Assembly: GCF_009834535.1 (NCBI RefSeq)
Contig: NC_045696.1
Location: 9,550,001-9,614,000 of the forward strand
Direction of reading: 5' to 3'
Source: Camelus ferus
Taxonomy: Eukaryota
Length of the DNA: 64,000 nt
Shown here: positions 1 to 64,000 of the stretch, piece after piece
Layout of the letters: each line of letters starts with the position of its first letter
Numbering within the stretch: the stretch's first letter is position 1
The notes under the pieces: model-generated
Database searches by the model: none
Seen by the model: the letters and a program-made list of their open reading frames with translations, nothing else
Told to the model about the DNA's origin: nothing
Made by a program: the position numbers and the translations under genes

Positions 1-339
1 TCATGTGTGAGGAGTGAATTGTCAAGAAGTTCCTTGATTCTCATCTGTGGGCTTCTAACCGGGTGGGGGGAGCGGCCACCCCCTCTGCTTGCTCTGCTCG
101 GTTTCCTGCTCCCGTGAGAGATGAGCTGAGGACGGATCTGAGGAAGGCATTCTCAGTGTCCAGAATATTCAGTTCCGATATGTCTTGTTTTGGACAGGTT
201 ATTAGAAGTGGATTGTTTTGAAAACAAAGCGCACTGTGAGGACATCAAAGGAGACTCACTCCTGTCATCTTAAGTCTCTGAAGGTGGAGCTGGTAAGACA
301 GTTTGTGTGGTTCGTGCTTCTGGTGGCTGAATGGGACAT

Positions 340-600
340 TTGCTCATTCACGCATGCATGTCTGCGTCCTGTGAATATTTACTGTGCTCCTACCATATAC
401 CAGACACCGTTCTGGTCTTTGGGATACATGGGAACTGCCCAAGCAAAGATCTCTGCCCTCAATAGCTTACAGAAGCTTATTGTTTGGGAAGACAAACAAT
501 AAACAATGAACATAATAAACAAGAAAACTGCACTATATCAGCAGGTGGTAAGTACTCTGGAAAAAGGGACAGCAAGATAAGGGTGATGAGTAGGGAGGAG
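340..600. mobile_element. L2 LINE 3' fragment (approximate)
   Basis: tcattcacgcatgc...gaatatttactgtgctcctaccatataccagacaccgttctgg...atctctgccctc has the typical L2 3'-end pattern. Confidence 0.55.
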
Positions 601-3600
601 GGATGAAAACTATGCTGTATTATTAGCAATTACTCATGGCCTTAAACCTTTTTAGAAATAAGGTGGGATGCAGACATATATAACTATATTAATAGTATAA
701 ATTTTAAAATACAAAATAAATAATGTTAATAAAATAAACACGAAAATAATTTCAATGCTATTATACTACATTAGAGAGGTTTTCATTTGGTTGCCCACTG
801 AGCTCTTTCCAGAGCGTCTTACACTTTATTATTTCCTCTCACAGTCACATTGTAGTTGAATTGAATTTAATGCTTTGCATCCTTGTTCAACTCAGCAACC
901 CCTTATGGAATCATTCTGGGTGCTGGAGTGGGGATAAGGTGAGCAAAACACCTCTTCTCGAGCTTCTGGAAGGAAGTGTACAGACAAGCGCACAGATGAT
1001 ATGAGCGGTTCAAAGGAGGGGAGGGGAGGGGACATCTGGTAGGGGCTTCGTATCCAGGTTGGCATAGGAGCCCGCTTTTGGAAGACCAGTAGGATTTTAG
1101 CAAGCAAACATGGTGGCTGTGCCCCTGTTGCAGAGAGAGCATCAAAAGCAAGAGATACGGAAGTTGTGGGCTTATTCCATGCCTCCCAAAACTCTGTGGT
1201 ATAGTCAGAGGAGGTTCCATTTTTCCCAGTTTTCAGATGAGGAAACTGAGGCTCCCCAAATTCATTTAATTTGCTGAAGGTGAGTTTCTTCCTTCTGTGG
1301 GACTTCAGCTACCCTGCTGGAGTCTGGAAACCCTCCACGCCAACATGCTTGTACTTTTTCCCATGTTGAGTTTGACCAGGTCCCTTTCCTCGGCTCCCTG
1401 GTTCACATTTCTGTCCTTCACATCCCAAAGCTCCTCTCGGTCACATGCAGAGAGGTCTGGGAAGCTCTTGGTCCTGTGACCAGACTCAAGAGCCCCACCC
1501 CACATCCAGCAGGGAGGCGACAGAAAGCCCTTTTCAGATCTGTGAGGACAGCCGGATGCTGTGCTTCTGCACCAGTTTCACCCTGAGTTTTGGAGGCCCC
1601 GCCGCCTAGTGACTCCCCTCTCGGGACAGAGGAAGGTGCGAAGCCCAAGGCAAAGGCAGCTGCCTGCCTGGGAGGGTCTGGGTCCCACTGGCTTCTTCTC
1701 TGCTAGGAGGTAAATACATCTCCAGAATTTGGAGCTAGTGCTGTGATAAAGATGAAAACAGTTGACAGTTATTTCCAAAGAAAATTGGCTCATAGAATTT
1801 TTGACAGTAAGATTATAGTCACCCAAATTAAGCTTATCCATAATTGTTCCTACTGCAATTCTGCTTCAAGACTGGATGCTCTTTTAGGGATACTTAAGGA
1901 ATGCTGTTAAGAATGACAGGCATGTCGTCCCCATCCCACCTGGGTAAGTGAGCTCAGGTCCCAGAGAGCCCCGTGGCTTGTCTAGGGCTAAGCCAGGGCT
2001 GGAACTCAGATCCTTTAGCTGGAGATCAGACATTCCGCCTTCCCCGACTTGCCCCCAGAATCTTTCCCTCTCAAAAGAGAGGCTGGAGTCAGCCACAAAA
2101 GCCTTCCTCTTTCTGTAAGCACATAGAACGAATGGGGAGGGGGGGGTGCAGTACTAGGAAATCTGTTTTAAAAGCCTCCAGGCTCTTATCAGCGCTGATA
2201 GGAGCCGGAGCTGGAACACGTAGGGAAATGCAGGAGGGCAGTGTGTGCCGGGAAGGGGGTGACATCACCCGCTGCCCCCCTCCTCTGGGTGCGCGGGGGT
2301 GCTTGCAGAACCCTGGGGCACTGGAGGCCCAGTTGGCCTCCATTTGTGGCTGTTCAGCTCAGCTCAGCTGCCCAGAGCCCCAGATTCTGAGTGGTTCTCA
2401 GTAGGCCAGCAGCTCTCGGTTTAAACTTTAAAGAAAAAAAAATTACACTAACTTTGATTAGGAGCAGTGTCTATGTCTCATGAAGGCTCAAACAGGCAGA
2501 AGCAGAAACTTCTAGAACACCCCACCCCTTCTTTCTGAGCATCAAACTGGTTGTGTTTGGAGCTGAACCTTCCTGGTTCCTGCTGTTTCTGCCTCCTTCA
2601 GCTCCCTATTCATCCTGGAAGCTACAAAAAGCTATGATTCTCCCCGGTCGGGGAGAGGGGTCCTCTGATGGCAGATTTAGGTCAGAAACCAGCCCCCAGT
2701 TGGGTAGACCCAGTTTCACCTGATACAAGTGGCCAGCTCCTCCGTTCCTTTGAGCCCAAATAATCTGCCTTCTCTCTGCAAGGTCCTGGGAATTCCCTTT
2801 TCTATGTTAATAAAATGTGAGTCCATGGCTAAAAGATTAACATTTAGATGTATTTTGATAGGAGTCATGACCTTGGGCAAGTCAGCTCACCTCCAGGGGA
2901 CTCAGTTGTCTACCAAGTTAAGACTGTTGGATCAGCTGGTCTCCAAACCCATTTGAGTCCCACAGTCTTAAACTGTGGCCAGGGGGCAATGCTTTGGCAT
3001 TATAATGGATGTGAAATTGGAGAACGAAAGTTAAGCCCCCAGTGTTCATGTAGGTTGAGTCCTGTGTCATTTACACCATGCTGGCCATTACAGGATGTTG
3101 CCAAACTCATTTTGTGGCTCATTTGGCAAAAATATCATGTGACCCAGCATGCAGGCCTTGGGGGCACAGAAGGCATTTAGCAAAAGCAGTATAATCAATT
3201 AAGTGTAAAGTAAGAAAAAGATTTTTCTTTAAAAATGCAGAGTTGTTATGTGAAAGGCCGTTCATTAACTTGGCTTTTCTGGTCCAGTATGAAGCTCCGA
3301 CATGCTCATCAAAACTGAAGGTGCCAGCGTGAGCTAGGGTGGGGGGAGCTGAGGTCACGGGGGTGGCTTGAGAATTTCTCTCTGCACCTTCTCTTCACAT
3401 TACATCAGGGATGTGCAAGACTGAAAAATAAAATCCGAAAAGCAAACAAGATTTGAAAATTATGCTATGAAACTATTACTTCTCTTCTTCAAAGTTCCTC
3501 CGGTTCCCTTGCGGCACAAAAGACTGACTGGTCTATTTCCTGAGGGTCAAGACCATGGCTCTGTGGTTCTCAGTCGACGCTACCAAGTAAGATCACTTGG

Positions 3601-3639
3601 GAAGCTTCTAAAAGTCCCAGTGCCAGACAGGGACCCAGA

Positions 3640-3810
3640 CCAAGGGTCTCCCTCTTCTTCTAAGGCCACTGTCCTCTCAGATTAAGGCTTTAGCTTTCTG
3701 ACCTCATGTAACCTTAATTCCCTCCTAAAGACCCTGCCTCCAGCTACATCACAGTAGGGGTTAGGGCTTGAACGAGTGAATTGGGGGAGGACACAATTTG
3801 GTCCACAGCA
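3640..3810 (-). mobile_element. MaLR (MLT1-type) LTR fragment
   Basis: gacctcatgtaaccttaattccctcctaaagaccctgcctcca...ggggttagggctt...gggggaggacacaatttggtccacagca is the typical antisense MLT1 5' end. Confidence 0.7.
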
Positions 3811-4170
3811 CATACACTGAAATGCACCCATTCGATACAATGTGTGTATTAAGGGAGCTCGTTCTGGTGATCACCTGTGGAATTAAGGGCTGGGAGTGGG
3901 GAACAGAAATAAAGGTGAATCAACTGATCAGCTGCTCGATCAAGAGAGGAGACTGTGCAGGTCCGCGGGGGCACACACCATGACTGATGTGTCTGGTAGG
4001 GTACCTCTCTCATTGAGATTTTCTTTTAAATTGTGTGCCCATGTGTGTGTGCATGTGTGTCTGCGTGAGGGGGAAGGACAGTACATATTTTTTGACTTAG
4101 GTTGCGCTTTTCTTTTAGAAGGTTTTCCTGGGGGAGCTCCCTGTCCAGCACTGAAACCCTGAAGGCCAGG

Positions 4171-4560
4171 ATGATCCTGCCCAATGCCACAGCCGTGACG
4201 CCCTTTCTGACCACGCTGTGGCAAGGGACAGTTCAACAGGGCAGCAATTCATCCGGCCTGGCCCGCAGGGCCCCCGGTCATGATGACAGCAGGCTGGCCG
4301 CCCTCTACATCCTCATGGTTCTTGGCTTTTTCGGCTTCTTCACGCTGGGCATCATGCTGAGTTACATCCGCTCCAAGAAACTGGAGCACTCCCGAGACCC
4401 ATTCAACGTGTACATCGAGTCTGACGCCTGGCAGGAGAAGGACAAGGCGTACTTCCAGGAGCGGATTCTGGAGAGCTGCAGGGCGTGCTACGTCGTTGAA
4501 AACCAGCTGGCTGCCGAACGACCCAATGCATACCTTCCCGAGAGGAAGCCTTCGTTGTGA
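4171..4560 (+). CDS. KCNE1: Potassium voltage-gated channel subfamily E member 1 (minK/IsK), 129 aa, single coding exon
   Basis: ATG at 4171 (gccaggATGatc) to TGA at 4558-4560. Protein [13 protein letters not shown]...[48 protein letters not shown] is minK, with the FTL 57-59 triplet, D76, S102 and sequons N5/N26. A polypyrimidine tract and AG acceptor (tcttttagaag) lie at 4111-4121. The ORF-track start at 4102 is intronic. Confidence 0.99.
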
Positions 4561-5644
4561 CCCGCCACAACTGGTTTAAACTAGACCGAGTCTCCCTGAT
4601 GATCTGGTTTTTCTAATCACAAGGTCCTTGTACTCTTTATCATATGGATGTAATTGGTTTTTTTTTTCTATTGTAAGGGGTGAGGGGTGGATTAACAACA
4701 CTATATTTCTAGAAATTACATTCCTCCTCTAACCGACTGTCAGCAGTTCTCCGGTGTCTGTGTCTGCCTTGTCAATTCCAGCAGCATCCCTAGGCCGTGG
4801 CCTCTGAGACTAAGAGCTGTGTCTCCCAGACTCCCTTGCAGCTGGCGAGGTCACGCGACAAAGTTCTGGCCGGTAGAACTGGAGTGATGTGCGCAGTTTC
4901 CGAGTGATCCTTGAGAAAGAAAGGATGTTCCTCGACTCCCCTTCCTCTCTTCCCAGTGGGACTGGGTGAGGTGTGAGCCAGCCCTGGCTCTGGAAAAGGA
5001 CAGTGTATTCACAGAGTGCAAAGCAGCAAGAGGCTAGGTCCTTGGGCAATGACATGGGGCGTCCACCATGGGGCAGCTACCAGCTCAGGCTTTATAGGAA
5101 AGAGACACTAATTTCGATCTTCCTTAAGCCACTGTTATGTTGGCTTTAACAGCAGCAGAATCAATATCCTAACTTATACGCCTACCTTATGAAACTAAGA
5201 CCGAAGACATAATGTTCCCATCTTTGTCACAAGCACACTTCCCCACTGGTTACAGGACAAGACTTACTCTCCCTTTTCACTTCTATCCTCACTCCTGTGG
5301 CTCAGTTCTCTTCCTGCTTTCCTGCCTCCCACTCCTCCCTTATGCCCACCCTTCCTCACACACACCTCCCCCCGCCCGCAGACACACATTCACATGCACA
5401 GCCACACACATGCACGCAGACACACAGATGCACAAGGACACACACGCGCACTTCCTACTCACACAGCCTAATCTCCGTCCTACAGGACTGAGATGCAGGG
5501 GAAAAAAAAAAATCCCACTTCAGAATGTGAACCAAGGGGAAGGGGCTCAGTTATCATGGTGGGAAGGAGGGCTGCCCTCCCTGCCCTCAGGAGCCCAGGG
5601 GAAGGCCTGGGTGTGGGCTGATGTCAACACACAAGGTGAGGTGC

Positions 5645-6045
5645 CTGTTGTGGTTGAAACCTGTCCCCCCAAAAGATACCTTCAAGTCCTAACCCCAGTA
5701 CCTGTGAGTGCCACCTTTTCTGGAAATAAGGTCCTTGCAGATGTGATCAAGGAAGGTAAGGTCCTAGGGGTGGGCCCTAACCCGATATGACTGATGTCCT
5801 GACGAAAAGAGACGATTTGGGCAGAGACTGGAGTGATGCAGCTGCCAATCAAGGACCACCAAGGGCTGATGGCTACCACTAGGAGCTGGGGGAGGCAGGA
5901 GCGAGTCTCCCTGACAGCTTTCAGAAGAAGCATGGCCCCATGACACCACAGTTTCAAATTTCTGGTGCCCAGAACTGTAAGATGAAGGGTTTCTATTGCT
6001 TGAAGCCGCTCAGGTTGGGCTACTTTGTTCCAGCAGCCACGGGGA
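5645..6045 (+). mobile_element. MaLR (MLT1B/C-like) solo LTR
   Basis: gtcctaaccccagtacctgtgagtg...ggaaataaggtccttgcagatgtgatcaag...cagaactgtaaga...tttgttccagcagccac follows the MLT1 consensus. Confidence 0.75.
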
Positions 6046-9000
6046 GCTCAGTCAGTGCCTCTCCCCCTATCCCCCCCACCCCCAACAGCACTTTCCTCCA
6101 GTCCCTTCTCCTCCGGAGACAGAGGTCCCCTTGGAAGCTTCCCTCCTTGCTGAGAGGTGGGAAGGGGATTCAGGGGTAGGTGTGGACGGTACCAGGGGAC
6201 GTGCTCACAGCAGTGGAAGAAGCCTCATGAGCCTGGCCTGTCCTGAGAAACCACGGAGGATGCGGACCCTTGGTCTCCGCCCTCTTCCCCGGCTGCTCCG
6301 GGTCGTCTGCACCGTCCTGAAAACAGTCCTGCTGGGGCATTCCTGAAGCGGGTGGAATACTTAAATAAAACATCCTTGTTAGAAAATGGCACAGAATATA
6401 AATTAACAGCAGCAGGTAAGCATCACTGGCCATCCTCCAGTCCTTGCTTCACATGACGGACAGGGGTGCCTCTGCGGGCTTGGAGGCAGGGTTCCTGATG
6501 GGCCATCTCTGGGGCAGAAGCCTGGCAGGGGTTCCCACAGTCCTCGAGACATGTGATTCTTTGGGTCAGAGCCCTTTGGAAATCTAATGAAAGCAAATGA
6601 CACTCCCCCAGCTCCCAAATTGCACACAGACACAGCATTTTGCCCACCATCTTGGACGTTCCTGGGCCACCTGAAAATCCGTTCTTGGTTCTAAGCCCAC
6701 CTGTGACTGCTGGCATCTCCTGGCCCCATGTGACTTCCCTGCTGGGACAGACACAGATGGCCCCTAGTGAAGGAACGCAGGCCGACGGCTGGGTTTGGAG
6801 AGGGACCCAGAGCGCACGTGGTCTGCAATGTGAGTCGCAGCGGCGGGCCGCTGGGGTATTCCGGGCACACAGACTGGCTCTTTATCACCGGTTCACTCTC
6901 CCCCCCGAGATTCCTGCCACCTTCAAGGCACAGGGAGATCCCGTGAGCTTTAGTCCTCGCCGTCCTTGGAGGACCAGGCGTTCAGTTCACTTCCCCGCAC
7001 CCCTCAAACCTCTTGTGTTCACATGTTCACGTGTTGAAATGCTTGTTACCATATTTAAAAACTTAGTTTAACATGCTGCAGTGTCTGCTACGTGCCAAGT
7101 ACTTCTCTGAGTGCTTTCCAGCTAGAATCTCAGCATTTTGTGTGCAATGTTTTATGTATTCACTGGATAAGACAACATGTCTTTTGAGATATTAATAACA
7201 TCTTTCTTTAAAACACCAGAGTCTTTTATCATGATCTGTGGTGTATGTTTTGTTAATATCACTATGATACCTTTGAAATGTGGATGTGGGTTCTTAGAGG
7301 GGCTCTGATGAGGCAGCCGCAGGGGCTCGGGAATAAGGAAGTAAGATTGCCTGTGGATGAACTCTGCCCTCGACGCCCGCGATCCTACAGGCAGAAAGCA
7401 AGTGGCAAAGCCCCAGGTGGAGCTGGAGGCAGACCTTCTAAGGGAGAGGCTGAGGCTGCCACTGAATCCCAGGCGTCCCCAGCCAGCTGCGAATTCAGGC
7501 ACCGTCGTGAGGGACTTGTGGGTTTTTAAGAGAAGCTGGAAATCTGGATATTTATTTGAAATCCCCTGATTTTTAAATGTTGGCAATTAGTTCCATTTTT
7601 TTTTTAATGTCTGGGCCAAAGAATATATGACCTTGAACTGAATTCTGCTCAAAGACCACTGACTTAACCACCTATGCTTTAAAGAGAAAGAATAGCTCTG
7701 GGCCAGCTCCAGGCCACACTTGATAGAAAGCAGAGTCAGGGGGAGGGTCCTGAGTCTGGAGGGCTGCCTGGCCATGGTGGCAGAGGCGGGCGGAGCAATC
7801 CCGCAGGTGTGGTCCTGGCCAGTGGACCCTCAGACCCCAGCCCTGTGAAGGGTCGCTGCATTGGGCTGGCTTCCCCTGGCACCACCAGGACATCCTATTC
7901 AGATGCCAGGCCCCTCACTCTCTATCAGTGTAAGGGAGGGCATCATAACGCTGATTCTGATCCGCAGTCACTTGGAATTCGTTGTGGAATCTGCCCAGGA
8001 GAGGTGGACCTACTCTTTGAGCAGACAGATTGAGCCTCCTACAAGACTGACGGCTGACCGTGGGCTGCGGTCCACTAGCCAACACCAAGAATGTCCTGGC
8101 ACCTCACCTCTCCTGGGGTCACCTGGCCTGGCTGGGCAAAGGGCACTGGATGAGCTATGCCACGTGTAATTAATTCACTGGACCGCGGCCTTGGAGAGCA
8201 AGCTCTCTGAAGGTTAACTAGACCACGGCTGTCACTTAACTGCTGAGAAAACTGAGGTTCAGTGAGGTCCACGGACACACCCAAGGTCATCAGTTGCCTG
8301 AAGGAGGAAGCCAGCAGGAGGTCTGCTTGCATCACTTCCAGCCCTCACTCCTCCAGCTGCACCAACAGGTCAAGGGCTCCTGGGGGCCTGGGAGGTGGGG
8401 AAGGAATGACAGAGCTCTGATTTTATTCTTTTCTATACACTAACTCAACTTGATCATCTTTTATAGGATACACTTACTAATATCAGACAGTTTAATTTCA
8501 AAAAAGACCCTAATACCATCTGCACTGTACACCCAGAGGTCTGCTTAGAAAGATGTAAGGTGATCAGCAGACTAGCTGGGCCATTCCAAAAAAAAAAAAA
8601 AAAAAAGAGAAAGAAAGAAAAAGAAAAAGGCAGACTGAGCCAAAAGCAAGCCAAATTGCAAGTTCTAAGAATATGGTTTGAAATATGGTCATTGCCCTGG
8701 CTCTGAAATTCAGTCTCCCCTCAGGATACTGTGGTAACACGACAGTAGCCACAAAAAGAATTAGAAACAAGCTGACAGGCAGGGAAAACTGTTACAGATG
8801 GCACAACCTTTGTATCTCCAGGCAAGGCTGTGCTGAGCGCAGATTAATGTGTGTGGCTCTCTCCAGAGGACGCCCGATCTTAAATCCGTATCAGTAGATG
8901 ACTTCCCTATGGGCACAAATGATACATAAATACTAAATCGGATTAAGGGAGGTAACCAAAGGCTATGAGGGCTTGAGGACAAAAGAAATGTACAGAAAGC

Positions 9001-9235
9001 TAAGAATGGATTGATAAGGGGCGGTAAATTCTTCAAGTAAGCAAGATGCATTGGATACATAAAACCAATCTAAATCCAAATACAAAAGAGAGTCAGATTT
9101 AGAGCAATTGGTCCCTCAGGCTCACTGGTGTGTCAATCTACTTGAGGTCAGTAAAGCCGGGTATCACAGATACTTCCAGAAATACTGGGGTGTGTCTGCC
9201 AGTCTCCAAGTGCGGAGGAAGGCGCTCTGCGTGCG

Positions 9236-9253
9236 GCTGCCCCCTGGTGGTCA
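9236..9253 (-). promoter_or_regulatory. CTCF consensus motif
   Basis: The reverse complement TGACCACCAGGGGGCAGC matches the CTCF core CCACCAGGGGGC. Occupancy is not shown by sequence. Confidence 0.6.
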
Positions 9254-9969
9254 TGTTGAGAATTTCTCAATGTCCGGGGAGCCTGAGCTCCTGGAGGCAG
9301 TGAGGTTCTCCGGGCGGACTTTAGACATTCTCTGGGCGGGGGCTTAACTCCTACTCACTCATCAGGTGCAGTGGGACAGGGCCCACCGTGGACACAATTA
9401 TGAAACAGGAGGGAGAGAGAGAAGGAGGCCTCTGGAAGGGAGGCGCCCGCTCTGAGCAGGGGCGCTGGGGCCTCAGAATTCTTGGAAAGTTGCTAGGACA
9501 CCTCTCCCTTCCTTTGTGCCGGAACCTGCCCCTCCCCTTTCCAGGAATAGCTCTTCATCATCCTCTCCAGCCTCACCCAGACCTAAGCTCCTTTCCATTC
9601 CAGGCTGTCACCGAAGAGGCTCAGCAAATTCGGGTCACAATAAACTGAGGGATACCGTCACGGAGAGGAGAAAAGGGGAAAGCTGCTGCTTGTCTAGGGC
9701 TGGTCCCTAGTGGAGGCGGGGTCCCTGCCCCCCACGGCCGGAGCTGCTGGCCCACCCCTCTCTCTCCACTGGGCATTGCCCCTGTCACTCTAGACCGTCC
9801 CCAGGAGCAGGCTGCCCTCCGAGTTTCAGAGATCTAATGCCGTGCGAAAGAGTGCGAGGAGGGGGCTAGGGGCTGGGCTCACTCCCGGGGTCCGGAGGGC
9901 TTCCCCCAGGACAAGGAGGGGGCTCTGGGGTAACCTGATGATCAAAGACCTTAAGGTAGCATGGGGCAG

Positions 9970-10268
9970 CTTCTGGTGTACAGCATAGTGATTCAGCTAC
10001 ATATATATATATTATATATATTCTATTTTACATTCATTTTCATTGTAAGTTATTACAAGTTATTGAATATCATATAATATCACTTATTTGTGGGATCTAA
10101 AAAAAAATGATACAAATGAACCTATTTATAAAACAGAAACAGACCCCCAGACATAGAAAACAAACTTACAGTAACCAGAGGGTAAAGCAGTAAAGAGGGA
10201 TAAATTAGGAGTTTGGGATTTGCAGATACATACTACCATATATAAAATCGGTAAACAACAAGGTCCTA
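9970..10268. mobile_element. Cetartiodactyl-type L1 3'UTR fragment with internal inversion
   Basis: 10066-10268 is sense L1 3'UTR (atatcacttatttgtgggatctaaaaaaaaatgatacaaatgaacc...gagggataaattaggagtttggg...aacaacaaggtcct). 9970-10070 is the antisense of the next, more 3' segment. Confidence 0.75.
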
Positions 10269-10314
10269 ACTGCTTTTTGAACATAGCTTTTCTGTGAGAA
10301 TCCAGTGAGCGATC

Positions 10315-10742
10315 ATACTAATTTCTTGTGGCTGCCATAAACAATTATCACAAAATCTGTGGCTGGAAACAACAGGAGTGTATCCTCTCACAGTCCTAGA
10401 GGCCAGAGTCCCAAATCCAGGTGTCGGTGGGGTTCCACTCCCTCTGGGGCTTTAGAGGAGGACCCTTCCAGCCTCTTGCCGTTTCTGGCATCTCCAGGCA
10501 TCCTTGGCTTGTGGCTGAATCCCTCCAACCTCTGTCTCCATCTCACTTGGCCTTCTCCTCTATGTATGTGTCTATTCTTCTTCTTATAAGGACACCCACC
10601 AGCCGTGGGATTTGGGACACCACCCTAATTCAGGATGATCTCATTTGGACTCTTCCCTTAATTACATCTGCAATGACCTTGTGTCCAAACAGGGTACATT
10701 TTGAGATTCTGGGTGGACATGGATTTTATTCAAGCCACTACA
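10315..10742 (-). mobile_element. MaLR (MLT1C-like) LTR
   Basis: ggctgccataaacaattatcac...tctcacagtcctagaggccagagtcccaaatccaggtgtcgg...tcttataaggacac...caggatgatctcat...taattacatctgcaatgacc. Confidence 0.75.
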
Positions 10743-11342
10743 ATGATTCTAGGCCATGGGTTTAGACAGTGCCTGGCACACAACAGGCACTTAATACTTG
10801 TCAGTACTCTCCGTTCTCACCAAGCGGAAGTCGCTATTATGAAGCCAGCTGTGATTTTTCTCAAGTGATGTTTTCACTGCAAGTTCTCATTCCTTAACCG
10901 CGGGCTTATCACCTGTTCTGTGGCTGATCAGTCAGGGACCAATCAGGAAACGAATAACCACAGTTTGTTTCTGCGGAGAAATTGATAGGAAGAATTGGTT
11001 AAACAGGTGTTGAAGACCTGAAGAGGTGGAAATGGGAAAAGAGACTGAGAAAACGAGGAGGTGCTAAGGACAGCAGCCAGCAAACAGAGCGAGAGGGAGA
11101 GGCCGAGGGGCTTGTTACCCCGCCTCTTCTTGGAAGCCGGTCGCCCTGTGAATCCTCATCCAGGCTGCCTGAAGCCGGGGACTGGAGGGAAGATTGCTTA
11201 TTCGGGGCTGAAATGTAAACTAACCCACGTGGGTTCCTCCTCAGAGGTCAGAGGCCGCCTCCAGGGCTCCCTGGTGGGCACGTGATGGGTTGAATCTTCC
11301 TGCCTGTTTTTCTTTAAAGGGTAGCCTTTCTGATACTTGTCA

Positions 11343-11431
11343 AGAAAGGAAGAAAGGAAGGAAGGAAGGAAGGAAGGAAGGAAGGAAGGAAGGAAGGAAG
11401 GAAGGAAGGAAGGAAGGAAGGAAGGAAGGAA

Positions 11432-11495
<64 letters not shown>

Positions 11496-11601
11496 AAAGA
11501 AAGAAAGAAAGAAAGAAAGAAAGAAAAAGGAAAAGAAAGAAAGAACGAACGGAAAGAGGGAGGGAGGAAAGGAAAGGAAAGAAAGGAAAGGAAAGGAAAG
11601 G
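11343..11601 (+). repeat. Compound polypurine microsatellite (GGAA)n-(GAAA)n-(GGAAA)n
   Basis: Seen directly in the sequence. Confidence 0.97.
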
Positions 11602-12216
11602 TCCAATGTTTCAGCTATTAAGCAAGTCCCCAAAGTTGGCCAACCTGACCTCCTCCCAGTCAGGAGAGTGTGAATTCAGGGAGCAGCTGAGGGCACACAC
11701 AGACTCATGCTGCATCAAAGGAAGGAAAGAGGGAGAGAGAAAGACGTCACCACGTGGCAAGTAGAAGGCAAGGAGGGAGGCCCACGAGGTGCCATGCAGG
11801 AAGCGAGGCAGAAGGTGCATTTTCCTGGTGCACGTGTGTTCACAGGATCTTTGGGAGAAACTGAAGCCGGCATGGAAATTTTGTGTTTTTCTGCAGCCAG
11901 AGGAGGAAGAGAGCATTTGATAACTGCATTTTTAAAGCTGATTTCTTGGCTCAAAGACTTTGGGGCCTTATAGAGCACTGAGACATTCAGTGTGTCACTC
12001 CCCTCAGCTCCTAGAAGTCCCAACATGTCTGGACACACTGAACTTCAAACAGACTCAAAGTGGACATGACAGGCAGACAGACCACAGTCATTGCCCCTGT
12101 GCATGTCCCACTGCTGAAATGTGCTCAACTCCATGGGACAGCAGACCAGAAAACATCACGCAGCCAACCAGGTACAGTATGATTGGATTTTAGAGATGGA
12201 GAGGAATGTTCTGGAC

Positions 12217-12390
12217 TAGGGTTTAGCATACAATGGCCCACAGGCCAAATCCGGCCCAAGGCCTGTTTTTGTAAATAAAGTTTTATTGGAACCCAGCCAC
12301 ACATTCATTTATATACTGTCTGAGGCTGCATTCTTGTTACATGGGCAGAGTTGGGTCCTTGTGGCAGAGAGCACACTGAATCACAAATTT
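12217..12390 (+). mobile_element. MER58A-like hAT-Charlie MITE
   Basis: tggcccacaggccaaatccggccc...cctgtttttgtaaataaagttttattggaacccagccac...cattcattt follows the MER58 consensus. Confidence 0.75.
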
Positions 12391-14319
12391 TCTGAGTTTT
12401 TTTATTTTTAAACCATACTTGGTAACCTTGGCTCCATGTGTTCCGGTGGATGCGTATCCTGGAGCCAGCAAGTGCAGGAGCCACAGGTGAGAGGCAGGTG
12501 AAAACCCTCTGGAGTCTGAGAGCTGAGCATACTTCACAGTTCTTTGAAGTTTTGTCTGTTAAGCATGGAATATCAGAATTGGGGTTTTAAAAGAACAATG
12601 CCCATTGAATTATGCACTTTACAGTTTTTTGAGTGCTTTTGTATGTGTTATGTGTAACCTCCACATATCTAACCGTTGTTCTAGAAAACAGGTGCAGCGC
12701 CCGCATGTAAACCCGGCTGTCTCATCAGCGCCCTCTATGGGAACCCCTTGGGCTGCTCACCCAGGGAATCCGTCTGGGCAGCTCCGCGGGGACTGCCTGG
12801 TTGTTATAGCAGCCTCTCGCCGCAGGGTGGCAGAGCAGCCACGGGTACCACGGATCCCGCCCCGCAAGAATCCCGGAGTCCAGAGCTCTGCCTTCAGGGG
12901 TCTCCGGGAGCGCGCGTGGACAGACGCGGGCTAGTGGTGGTAGCATCAGGACAGGCTACGCTGAACTACTGAATCAGTAATTACGGGTGGCACCGAATCA
13001 GAGAGAGAATAAATTGCTGAATTTCTAATGGCTTTGTGGATAAAGTCAGGTCAACCTGCACACATACAGTTTTCACACCTTTTGTGTTTCTTCCTATTGT
13101 GAGGCAGGCGATCTCTCTCACTCAGGGGGACATTTCTACGAGAAGGTGCAAATCAGGGGCAGAGCCGGAGGTCTAGGGGAGTGGATTTAAAATGCTTGAA
13201 AACAGGAATTTCAAACATACTAGCACAGAAATGGCTAGGATTCCCTGTAAAGAGTTAATATGTTCATTGCAAATTCTTCACTCTTTAAAAAAAATAGATT
13301 TGCCTTTTCAATGGGTAATAGACACATAGTGAAAAAACAAAATAAACAAATAAATCATTTAAAAGGATTACTGCCCAGCGGGCAGTAAAAGGATTCTTAG
13401 GTCTCTTTTCAGAGACCTTCTTTGCACATATAAGAACATCCAGCTTTTATATGCAGATGGGGCACAACACACACCAATGTGCATCCTGCTTATTTTTTCC
13501 TGCTTACCAAGATGTTGAAGACTGGTCCTCTTCTAGACATCTGCCTCATTCCTTTTAATGCTTGAATAGGATTGCATTGAATGGATTTCCACCCTGTCTG
13601 TACCATTCCTGTCTTGATGGACATTTAAATGGTTTCCAATTTCTTGCTTGCAGTGACTAGACCAGTACGTATTTCCTGCAGTTACGTTCACTCTTAAGTC
13701 CCCCAAATTCCCAAGAAGGTATGTGTGTTATAAAATTTTAATAATACCAATTGACCTCAGTAATGATAATACTAGTAACTGACTTCGACGAGCTGTCACC
13801 ATGTCGGACACCGTTCGGACTGCTCTGTAAATTGTGGTGAAGGCACTGTGGATAGACCCACTTTACAAATGATCTTTACTTCTCTACTAGTAGTAAATGA
13901 GATCTCTTTATAATTTTAATTTCTATTTCTATCATTATGAATGAGAATGAGCATATTTTTATCTGTTCAAAAGACACGTGTACTTCTTTTTCTGTGACTA
14001 GCTGTCCATGCCTTTTGACCATCTTTCTGTTGAGTTGCTGACCTGTTTTTTTAATGTTAAAAGCCTTTTGATAAGTAAGAAACTTGACACTTTACCACAT
14101 GTGTTGCTAATACTTCCCCCAAATTTATCATTTATTTATATCTTGACTCAGTTGATCGTATTTTGCTTTTGCCACAAATACATTTTTCATTCTTATGTAG
14201 TTGGATTTATCAGTCTTGTCTTTCGTGATTTCTGACTTTTGTGTCATGCTTGGAAAGATGGCCACAATCTGGGATTGTAAAAATAAATCTCCCAAAATAC
14301 CAAAGAAGATTGTGGTAAA

Positions 14320-14580
14320 TGATGCTGTTATGAACATCAGGGTGCATGTATCTTTTTAAGTCAGTTTTTTTCACTTTCCTGGATAAATACCCAGGAGTGG
14401 AATTGCTGGATCACATGGTAGCTCTATCTTTAATTTTTTGAGGACTCTCCATACTGTTTCCCACAGTTGGCTGCACCAGTCTCCTTCCCATCAGCAGTGC
14501 ACGAGGGTTTCCTTTTCGCCACATCCTCACCAACCCTTGTTATCTGTTGTCTTTTTGTTGGCAGCCATTCTGACAGTTGT
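14320..14580 (-). mobile_element. L1 fragment (3' end of ORF2)
   Basis: ggataaatacccaggagtggaattgctggatcacatggtagctctat...ttttgaggactctccatactgtt...catcctcaccaac is standard antisense L1 ORF2 C-terminal sequence. Confidence 0.85.
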
Positions 14581-15619
14581 GGGGCGACTGCATCGCGTTC
14601 CTGCCTGTGCTGAAGTGCTTCCAGCGCTTCACCACTAAGCATAAGTCTAGGTTCTGACTTTGGATGTATTTAATTTAGCTTACTAGGGAAATATCTATCT
14701 TCTTATTGATCAAGATTTTAAAAATCAGGATGGAATTGAAATTGAACAAACACCTGTCTAAAAATCTTTGTAGAGGAACACGTTTTATTTAGACTTATTC
14801 ATATGGTAGATCACATTCATTGACTTCCTAATATTGAGCAATTCTTTCATACTTGGCACGATTGAATTTAGTTGTGATGTTTAATTATTTTAATGTACTA
14901 TTGGCTAATGCTGTATTTAGAATATTTACATCTTTATCCACACGTGAAGCTGGTCTGGGGTTACCTTTTATCGTGGTGGGTTTATCAAGCTGGGTTATCA
15001 TTGATGTACGAGCTTCATCAGAAAAACTGGGACGCTTTCTCCTTTCCGCACGCTCGAGAGCGGTTTTAAAACAGCATCCTTACCAGTGAAGGCTTAGGAG
15101 GGTTCACCTGTGAAATCAGCTAAAGCAGGTGCTTCTCTGGGGGAATGACCCACAAATTTTTCAGCATCTTCTATGGTAACTGTTATTTTCTGATTTTTAG
15201 TCTCTTTTAGGGTCAGTATTGGTCGTTTATATTTTCCTAGAAAATCATTTATTTAGTCAAAGTTTTCAAATTTATTTGCACAGAATTGAGCAGAGGAATC
15301 AAGGAGTCATTTCTTTGATTTCCTCTTTGTCTATTGCTATTTCATTCACAATTCTTATTTTGTATGTTTCTTTTCCTTCTTTTTTCTTTCTTCCTCTCTC
15401 TCTTTCTTCCTCTCTTCCTTTTCCTCCCTCCCTCTCTTTCTTTCCTTCCTTCCTTCTTTCTTTCTTTCAGTAACCAGGTCTTAGATATATTATTAACATT
15501 ATTGTTCTTCTTGTTTCTAAATTCTACTCTTATTCTTTTTAATAACTCCCCTCCCACTTTCTTTAGGGTTATTTTCCATTTCTAACATCTAGAATTAGGT
15601 GGTTAAATTAAAATTTTAA

Positions 15620-16900
15620 AGAAGCCTTATTGAGATATAATTTACATACCATAAAATCTACCCATTGTAAGGGTACAGTTTGATGAGGTTTAGTAAATTT
15701 ATACAATTGTGAACCATTACGACAATCCAGTTTCAGAACATTTCCATCAGGTTAAAAAATTCCCTTGTTCCTGTCTGCAGCAATCCCTGCTTCTACCTCT
15801 GGACCCAGGTAACACTGACCTGCTTTCTGTCCCTGTAATTTTGCCTTTTCTAGAAATTTTATATAGATGGAATCATACAGTATGTGGTCATTTGTGTCTG
15901 GTTTTTTTCACTCAAAATAATGCTTTTGAGATTCATACATGTTTATTGCGGAATAGTGTTCCTTCTAAAAGATATACCACATTTTGGTTTTCCATTCATC
16001 TGTGGATGGACATTTGGACTATTTCCAATTTGAGGCTATTACAACTGGTGCTGATATGAATGTTCGTGTATAAGTATTTATGAATATTTAATCTTTGTGT
16101 AGACATGTATTTTTATTTGTCTTGTGTAGCAATCTAGGAGTGGAATTGCTAAGTCATAGGGTAGGTATATGTTTAATTTTTAAAGAAATGTCTAAGCTGT
16201 TTTCCAGAGTAGCTGTATCTTTGAACATTCCCACCAGCAGCGTACGAGAGTCCCTGTCTCCCCACGTCCTTGCCAACATTCACTATCGTCCACTTTTTAA
16301 ATTACAGCCATTTTAGTGGATGTACAGTGATATCTCACTGCAATTGTGATTTTCATTTCATTAATGACTAACAATGCTGAGCATTTTTTTTGCGTGTTAT
16401 TTGCCATTTGTGTATCCACGTTAGTGAAGTGTCTGTTCAAATCACTTTCGGACTTCTTGTTGAGTTGTTTGTCCTCTCCTTATTAAATTGTGAGACTTTT
16501 CCCTGTGTTCTGAATGTGGTCCTTTATCAGACATGTGACTTGCAAGTATTGCCTACCAGTCTGGGTGACTTGTCTTTTCATTTTCTTAATCGTGTCTTTT
16601 GAAGATCATGTTTTGCATTTTGATGAAATCCTGCTTATCAGGGTTTTTTATTCTTTCATAAATTGTGCTTTTACTCTTATGTCTAAGAAATCCTTGCTTA
16701 ATCGAACATCACAATGATTTTCTTCTATGTGTCTGTCTAGAGGATTTATGGTTTTAGCTCTTACACTGAGGTTAAGCTAAACAACCCATCATGAGTTAAT
16801 GTTTGTGTGTGGTGTAAGATTAGGGTCTCAGTTCATTTTTTTTTAACATGAATATCTAATTGTTTCAGTGCCACTTGTTGAAATGAATGGCCTTTCCCCA
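15620..16900 (-). mobile_element. Old L1 (L1MA/MB-like) 3' region
   Basis: ttattgagatataatttacataccataaaa...gaatcatacagtatg...ggacatttgg...ggagtggaattgct...cattcccaccagcagcgtacgagagt...ttgatgaaatcc; AT-rich and degenerate. Further L1 debris flanks it from about 13.3 to 17.6 kb. Confidence 0.85.
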
Positions 16901-17959
16901 TTTTTTGGTAAATCTATTTTTATTTTTTCTTATTTACTAACGTTAGCTGTATGGCATAGGTTCGGATATGTGCTGTTTTTAATCTGGTTTTAGATATAAT
17001 TTTACTTTTAGTTTTGATTTTCTTTTTTGATCCAAGAATTTTCTGAGGTTTCATTTCCAGATAGAAAAATTTATATTTTTCAATTTAAAAAATTAATTTC
17101 TATTTTTAATAATTGTTGGTAAAGAATATTTCTACTTCAAAAAATGTTCTGAGGTGTCCTTTACAGCCAAATATATGATCTTTTCTGTGTGTGAAAATTC
17201 AATTGTTTTTTTAAAAAAGTGTATTTTGTATGTGATAGAGTTCAATATATATTAAATTAGTTCTGTCTTACAAAATCTGTCAATTATGTATCTTTATTTC
17301 TATACCTTTACTTAAAATATTTGTTTATTTTTTCTATTATGGACTGATAGATACATTTAAATTGCCTGCTTCTATTTTATTGTTATCTTTCATTTTCCAT
17401 AAGTTTTGCTTTATGAATTTTGATGCTATGTTATCTGGTGCATATATGCTAATGACGTTAGATGATCAGAGCAGATTAGTAAGTACATCCTTTTTTATTT
17501 AATGCTTTATGTTTTGAATTCAACATACATGGACATTTTAACATGGAAATTTCTTCTTTCTTTATGTTTATATTTATTTTGTGTGTTTATGCCCATTCTC
17601 TTTCTTTTGATGTAATTAAGCGATATAAAGCTTCCAATTATTAACTAGAACATGCCTGGTACATAGCAAGACTAATTTAGTGTTTGCTGAAAATAAAAAA
17701 TAAAAACAAAGCCCCTTTGTATTTCCTGACTACAAAGTATAATTAGTTATTGTTTGTGTTGGGTTTTTTTTTTCTATCTGCAATAGACAGGTAGGACAAA
17801 TACATTTAGTCTTGATTTATTATCTGGTTTTAGATCATACTTTTTGTTTTTAATGCTTTATTTTTCATTTTTCTTATTTGTTATATTTTCTTTGCTTTGC
17901 ACTTGGGAAGCCTCTGACAATTTGAAATGTTTATAATCTGCTTCTTCCAGTGGTTTTTT

Positions 17960-18237
17960 TTTTTTTTTCCTCATTAAGGTGAAATTCATGTGACATAAAA
18001 GTAATCTTTTTAAAGTATACAATTCAGTGACATCTGGTACATTCACAATATGATGCAACCATCACCTCTGCCTGGTTTCAAAACATTTTCATCACCCCAA
18101 GGGAAATTTCCTACCCATTAAGCATTATTCCCCATTCCTCCTTCTCCTGGCCCCTGGCAGCCACTAGTCTGCTTTCTGTCTTTATGGATTTACCTATTCT
18201 GGACCTGTCACATGAATGGAATCATACAATAAGTGAC
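17960..18237 (-). mobile_element. L1M 3'-end fragment with poly(T) tail
   Basis: A T-run, then ttaaagtatacaattcagtgacat...caaaacattttcatcaccccaa...tctgtctttatggatttacctattctggac...atggaatcatacaata. Confidence 0.8.
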
Positions 18238-21200
18238 TTATGTTCTGTACTTTCTAAAGCTCTCCTGAATCCACGGACTTCTATCCAGCCTTTCTCCCGC
18301 TACCCTCTTGCTTGCATTAAGCCCACAGCTGGCTGACTGGTTTTTCTGCCTCTGGTTTTGTTCCTCTTCGATCCATGCCCTATAATGCAGTCTGTGTGAT
18401 CTAGGACAGGGGGCTTTTGTCTTTTTCTGAGCATGTGCTACAGACTTGCTCAATTACTAGACCCCAGCCCAGTTCTGACTACCCACAGTAGACGCCTGCC
18501 TCAGCCTGGCCAATCAGAGCCATTCTTTGGGATATTCCTGGCTAAAGAGGGAGAAAAGCATCCTCTTTCCCATCTGGTGGTGAAACTACTGGGATGTGAG
18601 TCTGAGTGCCACGTGCCACAAGACAGAGAGAGGCCGAGAGGGAAGGCAGAAATGGACAGTCCTCTCTGGATCTAGCCCTGAGGGCAGCTCTCCCCTGCCC
18701 TCTCTTGCTTACTTGAACCTGTGGAGTTTCCCTTTTTGCTAACTCCTGTTTGAATTTGGTTCTGCATCCCAGAGCATCCTGATGGGAACCATCATTACAG
18801 ACAAGACTCATGGGACCTAATAACAGCACGACTTTGTTTTGTGCTCCCACTTCTTTAGTTCTGCTCTGTGGCCTCTACACAGTGTGCCCCTAGAGTCAGG
18901 TTGGGAAGATGGTCTTAATTCAGTAATGAAGATGTGCAGTCTTATGTCATAAGCAAAACCCCGAACTCCATCTCAGGTTGAGGCTCCCCCGTCTCCAGCT
19001 GGGGCTGTAGGGGCAGGAGAACTGCAGGGGGATAGTGGGCAGCCTTCTGCCTTTCAGCACTGTCCTTCTGCTCCTCACCTTGTACTGTGGTGTCTGACCT
19101 CCCTGGGGCCAAAGCAAGGGAACGGGAGAGAGCTAATGGAGCAGAACGGTCCTATATGTCAGCTATGTGGTGGAAGTAGCAACAGGTGAGTGTTTAGAGC
19201 TAATGTCCTCTCTTGTGGGTACATTTTTGAAGACTTGTTGAGCATCATCTGACAGACTGCACAGGGCTGGTGTTCAACAGCGACCCCATGTGGCAGCAGG
19301 AGGAAACAGCAGCAGAGGGTTATTCAGATGCTAGTCCTCTGGGCTTGGCTGAAGAAGCCAGACTGTCCTCCCTCCCTACTCTGGACAAAGTTCCTGGGAG
19401 TCCTGGTCAACCTGGGAGGCCTTAAGAGTGAGATAAATATAGGATTTCCTGCTAACGAGGAAGGTGAGGGCTCAATTAATTAACTGGGAGAAGAAATAAA
19501 GCGTGACTGTATTTGCCCCTTGGAGTGGTTCATGTCGTCACAATTAACTATTCTTTGTTTACAGCTGAGGTTCAGGGCAGTGAAGTAACTTGACCACAGT
19601 CCCTCAGTTAGTAAATGATAAAGCCCCAATGAGAACCTGGGTTCTCTAATTCCAAAGGCTCTGAGTTTCCCTCTGCACCTCCCTGGAGACAGAAGTGACA
19701 TTTAATGTTCCTAAATGCTAGGGGACGACAGTGAAGGTAAAAGGAAAGGCAAGAATGACATATAAGTTAAAGATTTTTTAAAATATGAAAAACATCTTTT
19801 AATTGTCCTCTGGGAAGTTGTACCCCCTGCAAAGGCAGAAACGTCCAGAATCTACATCCTTGGCCACAGGTGTCCTGGACATCAGCTTGAATGACCTTTT
19901 GCACTGCAGTGTGTCAGAATTGGTTAGTGGGGTCTGCCTCCCAAGCCCCCCAAAAATACTTCTTAGGAAGAAGGCCAAGTGTGGATATGGGCATTTATTT
20001 ATTTACATTTTAGAAAATGCTGGTTCTGGTCCCCCAGAATGCAAAAACACTTGTTTCTTTTTTTTTTTTTTTTTTTTTCTCTATTTCAGAAAGTCAAATC
20101 CACATCACTGTCACCTTGGCTCCCAATTTAGACATTCTCTAAGCTGACTGGCCCTTCAGTGGACAAAAAACCGCCATGGCCCCCTGGGAGAGTTCAAGTT
20201 CTAATGTCAAAGGAGCCAGGGGGTATTGGGGTCCTTGCTCCCGGGACTGTAGCTTACTGCATGAGTGGCTTTGCTTGATTGCCTTTAGGTTGGCATTGGT
20301 CTAGACTGAACCAGAAGGCCAGAGGAGACACACATCAGTGGGAAGGAAATTCTTGGCCCACGTGATGGTCCATTTCACTGTTATGTAAGCACTCGAGAAC
20401 GACAGAGTTGGCGTCACCCACCCTGCATAAGAAGGCAGGCAGCTGCCCAGCCCCGTGACCATGATCTTGGCCACCCCTCCCCCTCCCCGCCGGGCACAGG
20501 GCACTTTTCATTAAATGGTGTCATGTGGCTCCAGCCACGACAGAATAGAGAACTCTTCTTAAAAACAGTGTTTATATGTTTCTAGATAAACCTTAAACTT
20601 CATTTCCCCATCGCCTTTCAGGGCCTTCCATGTTAACCAGCAGGGTGGGGTTTGCAAGGACATATAAGATGCATGCAGGCAAGTGCACACAGCTCTGTGA
20701 AGTGCCCCGCAATGATGAACTCCTGAGACAGGGCATGTCCATCGTGCCCCCTCTAGCCATCCTCAGCTGGAGGATATTCATTACCCTGACTTCTCACAGC
20801 ATCATTTAATGTTGGCCAAGAGAGGGTTTCAAGGTTATGGCTTTGCCTCAGCAGTGACAGTCTACAGTTCAGACTGGAGGGCAAGCAATAGGGAGAATTC
20901 AAGGGACTCTGGGTCCAGCTTGAAGGTGACATTCAGGGCGTGGAAGGGGAACGCCTTTGTGGCCAGACATCCCACCTCTGTCACCTGCGAGCTGTGTGAC
21001 ATTGGCCAAGTCAATTCTCTGAGCGTGAAAGGGTGTTCCCCTCTTTAAGTGGCAACGCTACTCCTGCCTCACAGGGATTCCAAGAGGCAGAAACCAGGAG
21101 GAAACTGCCTGGCCCAGGGCTATTCCCTGACGTCAGTGGCCCCTTTACAATTTGGATGAGATCATGGGACATCTTTCCTTACATCTCCCTCGTTTTCCTG

Positions 21201-22084
21201 GAGCTTTTCCCTCCCTACATCCCATGCCAACATCCTGCTGAGTCAAATGCTGATACCTTCTGACTTCACAGATGACAGACTCTCCGAAGCCTCCACCTCT
21301 TGTGTGCCAGCTACCCGGGCATGTCCTCCCTCTCCCGAGGAAGCTGGCACTGGCATCCTTCCCGTTCAGACACCTCCACAAGGAGCAGCTCTTCCCAGAC
21401 GCCACCCCGGGCTGCCTCCCAGGGACCAGAGGGCATCAGACCCTGCTGTCCCTCCACCTTGCAGGTAAGAAACTGCAGCTCTCAGAGGGGAGAGGACTTG
21501 CTCAGGGTCACAGAGCCAGGGCACGGCAAGGACTTGAGCCCTGACTCCCAACCCTTATCATTGCATTTGCCCTTTATCATGAAGGATCTCCAAGCTGCCC
21601 CTTCTTACCTCTCATGGTCAGTGTTGGGATTCTCTGCCTGTGTGGCAGAGCTGGAGGGGCCATGGTCCAGCCATCCCACAGCAAGAGACAGGCAGAGCCT
21701 AAACACGACTTTGACAAGGATTTACATTTAATGAATAGATGTGTTCAGCATGGTGAAACTTCTTTATACTCATAAAGAATAAATAGGGAGAACTCTCACT
21801 CCCATTCCTGCCCTTCATCTACCCAGTTCTCAGCATCCCCTTCTCCAACCAGGTTGCTCCTGCTCTTACTTTCTTGGGCATCCTCAAAGTGGCTCTTCAA
21901 TGCCTATACAAGCAAAATCAGATCTGGATGACTTCCCCCTACTGTTTTAGATAGATGGTAACATACTCTCTTCTTTGCAGTTTTCATTCGACAATGCATC
22001 TTGGAGATCTTCATACACCGGTACATGAATAGCGTCCTCATTTCTTTCTCATGGCTGTGTAGTATCCCCTTGTATACTTATATT

Positions 22085-22630
22085 ACTGAAATACAACTCA
22101 CGTCCCATAAAACTCACCCAAGTTAATAAAGTCTACAATTCAATGGCTTTTAGTATGCTCACAGATATTCACAGATGTCACCACAATCATTAAACACTTT
22201 TTCACCCCCAAAAGAAGTCCTGTACCCCTTAGTTATCACCCCCCCAGCCCCCCACTCCAACCCTAGGCAACCACTGATCTACTTTCTGCCATAAATATTT
22301 GCTTATTCTTGACATTTCATATAAATGGAATCATAAAACATGTTGTTCTTTGTAACTGGCTTCTTTCACTTAGCATAATGCTTCCAAGGGTCATCCATGT
22401 TGTAGCATAAATCAGTGCTTGGTTCTTTGTTTATTGACAAATATAATATTCCATTGTATGAAGAGACCACACTTTACTTATCTGTTCATCAATCGATGGA
22501 CATTTGGACAGTTTCCACGTTTTAGCGTTTATGAATCATGTTGCCGTGAACATTCACATGCAGGTTTTTTCTGGATGTGTTCCCATTTCTCCTGGGTGTA
22601 TACCTAGGCATGGAATTGCTGGATCCTATG
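22085..22630 (-). mobile_element. L1M 3'-end fragment
   Basis: tacaattcaatggcttttagtat...ctaggcaaccactgatctactttctg...ggcttctttcacttagcataatg...gatggacatttgg...acctaggcatggaattgctggatc. Confidence 0.85.
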
Positions 22631-23499
22631 GCCTGTTTGTTAATTTACTTATCCAGTCCCTCATTGATGGAAATTTGATCAAATTATATCTTAAAAGCCA
22701 GTGAGTCTTACAAGTGAGGCAGGTCAGGGCCACATTAGTGAGGATTCAGGCAACAAGGTCTGCATCATAGAAGCTGCCTGAGTGTTTTGATCTTTCTTCC
22801 CTGTGATCCCTTTTCTCCTAGACTCTTGTTCCCCAACTTCCAGTTAAATCTACTTCAATTCCAATATGACCTGTGACTCAGGCATGTGGGAAAGAGGAGC
22901 CCATCGCCCACTGATCCCTGAGGGGACCTGGGCCCTCCACCATGTCCTCCTGCACAGGCTCCCTCCAGACCATTTCCTCATCTGGGAGGCAGTCCAAAAG
23001 GAAGATGGTGACTCTTGATCATGGAGTTTCCTGGCTATCACAACGGGTCTCAGCCACACCTGCAACAGGTGCAGGACAGGGAATTTCAGGAGCCACCCAG
23101 GCTCTAAGCCAGCCTCAGAGAGCTTCCCGCCACCTCAGCCCCAGATGGGACCTGCGAGAGCTGGTGACTCCTTGGTACCAGCATGTTTTCAAACAACACT
23201 TTCACCTTAGATCTTCTCACCAAGCCAAAGCCAGGACGTGATTTTTGTTCTGAGCTGACAGAAGATGGATCGACTTTGATCCTCTGATTAATTGAATGAC
23301 AGAAGATTAGTCCAGTTTCTCTCTGCTAAGTTTCTACTTGGTACTGACCTAAGATTCTTTGGATATCACATTACTCTCTGCTTTTGAATCTCAGTGCAGC
23401 CTGACTTCAGTAGGACGGTGATCAATCAGCAAAAAACCTTCTTTTTTCGTGGCAGCCACTTAAACTGGCCTCCCTAGGAGTCAAGGAAAAGACCATCTG

Positions 23500-23506
23500 A
23501 TGGAAT
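23500..23506 (+). CDS. SMIM34: SMIM34 first coding microexon (ATG GAA T | gtgagt)
   Basis: ATGGAAT is followed by a consensus donor GTGAGT at 23507. The phase-1 T joins GG at 26317-26318 to give M-E-W, matching the MEW N-terminus I recall for human SMIM34A. The downstream exon has no in-frame ATG (in-frame TAA at 26238). Confidence 0.85.
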
Positions 23507-24779
23507 GTGAGTATTCTGCTCCGACGCAAGGGCGAGCTGTTCTAGAATTTCTCATACATTTCACATTATTAAATCGTAAGTGTAAAATGACACAGATGAA
23601 AAGGTTTGTCTCTTCTATATAGAGAAGGTACCATCTAACTGACTCATATATTTAATAAGACAGTGAAGAATAATGTACTGAAATAGTTAAAATAGTGTGT
23701 TTATTTCATGTGGAAAATGGACTGGTTTTCAAATGATTTAATGCTCTGTAGTTCTTAGTTGGGTATATTTTATATGTATTTGAACATATCACATCATTCT
23801 ATAACAATTGACAGAAAGGTCTATGCATTTATACATGTGTCCCAAGTTTAAACAAGTTCTTTTGCCCTAACTAAGGTTTATGATGTCTGTGTTAGGTTGA
23901 TTTTTTTGAAATAATTACGGGAATGTTTTCTTCCCTATTTAAGTTCTCAAACCATTCCATCAACAGTGGTATAAGATTCCTGGTCATTGTACTATTTCTT
24001 ATGAGCGACCAATTTTATATCCTGCAATCTGTCAGTTTGGGCTTTGCGACATGTGATTTCTGCAGTTATTTTAAAATAGTTTCTCCCTTTATCTCAAAGT
24101 AATAAGATTATTCATTCATTCAGCAATTAACTATAATGAAAAATATTGGTCTCTCTGAGCCTTGCATTAGCAATATAAACTAGCAACAAGCAAACATCAA
24201 GTAGAAAGCACTTATGGAACACCTTTGGTCTACCTGACAGGCTATGGGATTTATCCTATGACATGTCTGAATACATCTGGGTTCACATTGAGCAAGAAAT
24301 GAGGATCTGAACCCATAAAACTCAGCTGGAAAATGTCTCACAGGATTAGGTACTACTTCTCTGACTTTTATCATTTCATTTTCACTTGCTCCCCTAGTAG
24401 AGAAAACAGTTTTGAAATAAACAGCAGTTAAGATCTTAATCTTCTGGTCTTGGAAGGTCACTTGGTGTCTTTACCCAGAGGCACTTCACCAAGGAGGCCA
24501 GAAAAGTGCCCATTTGTACTCTCCCATTTTTAAAATTAATTTCTTTGTGAAAATACACATGGTACAAAATGTACAAAAGGGCATCAGGGGGAAGTACACC
24601 TCCTTCCCCCAATTCCTTCCCCCTGGGCAACCACAGGTACCAATTTCTTGTGTATTCTCCCAGAGATATGTTACACATGTATAAGCTTCAAACAAATCAC
24701 ATAACCCCCTTTATGTGTAGGATTGTATCATCTATATCACTGTACACATTTTTATTTGTTAATATTTAGTACCAAGAAA

Positions 24780-26130
24780 GCTCATTGTTACTTCTTGTGG
24801 CTATATAGTACTCCACTGCATGGAGATTCTAAAATATGTTAAACCATCCCCCATTTGATGCTACTCAGGTTGTTCTTCAGCATATAAGCAATGCTACAAT
24901 GACTAACCTTAAACGTGCACTGTTTTGGACATGTTCCAGCATATTTTTAGGATAAATTCCTACAGGTAGAATTGTTGGGTTCAGGGTAAATGTGTAATGT
25001 CAATAGATCTTCTCAATGTGTCTTCCATATTGGTTGTATAAAGTTACACTCTCACCAGCAATTAAACAAAGGCCCGATAGCCCTGCAGACATATCCAGTG
25101 TGTTCTGAAGCATCATGAGTTTGCAAACCTGATAGATAACAAAATGTTATCTCTCTGTAGTTTTAATTTGCATTTCTTTTACTATGAGTGACACTGAAAA
25201 GCTTTCTTTATGCTCAAGGTCCATTTCTTTTTCCCACCTAATTGTCCACATCTTTGCACATTTTTCTACTGGGGTTTTGGACATCTTCTTATAGAACTGA
25301 AGGCGATTAACAAGTTTAGTGACATAAGTTGCAGCTCTCCTCCAGTTTGTCATTTGTCTTTTGGTTTTATTATATGCAATCACTTTAAACTTTTCTATGT
25401 AGTTGAAGTTATATTTTCTTTCTTTCTTCTTTTTTTCCATCTCAGAATTTTTGTGTAGGCTTAGCAAGGGATACCCCACTCCAGGATGATAAAGGAAAAA
25501 AGTCTACCATGCTTTTTTTCTAGTGCTTTAAATTGTTTCTTTTTTTTAATGTGAAAATCTTTGATTTATCTGGACTTTTCTTGGACATAAGGTAAGAGCT
25601 ATGCATCCAGTGCTATCTTGTTCTAATGCTGCTTGTTGAAGAATCCATCCTTTCCTTCCTGATCCTAAATGCCCCTTTATTATCTACTAAATTCCAATTC
25701 CAGTTCTACTGATGTCGTTACGCTGTTCTGTTGGTCTGTCTGTGTATCATATCACACTGTTTCAGCTATGGTAGTTTTACAGGGAGACTTTTTAGGGAGA
25801 AGAGACCCCCCATGCCATTTGCAAAGCCCAGTAAGCCCCAGCTGGGCTGTGGGCGAATAAGGCACTCATTCATTCAAAGAAAAAAAAGAAAAGAAAACTT
25901 ATTTTTCTGGCTGACTAGTTATAAATTTCTAGCGAGGCTGATTTCCACTCATCAGTCTTTCTTTCAGATTTTTCCTAATTCGTCTTGTTAGTTGCTTTTT
26001 CAGTAATGCATAGTTTGTCTATTTCACAAAGAAATCCTACTGATACTTGTATTGCAATTACGTTGGTTGTACGGATTATTTTAGGGACAACTGACATCTT
26101 TATGATGTTGTGTCTCCTATTCCAGAACTT
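24780..26130 (-). mobile_element. Degenerate L1 in the SMIM34 intron
   Basis: Minus-strand translations SVSLIVKEMQIKTTER and HNIIKMSVVPKIIRTTNVIAIQVSVGFLCEIDKL resemble the L1 ORF2 motifs SSLIIREMQIKTT and [23 protein letters not shown]. Confidence 0.75.
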
Positions 26131-26316
26131 GGTGTTTTGAACTCTTTTGATTTTTAAAAATATATTGACATACATGTTGTTAGGCACCTGCCTATTGAAT
26201 AGAGTCTCTTCCAGCAGTCCCATTTCCCCAGCTGATGTAAGGACACTGTCATTGGCTTAGCCAGGCAGCCTTCAGCACAGAATGCTGGGTCTCATGTGGA
26301 CCTCTCTGTTTCTCAG

Positions 26317-26708
26317 GGGATCAGGGAGCCCCCAACCAGACCCAGGCCAACGCTGTTCTGGGGAACCTGCTGAGGGACCCCACGGAGGGGAGGAACAGCA
26401 CCAACTCCACCAGGGCCCTGAAGCTTCTAGATGGGACCAGTGCCGCCTGGTACATCCTCACCATCATCGGCATCTACGGAGTGATTTTACTCTTCCGGTT
26501 GGCCAGCGACATCCTCAGAAAGAACGATAAGTCCTTGGAAGATATTTATTACTCAAATCTGACATCAGAACTCAAAAAGAAAGGGTTCCAGAACAAATGC
26601 CCTTCACTGACCGTTAGCAACAAAGCTGTCCTGCAGCTCAACCAGGCCAGCCTGGAACCCACGCGTGGAAACATCAGGCCTCATACCAAAATTCAAGGGG
26701 TCCCTTGA
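26317..26708 (+). CDS. SMIM34: SMIM34 main coding exon; spliced product 132 aa single-pass membrane protein
   Basis: Acceptor ctctctgtttctcAG at 26315-26316. The frame reads (W)DQGAPNQTQANAVLGNLLRDPTEGRNSTNSTRALKLLDGTSAAWYILTIIGIYGVILLFRLASDILRKNDKSLEDIYYSNLTSELKKKG...GVP*, recognisable as SMIM34. Syntenic position between KCNE1 and FAM243. Candidate AATAAA at 27504-27509. Confidence 0.92.
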
Positions 26709-28023
26709 AAGTCGAGGCAAGCAGATTGGAGACAAAAGATTCAACCTTCCTGCTGGGGAGAGTAGCTGTGAGTTCACCTGGAACCTTGAGAGAGGAGTCG
26801 AGCCCCTGAGTGGGGCTGGAAGAGCATTGCTGAGCAGTGGGTCCTTCTGGGAGATGGAGGTGTGACCAAAAGCCAGCGTCTCATTTCCTTCTCAGGCTTC
26901 TGGGTGCTTTGAGAAGAAAGAGCAGGAGTAGTAGCTTCCAGCCATATTATCATTCACTGGACAATCTTAAGCTCCAGGAAAGGGTGTGGGACAGCCGGCA
27001 TCCTCAGAGGAATCTGGGAGATTCCTGGGGTGTACATAAAGGTGGCCTCTTGTCATGGGAAGAAGGCTGAATTTGGAGTCAAATGCCTTGGATGAAAATA
27101 CAACTTCTAGAGGGTCACATGAACTCTGAGGGGCCAGCGGCTCACTTGGAACATGTGAGGGCTGGATATATGGCCCCGGAACGCTATTCATTCTAAAGAC
27201 TCTGATAAGAATATAGAAACAAAGTTATCAATATCAACACTTTCATTTTCAAAAGTTCTTCATTTTCATTGAGAGGGTAGAGTCCACTGGAAAAAAAGCA
27301 TTCATTTTGGAGTTGGAAGAACCAAATTCTAGTCTGAGTTTGACTATTGGCCATTCTTGGTGGCCTTGCACACACAACTTCCCCTCTCCAGACCTTGGTT
27401 TCCTTACAGATACAAGGAGGCTCATGATGTCAGTGTTCTGCCAGTCTTATAAAGTAGGTAAGAGCTAGTGAGCTCATGCACGTGAATGTATTTTGAGAAG
27501 TAAAATAAATATGTAAATATAAGGCTTGTTGTGGTGCTGGTGATGATGGTGATGTTGATGGTGGTGGTGGTGAAGCTCTTGTGGACCAGGGAATGACTGG
27601 TCTACTGGTAATTAGTCTGTAAGCAATGGCTGTGTTACCTTATTCTACAGGAGAATCCCTCTGCATAACAGTTGATGACCTGTGCTCTGAATCAAATCCA
27701 TGAGACTCAAGTTGTACACATAGATGAAACAGTCACTTTTAGTTTCTGTTACCTTAGACATCATATGATTCATTCAAATGTTTTTACAAATATTTATTAC
27801 TTATATTACTTATATATTTGTCATTGCTTCAAAAAGAGTAAGATCTTGCCTAGATGACTGGTTAATTTAGAGACATTGTGATTAGTCCAATTTCCACAAG
27901 TGGCTTTCAGTAGGCAAAGAGAAAAATTATATTTTATACCAACTTCTGTGAAATTTCTCTAGTTTGGATTTTGTTGGTGTCCCCTGCACTACAAATAATT
28001 TTCCCCCATCTGGGCCACAACCA

Positions 28024-28054
<31 letters not shown>

Positions 28055-30035
28055 CATATTTTCCACATCATCATCTCACGGGTTCTCCAGCAAAAGTCTT
28101 GGTTTGTTTACATCGTTAGGGCTGGGCTCCATTCCTGTGTTTGAGATGCCTACAGGGCAGGATAAAACAGTAGACACAAAGATGGACAAAAATGTAATCT
28201 GCAGCGAATAAGAATACAGAATGCACTGAAATGGGAGCCAAAGGTCAGAACTGAAGTGAATTTGAAGGCAGAATCCTCCCCTGCCTTCACTCAGCACCCC
28301 CTAATCTGCATGTGGGACTCCATCTGGCTCTGAGACAGCTGAAACTGCTCCCAGCCCAAGGGCTGAAATGAAAGACCTAGTTAATATGGTCAGTGAGTTC
28401 CCTCTCCAGCTTCACTGACTGGGTCCTGGCTGGACCCATGACATCAGTAAGCCCAGCCCTCCGAATGGCGGGAAGCACTTCAGCGGGGATGCTGGGACGC
28501 AGAAGCCCCCTCTCGTGCTGGGTGGTGTTCAAAGGAGATCTGAGTGTGAAATTGCTGGAGCCCTTTTGTCACCATCAGAAAAGCCAATCTGAGGGCAAAA
28601 GCCAACACAGAGAGGAGAACTGAGGAAAGCACAGTGGCTAGAGTCCTGATCAAAGTGTGCCCAAGGCCTTAATTTCCCAATGGACTGTTTTAGTCCATGA
28701 GCCAACAAATTTCCTTTATTAAGTCCATTGCAGGTAAGCTTTCTGTCCCCCTCAGTCAAAAGTGTCCTCAGTGATACCGCTGGAGAAGTAATTTCCTGAA
28801 GGACCGGGGCCTTGAAGTAGAATTTGATAAAAGTATTGTGATATGGTAAGGTGGGACCATTTCTTTCACCAAGATTTTTATATTTCCAGGATTTTGTGTT
28901 TATAGGGAAAACACAGATTCAGTATTCCTTCTTATGTCAGCTCAATGGCCACTTGTAAGATTTCTCATTACTTGACCTCTCGAAGTGCATTCAGTGAGAT
29001 TTTATTCCATTTAATCCCCAACCCCTGAATCTTATCATGGAAACCCCTAGGAGGGCCTGTCATGTTAGCCATGAGGTCACGACTGGCTCCAAATGTGTTT
29101 CCTAAGGAGCAAAAGCCACTGTCTTCCCGTTGACACCCAGACACAGCACATTACATGGGATCCAAGGACATTTTCCCTGGCACCTCACTGTTGCCTGAGC
29201 CAACTTCACCCACTTCCTGGGGAGCTGGTCTGAGAGGTTCCCCGGGAGATGTGTCCTTGGACGGGAACTAGGTCTCCGTAGGCTCCGTTTTAAGCAAGAC
29301 TGGTGGGAAACAACTTCAAGTATTATGGACACTTTGTTCAAAATCCCTTGGATTTAAAATGTTCAGGCTCAGAGCAAGTAATCGCTGTCTTGGCAAAGCC
29401 TGTGTAGCTGGACTAGTAGGGAAGGTGCCGGCAACACAGCGGAAGTGTTCAGTTCCGTGAGTGGGGAAGACGTTTGCATGTTTCACCAACCCTGGTGGAG
29501 ACAGGAACGGAGCAAACTGATTCCCAACATTCTAGACACTTTTTCCTTCTTTGTCCCATAGTAAGTTTGCCTCCAGTTTAGCAAATCAGGTCAGATGAAG
29601 GCCTTCCTCTGAAATGGAAATTATTTAAAGTGTACAAGGGAACTGTTTAGCTGTCTCCAGAAATGGCTTCCTCTGGGATTTGTGGTTGTGGTACCCGGGT
29701 TTGTAACAAATCAAATCAAGTTCCCCAGAGCTTTCCTGGGTAATTGGAATGCATCTATTCTAAATAAAAGTCTAATCAGCTCAGCTGCATTATGATTTGT
29801 CTGATGTGATATAATGATCACAAGATTTTTTAAAAGGATTTTAAAAAAGAATTTAGAGGCTAAGCATTTGTTAGTATTTACCCAGCTCTTCCTAGAGTGG
29901 CAGGTGGCTCTGATTCTCAGAACTGATGCTGATCGTTTGTCTAGATTTTTCACCAGAGCAGATGAACGTCAACTCACCCTTCAATCAAAAAGTTCTTCTT
30001 TTGGCAAAATTGAAACCAACTGTAGCTAACTCACA

Positions 30036-30142
30036 AGAAAAGAAGGAAAGAAAGGAAAGAAAGGAAGAAAAGAAAGGAAAGAAAGGAAAGAAAGGAAAGA
30101 AAGGAAGAAAGGAAGAAAGGAAGAAAGGAAGAAAGGAAGAAA

Positions 30143-30207
<65 letters not shown>

Positions 30208-30241
30208 GAAGGAAGGAAGGAAGGAAGGAAGGAAGGAAAGG
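30036..30241 (+). repeat. Compound polypurine microsatellite, irregular GA-rich units then (GAAA)n-(GGAA)n
   Basis: Seen directly in the sequence. Confidence 0.97.
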
Positions 30242-31800
30242 ATCTGTGGGATCTGTGGGAAGGCAAGTGAGGTGGCTCACAGAATCACAAGGACAGCAGC
30301 TTATCCCGGCCTCAGGAGGGACAGAAGCCCTCACTCAGGGGCCCCAGCTGGAAAGCCTTCTCTCTAGGGCCCTCCCAGAAGATGGCTTAGCTCCCATGTG
30401 TTCTCTTTGTGCCTCTGCTCAAGTCAAATGTCAGAGGAGAGCACAGCACTGGATGGGATACAGCAGGTGCCCCTCCACCCCCAACCCCGGACCAGTCGCA
30501 GAGGGTGGGCCCAGGGAGCGGTGAGCTCTGATTGGCTGAGGTTGGATCATGTGCTCCCTCATGTGACCTGAGGGCACTAAGTCTGTGAAGACAATGCCCT
30601 TAAAAGGAACCATTGCTCAGATATCACCCTCTGTGAAGCTTTTTTGATCTCAAAGGCAGACTTGTTTTCTCCTCTTAGGGCTACTGTAGCACTTGGTAAA
30701 CACTTGGATGGATCAAAGAGAAAATTTTATTTAACAGAATTTCTCCAAGGATGGGAACTGCATTTGTTACCAAGTATTCCATACAGGAAGCCAGACCCCC
30801 AAGGGCTCCAGGATGTGGTGGAACTATTCTACAGGAGTTCAGGAGAAGAATTTGCTTCTCAAGAGAGGTAGCAGGGAGGAAAAGATGGAGGAGGGACTTA
30901 GGGATGTGGGAGGGTGGCGGACTACACTGAGGAATGTCTTTGCAATGGCCTGCCCACCACCGCTCCCACCAGCCCTGGTCTACAGTGTTATAAAACTCAC
31001 GAAACAAATGCTTGAAGGAGAGGTCTGCAAGACAGCAAAGGCACTCAGTGACGTGTCCAGGCTGAGGCAGGTGGAGTTGAAGTGGCAGGCAGACGTGGGA
31101 CGCTGGGGACGGAAGAGCGCTGGGCTAGTTTCAGCTTAGTTTTAGTTTAGCTTCAGCTAAACTATCAAGAAGCAACAAAAGTCATGGGGAAGCTGGTACC
31201 AGATTTTACCAAATCCCCGTACACTGGGTGTGGGGAAGAGGGAGGGCGCAGTGAGTGCTTGCAGGAGGCGCCTGAAAATTCGATCCATCTGTTAGAGCAC
31301 TTATCATATAATGCTTACCATGCAACGCCACAAGTACTAGCCTGCAGTCTCTGTCCCCCACTGACCCATGAGAATATGATTTTAAGAATAAGGACAAGAT
31401 CTTTTTAGTTTCGACACCATCCACTCTTTGCAAAACACACAGGAAATATTTTCTAAATGAGTGAATGATGTGTACATAGTGTGTCACAATGGATGCTATT
31501 CCATTTGGGGCAGTAGGTACCAACAATTTTCTCTAGGCACTTCCTTCTAGTGGAAATGTCCTGTCCCCAGACAAGATATAATGATCATGGATTTTGCACA
31601 GAGATTGGTTGCCCTTAAGGTACACTTCCAACAAGCAGAGAGAGCTGGCTCATTATTGGTTATAATTTCTATGTTTACACAGTACCTTTCTCTTTCTATC
31701 TCGTTTCAGTCCTTATAACAGCCATGGGAGGTGGGTAAGCTCAGACATGCTCTCTTCCAGAAAGCCTGCTCCTCGTGCCTAACATCCTACAGATGTGCTA

Positions 31801-31836
31801 AAAACAAAACAAAACAAAACAAAACAAAACAAAAAC
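31801..31836 (+). repeat. (CAAAA)n microsatellite
   Basis: Seen directly in the sequence. Confidence 0.9.
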
Positions 31837-32437
31837 CCAGTCATACTCATTTAAAAATAGCAACTACAATAAAAGGACTTGGTGTGTCCTAGGCACCAAG
31901 TGTTCTGCATGTATTATTCACTTGCCTGTTACCCACTCTCTGCATCCCCAGGTCCTGTGCTAACACCCACCAACGAAGCTGGAAACCAACCACGCACCCA
32001 TTTAAACAGAGGAAGTTCTGTATAAAGAATTATTAAATGATGACAGGGAAGAAACTATAAAGATGCAAAGAGAATTTTAAAGCATATCCTAGAGCTGAGA
32101 GAGGGCACCCAGGAAAGGGCAGCCTTGGAAAGGGGCCCCTCCCCAAGGCTGAGGTGCAGACCTCTTCGGAGAAGATGTGATTATAGCCACTGGGTAGTGG
32201 AGAAGTTCACAGGCTGGCCTGGGCCACAGTCTTTGGACAGTAGTTAACAAGTTTGCTGGCACAGGAGAGATAGGGCTGGCGGGAGGGTGCAGAGAGAGAA
32301 TCCTGCTTACTGGAGAGGTGGCACACAGTCTGGTGTGTACCGCGCCCACCATGGGAAGGCTGCAGAAAACAGCTGTCCAGGACAGAGGCCAGCAGGGGCT
32401 AGTGAACAGCTAGGAGGCAGGCTGGGGCACCAGTAGT

Positions 32438-32630
32438 GTGCTATGGGCTGAAAGTTTGTCTCCCCACCTCTACCCCAAATTCATATGTTTTAGCCCTCTT
32501 CCCCAGTGTGATGGTATTAGGAAGTGGGGCCTTTGGAAAGTGATCAGGTTTTGATGAGGTCATGCGGGTGGAGCCCCACATTGGAATTAGTGTCCTTATA
32601 GGAAGAAAGACAGGCTCTGTGCTCGTTGTA
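32438..32630 (+). mobile_element. MaLR (MLT1A-like) LTR 5' fragment
   Basis: tgctatgggctgaa...ccccaaattcatatgtt...gtgatggtattaggaagtggggcctttgg...gattagtgtccttata-like consensus blocks. Confidence 0.7.
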
Positions 32631-34218
32631 AGAGAGAGATTCAGGAGAATGTGTTAGAAGAGGACTGAAAAATTGATCAATAAAACTCAAGTCAGAGCAG
32701 AAAAAGAAATTTATGTGTCTTCTACCTTCAGCATTAGGGACACAACTCAACACACTGGAAATTTTAATGACGTGAAACCAACCAGCAGGATTACGTTAAT
32801 GAGCCTCCAGCAGAAGTCATACATGTCAAATTGAACCACATCACTTCCAGGACAGGGACTTCTGCGTGGCTTTCACGTGGGAGCACATCCTGAGGTTCCT
32901 CAGGGGGTATTATTGCTGTAATTATTATTTGCCAGAGAGGCACTAAGCTGTCTGTGCCCCAAGTCATGCTCCTCCTATCTTGTTTGAAACCCTGATTGCC
33001 CCATGCCTTCTGCCCCTAGGCTGCCCCTAAGGCCCAAACAAGCCCTTTCACACTGGTGCCTCTTTGTTAGCAGGAGGTGCAGAGGGGAGCCTCTCCAGGC
33101 AGGGCCCTTGATCCCACACCCGCTGCCTTGCAAACTCACTTAGCAGGGAGTTACATTGGGAAGTTTAATCAGCAGAAAACAAGAGGGGGTCCCAGCTGGA
33201 GCCCAGGCTGTGTCCCCTGCTGGGGTCGGATGTATCTGAACAATTGTCAGGGAGGCTTTTTGCAAGAAGAGGAGAGGGTATGTTTCCTCCTGGGGTAAAG
33301 AGAGAAGCAGGGAAGTAAGTTTGGGCCCCTCTCGGGTCCCGAGTGCCCAGACATCCTAGGAAGAATTCTGAGATTTGGGGCGGGGCTGCTTACGTCACAA
33401 GCACACCCTGAACCACGTGATGGGCTGGGGTGGCGGGGGGGGGGGGCGCGTTGTGCTGATTGGCTTAGTTCTGGAGCTGGACCTGACAGGGCTTCCTCCC
33501 AAAGAACCTGAGCTTCCTGGGAGACAGGTGATCACCAAGGGAACTCAGGGCCCTGTTGCGAAGTGGGCGGGGAAATGGAAGCGAGGGAGGCAACCACGTG
33601 TCCACTAACAGTGAGACAAGAAGGGACGAAAACTAAGATTTAATGAACACTACCGATGCTGGCTGCTTTGACGTATGGTCAGAGGAGATCCCCTTATAAA
33701 AATGCCGCAAGGCGGGTGCTATAATTGAGGCTCAGAGAGTCTGAGACGCCTGTATGTTGTCAAACAGCAGGGCAAGAGGCTCAAAGCTAGGTCCACGTGA
33801 TGGTTCTATGAATTCTTTGTCCAAAATACACCTTTATTTTCATTCACGGTGAGGAGTGGGAAGGCTGCCGGCTCCCGCTAGGTTCATTTCTCTCTCACGC
33901 CACGTGCGCACAGCGGGTGGGCTGGGGCTCCGCTCTGTGTCGCCCTGTCCTCGCTCTGAGACCCAGAGTTCCCGAGCATCCGCTCTCTGAAACATCTCTG
34001 CTCTCTGTGCTGAAGGGAAGCGCTCCAGGGAGTCCCACCTGGATGATTAAATGATTCAGCCTGGAAGAGACATGCGTCACACCCAACTGCCACTCACTGG
34101 CTAGATTAGCCCCATGGTCCTCCCAACCACAAGCGGGCAGGGAAGCCCAGGGCCAAAAATCTGGGCAGAGGACCAGTGGCTACCAGAGTCCAACATGATC
34201 TGGGGATTCTCAAACCAT

Positions 34219-34583
34219 GTGCTACGGACTGAATCTTTGTGTCCCCCACAAAACTCCTATGAGAAAGGCTAACCTCTGATGCCTGGTGTTAGGAGGTGGG
34301 GCATTTGTGTGGGTGATGAGATCATGAGGGTGGGGCCCCCATGATGGGATTGGTGCCCTTTGAGAGAAGACATGGGCGCTTGCCTCCTCCAGTCTCTGCC
34401 CAGCCCACGTGAGGACACACCGGGTAGACGGCTGTCTGAAAACCAGGGCTGAGCCCTCACCAGACGCTGGATCTGCCCACACGTGATCTTGGACTTCCTG
34501 CCCCCAGAGCCGTGAGAGCTGAGCACTCGCTGTTTAAGCGGGGTCTGTGGTAACTTGTTACAGCAGCCCAGCGGGACTGAGAC
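34219..34583 (+). mobile_element. MaLR (MLT1A-like) solo LTR
   Basis: tgctacggactgaatctttgtgtccccc...ggaggtggggc...catgagggtggggcccccatgatgggatt...gccctcaccagac...ttgttacagcagccc...actgagac. Confidence 0.75.
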
Positions 34584-35646
34584 GCCTTGTTGCCTGGATT
34601 CCTCAAGTCTCCACAGGAGCAGGGAGAAGCCAGCCCCGTCCCCTACTTTTCCCCTACTCTTCTACCCTTTTCATTTCTATAGAACTCAAACCTTTCTCCA
34701 TTAAAAACTCTACCTATGTGTACATGAGGGAAAAAAAATTGTTCTGTTCCTTTCAAAACTAACTCTGAGGTCCCTGCCAGCTCTGCACCCCCAGGGACCC
34801 CCCAGGCCCTGAGGAGGCCTTGTTCTCAGACAGGGGGTTTCAACTTGGCCTCACTTTAGAATCACATGAAAGATTGCAAATATTGTGGTGATGTCTAGGC
34901 CTCAGCCAAGACCATTTCAAAGCTCGGAGACCAGAAAGAAGCAAAGCTCCTCCCAGGGTTCCTGGATGCACCCGGCTTGAGGATCGCTGTTCCAGGCAGG
35001 GTGTGGGAGCAGCTTCAGACCCTGTGTGCTGGCCCGTGTCTCACAGGGGAAGGCTGGAGGGGAAGCCCAGGATGGGAGATTGACCTCAGCCTCATGCCTA
35101 ATGCCCCTAACATTTCCTGCACAGCCACGTTTGTGGACTAAGACTCAAACTCACACACGTGCACACACATCTGTTTATATGCGGGACAACTCCTTTAGTT
35201 CATGGGATTTTTTTTTTGGAGGGGGTGCGTCGCGGTGGACGAAACCACTCTCCAAGTGTTCCCTTCCTTTGTGGGACAAGCATGATTTGCGCCAGGTACA
35301 CAGACAGAACCAGAGCAATACTTACACACTGAGCTAAGGTCTCTGCCACTGTCTGTCTTTGAACTGAACAAACCTGATCCCCTAGTCATGCAAAATTAAT
35401 TTCAGTGAATTGACATGTTACACTGTTCTACCTTAGAATACCCGTTCCCCGGGCAGCAGAGAAGAGAGAAGTACAGAAGCGTTTTCTAGAAAAGCAGATA
35501 GTAGTTACTCTCAGGGCCAAGGGAGAAGGTTGTGACTGGGGAGGGATGCGTGGGGTGGGGGGCGCTTTAGGAATAGCAAGCTTCTAGCTCCTGTCCTGGG
35601 AGGTAGTTACAGTGTTGCCTCTTAAGTCCTCATGGAGACATATCCA

Positions 35647-35664
35647 TACTGCCCCCTGGTGGTT
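35647..35664 (-). promoter_or_regulatory. CTCF consensus motif
   Basis: The reverse complement AACCACCAGGGGGCAGTA matches the CTCF core. Confidence 0.6.
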
Positions 35665-36517
35665 CTTCAGCCACCCTGCAAAATCTCTAAAGTAGGAGGT
35701 GATCCAAAGTGAAGCTTTGTTCTTTCTCCTAGGCCCTCAGTATCTCCCAGTGGAACCCATAGTTAAGGATGGTGTAGCATCAGGGGAAGGAGCAAAGGGA
35801 AGGGTTCTCTGAATTTTTCTGGCCATCCATAGTTCAATGCTTTGCTTGAGTCCGGGCTCTGAGAAAGGCGCTTGGAGAACACACGCTTCGTGTTAACGTC
35901 ACTATACTGGGTTAGTCGTACTGCCTGGCATTGCCGCAACTGGAATCCCCTTGGGGATTCCCTTTGTGGGAAGAAAATCCTCATCCATTCAATAGTCAAG
36001 TAAGGGACATAATAAATCATTTTGTCCACCTCTTCATTTGAAGGAATCCATCATGCTCACTTGAGAAACATCTTTAGCTCTAAGGAGACAAGAAAATACA
36101 AACAAAGGAAGTTGAAGAGGCTGCTAGAGTTTGAAGCAAACTAGCATTTCGCCTTGAATATATAAAATTAAAGTCCTTTGCAGATGGGGTATTAAATTAG
36201 CTCAAGAATTGGCAGCTCCCAGTGAAAGATGGGTGTGCAGGCCAGCTTTCCTTTGCTGTTGGCCATACCCTCTTCGTGACACTGGAAAAAGCACTCTTGA
36301 TTATGAAAGTGGGCAGACAGCGGGCACAAAGTCTGTGCACTCACAGACAGAAACCACACGCACGCCCAGGTCTGTCCGGATGTGTCAGGACTGTCCCCTT
36401 GGGGCCAGGCACAAAGCAGGTGCTTAGAATGGATGAATAAATACAAATATTACTCTCCATCTTCATGACCCAAGTGGAAACGAGTCAGGAACTCGACTCA
36501 TCACTGTTAAAAGGTTG

Positions 36518-36900
36518 CTGTCAGGGGCTGAATTGTGTCTCCCCCAAATCACAGGTCGAAGCCCTAACCCCTAGTACCTCAGAATGTGACTGTCTTTGGA
36601 GATAGGGTCTTTAAAGAGGTGATTAAGGTAAAACAAGAGCATGTGACGGGGCCCTAAGCCCATAGGACCAGTGTACTTATAAGAAGAGGACTTTAGGACA
36701 GAGACACGTGGGCACACAGAGGAAAGGCCAAGTAGGGACATGGCGGGAAGGCAACATCTGCAAGCCAAGCAGAAAGGTCTCGTGAGAAACCAGAACTGCT
36801 GACACCTTGATCTTAGACGTCTAGCCTCCAGAACTGTGAAAGAAAGAAATGTCTGCTGTTTGTGGAATTTTGTTATGGCGGCCTTAGCAAACTAATATAA
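36518..36900 (+). mobile_element. MaLR (MLT1B-like) solo LTR about 260 bp upstream of the FAM243 ATG
   Basis: gggctgaattgtgtctccccc...ctaacccctagtacctcagaatgtgactgtctttggagatagggtctttaaagaggtgattaagg...gacaccttgatcttagac...cctccagaactgtga...ttgttatggcggccttagcaaactaata. Confidence 0.8.
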
Positions 36901-37149
36901 TTGCCAGTCTCTCTCCAGACCCACTACAGATGCGATGTCAAAGCAATGTTTTGTATGGCCTGTAGTTCCCAATACCATGTCATAGAAGCCAGAAGAGAAC
37001 TGTTCTGAATATGTGTTCCATGACGCTTTGAAATCCAAAGCGTATCTATGGGACTGGCCCTGCTGTAAGAAAGCCCTTTATGAGGTCATCATCCCATTCC
37101 TGCTAGATCTCTGCAGAGGATAGACACCCAAGCTTTCAAAAACACTTGA

Positions 37150-37914
<765 letters not shown>

Positions 37915-39194
37915 GGGTGATTCCAACAAGCAGTAGGACTGTAATACAGGCACTATCTTTACCAACTCTGTTGGCTCTGGACCACTGCAGCCAAATATAC
38001 TACAACAACGATTTCACGGGGATGCTGTGAAGACTGAGGTTCCTAAGAGCATTGGCCAAGAGCTTTAGGTTCGCTGGAGGTTTCATTAAAGCTTGTTGGT
38101 AAATTAGGGATCTGGACTCCCATCTTGTTGAGGCCATTCTGAGGGCTATTGTGTCAGTGGGAGGATTAGAGTTAACCCAGCTCAAAGGAGGCTGGCAGGG
38201 AGCAGACGTGAACAGAGCCAAAGACTGTGTGGTCAAAATTTGGGTCTGAGAGAAAAAGAGAATCAAGTGTGTGGTCACAAAGAGTGGAAATTGTGTAGTG
38301 TGCCAACTGGTTTCAGCCCACCAGAACAGTCCACCGGGAGCCATCTTCCCAGCAGCAGATGTGGTCCAGATGGTGGCTGAACAGGATGTTCCCTTCCTGT
38401 TTCTTGAAAGCAAGGAGGCAGAGGCTGAGCAGGAGACAGCCAAAAAGGTGAAACCCCATCCAGAGCCTCCAAGGCAAGGGGGCGGTCCCCATAAGGAACC
38501 TGGGAAGCTCTGGCAGTGTTTGGCTCAAGTGGGACTTGGCGGGTGAAAAGGTGACAAACTGGGGCGAGGGGATCTACAGAACCCACTTATCCAATCTGTC
38601 TCCCACCCCAACTCCAAGAATCCCAACAGGAGGCCATCAGACCTTCACGCAGCTGCTTCTCAGGGTTGAGCCGCCCGCGGCCGGTGCAGCAGCACGCTAA
38701 CCAAGTTTGGGGGCGCTGATGGCGGTTGCAAGGGTCTGTGGTGGTTATTTTTCACTTCTACAGAGAAAGGCCTGCCTCCTATTAAACATAGCAAAAAATT
38801 CACTCTTGTTTATGTATGTTCAGGCAGTAAGTTTACAATAAAAGTATTACTGTATTATTCTGGGGTGTGTCAAAAACAAAATCTGAAAATTGCTACCCAA
38901 CTCCTAACAGATTGGCCTCTGTATCAGATTGTGAGGCCAGGTTCCTGCTGGCCCAGCACGGAAACATCAGATTCTTTGCTTGTCTTCCTGCCAGACTTCC
39001 CTCCTGCAACTCCCTGGATTATTTAGAAATGCTTTGTCAGAAAATGGATGTTCAGTGCTTTTCAGTGGACTTCTGCAGCATTTCTGTTACCATGCATTTT
39101 ATCTGGGGATAAATTGCACCTACCACCGCCAGCCCCTTGGAACCAGACAGCCTCAGCTGTACCTCCCACTTTACAGCAAATGGTGCAGGATGAG

Positions 39195-39665
39195 TTTCTG
39201 GTGGCTGCTGTAACAAATTACCACATGCTTGGTGGATTAAACCAACAGAAACTTATTCTCTCTGGGTTCTGGAGGCCTGAAATCTGAAATTAGTTCCACT
39301 GAACCAAAATTAAGGTGTCAGCAGGGCCACGCTCCCTCCAGAGGCTCTGATGAGAATCCATTCCTGGTCTCTTCTGGCTTCTGGCGTCTGCCGGCATTCC
39401 TTGGCTTGTGGCCACATCACTCCAATCTCTGCTTCTGTGGCCACATTACTTTCTCCTCTTCTGTGTCAAATCTCCCTCTGTCTCCCTTGGAAGGGACACT
39501 TGTGATGGCATTTAAGGCCCATTCAGATAGTCCAGAATCATCTCGCCATCTCAAAATCCTTAACTTCATCACATATGCAAAGATTCTTTGTCCATACAGG
39601 GCAACAGTCACAGGTTCCAGGCCTTAGGACCTGGATGCCTCTGGGGACCACCATTCAGTTGAGCA
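39195..39665 (-). mobile_element. MaLR (MLT1C/D-like) LTR
   Basis: ggctgctgtaacaaattaccaca...aacagaaacttattctctc...ttctggaggcc...aaggtgtcagcagggccacgctccctc...atccttaacttcatcacat. Confidence 0.8.
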
Positions 39666-39989
39666 CACGTGCTAAAGGAGGTTTTCTTCTGCCAGCTGAA
39701 ACGCCGCATCTCCCGCCGGCAGTCACCCTGGTGGGATGGCTCTCGCTGCATGCTCCTTTAGTGTGGTCGTTTTTACTACTTGTCTCATGTACGTTTTAGA
39801 ATGTAAGTTCCTTGAGAGGAAGGAATAGTACTCAGACCTCTTTGGCGACTTCAGGGCGCTGGCACTGTGCAGGCCTACGTGCAGGTGGCCTGGTTTGGGG
39901 ACGTGAGTGTGTTTTGCTCTATGTCACATTTCTCTCACGCCTGCCCAGAGTTCTGTAGTGACCAGCACTAGCAGCCATGCCTGCTTACC

Positions 39990-40300
39990 TCACTGAATCC
40001 TCACAGTGGTCCCCGATGTAGGAACTACCACTGTCTCCAGTTCTCAGATGGGTAAACTGAGTCACGGAGAGATTCCTAACTTGCTCCGGTGCAGAGGATC
40101 TGAGGTTCAAATCCAGAGTTCACGGTGAGAGCCATTGTGCACACAGCCTTTCCGCGACTGAGCAGCTTGGTTCAGCCTCATAACAACCCCCTCAGGTACC
40201 TTCTGTCACTTTCCTATTTTACAGAGGAGGAAACTGGGATGTTGAGAAGTCACTCAGGCCAGTCAGATGCTAAAGCCTGTGTGCCCAGCCACCACGCTTG
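39990..40300. mobile_element. MIR fragments
   Basis: The core motifs cagatgggtaaactgagtcacggagag and ttttacagaggaggaaactg are present. Similar MIR relics lie near 1225-1280, 2865-2920, 53140-53290, 54060-54180, 56460-56620 and 56850-56970. Confidence 0.6.
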
Positions 40301-43300
40301 GCTTGGTTATTGAAGCCCAGATTTTTCCTTTTCACTCCTACAATTCACACGGCATAAGGCTCGCCTCTGACATCAGACTGACCTCAGCCAGCAAAGCAGC
40401 TGCCCCCAACCAAAGACCACAATAATATGTATTACAGCACAAGGTCAGGCTAGAGGCCAGTACCTTTTAAAGACACGTCATTTTGCAGTGAGAAAAAAAA
40501 AAAATGGGAGGCTTTTAGGCTATTAGATGAACTAGAGAGACCAATAGGAGCTATTTTTGTTTGAAACCAAAATGATCTAATAAAACAAGATTAGGGTTCT
40601 ATTCCTTCGAGGCCTCGTTCAATCATCAGGAAAGCAAGTAGGAGAAAGCGAACGGTGGTGTAACCAGAAATCAAGAGCCATCGTTAATGTGCAATTTAGT
40701 TACATAATATTGTTCTCATAATTAAGAAATGCTGCTTTATACCAAGCTTGGAAACTTCCAGCAGAAAATGGAAAATGCACTGGGCTTTGGGAATTGGAGG
40801 GGCCTAGTTGGAATCTCAAGTTTCCAGCTGGTTAACGAGGAGACTTCGGACACATGACTTTACTTCCCTGAGGCTCAGTGAGCTCAGCAAACCAGAGCTG
40901 AGGGCTTTGCACACTTACCACGTGCCACACCACTGCATCGTGTCCAGCCTGTCCATGGAGACCTACTGTCACTGACCTCACTTCCTTTTCACTCTTGGAA
41001 GAAAATTCTTGCTGCTTTTTTATCACTGGTTATAATAAGAGGAGACACACTCAAGATACTTTGATCAAAGGAAACTTTGTTCTCTGGCATTTCTTTTAAG
41101 ACCAGCTATGATCAGTTAGGCAATTACGGGTAATAAGAGGTTTCTCCTGGTGGAGGTGGGCAGGGAGGATGCTGAGTGCAGCCTGCAACCTTTCTGGGGG
41201 CAGTGTCGTATGGAATAAAGTGAGCGACAAGGCACAGCAGCCCTGCGTGTGTGGACACGTCCTCTGGAGAGACTCTGATGTCAGGTGGTGCTGACTCTTC
41301 TGAGAGGTTGGCTGAGGGACTATTCCATCCTCTCTGGTCCTTGCCAGCACCAACAACCACAGCCCCACTCCCTTCCCATGGGCCAGGGTGCCCCCAGGGG
41401 AGGTGGGTGTTAGAAAAGGTGCTGCCCTGGACTGAGCCCAGAGGTAAACAGACAAATAGAGCTGGATGCTCACTGGCTCTGGCCTTGACCGCTCAAGGAA
41501 GGTCCAGGATCAGTTGGGTTGATGGAGCCGCACCTGGCCAATCAGGAAGTTAAACATAATAGAAGGTGCTCCACCCCTTACAAGAACTAGAAGTGCCCAG
41601 GTGGCAGTGCAGGGCTAACATGATGCATCCATGATCATACAGAACTCAAGGTCTCATCTTTTTATTCCACAGTCCTACACGTGGTTCTGTCCTCAGTCAC
41701 CTCACTGTCCACAACGTCTGCTGAACAAGCCTTTGCATTAGCATTCCAGGCAGCCAAGGAGACAGGGAGGAAGAAGGGCCCGCCCCTTTCAAGGGGCCTT
41801 CCAGGAAGTCTCACATAACACTTCCACTTAAATCTCACCGGTCAGACTTAGTCACAAGGGAAGCTGGGAAATGTAGTCTTTTATTTTGGATGGCAATGTG
41901 GCCAGCTGAAAGTCCCTGCTCCCTTCCCTTTGGTGTTACTCATCCACTCACCAAGCATTCGAGCACCTTCTATGTGCCTGTAATGTGCACTCAGGACAGG
42001 GGCCCAAAGAAAGCAAGCTCAGGTCCTCGAGGCAGTCAAGCGGGTGGTGAGCACCTGTCAGTGGTCCGTGAGATGCTGGAGGTGTGGGGAGTGAGGGCTC
42101 AGAGTCCAAGGCCTGGTGCTGGGGAGTCGTGGGCAGAGCAGCAGGAAGAGGGGAAACAGGAACAGAGGCCAGAGGAAGGGGGAATCCATCACCGGGAGAA
42201 GCAGGGAGGGGATGGCCAGCCAGGCAGAAGCCTGAGGTAGTATGGAGTCTACCCGCATCCCCGGGCGTGGAGTGTGCGAGCGTGTGTGTATAGCGTGGGG
42301 AGCAGTGTGAGCAGAATGAAAGGAAGGTGTGGAAGGGACAGGATGGAAAAAGAAAAATTGTTGTATGAGAAGGAGTTTGGGCTCTTCTAGAAGAAAAGAC
42401 CCTGAGGGGTGCCGGGCAGGGTGATGCCTTCTCAGGTTAAGGTGGGGAAACACGTTTCCTGCTGAGCCGTCCACTCAGTTCCCACTGGTTAAAAACCTGA
42501 GTGTGATTTCCAGGCCCAACGGCAGGCAGTTACAAAGGCCTCACCCCACAGGGCTCAAGGAGGCAAAGCTGTCCTCCCCAACAAGACTTGGTGACAGCCA
42601 GGGCCCTGCTTTCTGCCCTAAAGGGCCGGGAAGGAGAGGGGACAGCAGAATCCAGCCCCTCGAGCCCCACCCACCACACCCAGCACCCCTCCTCTACCTC
42701 AAGCCACAGGGGAAACGGAGGCCACTGCCCAGCTCCCCTCAATATCCCCTCGCCCTGCACTGACCGGGGCCTCCAGTGCCCGGCCCCCAGATGCCACCCA
42801 CCCGCAGCCCTGCAGGTTCAGTCCTCCCTTCCTCTCCCATTTCCTTCAGCCTGTGATCAGGATCAAGCTCACTCCATCCGGAAAAACCTATCAATCTCAC
42901 CTTCCTCCAAGGCTGCCAATGTCTCTGTCCCCTCCTTTGAGGTACGCAGCGCGCTGCAGCGTTGGGAAACACAAGTTCTTTTACAATTTTCAAATAATCA
43001 GTTCATCATGTTTTCAGGTGAAGTCCCTCCAAATTTAATTCAATGGGGCTAATGGTGTCTCTTCAAATAGTATGATCAACACATTAGTGTCCAAAACATC
43101 TGGAAGCATGAGAAAACTAAGCCAATTATTTGAAAAACTAACCAGTTATTTATAACCAACATATTGCTTAGCCATAAGTTTGTCTCCTGAATTTGCAGAC
43201 CACACACACGAAGTAAGAATGCAAAGGGCACTGTTTCTATTTCCTCTCGTCCTCCTGGCTCCCCACAGCCTGGCCTCTGTCCTCATTGCGTCGTCTTGAG

Positions 43301-44585
43301 GAAGGGGCGACCCATGACTCTGAAGAACGAGAGCACCTGCCCGCCCTGCCTGTCCTTGCACAGGAGTGAAAAGTACCAACCCAGAGCTGAGGTCCACATC
43401 CTGTCTCCGCCTCTGGCCAGCTGTGGGGCGTTAGATAGAGAGACCAACCTCTCTGTGCCTCGGCCCCCTCATTTGTGAGAAGGGTATGATGACAGCTGCT
43501 GGGGGTAACAGGTGGAAGAGCAAGTGCTGAACGAGGACCAGCGGCTGCCTTCTGGCTCCTGCTCGGCATTCTACCGCTCAGACGCTCTTCCCAGCCTGGC
43601 TCCTGGCTCATCTCCCTCTGCCCAGCACTTAAAGCTCAAAAGGAGACTCAAGACCCACCCCATCACAATCCCCTGGGGGGTTCAAACGGGAACACAAACT
43701 CCTGGTCACTCCCGAATGGGTTCTGATGCGGTGCGGCTGGAGTCCAGCCCAAGAATCTGCATTTTAAACAACCTCTTGCACATGCTCCCATTTGAGAACC
43801 TGGCCTCAATCCACTTTTCTCCCCAGGCTGTCCATCACGCCTTGTCTCCCTCTGACACAGACGAGACCTGCACTAAAGAATTGATCCCAGCGGGTGCCGG
43901 TATCAAGTCCACGTCGGGTGAGATGCAGCTCTGCGCATGCGCCTCAGGAAGGCGTCATCCAGGCCACTGTGCTTCCTAGAGATGAGAATTTGGAGACAGG
44001 ATGGCGAAAGGTGACCTTTTTTCAAGCACCTCAGATTTTTCGTTTGAAATATTCAGTTCCTGAAATATATTATGCACGACTATGCCTCCCTAAGCAAAGT
44101 ATATGAAGACAGTTTCACCTTATCCTAATGACTAAAATCATTATTATGAACAGGTCACAATGGGTGGCAGTCTGACCGTTGGCTTGGCGATCCTACCTAC
44201 CAGTTCTTAGGCCTGGTCTCCTGCTTAGAGATCATCTCTCTTGCTCTGAGGTATTTCTGCTGCCAACAGCCTTTCTTCATTTCTGCTTCTAATGTGTTGT
44301 AAGCTTAAAGACCAAAAACGTGTTAGGCACACATCTAGTAAGATTAAATATGGTCTGTGTCAGGGAGTCTGGGGCTCTCCTGTGGGCGGAGGACGTAAAT
44401 TCCAGTTTATGCTCTTTGAAACATCTTTCCCCTACCCAGGGACAGATTCGTTCTCAGTTACGGTCGAGTGGGGCTGGATGGCTGCAGTCAGATGAGGCCC
44501 TGGCTGTGGGCTTTAACAGTCACTCTACCCACCAGCATCCACCCACACATTCATGCACCAACCAGTTATTTAAAGTCAAGCTACA

Positions 44586-44650
44586 CATTATGCTGTACAC
44601 CAGAAATGGACACATTGTAACTGACTATATACATCAATAATAAATAAATG
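44586..44650 (+). mobile_element. Extremely 5'-truncated L1 (terminal ~65 bp) with target-site duplication
   Basis: tatgctgtacaccagaaatggacacattgtaactgactata...A-rich tail, flanked by AAGTCAAGCTACA (44573-44585) and AAGTCAAACTACA (44651-44663), at a TT/AAAG endonuclease-type site. Confidence 0.75.
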
Positions 44651-44721
44651 AAGTCAAACTACAAATCTACTGACTTCATGTTTATGGATTGGAATAGCAT
44701 CCGAAACTCCAACGAGCGACC

Positions 44722-44739
44722 ATCTCCCCCTAGTGGTCT
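44722..44739 (-). promoter_or_regulatory. CTCF-like motif
   Basis: The reverse complement AGACCACTAGGGGGAGAT is a near-consensus CTCF core. Confidence 0.45.
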
Positions 44740-47473
44740 AAGAGAGTATCAGAAAGGTTAACTTAAACCCCAAAACAGTTTACAGAAAACCCGTGGGCGT
44801 GATCAATGGTTTTGTCCAATCCTTAGGTCATCCTCTACCAAATTTCCCAAGATCCCAAAGCCTAGAAAAACATCTGTGTTTAAGATAAACATGAACATCT
44901 ACTACGTAGGCATAGATTCTCCATGGAAAGCCAAGAACACCTCTCCAATTCCCTGCCTTTGGATTAATGAGGCTCATGGGTGGAAGGACATGTGGGAGGA
45001 CAGTGTACCCAGAGGTAGGGTGTGCAATGCCAGATGTGCTGGGAGCTGGTGATGCCCTGGTCCTGCAGAGAGGTGAGGAACCAGAAGCTGACACCCCAGA
45101 GCAGGAGCCTAGAGCAGGGTGGGTGGGTCACCCGCCAGGCTACGGAGGGTGCCTGACAAAGGCAAGAGGGTAGGCCATAGCCCAGGGTCAGTCCTGGGCC
45201 CTACCTGAGCAGGTCAGGGAAGTGTGGGGCCAGGCTGCAGAAATCCCAGGGCACTGCACCTCTGTTCGGGTCATCTGTTCATGCTGTGTGGGACCCAGCC
45301 ACAGCGAGGCTCCCGGCAAAGGCCAGAGAAGCGTCATGCAGGGAGGGTGAGGTGTGAGCAGAAGGCAAGGGCCCCTTCTCACTATTTCAGGATTTGTAGC
45401 TTGTAGGGCAGAGAGTCTCTTAAAACTCTGATCCTATATAACTTGTGTTTTCTAATTTGTGATTAAGCACACCCAGCAATCACAGTAGAACTGAAGAAGG
45501 ATATAATTCCCTTTATTCCTCATGTTTAAAATTCCAAGTTCCACCAATTGGGGGCGGGGGGCATTTACTAATATGCAAATTTTCCACCTGGCCGCCACTG
45601 GCAATGAGACCAAACATTCCACCGTGTTTATGGCTTTGGTTATTGCTTCCTTATTCCCCATCCTCTCTGGTATCTTGAGAGAAGTATAAAAACATGAACC
45701 TCTTAATAGAGACCTCAATCTGTTATGTGCCAAGTCAAAATACCTATCAACCCCACTTCTCCCAACTCTGAAAGTCTCGGCATGTCCCATACTTCCTCTC
45801 TTAGCAGCAAACTGGTGGGCAGAGAACAAAGCACAGCGGGCTGCTCTTCCTTCTTCACAACAAGACTCAACAGAGTGAGTTTCTCCTAGACTTGGTGCCC
45901 ATCATGGCAGACAGGTCTCCCCAGTACTCCTCCCTGCAAGGACCCCCACACGTCTGCGGAGGCCCGATGCTCCTGGATGAGCGAACAACCTCCCTCTGCT
46001 GCGATGGTAAAAACACGTGAGGAAGGGCTTGGAAGAGGGAAAGAGGAGGAAGGCGGGGTACACACCAGGGCAGCAGATCAGAGGGATGGAGGGGTGGGTG
46101 AGCGTGAGCTGGCCGATGCCACTGCTACGGCCCAGTCCTCTGTGGAGGGGCACCTATGATCTGGCACCCACAGCTCAGAAATGCTGGAAACGTAAATGCT
46201 GGGGTTTGTGTGTGTAAGAGAGAAACACACACACACTTTGGCTTATTCCAAACACCAGAGACACCCTTTTAACAAAGTATGTTTTTTTTCAGTAAACAAA
46301 ATACTGGTTCTTTTAAAAGCGTATAAAAATTCACATCACTTTAAGTTAGGCTATAGCTTGGGAATTTATCTTCTGACACGTCATTCAATAATTAAGTCTT
46401 TCTTCTCAGCTGGAGTCCACTCAAGTTGACATTTAAATTACAAAACCTAGAAAGGAAAACCAAAAGGGTAAGTATGAAATGTCTGAGAGAACAACAGTGA
46501 ATGTTTTACTTGCTCAGCGCTAACCTTTCTGCTCAGCCATTTACACTTAACAAATAGAAACCACTGAAGATTATCTATTCATGAATGTATTTTTAGCATC
46601 ACAATTTCCTTTCATCTAAAAATTCCTTTTGTTTAAAACAAGGCTCCAGGCCAAGCTTTAAAAAGCGGCCAGCAAGGAGGGGAGACAGACTCCCCCGTCA
46701 GTTCTGGGCTCAGCCGGGGAAGCCATCCATCCCTGCTCACCGACAGCCTGTGCTGATGTCTGTGGGAGGGAGAAGTGTTTATGACCTCACACCTAATTTT
46801 TCCTCCTCTTTGTGGTTTAACCCACAAAATGATGACTCAGTATGGAAAAGAAATCCAACCAACATTGCAATAGAAACTGCCTTTCCTCGCCCTTTGTGAT
46901 TTCGAAGTGCGTCCTCTTGCCCCACTATAGTGCTACTCCTGAGTTTCAGTCAGTAAAACATCTTTCTAGGAAAACAATTTATAAAGGCAAGGTTTCCTAA
47001 CAATAGTTTATTTTGCCTGGCAAAGCAGACAGCTCACTGATGACCCATGAGCAGTGAGCAATGAGAGAGGACGGTCCCCTCCACTGGGATGAGAACAGAG
47101 GCGGAGGGAGCGCTGCCTGCAGCTCGCTCCCATGCATTCAGGACGCAGCGCAGCCAGGGCTGGGGCCTTGTGGCTGAGGCCCCGTGGCTGGATGTTCAGC
47201 CTGGGTTCAATTCTGGTTCTGCTCTTCCCTACATACGGTATGGGCCATTTTTTAAATCTGAATGGACCACACAGAACTGTTAGGAGTTGTCAATAACAGC
47301 GCTGTATATGAAATGCGTAGCTAAATGCTGGCACAGAATAATCTCTCAATACATATTGCAATTGTTACTAATAAGTGTGCTTTTTAGCCTTGACAAGTCT
47401 ACTGGTGCTGTAAGGGAGTCACCTTTACAGAAGCCTGCCTCCAGGAGGAGAGGGGTTTGGGGGGGTCACCGAT

Positions 47474-47662
47474 CCAGTGGTCCCTACCGTGGCCTGTTGC
47501 TGAGAAGACTACGGAAGAATCACCTAAAAGGTCTTCAAAAGAACAGATGCCCGGACCCAACCACAGACATGATGGAAGCTCTCTGGAGCCTGGGAATGTG
47601 CATTTTTAATAGGCACCCCAGGCAAATTCTGACCATCAGCCAAATTTGGGAACCACTGATCT
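47474..47662. mobile_element. MER5A-like hAT-Charlie MITE
   Basis: cagtggtcc...gaatcacct...cagatgcccggacc...ggagcctgggaatgtgcatttttaataggcacccca...tttgggaaccactg, with terminal inverted repeats. Similar relics lie near 34830-34990, 43660-43800 and 50670-50805. Confidence 0.7.
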
Positions 47663-48569
47663 AGAATTCTCTGCTACCATATTTGAACCCTTTAATTTTT
47701 AAAGAAAAGCGTAGAACTTTGCTGCTAAATGATGCAACTGGATGAGTACACCAGAATTAAGAAAACTGCTAACTGCTGTACGTTCGATCTGTAAGTGGGG
47801 GGTTTAATAACTTCCTGGTGCCTTAACTCAACAGACACGTTCCAGGCACCCCCCCCTGTGCTGTGACAGGCACCCGATAAAACAAGGAAGACTTTGTGCC
47901 TGACGAGGTGATCATCGGGACGGGTCTCTAGGCCAGGGGACTAACTGGCAAAGGCCAAGGGGCATGAAAGTCTACCATGGTCACAGAAAGGCCCGCAGGA
48001 GCGGAGGGAGGGGCAGACGTGACCTGGGTGAAGGGCACATTGGGAAGGGATTTACACGCCGCCCCTAGGAGTCGGACTTTATCCTGCGGTTAGCGGGGTT
48101 TCTTAATCTTGGGCACAGGCAGGGGTCTTAAATGACCTGGACCCCACTTCCTCCCTATCCCTGTCTGCAATTTTATGTACAATTTAGGTGTTTCTAGTAT
48201 GTGCGCTTCTTTGGGTAAAAGGTCTACAACTTCCAGAAAATTCTCAAGAGTCCTGTGACCCAACTCCTGTTAAGCATCACTGCCGGGGACGAGACAGAAC
48301 CACCGCGGGCCGAGAGCAGAGGCGGAGACAAGTGACACGTACTCTGTGGCTCATGGCAGCCAGGGCGTGCGGCCAGGATCTGCACACCTCACCCACACAG
48401 CTGCTGTGGCTGCGCTACCTCGACGACAGGTGGGGCCACGCGCCCTCACACGGCCTTCAGACCCGAGGGAGCCGGGATTCCCGGAACCATCACATCCGCT
48501 GGCGTGCCCGCCCTCACCCACCACGGGGTGCGCGCTTGTAAAGCCCCGATACCTGTGATTCCAGAAGCT

Positions 48570-48734
48570 TTAGTCATCTTTCTTCTCTGACTGCTTCTTC
48601 TTTTCAGCCTCCAGTTTTTGCTGCTTTGCTTCCAATCTCTTCCTTTGGTATATTTTGACTCCGGCAAATGCCAGGCAGAGAATTAATGTTTTGGCTGCCA
48701 AGATATACAGCAGCACAGGTATGTGCTCAAGAAC
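48570..48734 (-). CDS. SMIM11: SMIM11 main coding exon (VLEHIPVLLYILAAKTLILCLAFAGVKIYQRKRLEAKQQKLEAEKKKQSEKKDD*)
   Basis: Minus-strand acceptor tccttctttcAG (plus-strand ctg at 48735-48737), then 54 codons and TAA. One TM helix plus a charged tail, as in SMIM11/FAM165B. A donor (cag|GTATCG) follows 17 nt after the stop (GT at 48551-48552). Confidence 0.95.
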   Translation of the reverse strand, partial: VLEHIPVLLYILAAKTLILCLAFAGVKIYQRKRLEAKQQKLEAEKKKQSEKKDD

Positions 48735-51719
48735 CTGAAAGAAGGAGACCATTCTAAGTGCTCCAGAACTGGTAAGGAACGCTCTTCTACGTGCCTTCAT
48801 TTGACAAACATTCACAGACAGGACCACCAGAGGACGACGGACAGAATAACTCTGCTCTCTCATAACCTGACCGGGCACTTTGCCGATCACCCAGGCCTTC
48901 TGCGTCTGAGGCAATGACACGGTCCAGAGCAAGGAGCCAGAGCCAGGGGCCTGGTTACAGCCCCCCCTCCGCCACTGACAGGCCATGCGACCTGGGTCAG
49001 TCCCCTGACTTTCCTGAGCTTCTGTCTCTTCATCCACAAAGGGAGGCCGGTCCAAACCTTCCTTCTGAATTCTCCACTTAGATCGGTGGCTATGATTTTT
49101 CTCTTGGTTCCAGCTACTCATTAGCACTGGTATTTGAAGGTAAAATAAATACAAAAATAAAATACAATACAAGTTAAAACATTAAACTTAGCTACTCATT
49201 CACTGGTCCTATAGTTAATTTCCTGTTGGAAGTTTTAACCCATTGGCTAACATGACGTCTGGGGAATAACCAGGGGTTAGAATTACTCACTCTCTGCACT
49301 AGCAGGCATTATTATGAAGTCCTGTATGTCACAATCAAATCTAAAGGCAAATGCTAAACGCGGGGTCCCCTCCACCTGGGACGAGAGACAGAGTGATGCG
49401 TGCAACTTGCTCCCGTGCATCCAGGATGCAAGGCAGCTGGGGCTGAGGCCTTGTGGTTGAGCACAAGCAGCTTAGAACACTGATTTGGTGTCCAAGTCGT
49501 TCCTCCCTCAGACCTACAGCAAATCTCCCCAACCTCCCCCAAATAATCCTCTAATTCATCTACTTTCTTGGAAGTTCACATTTTAGAGATGAGGCTTGGC
49601 TCTATGTTTATAAGCCAGATAAGAAAGGAAAGAACGTTAAATTTTACCTCCTTGGAAGCAAAAATCACCAGTTTGGAGATACAAACTTCCTTTCACGCTC
49701 ACTGGGACTTCCCAGGCTGAAGCGCTGACTTACCCTGGCAGAGGTTAAGCTTTCAATTATCTCAGTCTCTATGGATGAGCCTCTGGAGTCCTATCATAAC
49801 AGGGCCCCATCACAGCCCACAGTTCCCATGACCTAAAACCCAAAACTTAGCTGTAGAAGGTACAGGAATGTACCTCGCAGCCAGAAGTTAGAAAACCCAC
49901 TGAAATCGAAACCCATCAACAATTGGACCCAAGTAAGTTTAGGTTTGGGTATTTACTTTCATTTTAAAGGTAGTAGAGAGGAGGCAGCAAGACGCAGAAG
50001 TTTCCGGACTGGGAGAGGGGTGGAGCAGTGGCAGTGGAGGTCAAGGACACCACAAGGGCTAAAGCCGAAGGTTTCAGGGCCCCTGTTCCTGCATCTCTCT
50101 TGGACAGATTTGCTAATTCCTCAGTTGTGTTAAATTTCTTCCTTTGATTTCTTTCTAACAAGCCCTTCATGTTAAGTCCCCAAACATGCAAATCTTCAAG
50201 GAGGTAAATGAATGAAATAATGTTGGGGTGGACTAGATCTATACCAATTAAAAATACAATACCTGTGTAATGAGAATGACTGACTTTTAAAATAGTCTTG
50301 CTCCTGCACAGGCAGTGTTGCCTGTCGCTGATGGCCACCAGCCGACAGAGCCAGAAAGGCAAGCCCAGGATGCACTGGGGGTTCCGTAGTCCTTCCTCCT
50401 CCTGGGACTCACCGAGTCAGGGCGTGGGGAGGGGCCATTCCTTTCTCATACTACATGGAAGGACCCCACCCTTCCCCCACCTTCCTAAACACGAGGTTGC
50501 TCCCTGGTAGCCCTGAAGCTGTGTCTGCCCAAAGTTGGAACGGTTCGGGCAGATTTTGTTTCTGACACAGGAAAGGACTCTTTTGTGACAAGCAGAGTTG
50601 GCCCGGGTGGTCAAGGGGGGTTGATATCACTCTGTAATTAAAATGAAACCTTGCTCTGTGCAGTGCCTTGCCGGTATACACCAGCATCGCCTGGGAACTC
50701 ATTAACCCCGGGCCTCTGCAATCAGAAACTCTGGGGGTGGGGCTGCAATCCTTATTTTACCTGGTCCTCAAGGGGGCTTTGATGCACCCTGCAGTGAGAG
50801 AACGCCAGCCTCGGAGCCCCAAGTGCCACACTCTGATCTCTGTTGCTGAGGCCTCCAGAACCAGGTACCGCCTGTCATCCCTACTGACTTCAAGCTCTGC
50901 AGAGGCTAAAAATCCTCCCCTAAATCTGCCCCTACACTGCTCTCTGCTCCCCCCACCTCACTTACATCCTCTCACAGCCTCATCTTTCCCTCCCAACCTT
51001 TCTACGGGCAGCTCTGGAGCCCAAGTACATGCATAACAGACCCTCCCACATTGCCACTCCTTCACAGAATCCTCACTCTTCCTCCTGGACCTCAGCCAGG
51101 CTCTTCCTGGACAACAGTCCCCAGAGCCCTCTTGCAGGGCCCCCGGGCCCCACAGAGCTGGAGCTGGAGGGGGTCTGTTCTCTCCCGGCTCCCAGTTCCT
51201 GATTCCAGACCTTTCCAGTTCTCCTTGCAATGGAAAGCCAGGGGCTGTTCTGAACAAGGAAATGCTTAGAATAACTGAAGAAATACATACAATGAGATCC
51301 TAAGTTTGAAAGCACGCACATTACACTCATATATATATGGAAAAAATACTAGAAGAAAATATACCAAATTGTTAGTAGTAGCCATCTCTGGATAGTGAGA
51401 TGATACATGATTTGGATTTGATTTTACACTTTTCAAAGCATCTGATTGCTCTCTTAGCTAACTTCCACCCCACCCCACTCCACCCACTTTGGGGAGGTAA
51501 TGTGACACCCCCCTTCCCCCAGGAAGAGCTGCTGTTGCCCGCAGCCCTCTGGGTGCTCGCGGCTAACAGGAAACTCTCTGGTTGCCCCTGAACTCCGCTC
51601 CCACCAACTGCATCTGTGTTTCACAGGGGTCAATTGTTGTTCACGCCGCAGCCAGTTTATTTAAGTAGTATGTGATAGTAGAATAGATAACAGATAATTT
51701 ATTTAAACACAACATTAAT

Positions 51720-52040
51720 GAAATGTGACTATGTAAAGGAAAAGCTGTTTCCATGAAAACTAAGTTGAACGCTTTGAAGGACTCAATTTGAACTGGAAAA
51801 AAAATACTATTGGTAACACAAATGTAAAAGATTAGGGAAGAAGAGCATAAAAATCTGGAAAGATTTTGTATGTAAACTGCTTCATAAGATCTTCATCCAC
51901 TTTAAGGAAACCGAAGTGTGAAACTGCAGGTGAAACTTTAAAGGCATCGTTTTTGCAAGAAAAACGAGGCGGATCTGAAGTCAGTGTACGTCCTCTCAGA
52001 GATAAGGTCTAGCCTTCCTCCAAAAATCTGGTCAATAAAT
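51720..52040 (+). mobile_element. Tigger/pogo-type DNA transposon fossil (transposase N-terminal HTH remnant)
   Basis: The + strand translates to KGKAVSMKTKLNALK (from 51735) and STLRKPKCETAGETLKASFLQEKRGGSEVSVRPLRDKV*, which resemble the HTH_psq and CENP-B-type HTH of Tigger transposases. It is interrupted by stops and frameshifts. Confidence 0.6.
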
Positions 52041-52211
52041 GTACCCTTATATATTTGACTTAAAATAAAATATTAAATATTATTATGATTCCCACTTTAC
52101 TTTCTCCTTTTTTCTTTTTAATCAACCCATCTCTACAGAACTGGTATTCTGAAGTTTTATAATCAGGAGAAAGAAAAAATTCAAGGCATAAATCTTTAAA
52201 GTTATCCTCAC

Positions 52212-52223
52212 CTTCCAGTTCAT
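52212..52223 (-). CDS. SMIM11: SMIM11 first coding segment ATG AAC TGG AAG (MNWK) followed by donor GTGAGG
   Basis: The reverse complement reads ccaacATGAACTGGAAG|gtgagg. The phase-0 join to 48734 gives MNWKVLEH..., 58 aa in total, as in known SMIM11. Confidence 0.92.
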
Positions 52224-55200
52224 GTTGGACCAACGGGGAATTCACTCCTGATCAGCACAGGCCACTCAGACAATCATAGGAGGAGAGAGAGCTGGAGAGT
52301 CAGGTCTCACCGCCCTGGTGGGGAGAAGAAACCGGTTGATGTGGGTTTTCTAGAACAGACCACCTTAGGAAAGCTTCTCTTTGATGGAGAGAGAGGACGC
52401 GTGCAAGACTGTAGAAAGGAGGGTTAAGAGTCCCCACAAGGTGACCCAGGGCCGGGCGGAAAGCACAAGGCCTGGGTGAGGGCTGAGAAGCCTTGGCTCT
52501 TGTTTAACAAAGAGCTCCTGGGCCACTCTGCACCGGGGAAGGGAGCAAAGCCCCAAGCAGAGGTGACAGTGCAGCTCACAAGGCAACACGTGCTCCTGTT
52601 CCATTCGTCTGTGGACACAGGAACCCAGGTCCAAAGTCTGTTCCTCCTGTCCTGAACAAGAGCTGGTTTGTGGGTGAGTGTCGTTCTATTTCTCAGGCCC
52701 TCCAAGTATGAGTTAAGCTAAGCTTAGTTTTGAAAAAATGTCTGGAGGGAAAGAAATAAATGATAGGGGGGGAAAATTGTCCTCAGAAAGCCTTTCATAT
52801 CTAGAATTCCCTCTAAAACGTGAGGGAGACCTAGGGGAAGGGGAGGCAGAAAGTGACAAGGCAGGGCGGAGCTCAGGATGTGCTCTGAGGCCTCACATGT
52901 CACTATTTTTAGATATGACACATACCCCAAGAGTCAGAAGACTTGAGCTCTGGATGAGGAACCTACACACTCTGGTAAGTGACTTCCCTCTTGGGGCCTC
53001 GGTCCCATCTGCAAATGAAGAAAGGGGGTGTCAACTAGGCGGGCCCGACTTTTTCTGCAGTTTGGCAACTTACAGCATCATGATCACAGCTTCACTTTAT
53101 CGTGCCCGGCTGTGCTAAAGTGCACTGCATGCATTAGCTCAGCTAGTCTTCACACCAGCCCCACGAGGTGTAGTTCACTGTCTGCACTTCAGACACAAGG
53201 AAACAAGTGACATGTCCAGAGTCACACGGGTGAAGAGGTGGTGGGGAGGGGGGCACAGACTGGGATTTGAACCCATCCAGTCTCTGGCTCCAGAGTCTTC
53301 TAAGGCAGGCAGACAGCTTTGCACCCACAAATCACAGGGATGCTCTTCTTTAAATGTACTTACAATTAGAATTAAGAAAAGCAGCACAAAATTTCACAGG
53401 CCTTTAGAATGGGGATAATGAGATAAACTTTAGGGACTTTTTTTTTTAAACTTTCACTTACAAAAGCATCTAAATATAAAAAGTTCAGGCCTTATCTATT
53501 CAAGGTCAATGTGTCTTGAAAACAAGCTGACAGCTGGCACAAGACAGCCAAGTTCTCCCCGTGACTTTTTCAAAGTCAGATAAGCTAACGACAGGAATTT
53601 ACACCATAAATGTGTTTAAATGTGATGACCATGACCTTCATGTATAAATGGACTATTTGTCTTTAAGAGCTGCAGATTCTGACCTGCACTGGAGAAATAC
53701 ATTCCTAACAGGTTATTGCTGGAATTTTCACTTTCAGTGATCTCTACTAATTGCAGGAATTAGCCACGCTGTAAATTAAAATGTTTAAGTTTGTGTAAAT
53801 TTTATTTTTACAACTCCTGCTGTTGTTGAGTTGTAGACAAATATAAGCAGACAAGTTTGGCTGTTCCCCACACGTTTTCTAAAACCAAATTATATAACAA
53901 GTGAATTAAAGTAGGTAAGATATTAATTCCCAAGGTCAAGGACCACAAACAGGTCCAAAAAGCTTATAGGAAGAAATAAACTAAAAAGAATGCCACCCAC
54001 TTACAGCTCCAGGCCATGGAGGATCCTGCTCCCGGCCGGCACACAAACTATGTTTACTAGTGGTGTCACCTTGGACAAGTCCCGGCCTCTCTAAGCCTCA
54101 GCTCTCTCATCTGTAAATTCTCCTTCAGAGATTGGACTGGAAACACTAGGCACCATGCTCAGCACACAGAGAGCACTAAACAAATATCAATCATGATTAT
54201 TATGATAAATCTCTCTTTCCACAGATGGACATGTCAAACTGAAGATCATAAGCCTGCAGCATCCAGCGAAAAACGCCGCCATCACAAGACAGCAGGGCAT
54301 GATATAAAGAACCAGCACTGGACGACCAGGAGAACTGGCCATCTGGACTCTATTCTTGGTGGCACCAGTGGCAGGGCATGTGACCTGGGGCAAGTTATTA
54401 GCCTCTCTAAACCAAAGTGTTATCATTTTTAAAACCAGAATCCAAAGAACAACGCTGCAACTCCAAAATTCCTAAGTCACCATTCTCTTTGATATCATGA
54501 CATCTGACTGTAAAAATATACTGGCAGCTGCCTCCACTTCACATCCAGAGTTATAAAATTCAATCTCTTTAGGACAGAAATATATTTAAAGTCAATCTGC
54601 AAAGTAGTGTAAGGAGTGCATTGAGGGTGGGAGACCAGAGGGCAAATCAATCAAGCTCATTCACACCCACTGCCTCCAAATTATAACTTTTCCTCTATTT
54701 CCCTTAAATTACATGCTCCAACTCAGCCATTTTTGTAGCACCCTGCAGGACTTGAGCAAACGAGAACAACTGAGAAAGCTAAATATATCAGCAGGCTATT
54801 TGCTCTGCTGCCATCTGTACACCTGATGTGATGTTAGAACCAGGAGGCAGCTGGTGTCTGAGGGTTGAACTGCAAAAGCCAACTACATGCCGACAATTTT
54901 AAGAGGCATAAAATCTATCAAGTGCAGGAAGTTTTAAACTTCCCCTGGAACTATCCGCAGTCTTAGCTTAAAACTCAAAATAACAATGGCTTACATAGAT
55001 GTAGTTCTATTTCCTTTACCTGCAAAAATATTCTGATTTTTCCTTTGCTAGCTTTCTCCTAAAAAACAGAAAAGCTATTGGCTTATTTTGATTAGGCCAG
55101 TTAAAGCAACATGGACGATGTATAGTCCACAATCTATGTTTTCTTCTAGGCACACCTAACAAACCCAAGGCTCGGTCTGTCTCTTGGTGTCTAGGCTCAT

Positions 55201-55599
55201 TCCAGCCACTAATTAGGCTGCGTCCTTAGGCTGAACTTTCCGAAGCTGTTCTCAGTCCCAGTCTCTACCCTTTCCACCCCAACCCTTTCCCCAGTCCTTT
55301 GAGGTAGCAGTAGGTGCGGGAGGAGGGGGTTCCAGATGAACCTTGGGTATCACTTGGCCGACCTCTGGGCCCTACGCCCGGGTCTGCCGGGGTTCCCAGG
55401 GCGAGGGGCTGGGTCTCAGTTCCTCTGTAACCAGAGAGCCGGGCCAGGGTCCTCCCAGCTGTCGGGGCATGGCCCCGACACTTGAGGAGCAACACCTGCC
55501 CCGCTCAGACCCGAGAATGAGGGCCAAGGGCGACAATCGCTTTCCCCACCATTCTGCAAATCCGGGCGTCCAGAGCTTTCGCTCGCCCCCAAATTTCTG

Positions 55600-56250
55600 G
55601 CCGGAACCGACTCTGGACCGCGCTCGCCCTGCCTGCCAGCCTAAACACGCCGCCCCCTGGTGCCTGGTCCGCAGAATCGCGGCGCCTGGACAACCGAGGC
55701 AGGCAGGGGCGCCCGGGCGGGGGGGGGGGGGGGGGGCGGGGGGGGGGAGGTTGTCACCCTGGCGGTCCCCGGTGGAGGGCGTCCTGAAGAAAAAGAGCGA
55801 ACGCGGGGCCTGCCGTACAACTCCCCAAACCCCAGCGCCCCAAAGAGCAGCGGGGCCTCGGCTCACGATCCCCCTGACACGGACGCCACCCACTTACAAC
55901 TCCAGGCCGCGAAGGATCCTGCTTCCGGCCGGCACACAAACCACGACTCCCACAATGCCGCGGGGAAACTACACGTCCCGGCATGCACCGCTCCGCGCGC
56001 CGGCGCAGTGGGCCCGGGCCGTCTCGCTGCGCGCGCCGCTCCATGCAGCCGCGCTGTGGGCTGAGGAGGCCTTTGTGGCACCGTAAATAGGGTCACAGGA
56101 TGGAGTTGGCTGGGCCTGGGGCGAGCTGGCTGGGCATGGGCCGGGCGCTTTCTTCTAGGCCCGGGGCACGTTCTCATTCTGAGCTTACCTGAGCTGGAGG
56201 AGGACGGCGGCCGGAGGGGCGCTCGCTCTCCCTGGGTGCTCCTGGCTGTG
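55600..56250 (-). promoter_or_regulatory. SMIM11: CpG-island promoter and probable non-coding exon 1 of SMIM11
   Basis: Densest CpG/GC stretch of the window. Minus-strand donor GTAAGT at 55892-55897. ETS core CTTCCGG at 55922-55928. Two ZNF143-like SBS motifs at 55939-55961 and 55967-55988 (AACTACACGTCCCGGCATGCAC). Confidence 0.8.
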
Positions 56251-57369
56251 TGCGACTGAAGCCACGTGGGTCCCCAGAAGTTTCCAAATTTAGCGTGTAT
56301 CTTCTCTGCCAGAAATGCATGCATTTTCCTTTGGTATAGCGGTAGGGTGCCCGGTACAAGGTTCCCAGATTCTTTCCAGCACACGCTTAGTAAACTGGAG
56401 CGGAGTTTGAACGCAGTCAGTCCTTGCCCCACGGGAGGGCACAAACTGGACACCCAAATTCAAGGGTAACGAGAAGGAAGTTCACGGACTTCTTACTAGG
56501 CTCACCCTTCTCTGTATGAGTAAACGGAGGCAAGAGGAGATTAAGTGGCCGGCACAAGAAAACGAGCTGCAAATTGGAGCGGCATATTCGAGGTTTGAAC
56601 CCAGGCAGTCTAACTCCAAATCCCATTGTGACGTCTTGGTGGTGATGAAATTCAGAATGTTAGGGAGCGCAGAGGAAAGGACAAACAGGGATTGGAGGGC
56701 GGGATAGGTGTTGTGAAGCTGGATGGTTAGTTCTGTCAACAAGTGACATTTCCCTGGAGAAAGTTACAAAAATAGCTTTGTTTTAAGCACTTTAAGGCTT
56801 TTGTCTAACAGAAGCCTCTTAATAAGTCTATAAAGAACCTGAGAAGACTATAACCATTTCACAGATGAGGAAATGGAGACACAAACAGATTAATTTGTCC
56901 AGTGTTTTAAAGCCCCAAGTGCCAGAGCTGGGACCTGACTTGGGGTAATCTGGATCTAGACTCCAGCAGGGCATACACTACCATGTGTTCCTTTTCAAAT
57001 TGCTCCTGAGCTGTGCTGTAAGAAGTAAGGGGGACTCAAATCACATAGAGCCAGTAGATCAAGCAGAAGAAACTCTAAAAGCAAATGGGGTAGAAAAGAA
57101 AACCAGCAAGTTGTTTGAGTTGGCATTTTTAGTTGCCAGGCTGAAAGTAGCAGGCCTGGGTTTGGTGGGAATTGATGCTGGAGTGACAAACTGGAGCAAG
57201 TGCCGGTAACTGCAGACCTGAAGTGCTCGTCAACATTGAGCGTTTCTCCCATTACCCCAAAGTAAAGTGGGCTGATAATCATCTATGTTGGCTATATATA
57301 CTTTAAGTGATGTTAATAAACATACTAATTAGGAAAACCTTGATTTTTCCCCTTTAATTTGTTTTCCTA

Positions 57370-58142
57370 TGTCAAAGATAAACAAAGCCGGACACCAGCT
57401 GAAGTGTTAAGGATAGACCTTATTTAGTAACTATCACAGTAGGGAAGAGAGTCCAGCATGAACTGAACTCAACTTTGATTTGTGCAGAGGTAACTGGGCA
57501 TTTAAAAAAGGAGAATGAGGGAGAATGAGGGAGTATGAGGGGTGCAGGCACTTGAGCCGAGTCAGGGAAGTGGAAATTTCCAAAAAGCAGAAAGGATTGG
57601 TCAACTTGATCTGGGTTTGTTAATAGACACTTATCTGGAGGAGAAACGAACTTCTCTCTTTATGACCGGAGGCAGTGGTACAAGTTAGAACAAAGTGCCC
57701 ACCAGGTGGGAGGGCTACCTCCTTGAACGTTGGCATTTCAAAGAGACAAGACACTTCTGGGTGGTAAGAGATTAACAGCTCAAAGCTGGAGAGGAAGGAT
57801 TTATAATTATAAGATTTCTAAAGGAACTAACTGCTCTAGGAGAGATTCAGGGGGCTGATTGGCCTCTCATCAAATTTTGGCTGGAACAAACAGTAAATTC
57901 TCCTGGCAGCTCATTGATTTTCCTAAGGCAGGCACTTTAAAGGGAGCTAGGGTTCTCGTAGGGAAGTAGCCTAGAGCTGTTAGAAACTATGGTAGTGTTT
58001 GCTCAGCATCTTAGTGTGGGGAGGTGGATGATACCTTTTGTGCCAAGAATCTGCAGTGTTTATAGGCCAGGGTTGAGGTCTAGTTGAGAAAAAGGCTCAG
58101 AGGAGCCCAACCAGAGTTTGATCAAAGAGATAGTCTTTGTCA
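57370..58142 (-). mobile_element. ERV1-class solo LTR (MER31/MER67-like)
   Basis: TG...CA termini. The minus strand begins tgacaaagactatctctttgatcaaactctggttgggctcctctgagcc, like the MER31/MER67 5' end. The subfamily is uncertain. Confidence 0.6.
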
Positions 58143-59818
58143 GCTGGTAGAAACCTTGGATTCCTCTCTGGATTCAGACCCAAGGCTGTGATTTTATAGC
58201 CTGGGTTGCTGCTTTGGCCGCACTGGTTGAAATGTCCTGTGTGGTACAGCATTTCTGGGTTTCTGATCTCAGGAGGGAAGCCCCTCTTGCCATTTCTGCT
58301 CTTGGAATGTGAATGACTTTCCCTAACACTGTATTCACTGCTTCTGTTTGCATAATTGGATGTTTGTTATCAGAAAACAGATACCCTATATAGACCTCAC
58401 CCTAAGAGACAAAATAATCCATAAAGGGCATTGAAGAAGGGCTCCGTCACTGAATTTTGTCTTAGTGCCGAGACTCAAGGTTCTGCTCACAATCGCTCTG
58501 CCTTGGTTGAGTAGATGGGAGAGGAGAGTGTGAGTGAGGACGCACGAAGTTTCATGAAGCTGCAGCCCGTACATCTGTCTTGACATTGACTTTCTACAAT
58601 CAGCTACTCTGAAAGAGTAGACCTTAACTGGAGTTAGGGACTGTCCTCTGTCCTGCTCTAGCTACGCCACTTTGTGTTGGTATCGCCATGTTATTTCCAC
58701 GTCTGACTCCCTCTCTACTGAGTTCCTCCAGCTCAGGGAGTCACACTCATCTCTGTACTCCTGGGGTCTAGGTCAGCAACCCAAGTAGACAGATATTAAA
58801 TGCTGTTTGATTGAATTAACGAATGATGTCACCAAACCTGTGGACTGGAGATTCCCATCTGTAAATGAAATGGTCTGACAAGACTACAGTGATCACCCAG
58901 CTGCCTTCCAGGCCCAACATCCTGTGATATCATGACCCCCAAGGTTCAAAGTATTAAGCAGCTGCTGTCTGGCTCTTCAGTAGACATCAGCAATTCACAC
59001 ACTTTCGTACGTTAGTGCAAATAAGTCTCTTGAAACTTAAGTGAAAAGAAGTAATTGTAAATAGAGAAAATAAATTGAGTGAAAAGAGTGAGTCGTTTAT
59101 AAAGCAATGTTATAACATTTTATTATTTTTTTATAATAACAAGAAGTTTTAAAGGTTAGTTTTCTGTAAAAATTTTAATGTTAATTAACATGTTTCTGTT
59201 GCACCAGGTAGTTTTTAAAGATTCTACTCCTCTGATGTGGACTCTGCCCCTGTGAAATGTTTGTTCTGTCCACGGACTTCCAAATAAGCTCAGTGGTTCT
59301 GTTCATTCATCATTTCAAACTCTGCATTCATGAATTAATAAATAAATGCTTCTCTGTCAGTCCAGTGAGAAGGTGATAGATTTTGGGACCTCAGCGTCTG
59401 GGTAAAACACCTGGATTATTTATAAATTGAATTAGTCACATACAAAATAATATTTCATGAGAAAGAAGATGCCATGATTTGTTAATCTCTCCTTTCTGTC
59501 CCCACTGCCACTGCCCAGGCACTTTACTTCAAATTTGGACCTTATTTCCACTATTGACATTGATTAAAATGGCATTTGCATTGCACAGAAAGTAAAAGAA
59601 ATCTTCAGCATAAAGTATTGCTCCAATAAACAAGCATAAATCACTGAGATCGAAATGCCATCTGTCTCAGTTGACCAACCATGTGATCGCCATGAAAATT
59701 CTCAACAGAGAGCGAGGAATTGAGTGTCATCTCAGCATGACAACTTGGATTTGCTCCATGGCACGGGCCTCTCTTCATATTCGCATGTCAGACGATGGCT
59801 CTGTGTCTCTCGCGCTTA

Positions 59819-60190
59819 TCAAGGAGACATTATGAGTCCCGCTGCACCAGTGCTCTCAGGGATGTTGGCCTTGGATTCTTCCAGATTCAAGATCTGACTC
59901 TTGTACTTCTCCTGCCAGTCCTCCACAATATACTGGTGGTAGGGGTCGTTGGAGTGTTCTCGTCTCTTGGATTTCACCGTGCTCACCAGGATGGCTACGA
60001 TGATGAAAGAGAACATCCCAATCATCACCATGAGGTACAAGATGACGTAATAGAAGTTCTCGGCATCAACTTTGGCCTGCAGAGCCTCTTGTTCAACTGT
60101 CGTGTTTCTGCGCCAATTGTCCATGTAAGTAATAAAAACCCTCTTGAAGGCATCTTCCAGTGTCTGTGTCAGATTGGAAAGAGTAGGCAT
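59819..60190 (-). CDS. KCNE2: Potassium voltage-gated channel subfamily E member 2 (MiRP1), 123 aa, single coding exon
   Basis: ATG at 60190-60188. [31 protein letters not shown]...[50 protein letters not shown] is MiRP1. Acceptor ttgCAGCAG lies just upstream (60200-60205). The ORF-track start at 60208 is intronic. Confidence 0.99.
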
Positions 60191-60390
60191 ATTTCCCTCC
60201 TGCTGCAATTTAAATAATAAAATAGATGAACAGGTTTAAGAAAATGGATTCTTTCTGCACTCGGCTACCTTAAGGGAAGGAGGGAGGGGCGTGCAAGGGG
60301 GGAAAGAAATATTATTATTATTTTTTTATCTGGCTGGTGATTGAGTAAATATTTTGTTATTCTTAAAATGTTGCATATGCATTTTATGCA

Positions 60391-60555
60391 GTTTAAAAAT
60401 ATTTATTTGTTTATTTGTTTTTTGGGGGGGAAGTAATTAGGTTTTTTAAAAATTAATTAATTTTTAATGGAGGTACTGAACTGAATGGAGTATTGAACTC
60501 AGGACCTAGTGCATGCTAAGCATGCACGCTGCCACTGAGCTATGCCCTTCCACCT
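60391..60555 (-). mobile_element. tRNA-Ala-derived camelid-type SINE (vic-1-like) in the KCNE2 intron
   Basis: The minus strand reads gggcatagctcagtggcagcgtgcatgcttagcatgcactaggtcctgagttcaat (A-box, AGC anticodon loop, B-box), then ctaattacttccccc and an A-rich tail. An 11-bp TSD, CATTTTATGCA, lies at 60380-60390 and 60556-60566. Confidence 0.85.
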
Positions 60556-61677
60556 CATTTTATGCATTTTTTGCATGCATGATACCTTACAATAAAAGTT
60601 TAACGGAGCACATAACACTGTACATAGTATGATCCCAATTTGTATATGTAAATAAATGTATACATGCAAATGAAAAAAGACTGAAAATAAAGCATTTGCA
60701 GTGTTAATAGTGTGTGGTATATTCAAAATTTTTTCTTCCTTATGTTTTTCTTTTGTTCAAAATTTTCTTCAATAATCTTCCGTTCATTACTTTGTTCCTG
60801 AATAGATCAGTCACCTCACAACAGCCAGCATGATGCCTTGTTCATAACAGATAGTCAACAGACATCAGTTGAAAGATGTAATGACTGATGTACGTTCTGT
60901 GTTTTTAGAGAATTACAGGGCAGAAGATTGCAAGGGGCACTGACAGACTTTGCAGTCGGCCCCACCTCCTATGCCTAGACAGTGCCTTTTCCAAGTATCC
61001 TGAGGAGATGAGTGTGTACATCCATACTTGAAAGAAGTACTTTAGGGAAGTGATACAAAAGAACAACCTGAGAGATCATTCATCAACTCCCACTCTCTGT
61101 GCCATCCTCACTCTCACTGCCCGGCCACCAGCACCTGTCACCTGGGTGATACAATGCAACGCATTGCAACCTTCCCCAAAACCAGCTCCTCAGGCTGCTT
61201 CTGCCCCTCTCTGCCCTGCAAGGCCATCAATGCGCTCTTGCTAAGAGGGAAATGGGAGCCTATCACTCCGTTGTTTTTTAAACAATGCAGTCCCTTCCTG
61301 TTGTTCTCAAAAGAAAATCTTCATTCCCTAACAGGTGTACATGGCCTGGTCCTGGCTGGCCTGCACTCCTCCCCATTCATTCTACCCTCATGCCACCTGG
61401 TCTTACAGGCCTGCCTTCCCCCAAGGCAGTAAGCGTTCTCCTGCCTCAGGACATTTGCACGTCCCAGTCCCTCTGCCTGGAATACTTCTGCCTGCTCTTC
61501 CCTCTGCTACCTCCTCACCCTTTTGGGCCAGCTTAACTGTCACTTCTGAGAAAACTTCCCTGGCCCTGCTCCCAGCCAGTCCCCCCCACCCATACCACCA
61601 CTCTTCTCCAATAGCGTCTTACTACTTTTCTTCAAAGCTCTCTTTACAATATGTAGTAGTTATGTGTATACACTGCT

Positions 61678-61711
61678 GGTGTGAGTGTTTGTGTGTCTGT
61701 GTGTGTGTGTG
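61678..61711 (+). repeat. Imperfect (TG)n microsatellite
   Basis: ggtgtgagtgtttgtgtgtctgtgtgtgtgtgtg, seen directly. Confidence 0.8.
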
Positions 61712-62272
61712 ATTATTGGCGTATCTTTCCCCGTCGACCGTCATGTCTGTGAGGGCAGGGCTCGTGTGACCTTTGTCTATCTTGGTACAGCCAATAGTGG
61801 CACAGAGCCTGGCCCCCTAGTAGGTACACAATGGATGTTTGGTGAATAAATGACTGTGCTGGGCACACACTGGGCACTGGAAATGAAGCGATGACAAGTT
61901 CGAGACTTCTGTCTGAGGAAGCTCCATGTAGTGGGAGATACACAGACAGGGCGAGGCGCAGAGTGGGCAAGAGGTGTGAACAGAGGGATGCGGAGCTCAG
62001 AGAATGGAGCCGAGCAGGACTCGTGAATGGGGCAAATTCAGGGAAACAGAACCAGGGAGATGGAGCAGGAAGTAAGCCTGCAGGGCCACCCCGTCAACAA
62101 CATTGGCTTTACCTAACAGCCTTCTAAGTCAGTGCCCTCTGAAGCAAAAAAAAAAAACAAAAACAAAAACAAAAACCCAGGTCTTTCCTCCCACAGAACA
62201 TGCCTTCCCTTCATTTCACTCACTGAGAATTCTTGTACCTAAGATAATGCAGGTTTCTCAATCTGATGTTTT

Positions 62273-62410
62273 TCTTTTTTTCTTTTTGGTAGGGAGGAGG
62301 CAATTAGGTTTATTATTTGTTTATTTTAGTGGAGGGACTGGAGATTGAACCCAGGGCCTCATGCATGCTAAGCACGTGCTCTACCCCTGAGCTATACCCT
62401 CCCCTCCCCC
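62273..62410 (-). mobile_element. Second tRNA-Ala-derived camelid-type SINE
   Basis: The minus strand reads gggtatagctcaggggtagagcacgtgcttagcatgcatgaggccctgggttcaatctccagt. A TSD, ATCTGATGTTTT, lies at 62261-62272 and 62415-62426. Confidence 0.85.
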
Positions 62411-64000
62411 TCTGATCTGATGTTTTAATTTCTATTATTTGAAAAGCTCTTGGGTCCTCCTCTCCCTCTCTCCTCCACGCAAAGCCTGGTGGGTTGAAAA
62501 GAAACAACAAACAGGTAAGATTCCCCAAGGGCACGTCACGCAGGGTTTACAAGCAATGTAACAGAGGCGTGCTTTTCCCCTTAAAACAACACAGTGGACT
62601 GTGAGCGAGTGCGGCTAACCGGGCTGTCATCCTACTCAAGACATCACCACTGGCTCCTTAATCCTTGAAGAGCCAAGGTCTCCTCATTCGGGGGGATTTC
62701 ACACTTACTTCGTGAATCAGAAGGCACCCCTACCCCGCAGCGCCAGGTCAGGGCTAGCCTGACACATGTGACGGGGTGGGATTACTTCACCTGCGAGCAT
62801 TCTCACCCTCTTGTTTCTTCCAGCCCTTCTCCACTTCTTCATCCGATTAAAAAAAAAAAAAAAAACTGTGATTTGCCCAGCTTGTACACCCTCTGTGGCC
62901 CCTCCAGAGAGAATTCCGTTTCCTTTTGTGAAGCCAAATTGAAAAATAGGTAAAACATAGAGATAACTTAAAAAACAGAACAAAACAAACAAACAACCCT
63001 AGAAGAGCTAAGTTTACAAAATAAAGGGCTGGCGGGTGCTGAGGGGAATTTGGTATAGTGGAGGGTCCCGAGCATGTGGGGTAGGAGGAAACTGAGAAAG
63101 GGAAGAAGAGGACCCTTCTGGGCAGAGAATTAGATCCCCTGTAGTGGTCTTTCCGTCAAAACGGAAACTATTCTAGTTATTTTTGCACACTGGACAGTGC
63201 TTCTTTGACACATCTCCAGATCGGTAAGCACTGGGCCACACGGGGCCGGCCTGGGACCTGGGTGCCCCCAGAGAGGTGATGGATTGCAAGCTCCTAAGTG
63301 CTTTGAGCTCCTCTGCCCACTCGACTCCCATATATCTCGTTCGTGGGCTGTGCCACTGTGCTCGAAATTGCAATGGCCCCTCTGAGTGGAGGCAGTAAAG
63401 GCCCAGAGTTACACAGGAAGGCCCGTAGGATGGGCCACACTCACTGCCAACATCGCTCTGTGAACGTTTTCATCAAAGCAACACTTTAGTTTTTCACCAC
63501 CTGCGAAAACCCTGGGCCAGTGCTTGGCTGATGAGAAGTGCTCAATCGTTAGTCCCCTGTCCCTTCAGGGCTCTGAGAGAACACGGGGGACACTAGGAGA
63601 GGTAAATTTGATGCCATCCAGGATGCGGAGCCTCAAGGGAAGCCTCAGTCATCCACAGCTGAAATGAGGATGGGAACCTGAAGCCCAACCAGAAATCTCT
63701 GCCAAAAATAGCTTTAAGACAAGAGACTTCGGTGCTGGGTCCCGCTGGAGTGGGGTTTGTTTCCAGGTGTGGGCGAGGCAGCATCCGTCCACCTGTTGGA
63801 GCTAATACTGCCGACTGTTTGTCCAGCTCTTCTAGTGTGGACAGAGGCGCACTGCTGAGCAGATCAGGAGGTGCTTTTTGATAAGACTTAATCACAAAGC
63901 TGGAAAGGGCCTATGGAGATTAAATGCCTAAGTGCTGACCGTTGGCCAGGATGAAAAAGTCAAGCCCCAGGAGGAGTCACCATTCAGATGCTGTTGCTTG

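What the first reader, a model, noticed from the sequence alone, without database searches (positions are those of the whole stretch)
23500..26708. SMIM34 appears to be an overlooked KCNE-family paralog located between KCNE1 and KCNE2
Seen in the sequence: the reconstructed 132-aa protein aligns without gaps to this window's KCNE1. KCNE1 43-76 [34 protein letters not shown] versus SMIM34 45-78 AAWYILTIIGIYGVILLFRLASDILRKNDKSLED gives 12/34 identities, including YIL, both TM glycines, S64, K69 and D76. The next residues PF align to IY (KCNE2 has DPY). The architecture also matches: no signal peptide, an N-terminus of about 45 aa with N-glycosylation sequons (N9, N29, N32, against KCNE1 N5/N26 and KCNE2 N6/N29), one TM helix, a basic juxtamembrane segment, similar length (132 vs 129/123 aa), and the same strand as KCNE1 about 19-22 kb downstream. 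Established: KCNE1 FTL57-59 sets KCNQ1 gating and D76 is a key residue (D76N causes LQT5). In SMIM34 the triplet reads ILL and an Arg (R63) sits in the TM. Inference: a tandem-duplication-derived auxiliary K+ channel subunit or dominant-negative modulator that is annotated only as a small integral membrane protein.
Basis: partly seen in the sequence, partly recalled or inferred. Interest (0 to 1): 0.8.

Follow-up and report, generated by a model that had tools for sequence, protein, structure and literature searches.

The report
SMIM34 is a divergent KCNE-family gene
A small, strongly conserved membrane-protein gene lying between the potassium-channel helper genes KCNE1 and KCNE2 is their distant relative, so it may be an unrecognised seventh helper subunit, but its channel partner has not been tested.

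Summary
It aligns without gaps to this window's KCNE1 with 12 of 34 identities. Only 2 of 20,000 composition-preserving shuffles reach that.

Homology to the KCNE family is well supported, but only through profiles and intermediate sequences.
- The window protein itself gets no Pfam ISK_Channel (PF02060) hit.
- A profile of 50 eutherian SMIM34 proteins, searched against 1.84 billion proteins, finds newt, bird, sturgeon and platypus relatives. Four of these pass the curated PF02060 cut-off.
- Profile comparison chains eutherian SMIM34 to these relatives (99.1%) and these relatives to KCNE1-4 (96.0%).
- Shuffled decoys and real single-pass control proteins score far lower.

A tree places the SMIM34 lineage with KCNE1 and KCNE2, apart from KCNE3, KCNE4 and KCNE6. 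It is not KCNE6, which lies near a PAX gene elsewhere in this genome.

No paper I could search states the relationship. A role as a channel subunit is inferred, not tested. Verdict: a new member of a known family, interest 0.7.

The parts
23500..23506 (+). SMIM34 coding exon 1: start codon plus 4 bases (ATGGAAT), followed by a GTGAGT donor
   Evidence: joined to 26317 it gives an open 132-aa frame
23604..23627 (+). Optional in-frame 24-nt mini-exon (8 codons) with a purine-rich acceptor context and a GTACCA donor; gives a 140-aa isoform
   Evidence: its N-terminus matches the annotated Vicugna pacos SMIM34 P0004; use in this species not shown
26317..26708 (+). SMIM34 main coding exon (residues 3-132 and the stop); P0003 = 26319-26705
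   Evidence: 94% identical to Vicugna SMIM34, 112 homologues
26334..26411 (+). Presumed extracellular N-terminal part with three N-glycosylation sequons (N9 at 26334-26342; N29 and N32 at 26394-26411); collinear with KCNE1 N5 and N26
   Evidence: sequons kept in 42, 34 and 42 of 50 eutherians; alignments
26442..26516 (+). Transmembrane helix, residues 45-69, with both KCNE-type glycines (G54, G57), the I-L-L triplet position (59-61) and R63
   Evidence: hydropathy; AlphaFold helix P0003 39-88; 12 of 34 identities to KCNE1; near-invariant in 50 eutherians
26517..26585 (+). Juxtamembrane cytoplasmic helix, residues 70-92 (RK-ND-K-S-L-E-D-I-Y-Y-S-N-L-T-S-E-L-K-K-K-G); most positions kept in 42 or more of 50 eutherians (lowest: I79 31, K90 28, N72 39); D78 aligns with KCNE1 D76
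27504..27509 (+). First AATAAA after the stop codon: candidate polyadenylation signal
   Evidence: pattern match only
4171..4560 (+). KCNE1 coding sequence (129 aa, single ORF): the closest canonical relative
   Evidence: PF02060, 229 bits
59819..60190 (-). KCNE2 coding sequence (123 aa, single ORF): the second relative in the cluster
   Evidence: PF02060, 50.2 bits; 99% to Vicugna KCNE2

Best explanation
SMIM34 is a real protein-coding gene and a highly diverged member of the KCNE (minK/MiRP, Pfam ISK_Channel) family of single-pass channel subunits. It forms a seventh lineage, most likely born by an ancient local duplication in the KCNE1-KCNE2 cluster.

Shown here: homology, conservation, gene model and position.

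Inferred from sequence: a type I topology with a glycosylated extracellular N-terminus without a signal peptide, one membrane helix, and a helical cytoplasmic juxtamembrane segment.

Inferred from the family: it docks through its near-invariant membrane helix and juxtamembrane helix onto a partner channel in the membrane. The best guess for the partner is a voltage-gated K+ channel alpha subunit such as KCNQ1. The gating effect should differ from KCNE1, because the T58-equivalent is F or L, an Arg sits in the inner half of the helix, and the D-P-aromatic motif has lost its proline.

My odds: homology about 0.9; still a K+ channel subunit about 0.4-0.5.
For: 1. Real gene. 112 homologues were found, and all the named ones are eutherian 'small integral membrane protein 34'. 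In 50 aligned sequences 9 columns are invariant and 37 nearly invariant, concentrated in residues 41-92.

2. Exhaustive profile search with those 50 sequences against 1.84 billion proteins gave 24 hits at E<=1e-3. The 7 weakest hits are:
- platypus 'SMIM34A' (59.3 bits);
- newt 'SMIM34' (45.0 bits);
- three bird proteins (41.5, 38.2 and 35.3 bits);
- a sturgeon protein (39.3 bits);
- one unrelated nematode GPCR (names).
The newt and the three bird proteins pass the curated PF02060 cut-off of 22.1 bits, with 34.1, 33.6, 34.7 and 36.4 bits. A second newt scores 31.1 bits.

3. hhalign:
- eutherian SMIM34 against the 8 non-eutherian relatives: 99.1%, P 7.5e-19;
- those 8 against KCNE1-4: 96.0%, P 4.3e-9;
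- all 58 against KCNE1: 94.6%, P 6.6e-8 over 80 columns;
- eutherian profile alone against KCNE1: 76.9%, P 2.1e-5.

4. Controls:
- 0 of 291 zone-shuffled KCNE1 sequences reach the real hhalign score (36.5; null mean 16.1, maximum 29.3).
- HMM decoys reaching the real score: KCNE1 0 of 2000 and KCNE2 2 of 2000 for the eutherian HMM; 0 of 2000 for both with the non-eutherian HMM.
- Real single-pass controls from the same genome (SRTM1, an SRTM1-like ORF, DUF5527, SMIM11) score 10.6-17.6.
- Among 916 window ORFs the profile ranks self, then KCNE1, then KCNE2.

5. Independent rankings:
- KCNE1 chains are the top 3 of 177,635 PDB sequences, aligned collinearly (profile 12-82 to KCNE1 4-76).
- Among the 50 eutherians PF02060 is the commonest sub-threshold Pfam family (13 of 50; the next family has 6 of 50).
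- The ESM Atlas puts a KCNE1 cluster third, at 0.95, after two SMIM34 clusters.

6. Newt, bird, sturgeon and platypus proteins each have their best six-frame hit in the 2.09-Gb genome at this exon. KCNE1 comes second for the newt and the bird.

7. In the tree the SMIM34-like clade has support 93/83. It is sister to KCNE2 (95/84*), then KCNE1, apart from KCNE3, KCNE4 and the KCNE6-like ORF (95/88*).
Against: - The window protein has no PF02060 hit at E<=10. Its exon is not among the 13 six-frame PF02060 matches in the genome.
- The best eutherian E-value against PF02060 is 0.0046, below the cut-off.
- The eutherian profile found no canonical KCNE1-5 at E<=1e-3 in the 1.84-billion library. Its PDB hits are not significant on their own (E 0.27-0.65).
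- hhalign of the eutherian profile is weak against KCNE2 (6.5%) and against the mixed KCNE alignment (32.6%).
- There is no signal against KCNE3: 575 of 2000 decoys do as well, and hhalign gives 1.2%.
- As a single sequence, P0003 finds only itself in the genome.
- Orthology of the newt, bird and sturgeon proteins is not secure. Forcing them together with KCNE1 costs 14.3 log-likelihood units, but p-AU is 0.051, so this is not rejected. Their genomic position could not be checked. Only one KCNE1 sequence and no KCNE5 were in the tree.
- Eutherian SMIM34 lacks the proline of the D-P-aromatic motif and the T58 equivalent, and its start codon is on a separate exon.
- No functional, binding or expression evidence was obtained.
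Confidence: 0.8

Rival explanations
1. Homologous to KCNEs but put to a new use. SMIM34 keeps the KCNE scaffold but no longer regulates K+ channels. Its near-invariant membrane and juxtamembrane helices bind a different membrane partner.
For: - The residues best tied to KCNQ1 gating are changed. The T58 equivalent is F in 48 of 50 eutherians, the proline after D76 is absent in 50 of 50, and R63 lies within the helix in 43 of 50.
- The eutherian juxtamembrane segment is very conserved yet unlike that of KCNE1 or KCNE2.
- PF02060 does not recognise the eutherian proteins.
Against: - KCNE members themselves differ widely at the triplet and still bind KCNQ1. This is family knowledge; passages in PMC11659587 describe the contrasting KCNE1 and KCNE3 triplets.
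- Both helix glycines, S66, K71 and D78 are kept in register with KCNE1.
Confidence: 0.4
2. Chance or convergent resemblance: SMIM34 is an unrelated single-pass protein whose hydrophobic helix and basic flank merely look like a KCNE.
For: - Direct matches are weak: 27.7 bits by pairwise BLASTP, 13-14 bits to KCNE1 in the PDB, and no Pfam hit.
- Membrane helices are prone to spurious similarity. One nematode GPCR reached E 2.1e-4.
Against: - Zone-preserving shuffles and real single-pass controls do not reproduce the scores.
- The similarity is collinear over about 80 residues, including the non-membrane N-terminus with its two sequons.
- Intermediates pass the curated family cut-off.
- The gene sits between its two best-matching relatives.
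Confidence: 0.05
3. A decaying relic: like eutherian KCNE6, SMIM34 is a former KCNE gene on its way to becoming a pseudogene, and the ORF is not functional.
For: - This species carries changes at two near-invariant positions, F60L and N67D.
- The N-terminal few residues and the first-exon usage vary between species' annotations.
- Passages in PMC13289392 report little brain or vascular expression and limited constraint data in humans.
Against: - The frame is intact in all 50 aligned eutherians spanning Afrotheria, Xenarthra and Boreoeutheria. 9 columns are invariant and 37 near-invariant.
- Conservation is focused on the helix and juxtamembrane region, as expected under purifying selection on a protein.
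Confidence: 0.04
4. SMIM34 is the eutherian form of the recently described KCNE6.
For: KCNE6 is described as a hidden KCNE gene that is poorly annotated in many vertebrates (PMC11659587).
Against: - KCNE6 lies near pax3 and is short or non-functional in eutherians (section 8 of PMC11659587).
- This genome has a separate KCNE6-like ORF on contig C5, 108 kb from a paired-box gene and 0.65 Mb from KCNE4.
- That ORF groups with KCNE3, not with SMIM34 (98/82*).
Confidence: 0.01

Closest known systems
KCNE1 (minK, IsK), in this window at 4171-4560
   Same: - Similar length (129 against 132 aa) and the same strand and gene cluster.
- No signal peptide, and two N-terminal sequons in register.
- One membrane helix with both glycines, followed by a basic juxtamembrane stretch.
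- S64, I66, K69 and D76 equivalents are kept.
- It is the best canonical match in every test.
   Different: - SMIM34 is only about 29% identical over 95 residues and fails PF02060.
- The T58 equivalent is F or L, and an Arg sits in the helix.
- There is no proline after the D76 equivalent, and the distal C-terminus is unrelated.
- The start codon is on its own exon.
KCNE2 (MiRP1), in this window at 59819-60190
   Same: - Member of the same cluster.
- Sister group of the SMIM34-like clade in the tree (95/84*).
- The non-eutherian HMM scores it 21.6 bits, with 0 of 2000 decoys as high.
   Different: - Similarity to eutherian SMIM34 is weaker than for KCNE1 (hhalign 6.5-7.2%).
- It lies on the opposite strand.
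Salamander 'small integral membrane protein 34' (Pleurodeles P0246, Lissotriton P0254) and uncharacterised bird proteins (P0247, P0249, P0251)
   Same: - They share the pre-helix and helix motif with eutherian SMIM34, and an S-N-(I/L) motif after the helix.
- Their best genome-wide hit is this exon.
- They fall in the same clade in the tree (93/83).
   Different: - They pass PF02060 (31-36 bits).
- The newts keep the KCNE-type D-P-Y…Y-I-E motif.
- Their genomic position is unknown, and a KCNE1-side placement is not rejected (p-AU 0.051).
KCNE6 (Kasuya et al. 2024, PMC11659587)
   Same: It is also a KCNE member that went unnoticed because it is small and poorly annotated.
   Different: - It lies at a different locus, near pax3.
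- It is closest to KCNE3.
- It is degenerate in eutherians, whereas SMIM34 is intact and conserved there.

Membership tests
KCNE / Pfam PF02060 ISK_Channel | Scores above the curated PF02060 gathering cut-off (22.1 bits) | tested here: not met
   - The window protein has no hit at E<=10, and its exon is absent from the 13 six-frame matches in the genome.
- 13 of 50 eutherian orthologues hit at E<=10, best E 0.0046, below the cut-off.
- The cut-off is met by the newt and bird relatives at 31-36 bits.
KCNE / Pfam PF02060 ISK_Channel | Profile-level similarity to KCNE proteins exceeding that to unrelated single-pass proteins | tested here: met
   - hhalign chain of 99.1% and 96.0%; all 58 sequences against KCNE1 give 94.6%.
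- 0 of 291 shuffles reach the real score.
- 0 to 2 of 2000 decoys reach the real score for KCNE1 and KCNE2.
- Real controls score 10.6-17.6 against 36.5-63.6 for KCNE1.
- There is no signal to KCNE3.
KCNE / Pfam PF02060 ISK_Channel | Single-pass type I architecture: short N-glycosylated N-terminus without signal peptide, one membrane helix, cytoplasmic C-terminus | tested here: met
   This is at sequence level only.
- One hydrophobic segment and none at the N-terminus.
- 2 or 3 sequons before the helix in 48 of 50 eutherians.
- One long helix in the AlphaFold model, which has low overall confidence (pLDDT 57.3).
- Orientation and glycosylation were not shown experimentally.
KCNE / Pfam PF02060 ISK_Channel | Juxtamembrane KCNE motif (S-K-basic … D-P-aromatic … Y-I) | tested here: not met
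   - In eutherians the S, K and D equivalents are kept, but the position after D78 is I, V or L, never P.
- The newts keep the D-P-Y…Y-I-E motif.
KCNE / Pfam PF02060 ISK_Channel | Coding sequence in one exon, as for KCNE1 and KCNE2 in this window | tested here: not met
   The start codon and 4 further bases lie on a separate exon 2.8 kb upstream. 392 of the 399 coding bases are in one exon.
KCNE / Pfam PF02060 ISK_Channel | Paralogy by position: lies in a KCNE gene cluster | tested here: met
   The window order is KCNE1, SMIM34, FAM243-like, SMIM11-like, KCNE2. The gene table quoted in PMC7358007 (passage) lists the human start coordinates in the order SMIM11A, FAM243A, SMIM34A, KCNE1, the same order as here.
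KCNE / Pfam PF02060 ISK_Channel | Binds and modulates a voltage-gated K+ channel alpha subunit (KCNQ1, hERG, Kv4 and others) | not testable with these tools
KCNE6 | Locus next to pax3; closest to KCNE3 | tested here: not met
   A separate KCNE6-like ORF lies at C5:83554186-83554401, 108 kb from a paired-box exon. It groups with KCNE3. SMIM34 is on contig C1.

The most novel reading that the evidence does not exclude
SMIM34 is a functional seventh KCNE subunit ('KCNE7') that has existed since early bony vertebrates and is intact in all eutherians, humans included. It co-assembles with KCNQ1 or another Kv channel and gives it distinct gating or suppresses it. That would add an unstudied modifier to the chromosome-21 KCNE1-KCNE2 arrhythmia locus.
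Probability: 0.35. Interest if true: 0.85.

Novelty: new member of a known kind. Interest (0 to 1): 0.7.

Why it matters
KCNE subunits set the behaviour of cardiac, inner-ear and epithelial K+ channels, and KCNE1 and KCNE2 are long-QT genes. A 2025 review counts six members, KCNE1-5 plus KCNE6 (PMC13054283, passage). KCNE6 is degenerate in eutherians (PMC11659587).

A further lineage that is intact and strongly conserved in placental mammals, and that sits between KCNE1 and KCNE2, would change three things:
- It would give channel physiologists a directly testable new candidate subunit.
- It would bear on how variants and dosage changes in this interval are read (long QT, trisomy or monosomy 21).
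- It would revise the evolutionary picture of the family, since both the KCNE1/2 and the KCNE4/6 regions would hold clustered paralogues.

The papers that mention SMIM34 call it uncharacterised (passages in PMC13289392). Databases catch the link only in part: PF02060 is carried by 13% and 31% of the members of the two SMIM34 Atlas clusters and by the newt proteins.

Tried and rejected
- Splicing and expression. The look-up of sequencing runs listed RNA runs whose contigs hold 0.13-0.37 of the sampled words of exon 2 plus its 3' flank. Single proteins were used instead.\n- P0003 alone against the genome found only itself and one weak match of 18.6 bits.\n- A search seeded with newt, sturgeon and platypus proteins added only 2 proteins. 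No marsupial, reptile, frog or teleost relative was returned. That is not evidence of absence, because small ORFs are often not annotated.\n- The extended newt gene model P0252 (311 aa) carries no second domain that would show a neighbour.\n- The AlphaFold model has pLDDT 57.3. I ran no fold search because a lone helix at that confidence gives meaningless matches.\n- No complex prediction was run, because no KCNQ1 sequence was available.\n- Zebra-finch KCNE1P (PMC3711925, passages) is a 97% similar copy of KCNE1 and is unrelated to this question.\n- search of earlier findings returned nothing on this locus.\n- The Reprimo family accession taken from the Atlas row is not in the Pfam copy, so that control was dropped.\n- Literature searches that found no statement of the relationship:\n - 'SMIM34': 11 papers.\n - 'SMIM34A': 5 papers.\n - 'KCNE' with 'SMIM34': 4 papers by listing; the 3 whose passages I read mention it only in gene lists or in passing, and the other 2 (PMC12779367, PMC12652779) were seen by title and abstract start only.\n - 'KCNE7': 0 papers.\n - 'LOC388820': 0 papers.
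Full report
**What is there**

The window is part of contig C1 of a 2.09-Gb mammalian assembly. Its KCNE2 is 99% and its SMIM34 94% identical to the Vicugna pacos proteins, so it is a camelid.

The gene order is as follows:
- KCNE1, 4171-4560, + strand.
- SMIM34, 23500-26708, + strand.
- A FAM243-like ORF, 37159-37914, + strand.
- An SMIM11-like ORF, within 48570-49121, - strand.
- KCNE2, 59819-60190, - strand.

The human gene table quoted in PMC7358007 (passage) lists SMIM11A, FAM243A, SMIM34A and KCNE1 at successive start coordinates, which is the same order.

**Gene model**

ATGGAAT at 23500-23506 is followed by a GTGAGT donor. A strong acceptor ends at 26316, and the main exon runs from 26317 to the stop at 26706-26708.

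A 24-nt in-frame mini-exon (23604-23627, poor splice signals) would give 140 aa with the N-terminus annotated for vicugna.

The protein has one hydrophobic segment and no N-terminal one. It has three sequons before the helix and a fourth, conserved one after it. AlphaFold with 50 sequences gives a short helix at P0003 10-15 and one long helix at 39-88, and is otherwise of low confidence (mean pLDDT 57.3).

**The observation**

The ungapped 34-residue alignment to this window's KCNE1 has exactly 12 identities. In the same register, 2 of 20,000 shuffles that keep the membrane and juxtamembrane compositions reach 12. Over all registers, 0 of 300 do (maximum 11).

Pairwise BLASTP results:
- SMIM34 against KCNE1: 27.7 bits (E 2e-5 for the pair, 29% over 95 residues with 6 gapped positions).
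- SMIM34 against KCNE2: 25.4 bits.
- KCNE1 against KCNE2: 53.5 bits.

So the resemblance is real but weak, and it would not survive a database-sized search as a single sequence. P0003 against the whole genome in six frames finds only itself. Pfam gives no hit at E<=10.

**A real, constrained gene**

A word-indexed search returned 112 homologues. All the named ones are eutherian 'small integral membrane protein 34', from Afrotheria, Xenarthra and Boreoeutheria.

In an alignment of 50 of them, 9 columns are invariant and 37 nearly so. Almost all of these lie in residues 41-92, which cover the pre-helix D-G-T-S, the helix and about 25 juxtamembrane residues. Sequons at N9, N29 and N32 are kept in 42, 34 and 42 of 50 sequences, and 48 of 50 have two or three sequons before the helix.

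This is the pattern of a protein under purifying selection whose helix makes specific contacts. It is not the pattern of a decaying ORF.

**Homology to KCNE**

1. Of the 50 eutherian proteins scanned one by one, 13 give a sub-threshold PF02060 hit (best E 0.0046). That makes it the commonest family; the next, Acyl_transf_3, has 6.

2. The profile of the 50 was scored by HMMER against all 1.84 billion representatives and gave 24 hits at E<=1e-3.
   - The 17 strongest are SMIM34-type. I looked up or already knew only some of them; P0236-P0242 were not looked up.
   - The 7 weakest are listed here, with names:

   | Hit | Bits |
   |---|---|
   | platypus 'SMIM34A' | 59.3 |
   | Pleurodeles 'SMIM34' | 45.0 |
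   | bird (Calidris) | 41.5 |
   | sturgeon | 39.3 |
   | bird (Cyanistes) | 38.2 |
   | nematode 7TM receptor (spurious, 4 short stretches) | 37.4 |
   | bird (Cyanoderma) | 35.3 |

   - Against Pfam, the newt and the three birds pass the curated PF02060 cut-off of 22.1 bits, with 34.1, 33.6, 34.7 and 36.4 bits. The sturgeon is sub-threshold (17.8 bits) and the platypus has no PF02060 hit. A second newt (Lissotriton) scores 31.1 bits.
   - The newt protein carries both the SMIM34 pre-helix motif and the KCNE-type D-P-Y…Y-I-E motif.

3. hhalign results:

   | Comparison | Probability | P-value |
   |---|---|---|
   | Eutherian SMIM34 vs the 8 non-eutherian proteins | 99.1% | 7.5e-19 |
   | Those 8 vs an alignment of KCNE1, 2, 3, 4 | 96.0% | 4.3e-9 |
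   | All 58 vs KCNE1 (80 columns) | 94.6% | 6.6e-8 |
   | Eutherian profile alone vs KCNE1 | 76.9% | 2.1e-5 |
   | Eutherian profile alone vs the mixed KCNE alignment | 32.6% | 4.7e-4 |
   | Eutherian profile alone vs a 103-sequence KCNE2 alignment | 6.5% | 0.0056 |

4. The KCNE1 chains are the top 3 of 177,635 distinct PDB sequences for the eutherian profile. They are aligned collinearly from the first sequon to the D76 equivalent, but with E of only 0.27-0.65.

5. The ESM Atlas ranks two SMIM34 clusters first and second. PF02060 is carried by 13% and 31% of their members. A KCNE1 cluster ranks third at 0.95. The bird protein's nearest clusters are the same two SMIM34 clusters.

**Controls for membrane-helix bias**

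- Zone-preserving shuffles of KCNE1 give hhalign scores of mean 16.1, sd 3.8 and maximum 29.3 (n=291), against 36.5 for the real sequence.
- hmmsearch against 2000 zone-shuffled decoys per target:

   | Target | Eutherian HMM: bits (decoys as high) | Non-eutherian HMM: bits (decoys as high) |
   |---|---|---|
   | KCNE1 | 14.6 (0) | 36.8 (0) |
   | KCNE2 | 10.1 (2) | 21.6 (0) |
   | KCNE4 | 2.0 (183) | 18.3 (2) |
   | KCNE3 | 0.2 (575) | 0.0 (799) |

- Real single-pass proteins of similar build from the same genome (SRTM1, an SRTM1-like ORF, DUF5527/C10orf105-like, SMIM11) score 10.6-17.6 in hhalign with the eutherian profile. KCNE1 scores 36.5, and 63.6 with the non-eutherian profile.
- Among all 916 stop-to-stop ORFs of 40 aa or more in the window, each of the three profiles ranks the SMIM34 exon first, the KCNE1 ORF second and the KCNE2 ORF third, then noise.

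The signal is therefore specific, and it is strongest to the two chromosomal neighbours.

**Place in the family**

PF02060 against the whole genome finds these matches:
- KCNE1, 228 bits.
- KCNE2, 49.5 bits.
- KCNE4, on contig C5, 34.1 bits.
- KCNE3, on contig C10, 29.6 bits.
- A 98-aa open KCNE-like frame at C5:83.55 Mb, 20.1 bits.

That last ORF lies 108 kb from a paired-box gene and 0.65 Mb from KCNE4. This matches the published position of KCNE6 near pax3, where KCNE6 is said to be degenerate in eutherians (PMC11659587, section 8 read in full; passages). So SMIM34 is not KCNE6.

A maximum-likelihood tree (36 rows, 134 columns) gives:
- eutherian SMIM34 plus platypus: 99/98*;
- with sturgeons, birds and then newts: 93/83;
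- that clade sister to KCNE2: 95/84*;
- then KCNE1;
- KCNE3, KCNE4 and the KCNE6-like ORF on the other side: 95/88*.

Caveats on the tree:
- It contains one KCNE1 and no KCNE5.
- There are several long branches.
- The root was chosen by me.
- Forcing newts, birds and sturgeons together with KCNE1 costs 14.3 log-likelihood units, but p-AU is 0.051, so this is not rejected.

The newt, bird, sturgeon and platypus proteins each have their best six-frame hit in the 2.09-Gb genome at this SMIM34 exon, at 31.3, 24.5, 21.6 and 41.5 bits. KCNE1 is second for the newt (27.5 bits) and the bird (22.1 bits), so the margins are small. I could not check where these genes lie in their own genomes.

**How it most likely works**

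Shown: SMIM34 is a conserved KCNE homologue inside the KCNE1-KCNE2 cluster.

Inferred: it originated by an old local duplication, before the split of ray-finned and lobe-finned fishes if the sturgeon gene is orthologous. The eutherian branch then diverged fast. It lost the proline of the D-P-aromatic motif and acquired a start codon on an upstream exon.

Inferred from the family: the glycosylated N-terminus faces outward. The helix, with both glycines in KCNE register, and the invariant juxtamembrane helix dock onto a partner channel.

At the KCNE1 triplet position the eutherian consensus is I-F-L (I-L-L in this species). R63 lies four residues further on, and D78 matches D76. The importance of the triplet and of D76 is family knowledge; the triplet is discussed in PMC11659587 (passage).

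I put about 0.4-0.5 on the partner still being a Kv channel, and about 0.4 on a new partner.

**Novelty**

In the searchable library, 'SMIM34' occurs in 11 papers and 'SMIM34A' in 5.
- In the four whose passages I read it appears only in gene lists, association tables or in passing.
- The rest I saw only by search listing.
- 'KCNE7' and 'LOC388820' give no papers.
- Recent KCNE papers count KCNE1-6 only (PMC13054283, passage; bioRxiv 10.64898/2026.04.28.721385, passages).

Automatic annotation already tags some orthologues with PF02060, so the link is latent in databases but, as far as I could search, not in print. About 1.7 million PMC articles and subscription journals were not searchable.

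Noticed in passing
G000:C5:83554186-83554401 (locus L007, - strand): A KCNE-like open frame (98 aa stop to stop; 20.1 bits to PF02060, no internal stop). It lies 108 kb from a paired-box gene exon and 0.65 Mb from KCNE4, and it groups with KCNE3 in the tree. This fits the eutherian remnant of KCNE6 described in PMC11659587.
   Followed up: partly
window 26487-26489 and 26508-26510 (SMIM34 residues 60 and 67): This species has L where 48 of 50 eutherians have F, and D where 48 of 50 have N. Both positions lie in the near-invariant helix region, and vicugna keeps F and N. This is either a lineage-specific change or relaxed constraint.
   Followed up: partly
window 37159-37914 (+): An intact 251-aa ORF in the position where the human gene table lists FAM243A, between SMIM34 and SMIM11. 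The family name is recalled, not tested.
   Followed up: no
window 48570-49121 (-): The C-terminal part of this ORF is a short single-pass protein with a K/E-rich tail, in the position of SMIM11. Used as a negative control, it shows no similarity to the SMIM34 profiles.
   Followed up: partly
window 29926-30270 (+): A 114-aa ORF made mostly of a K/E/R/G low-complexity repeat. It is probably a purine-rich simple repeat, not a gene.
   Followed up: no
window 14001-18000: An AT-rich stretch (GC 0.30-0.36, strongly negative AT skew) inside an otherwise 44-55% GC region. It is possibly an interspersed repeat.
   Followed up: no
SMIM34 residues 83-85 (window 26556-26564): A fourth sequon, N-L-T, is kept in 48 of 50 eutherians but lies after the membrane helix, on the presumed cytoplasmic side. 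There it could not be glycosylated, so its conservation must have another reason, such as a binding or phosphorylation site.
   Followed up: no
ESM Atlas rows: The next look-alike families after KCNE are other small single-pass proteins (SRTM1, C10orf105-like, Reprimo). One mixed cluster carries both SRTM1 (20%) and PF02060 (12%) labels. hhalign showed no link between SMIM34 and SRTM1 or DUF5527.
   Followed up: partly
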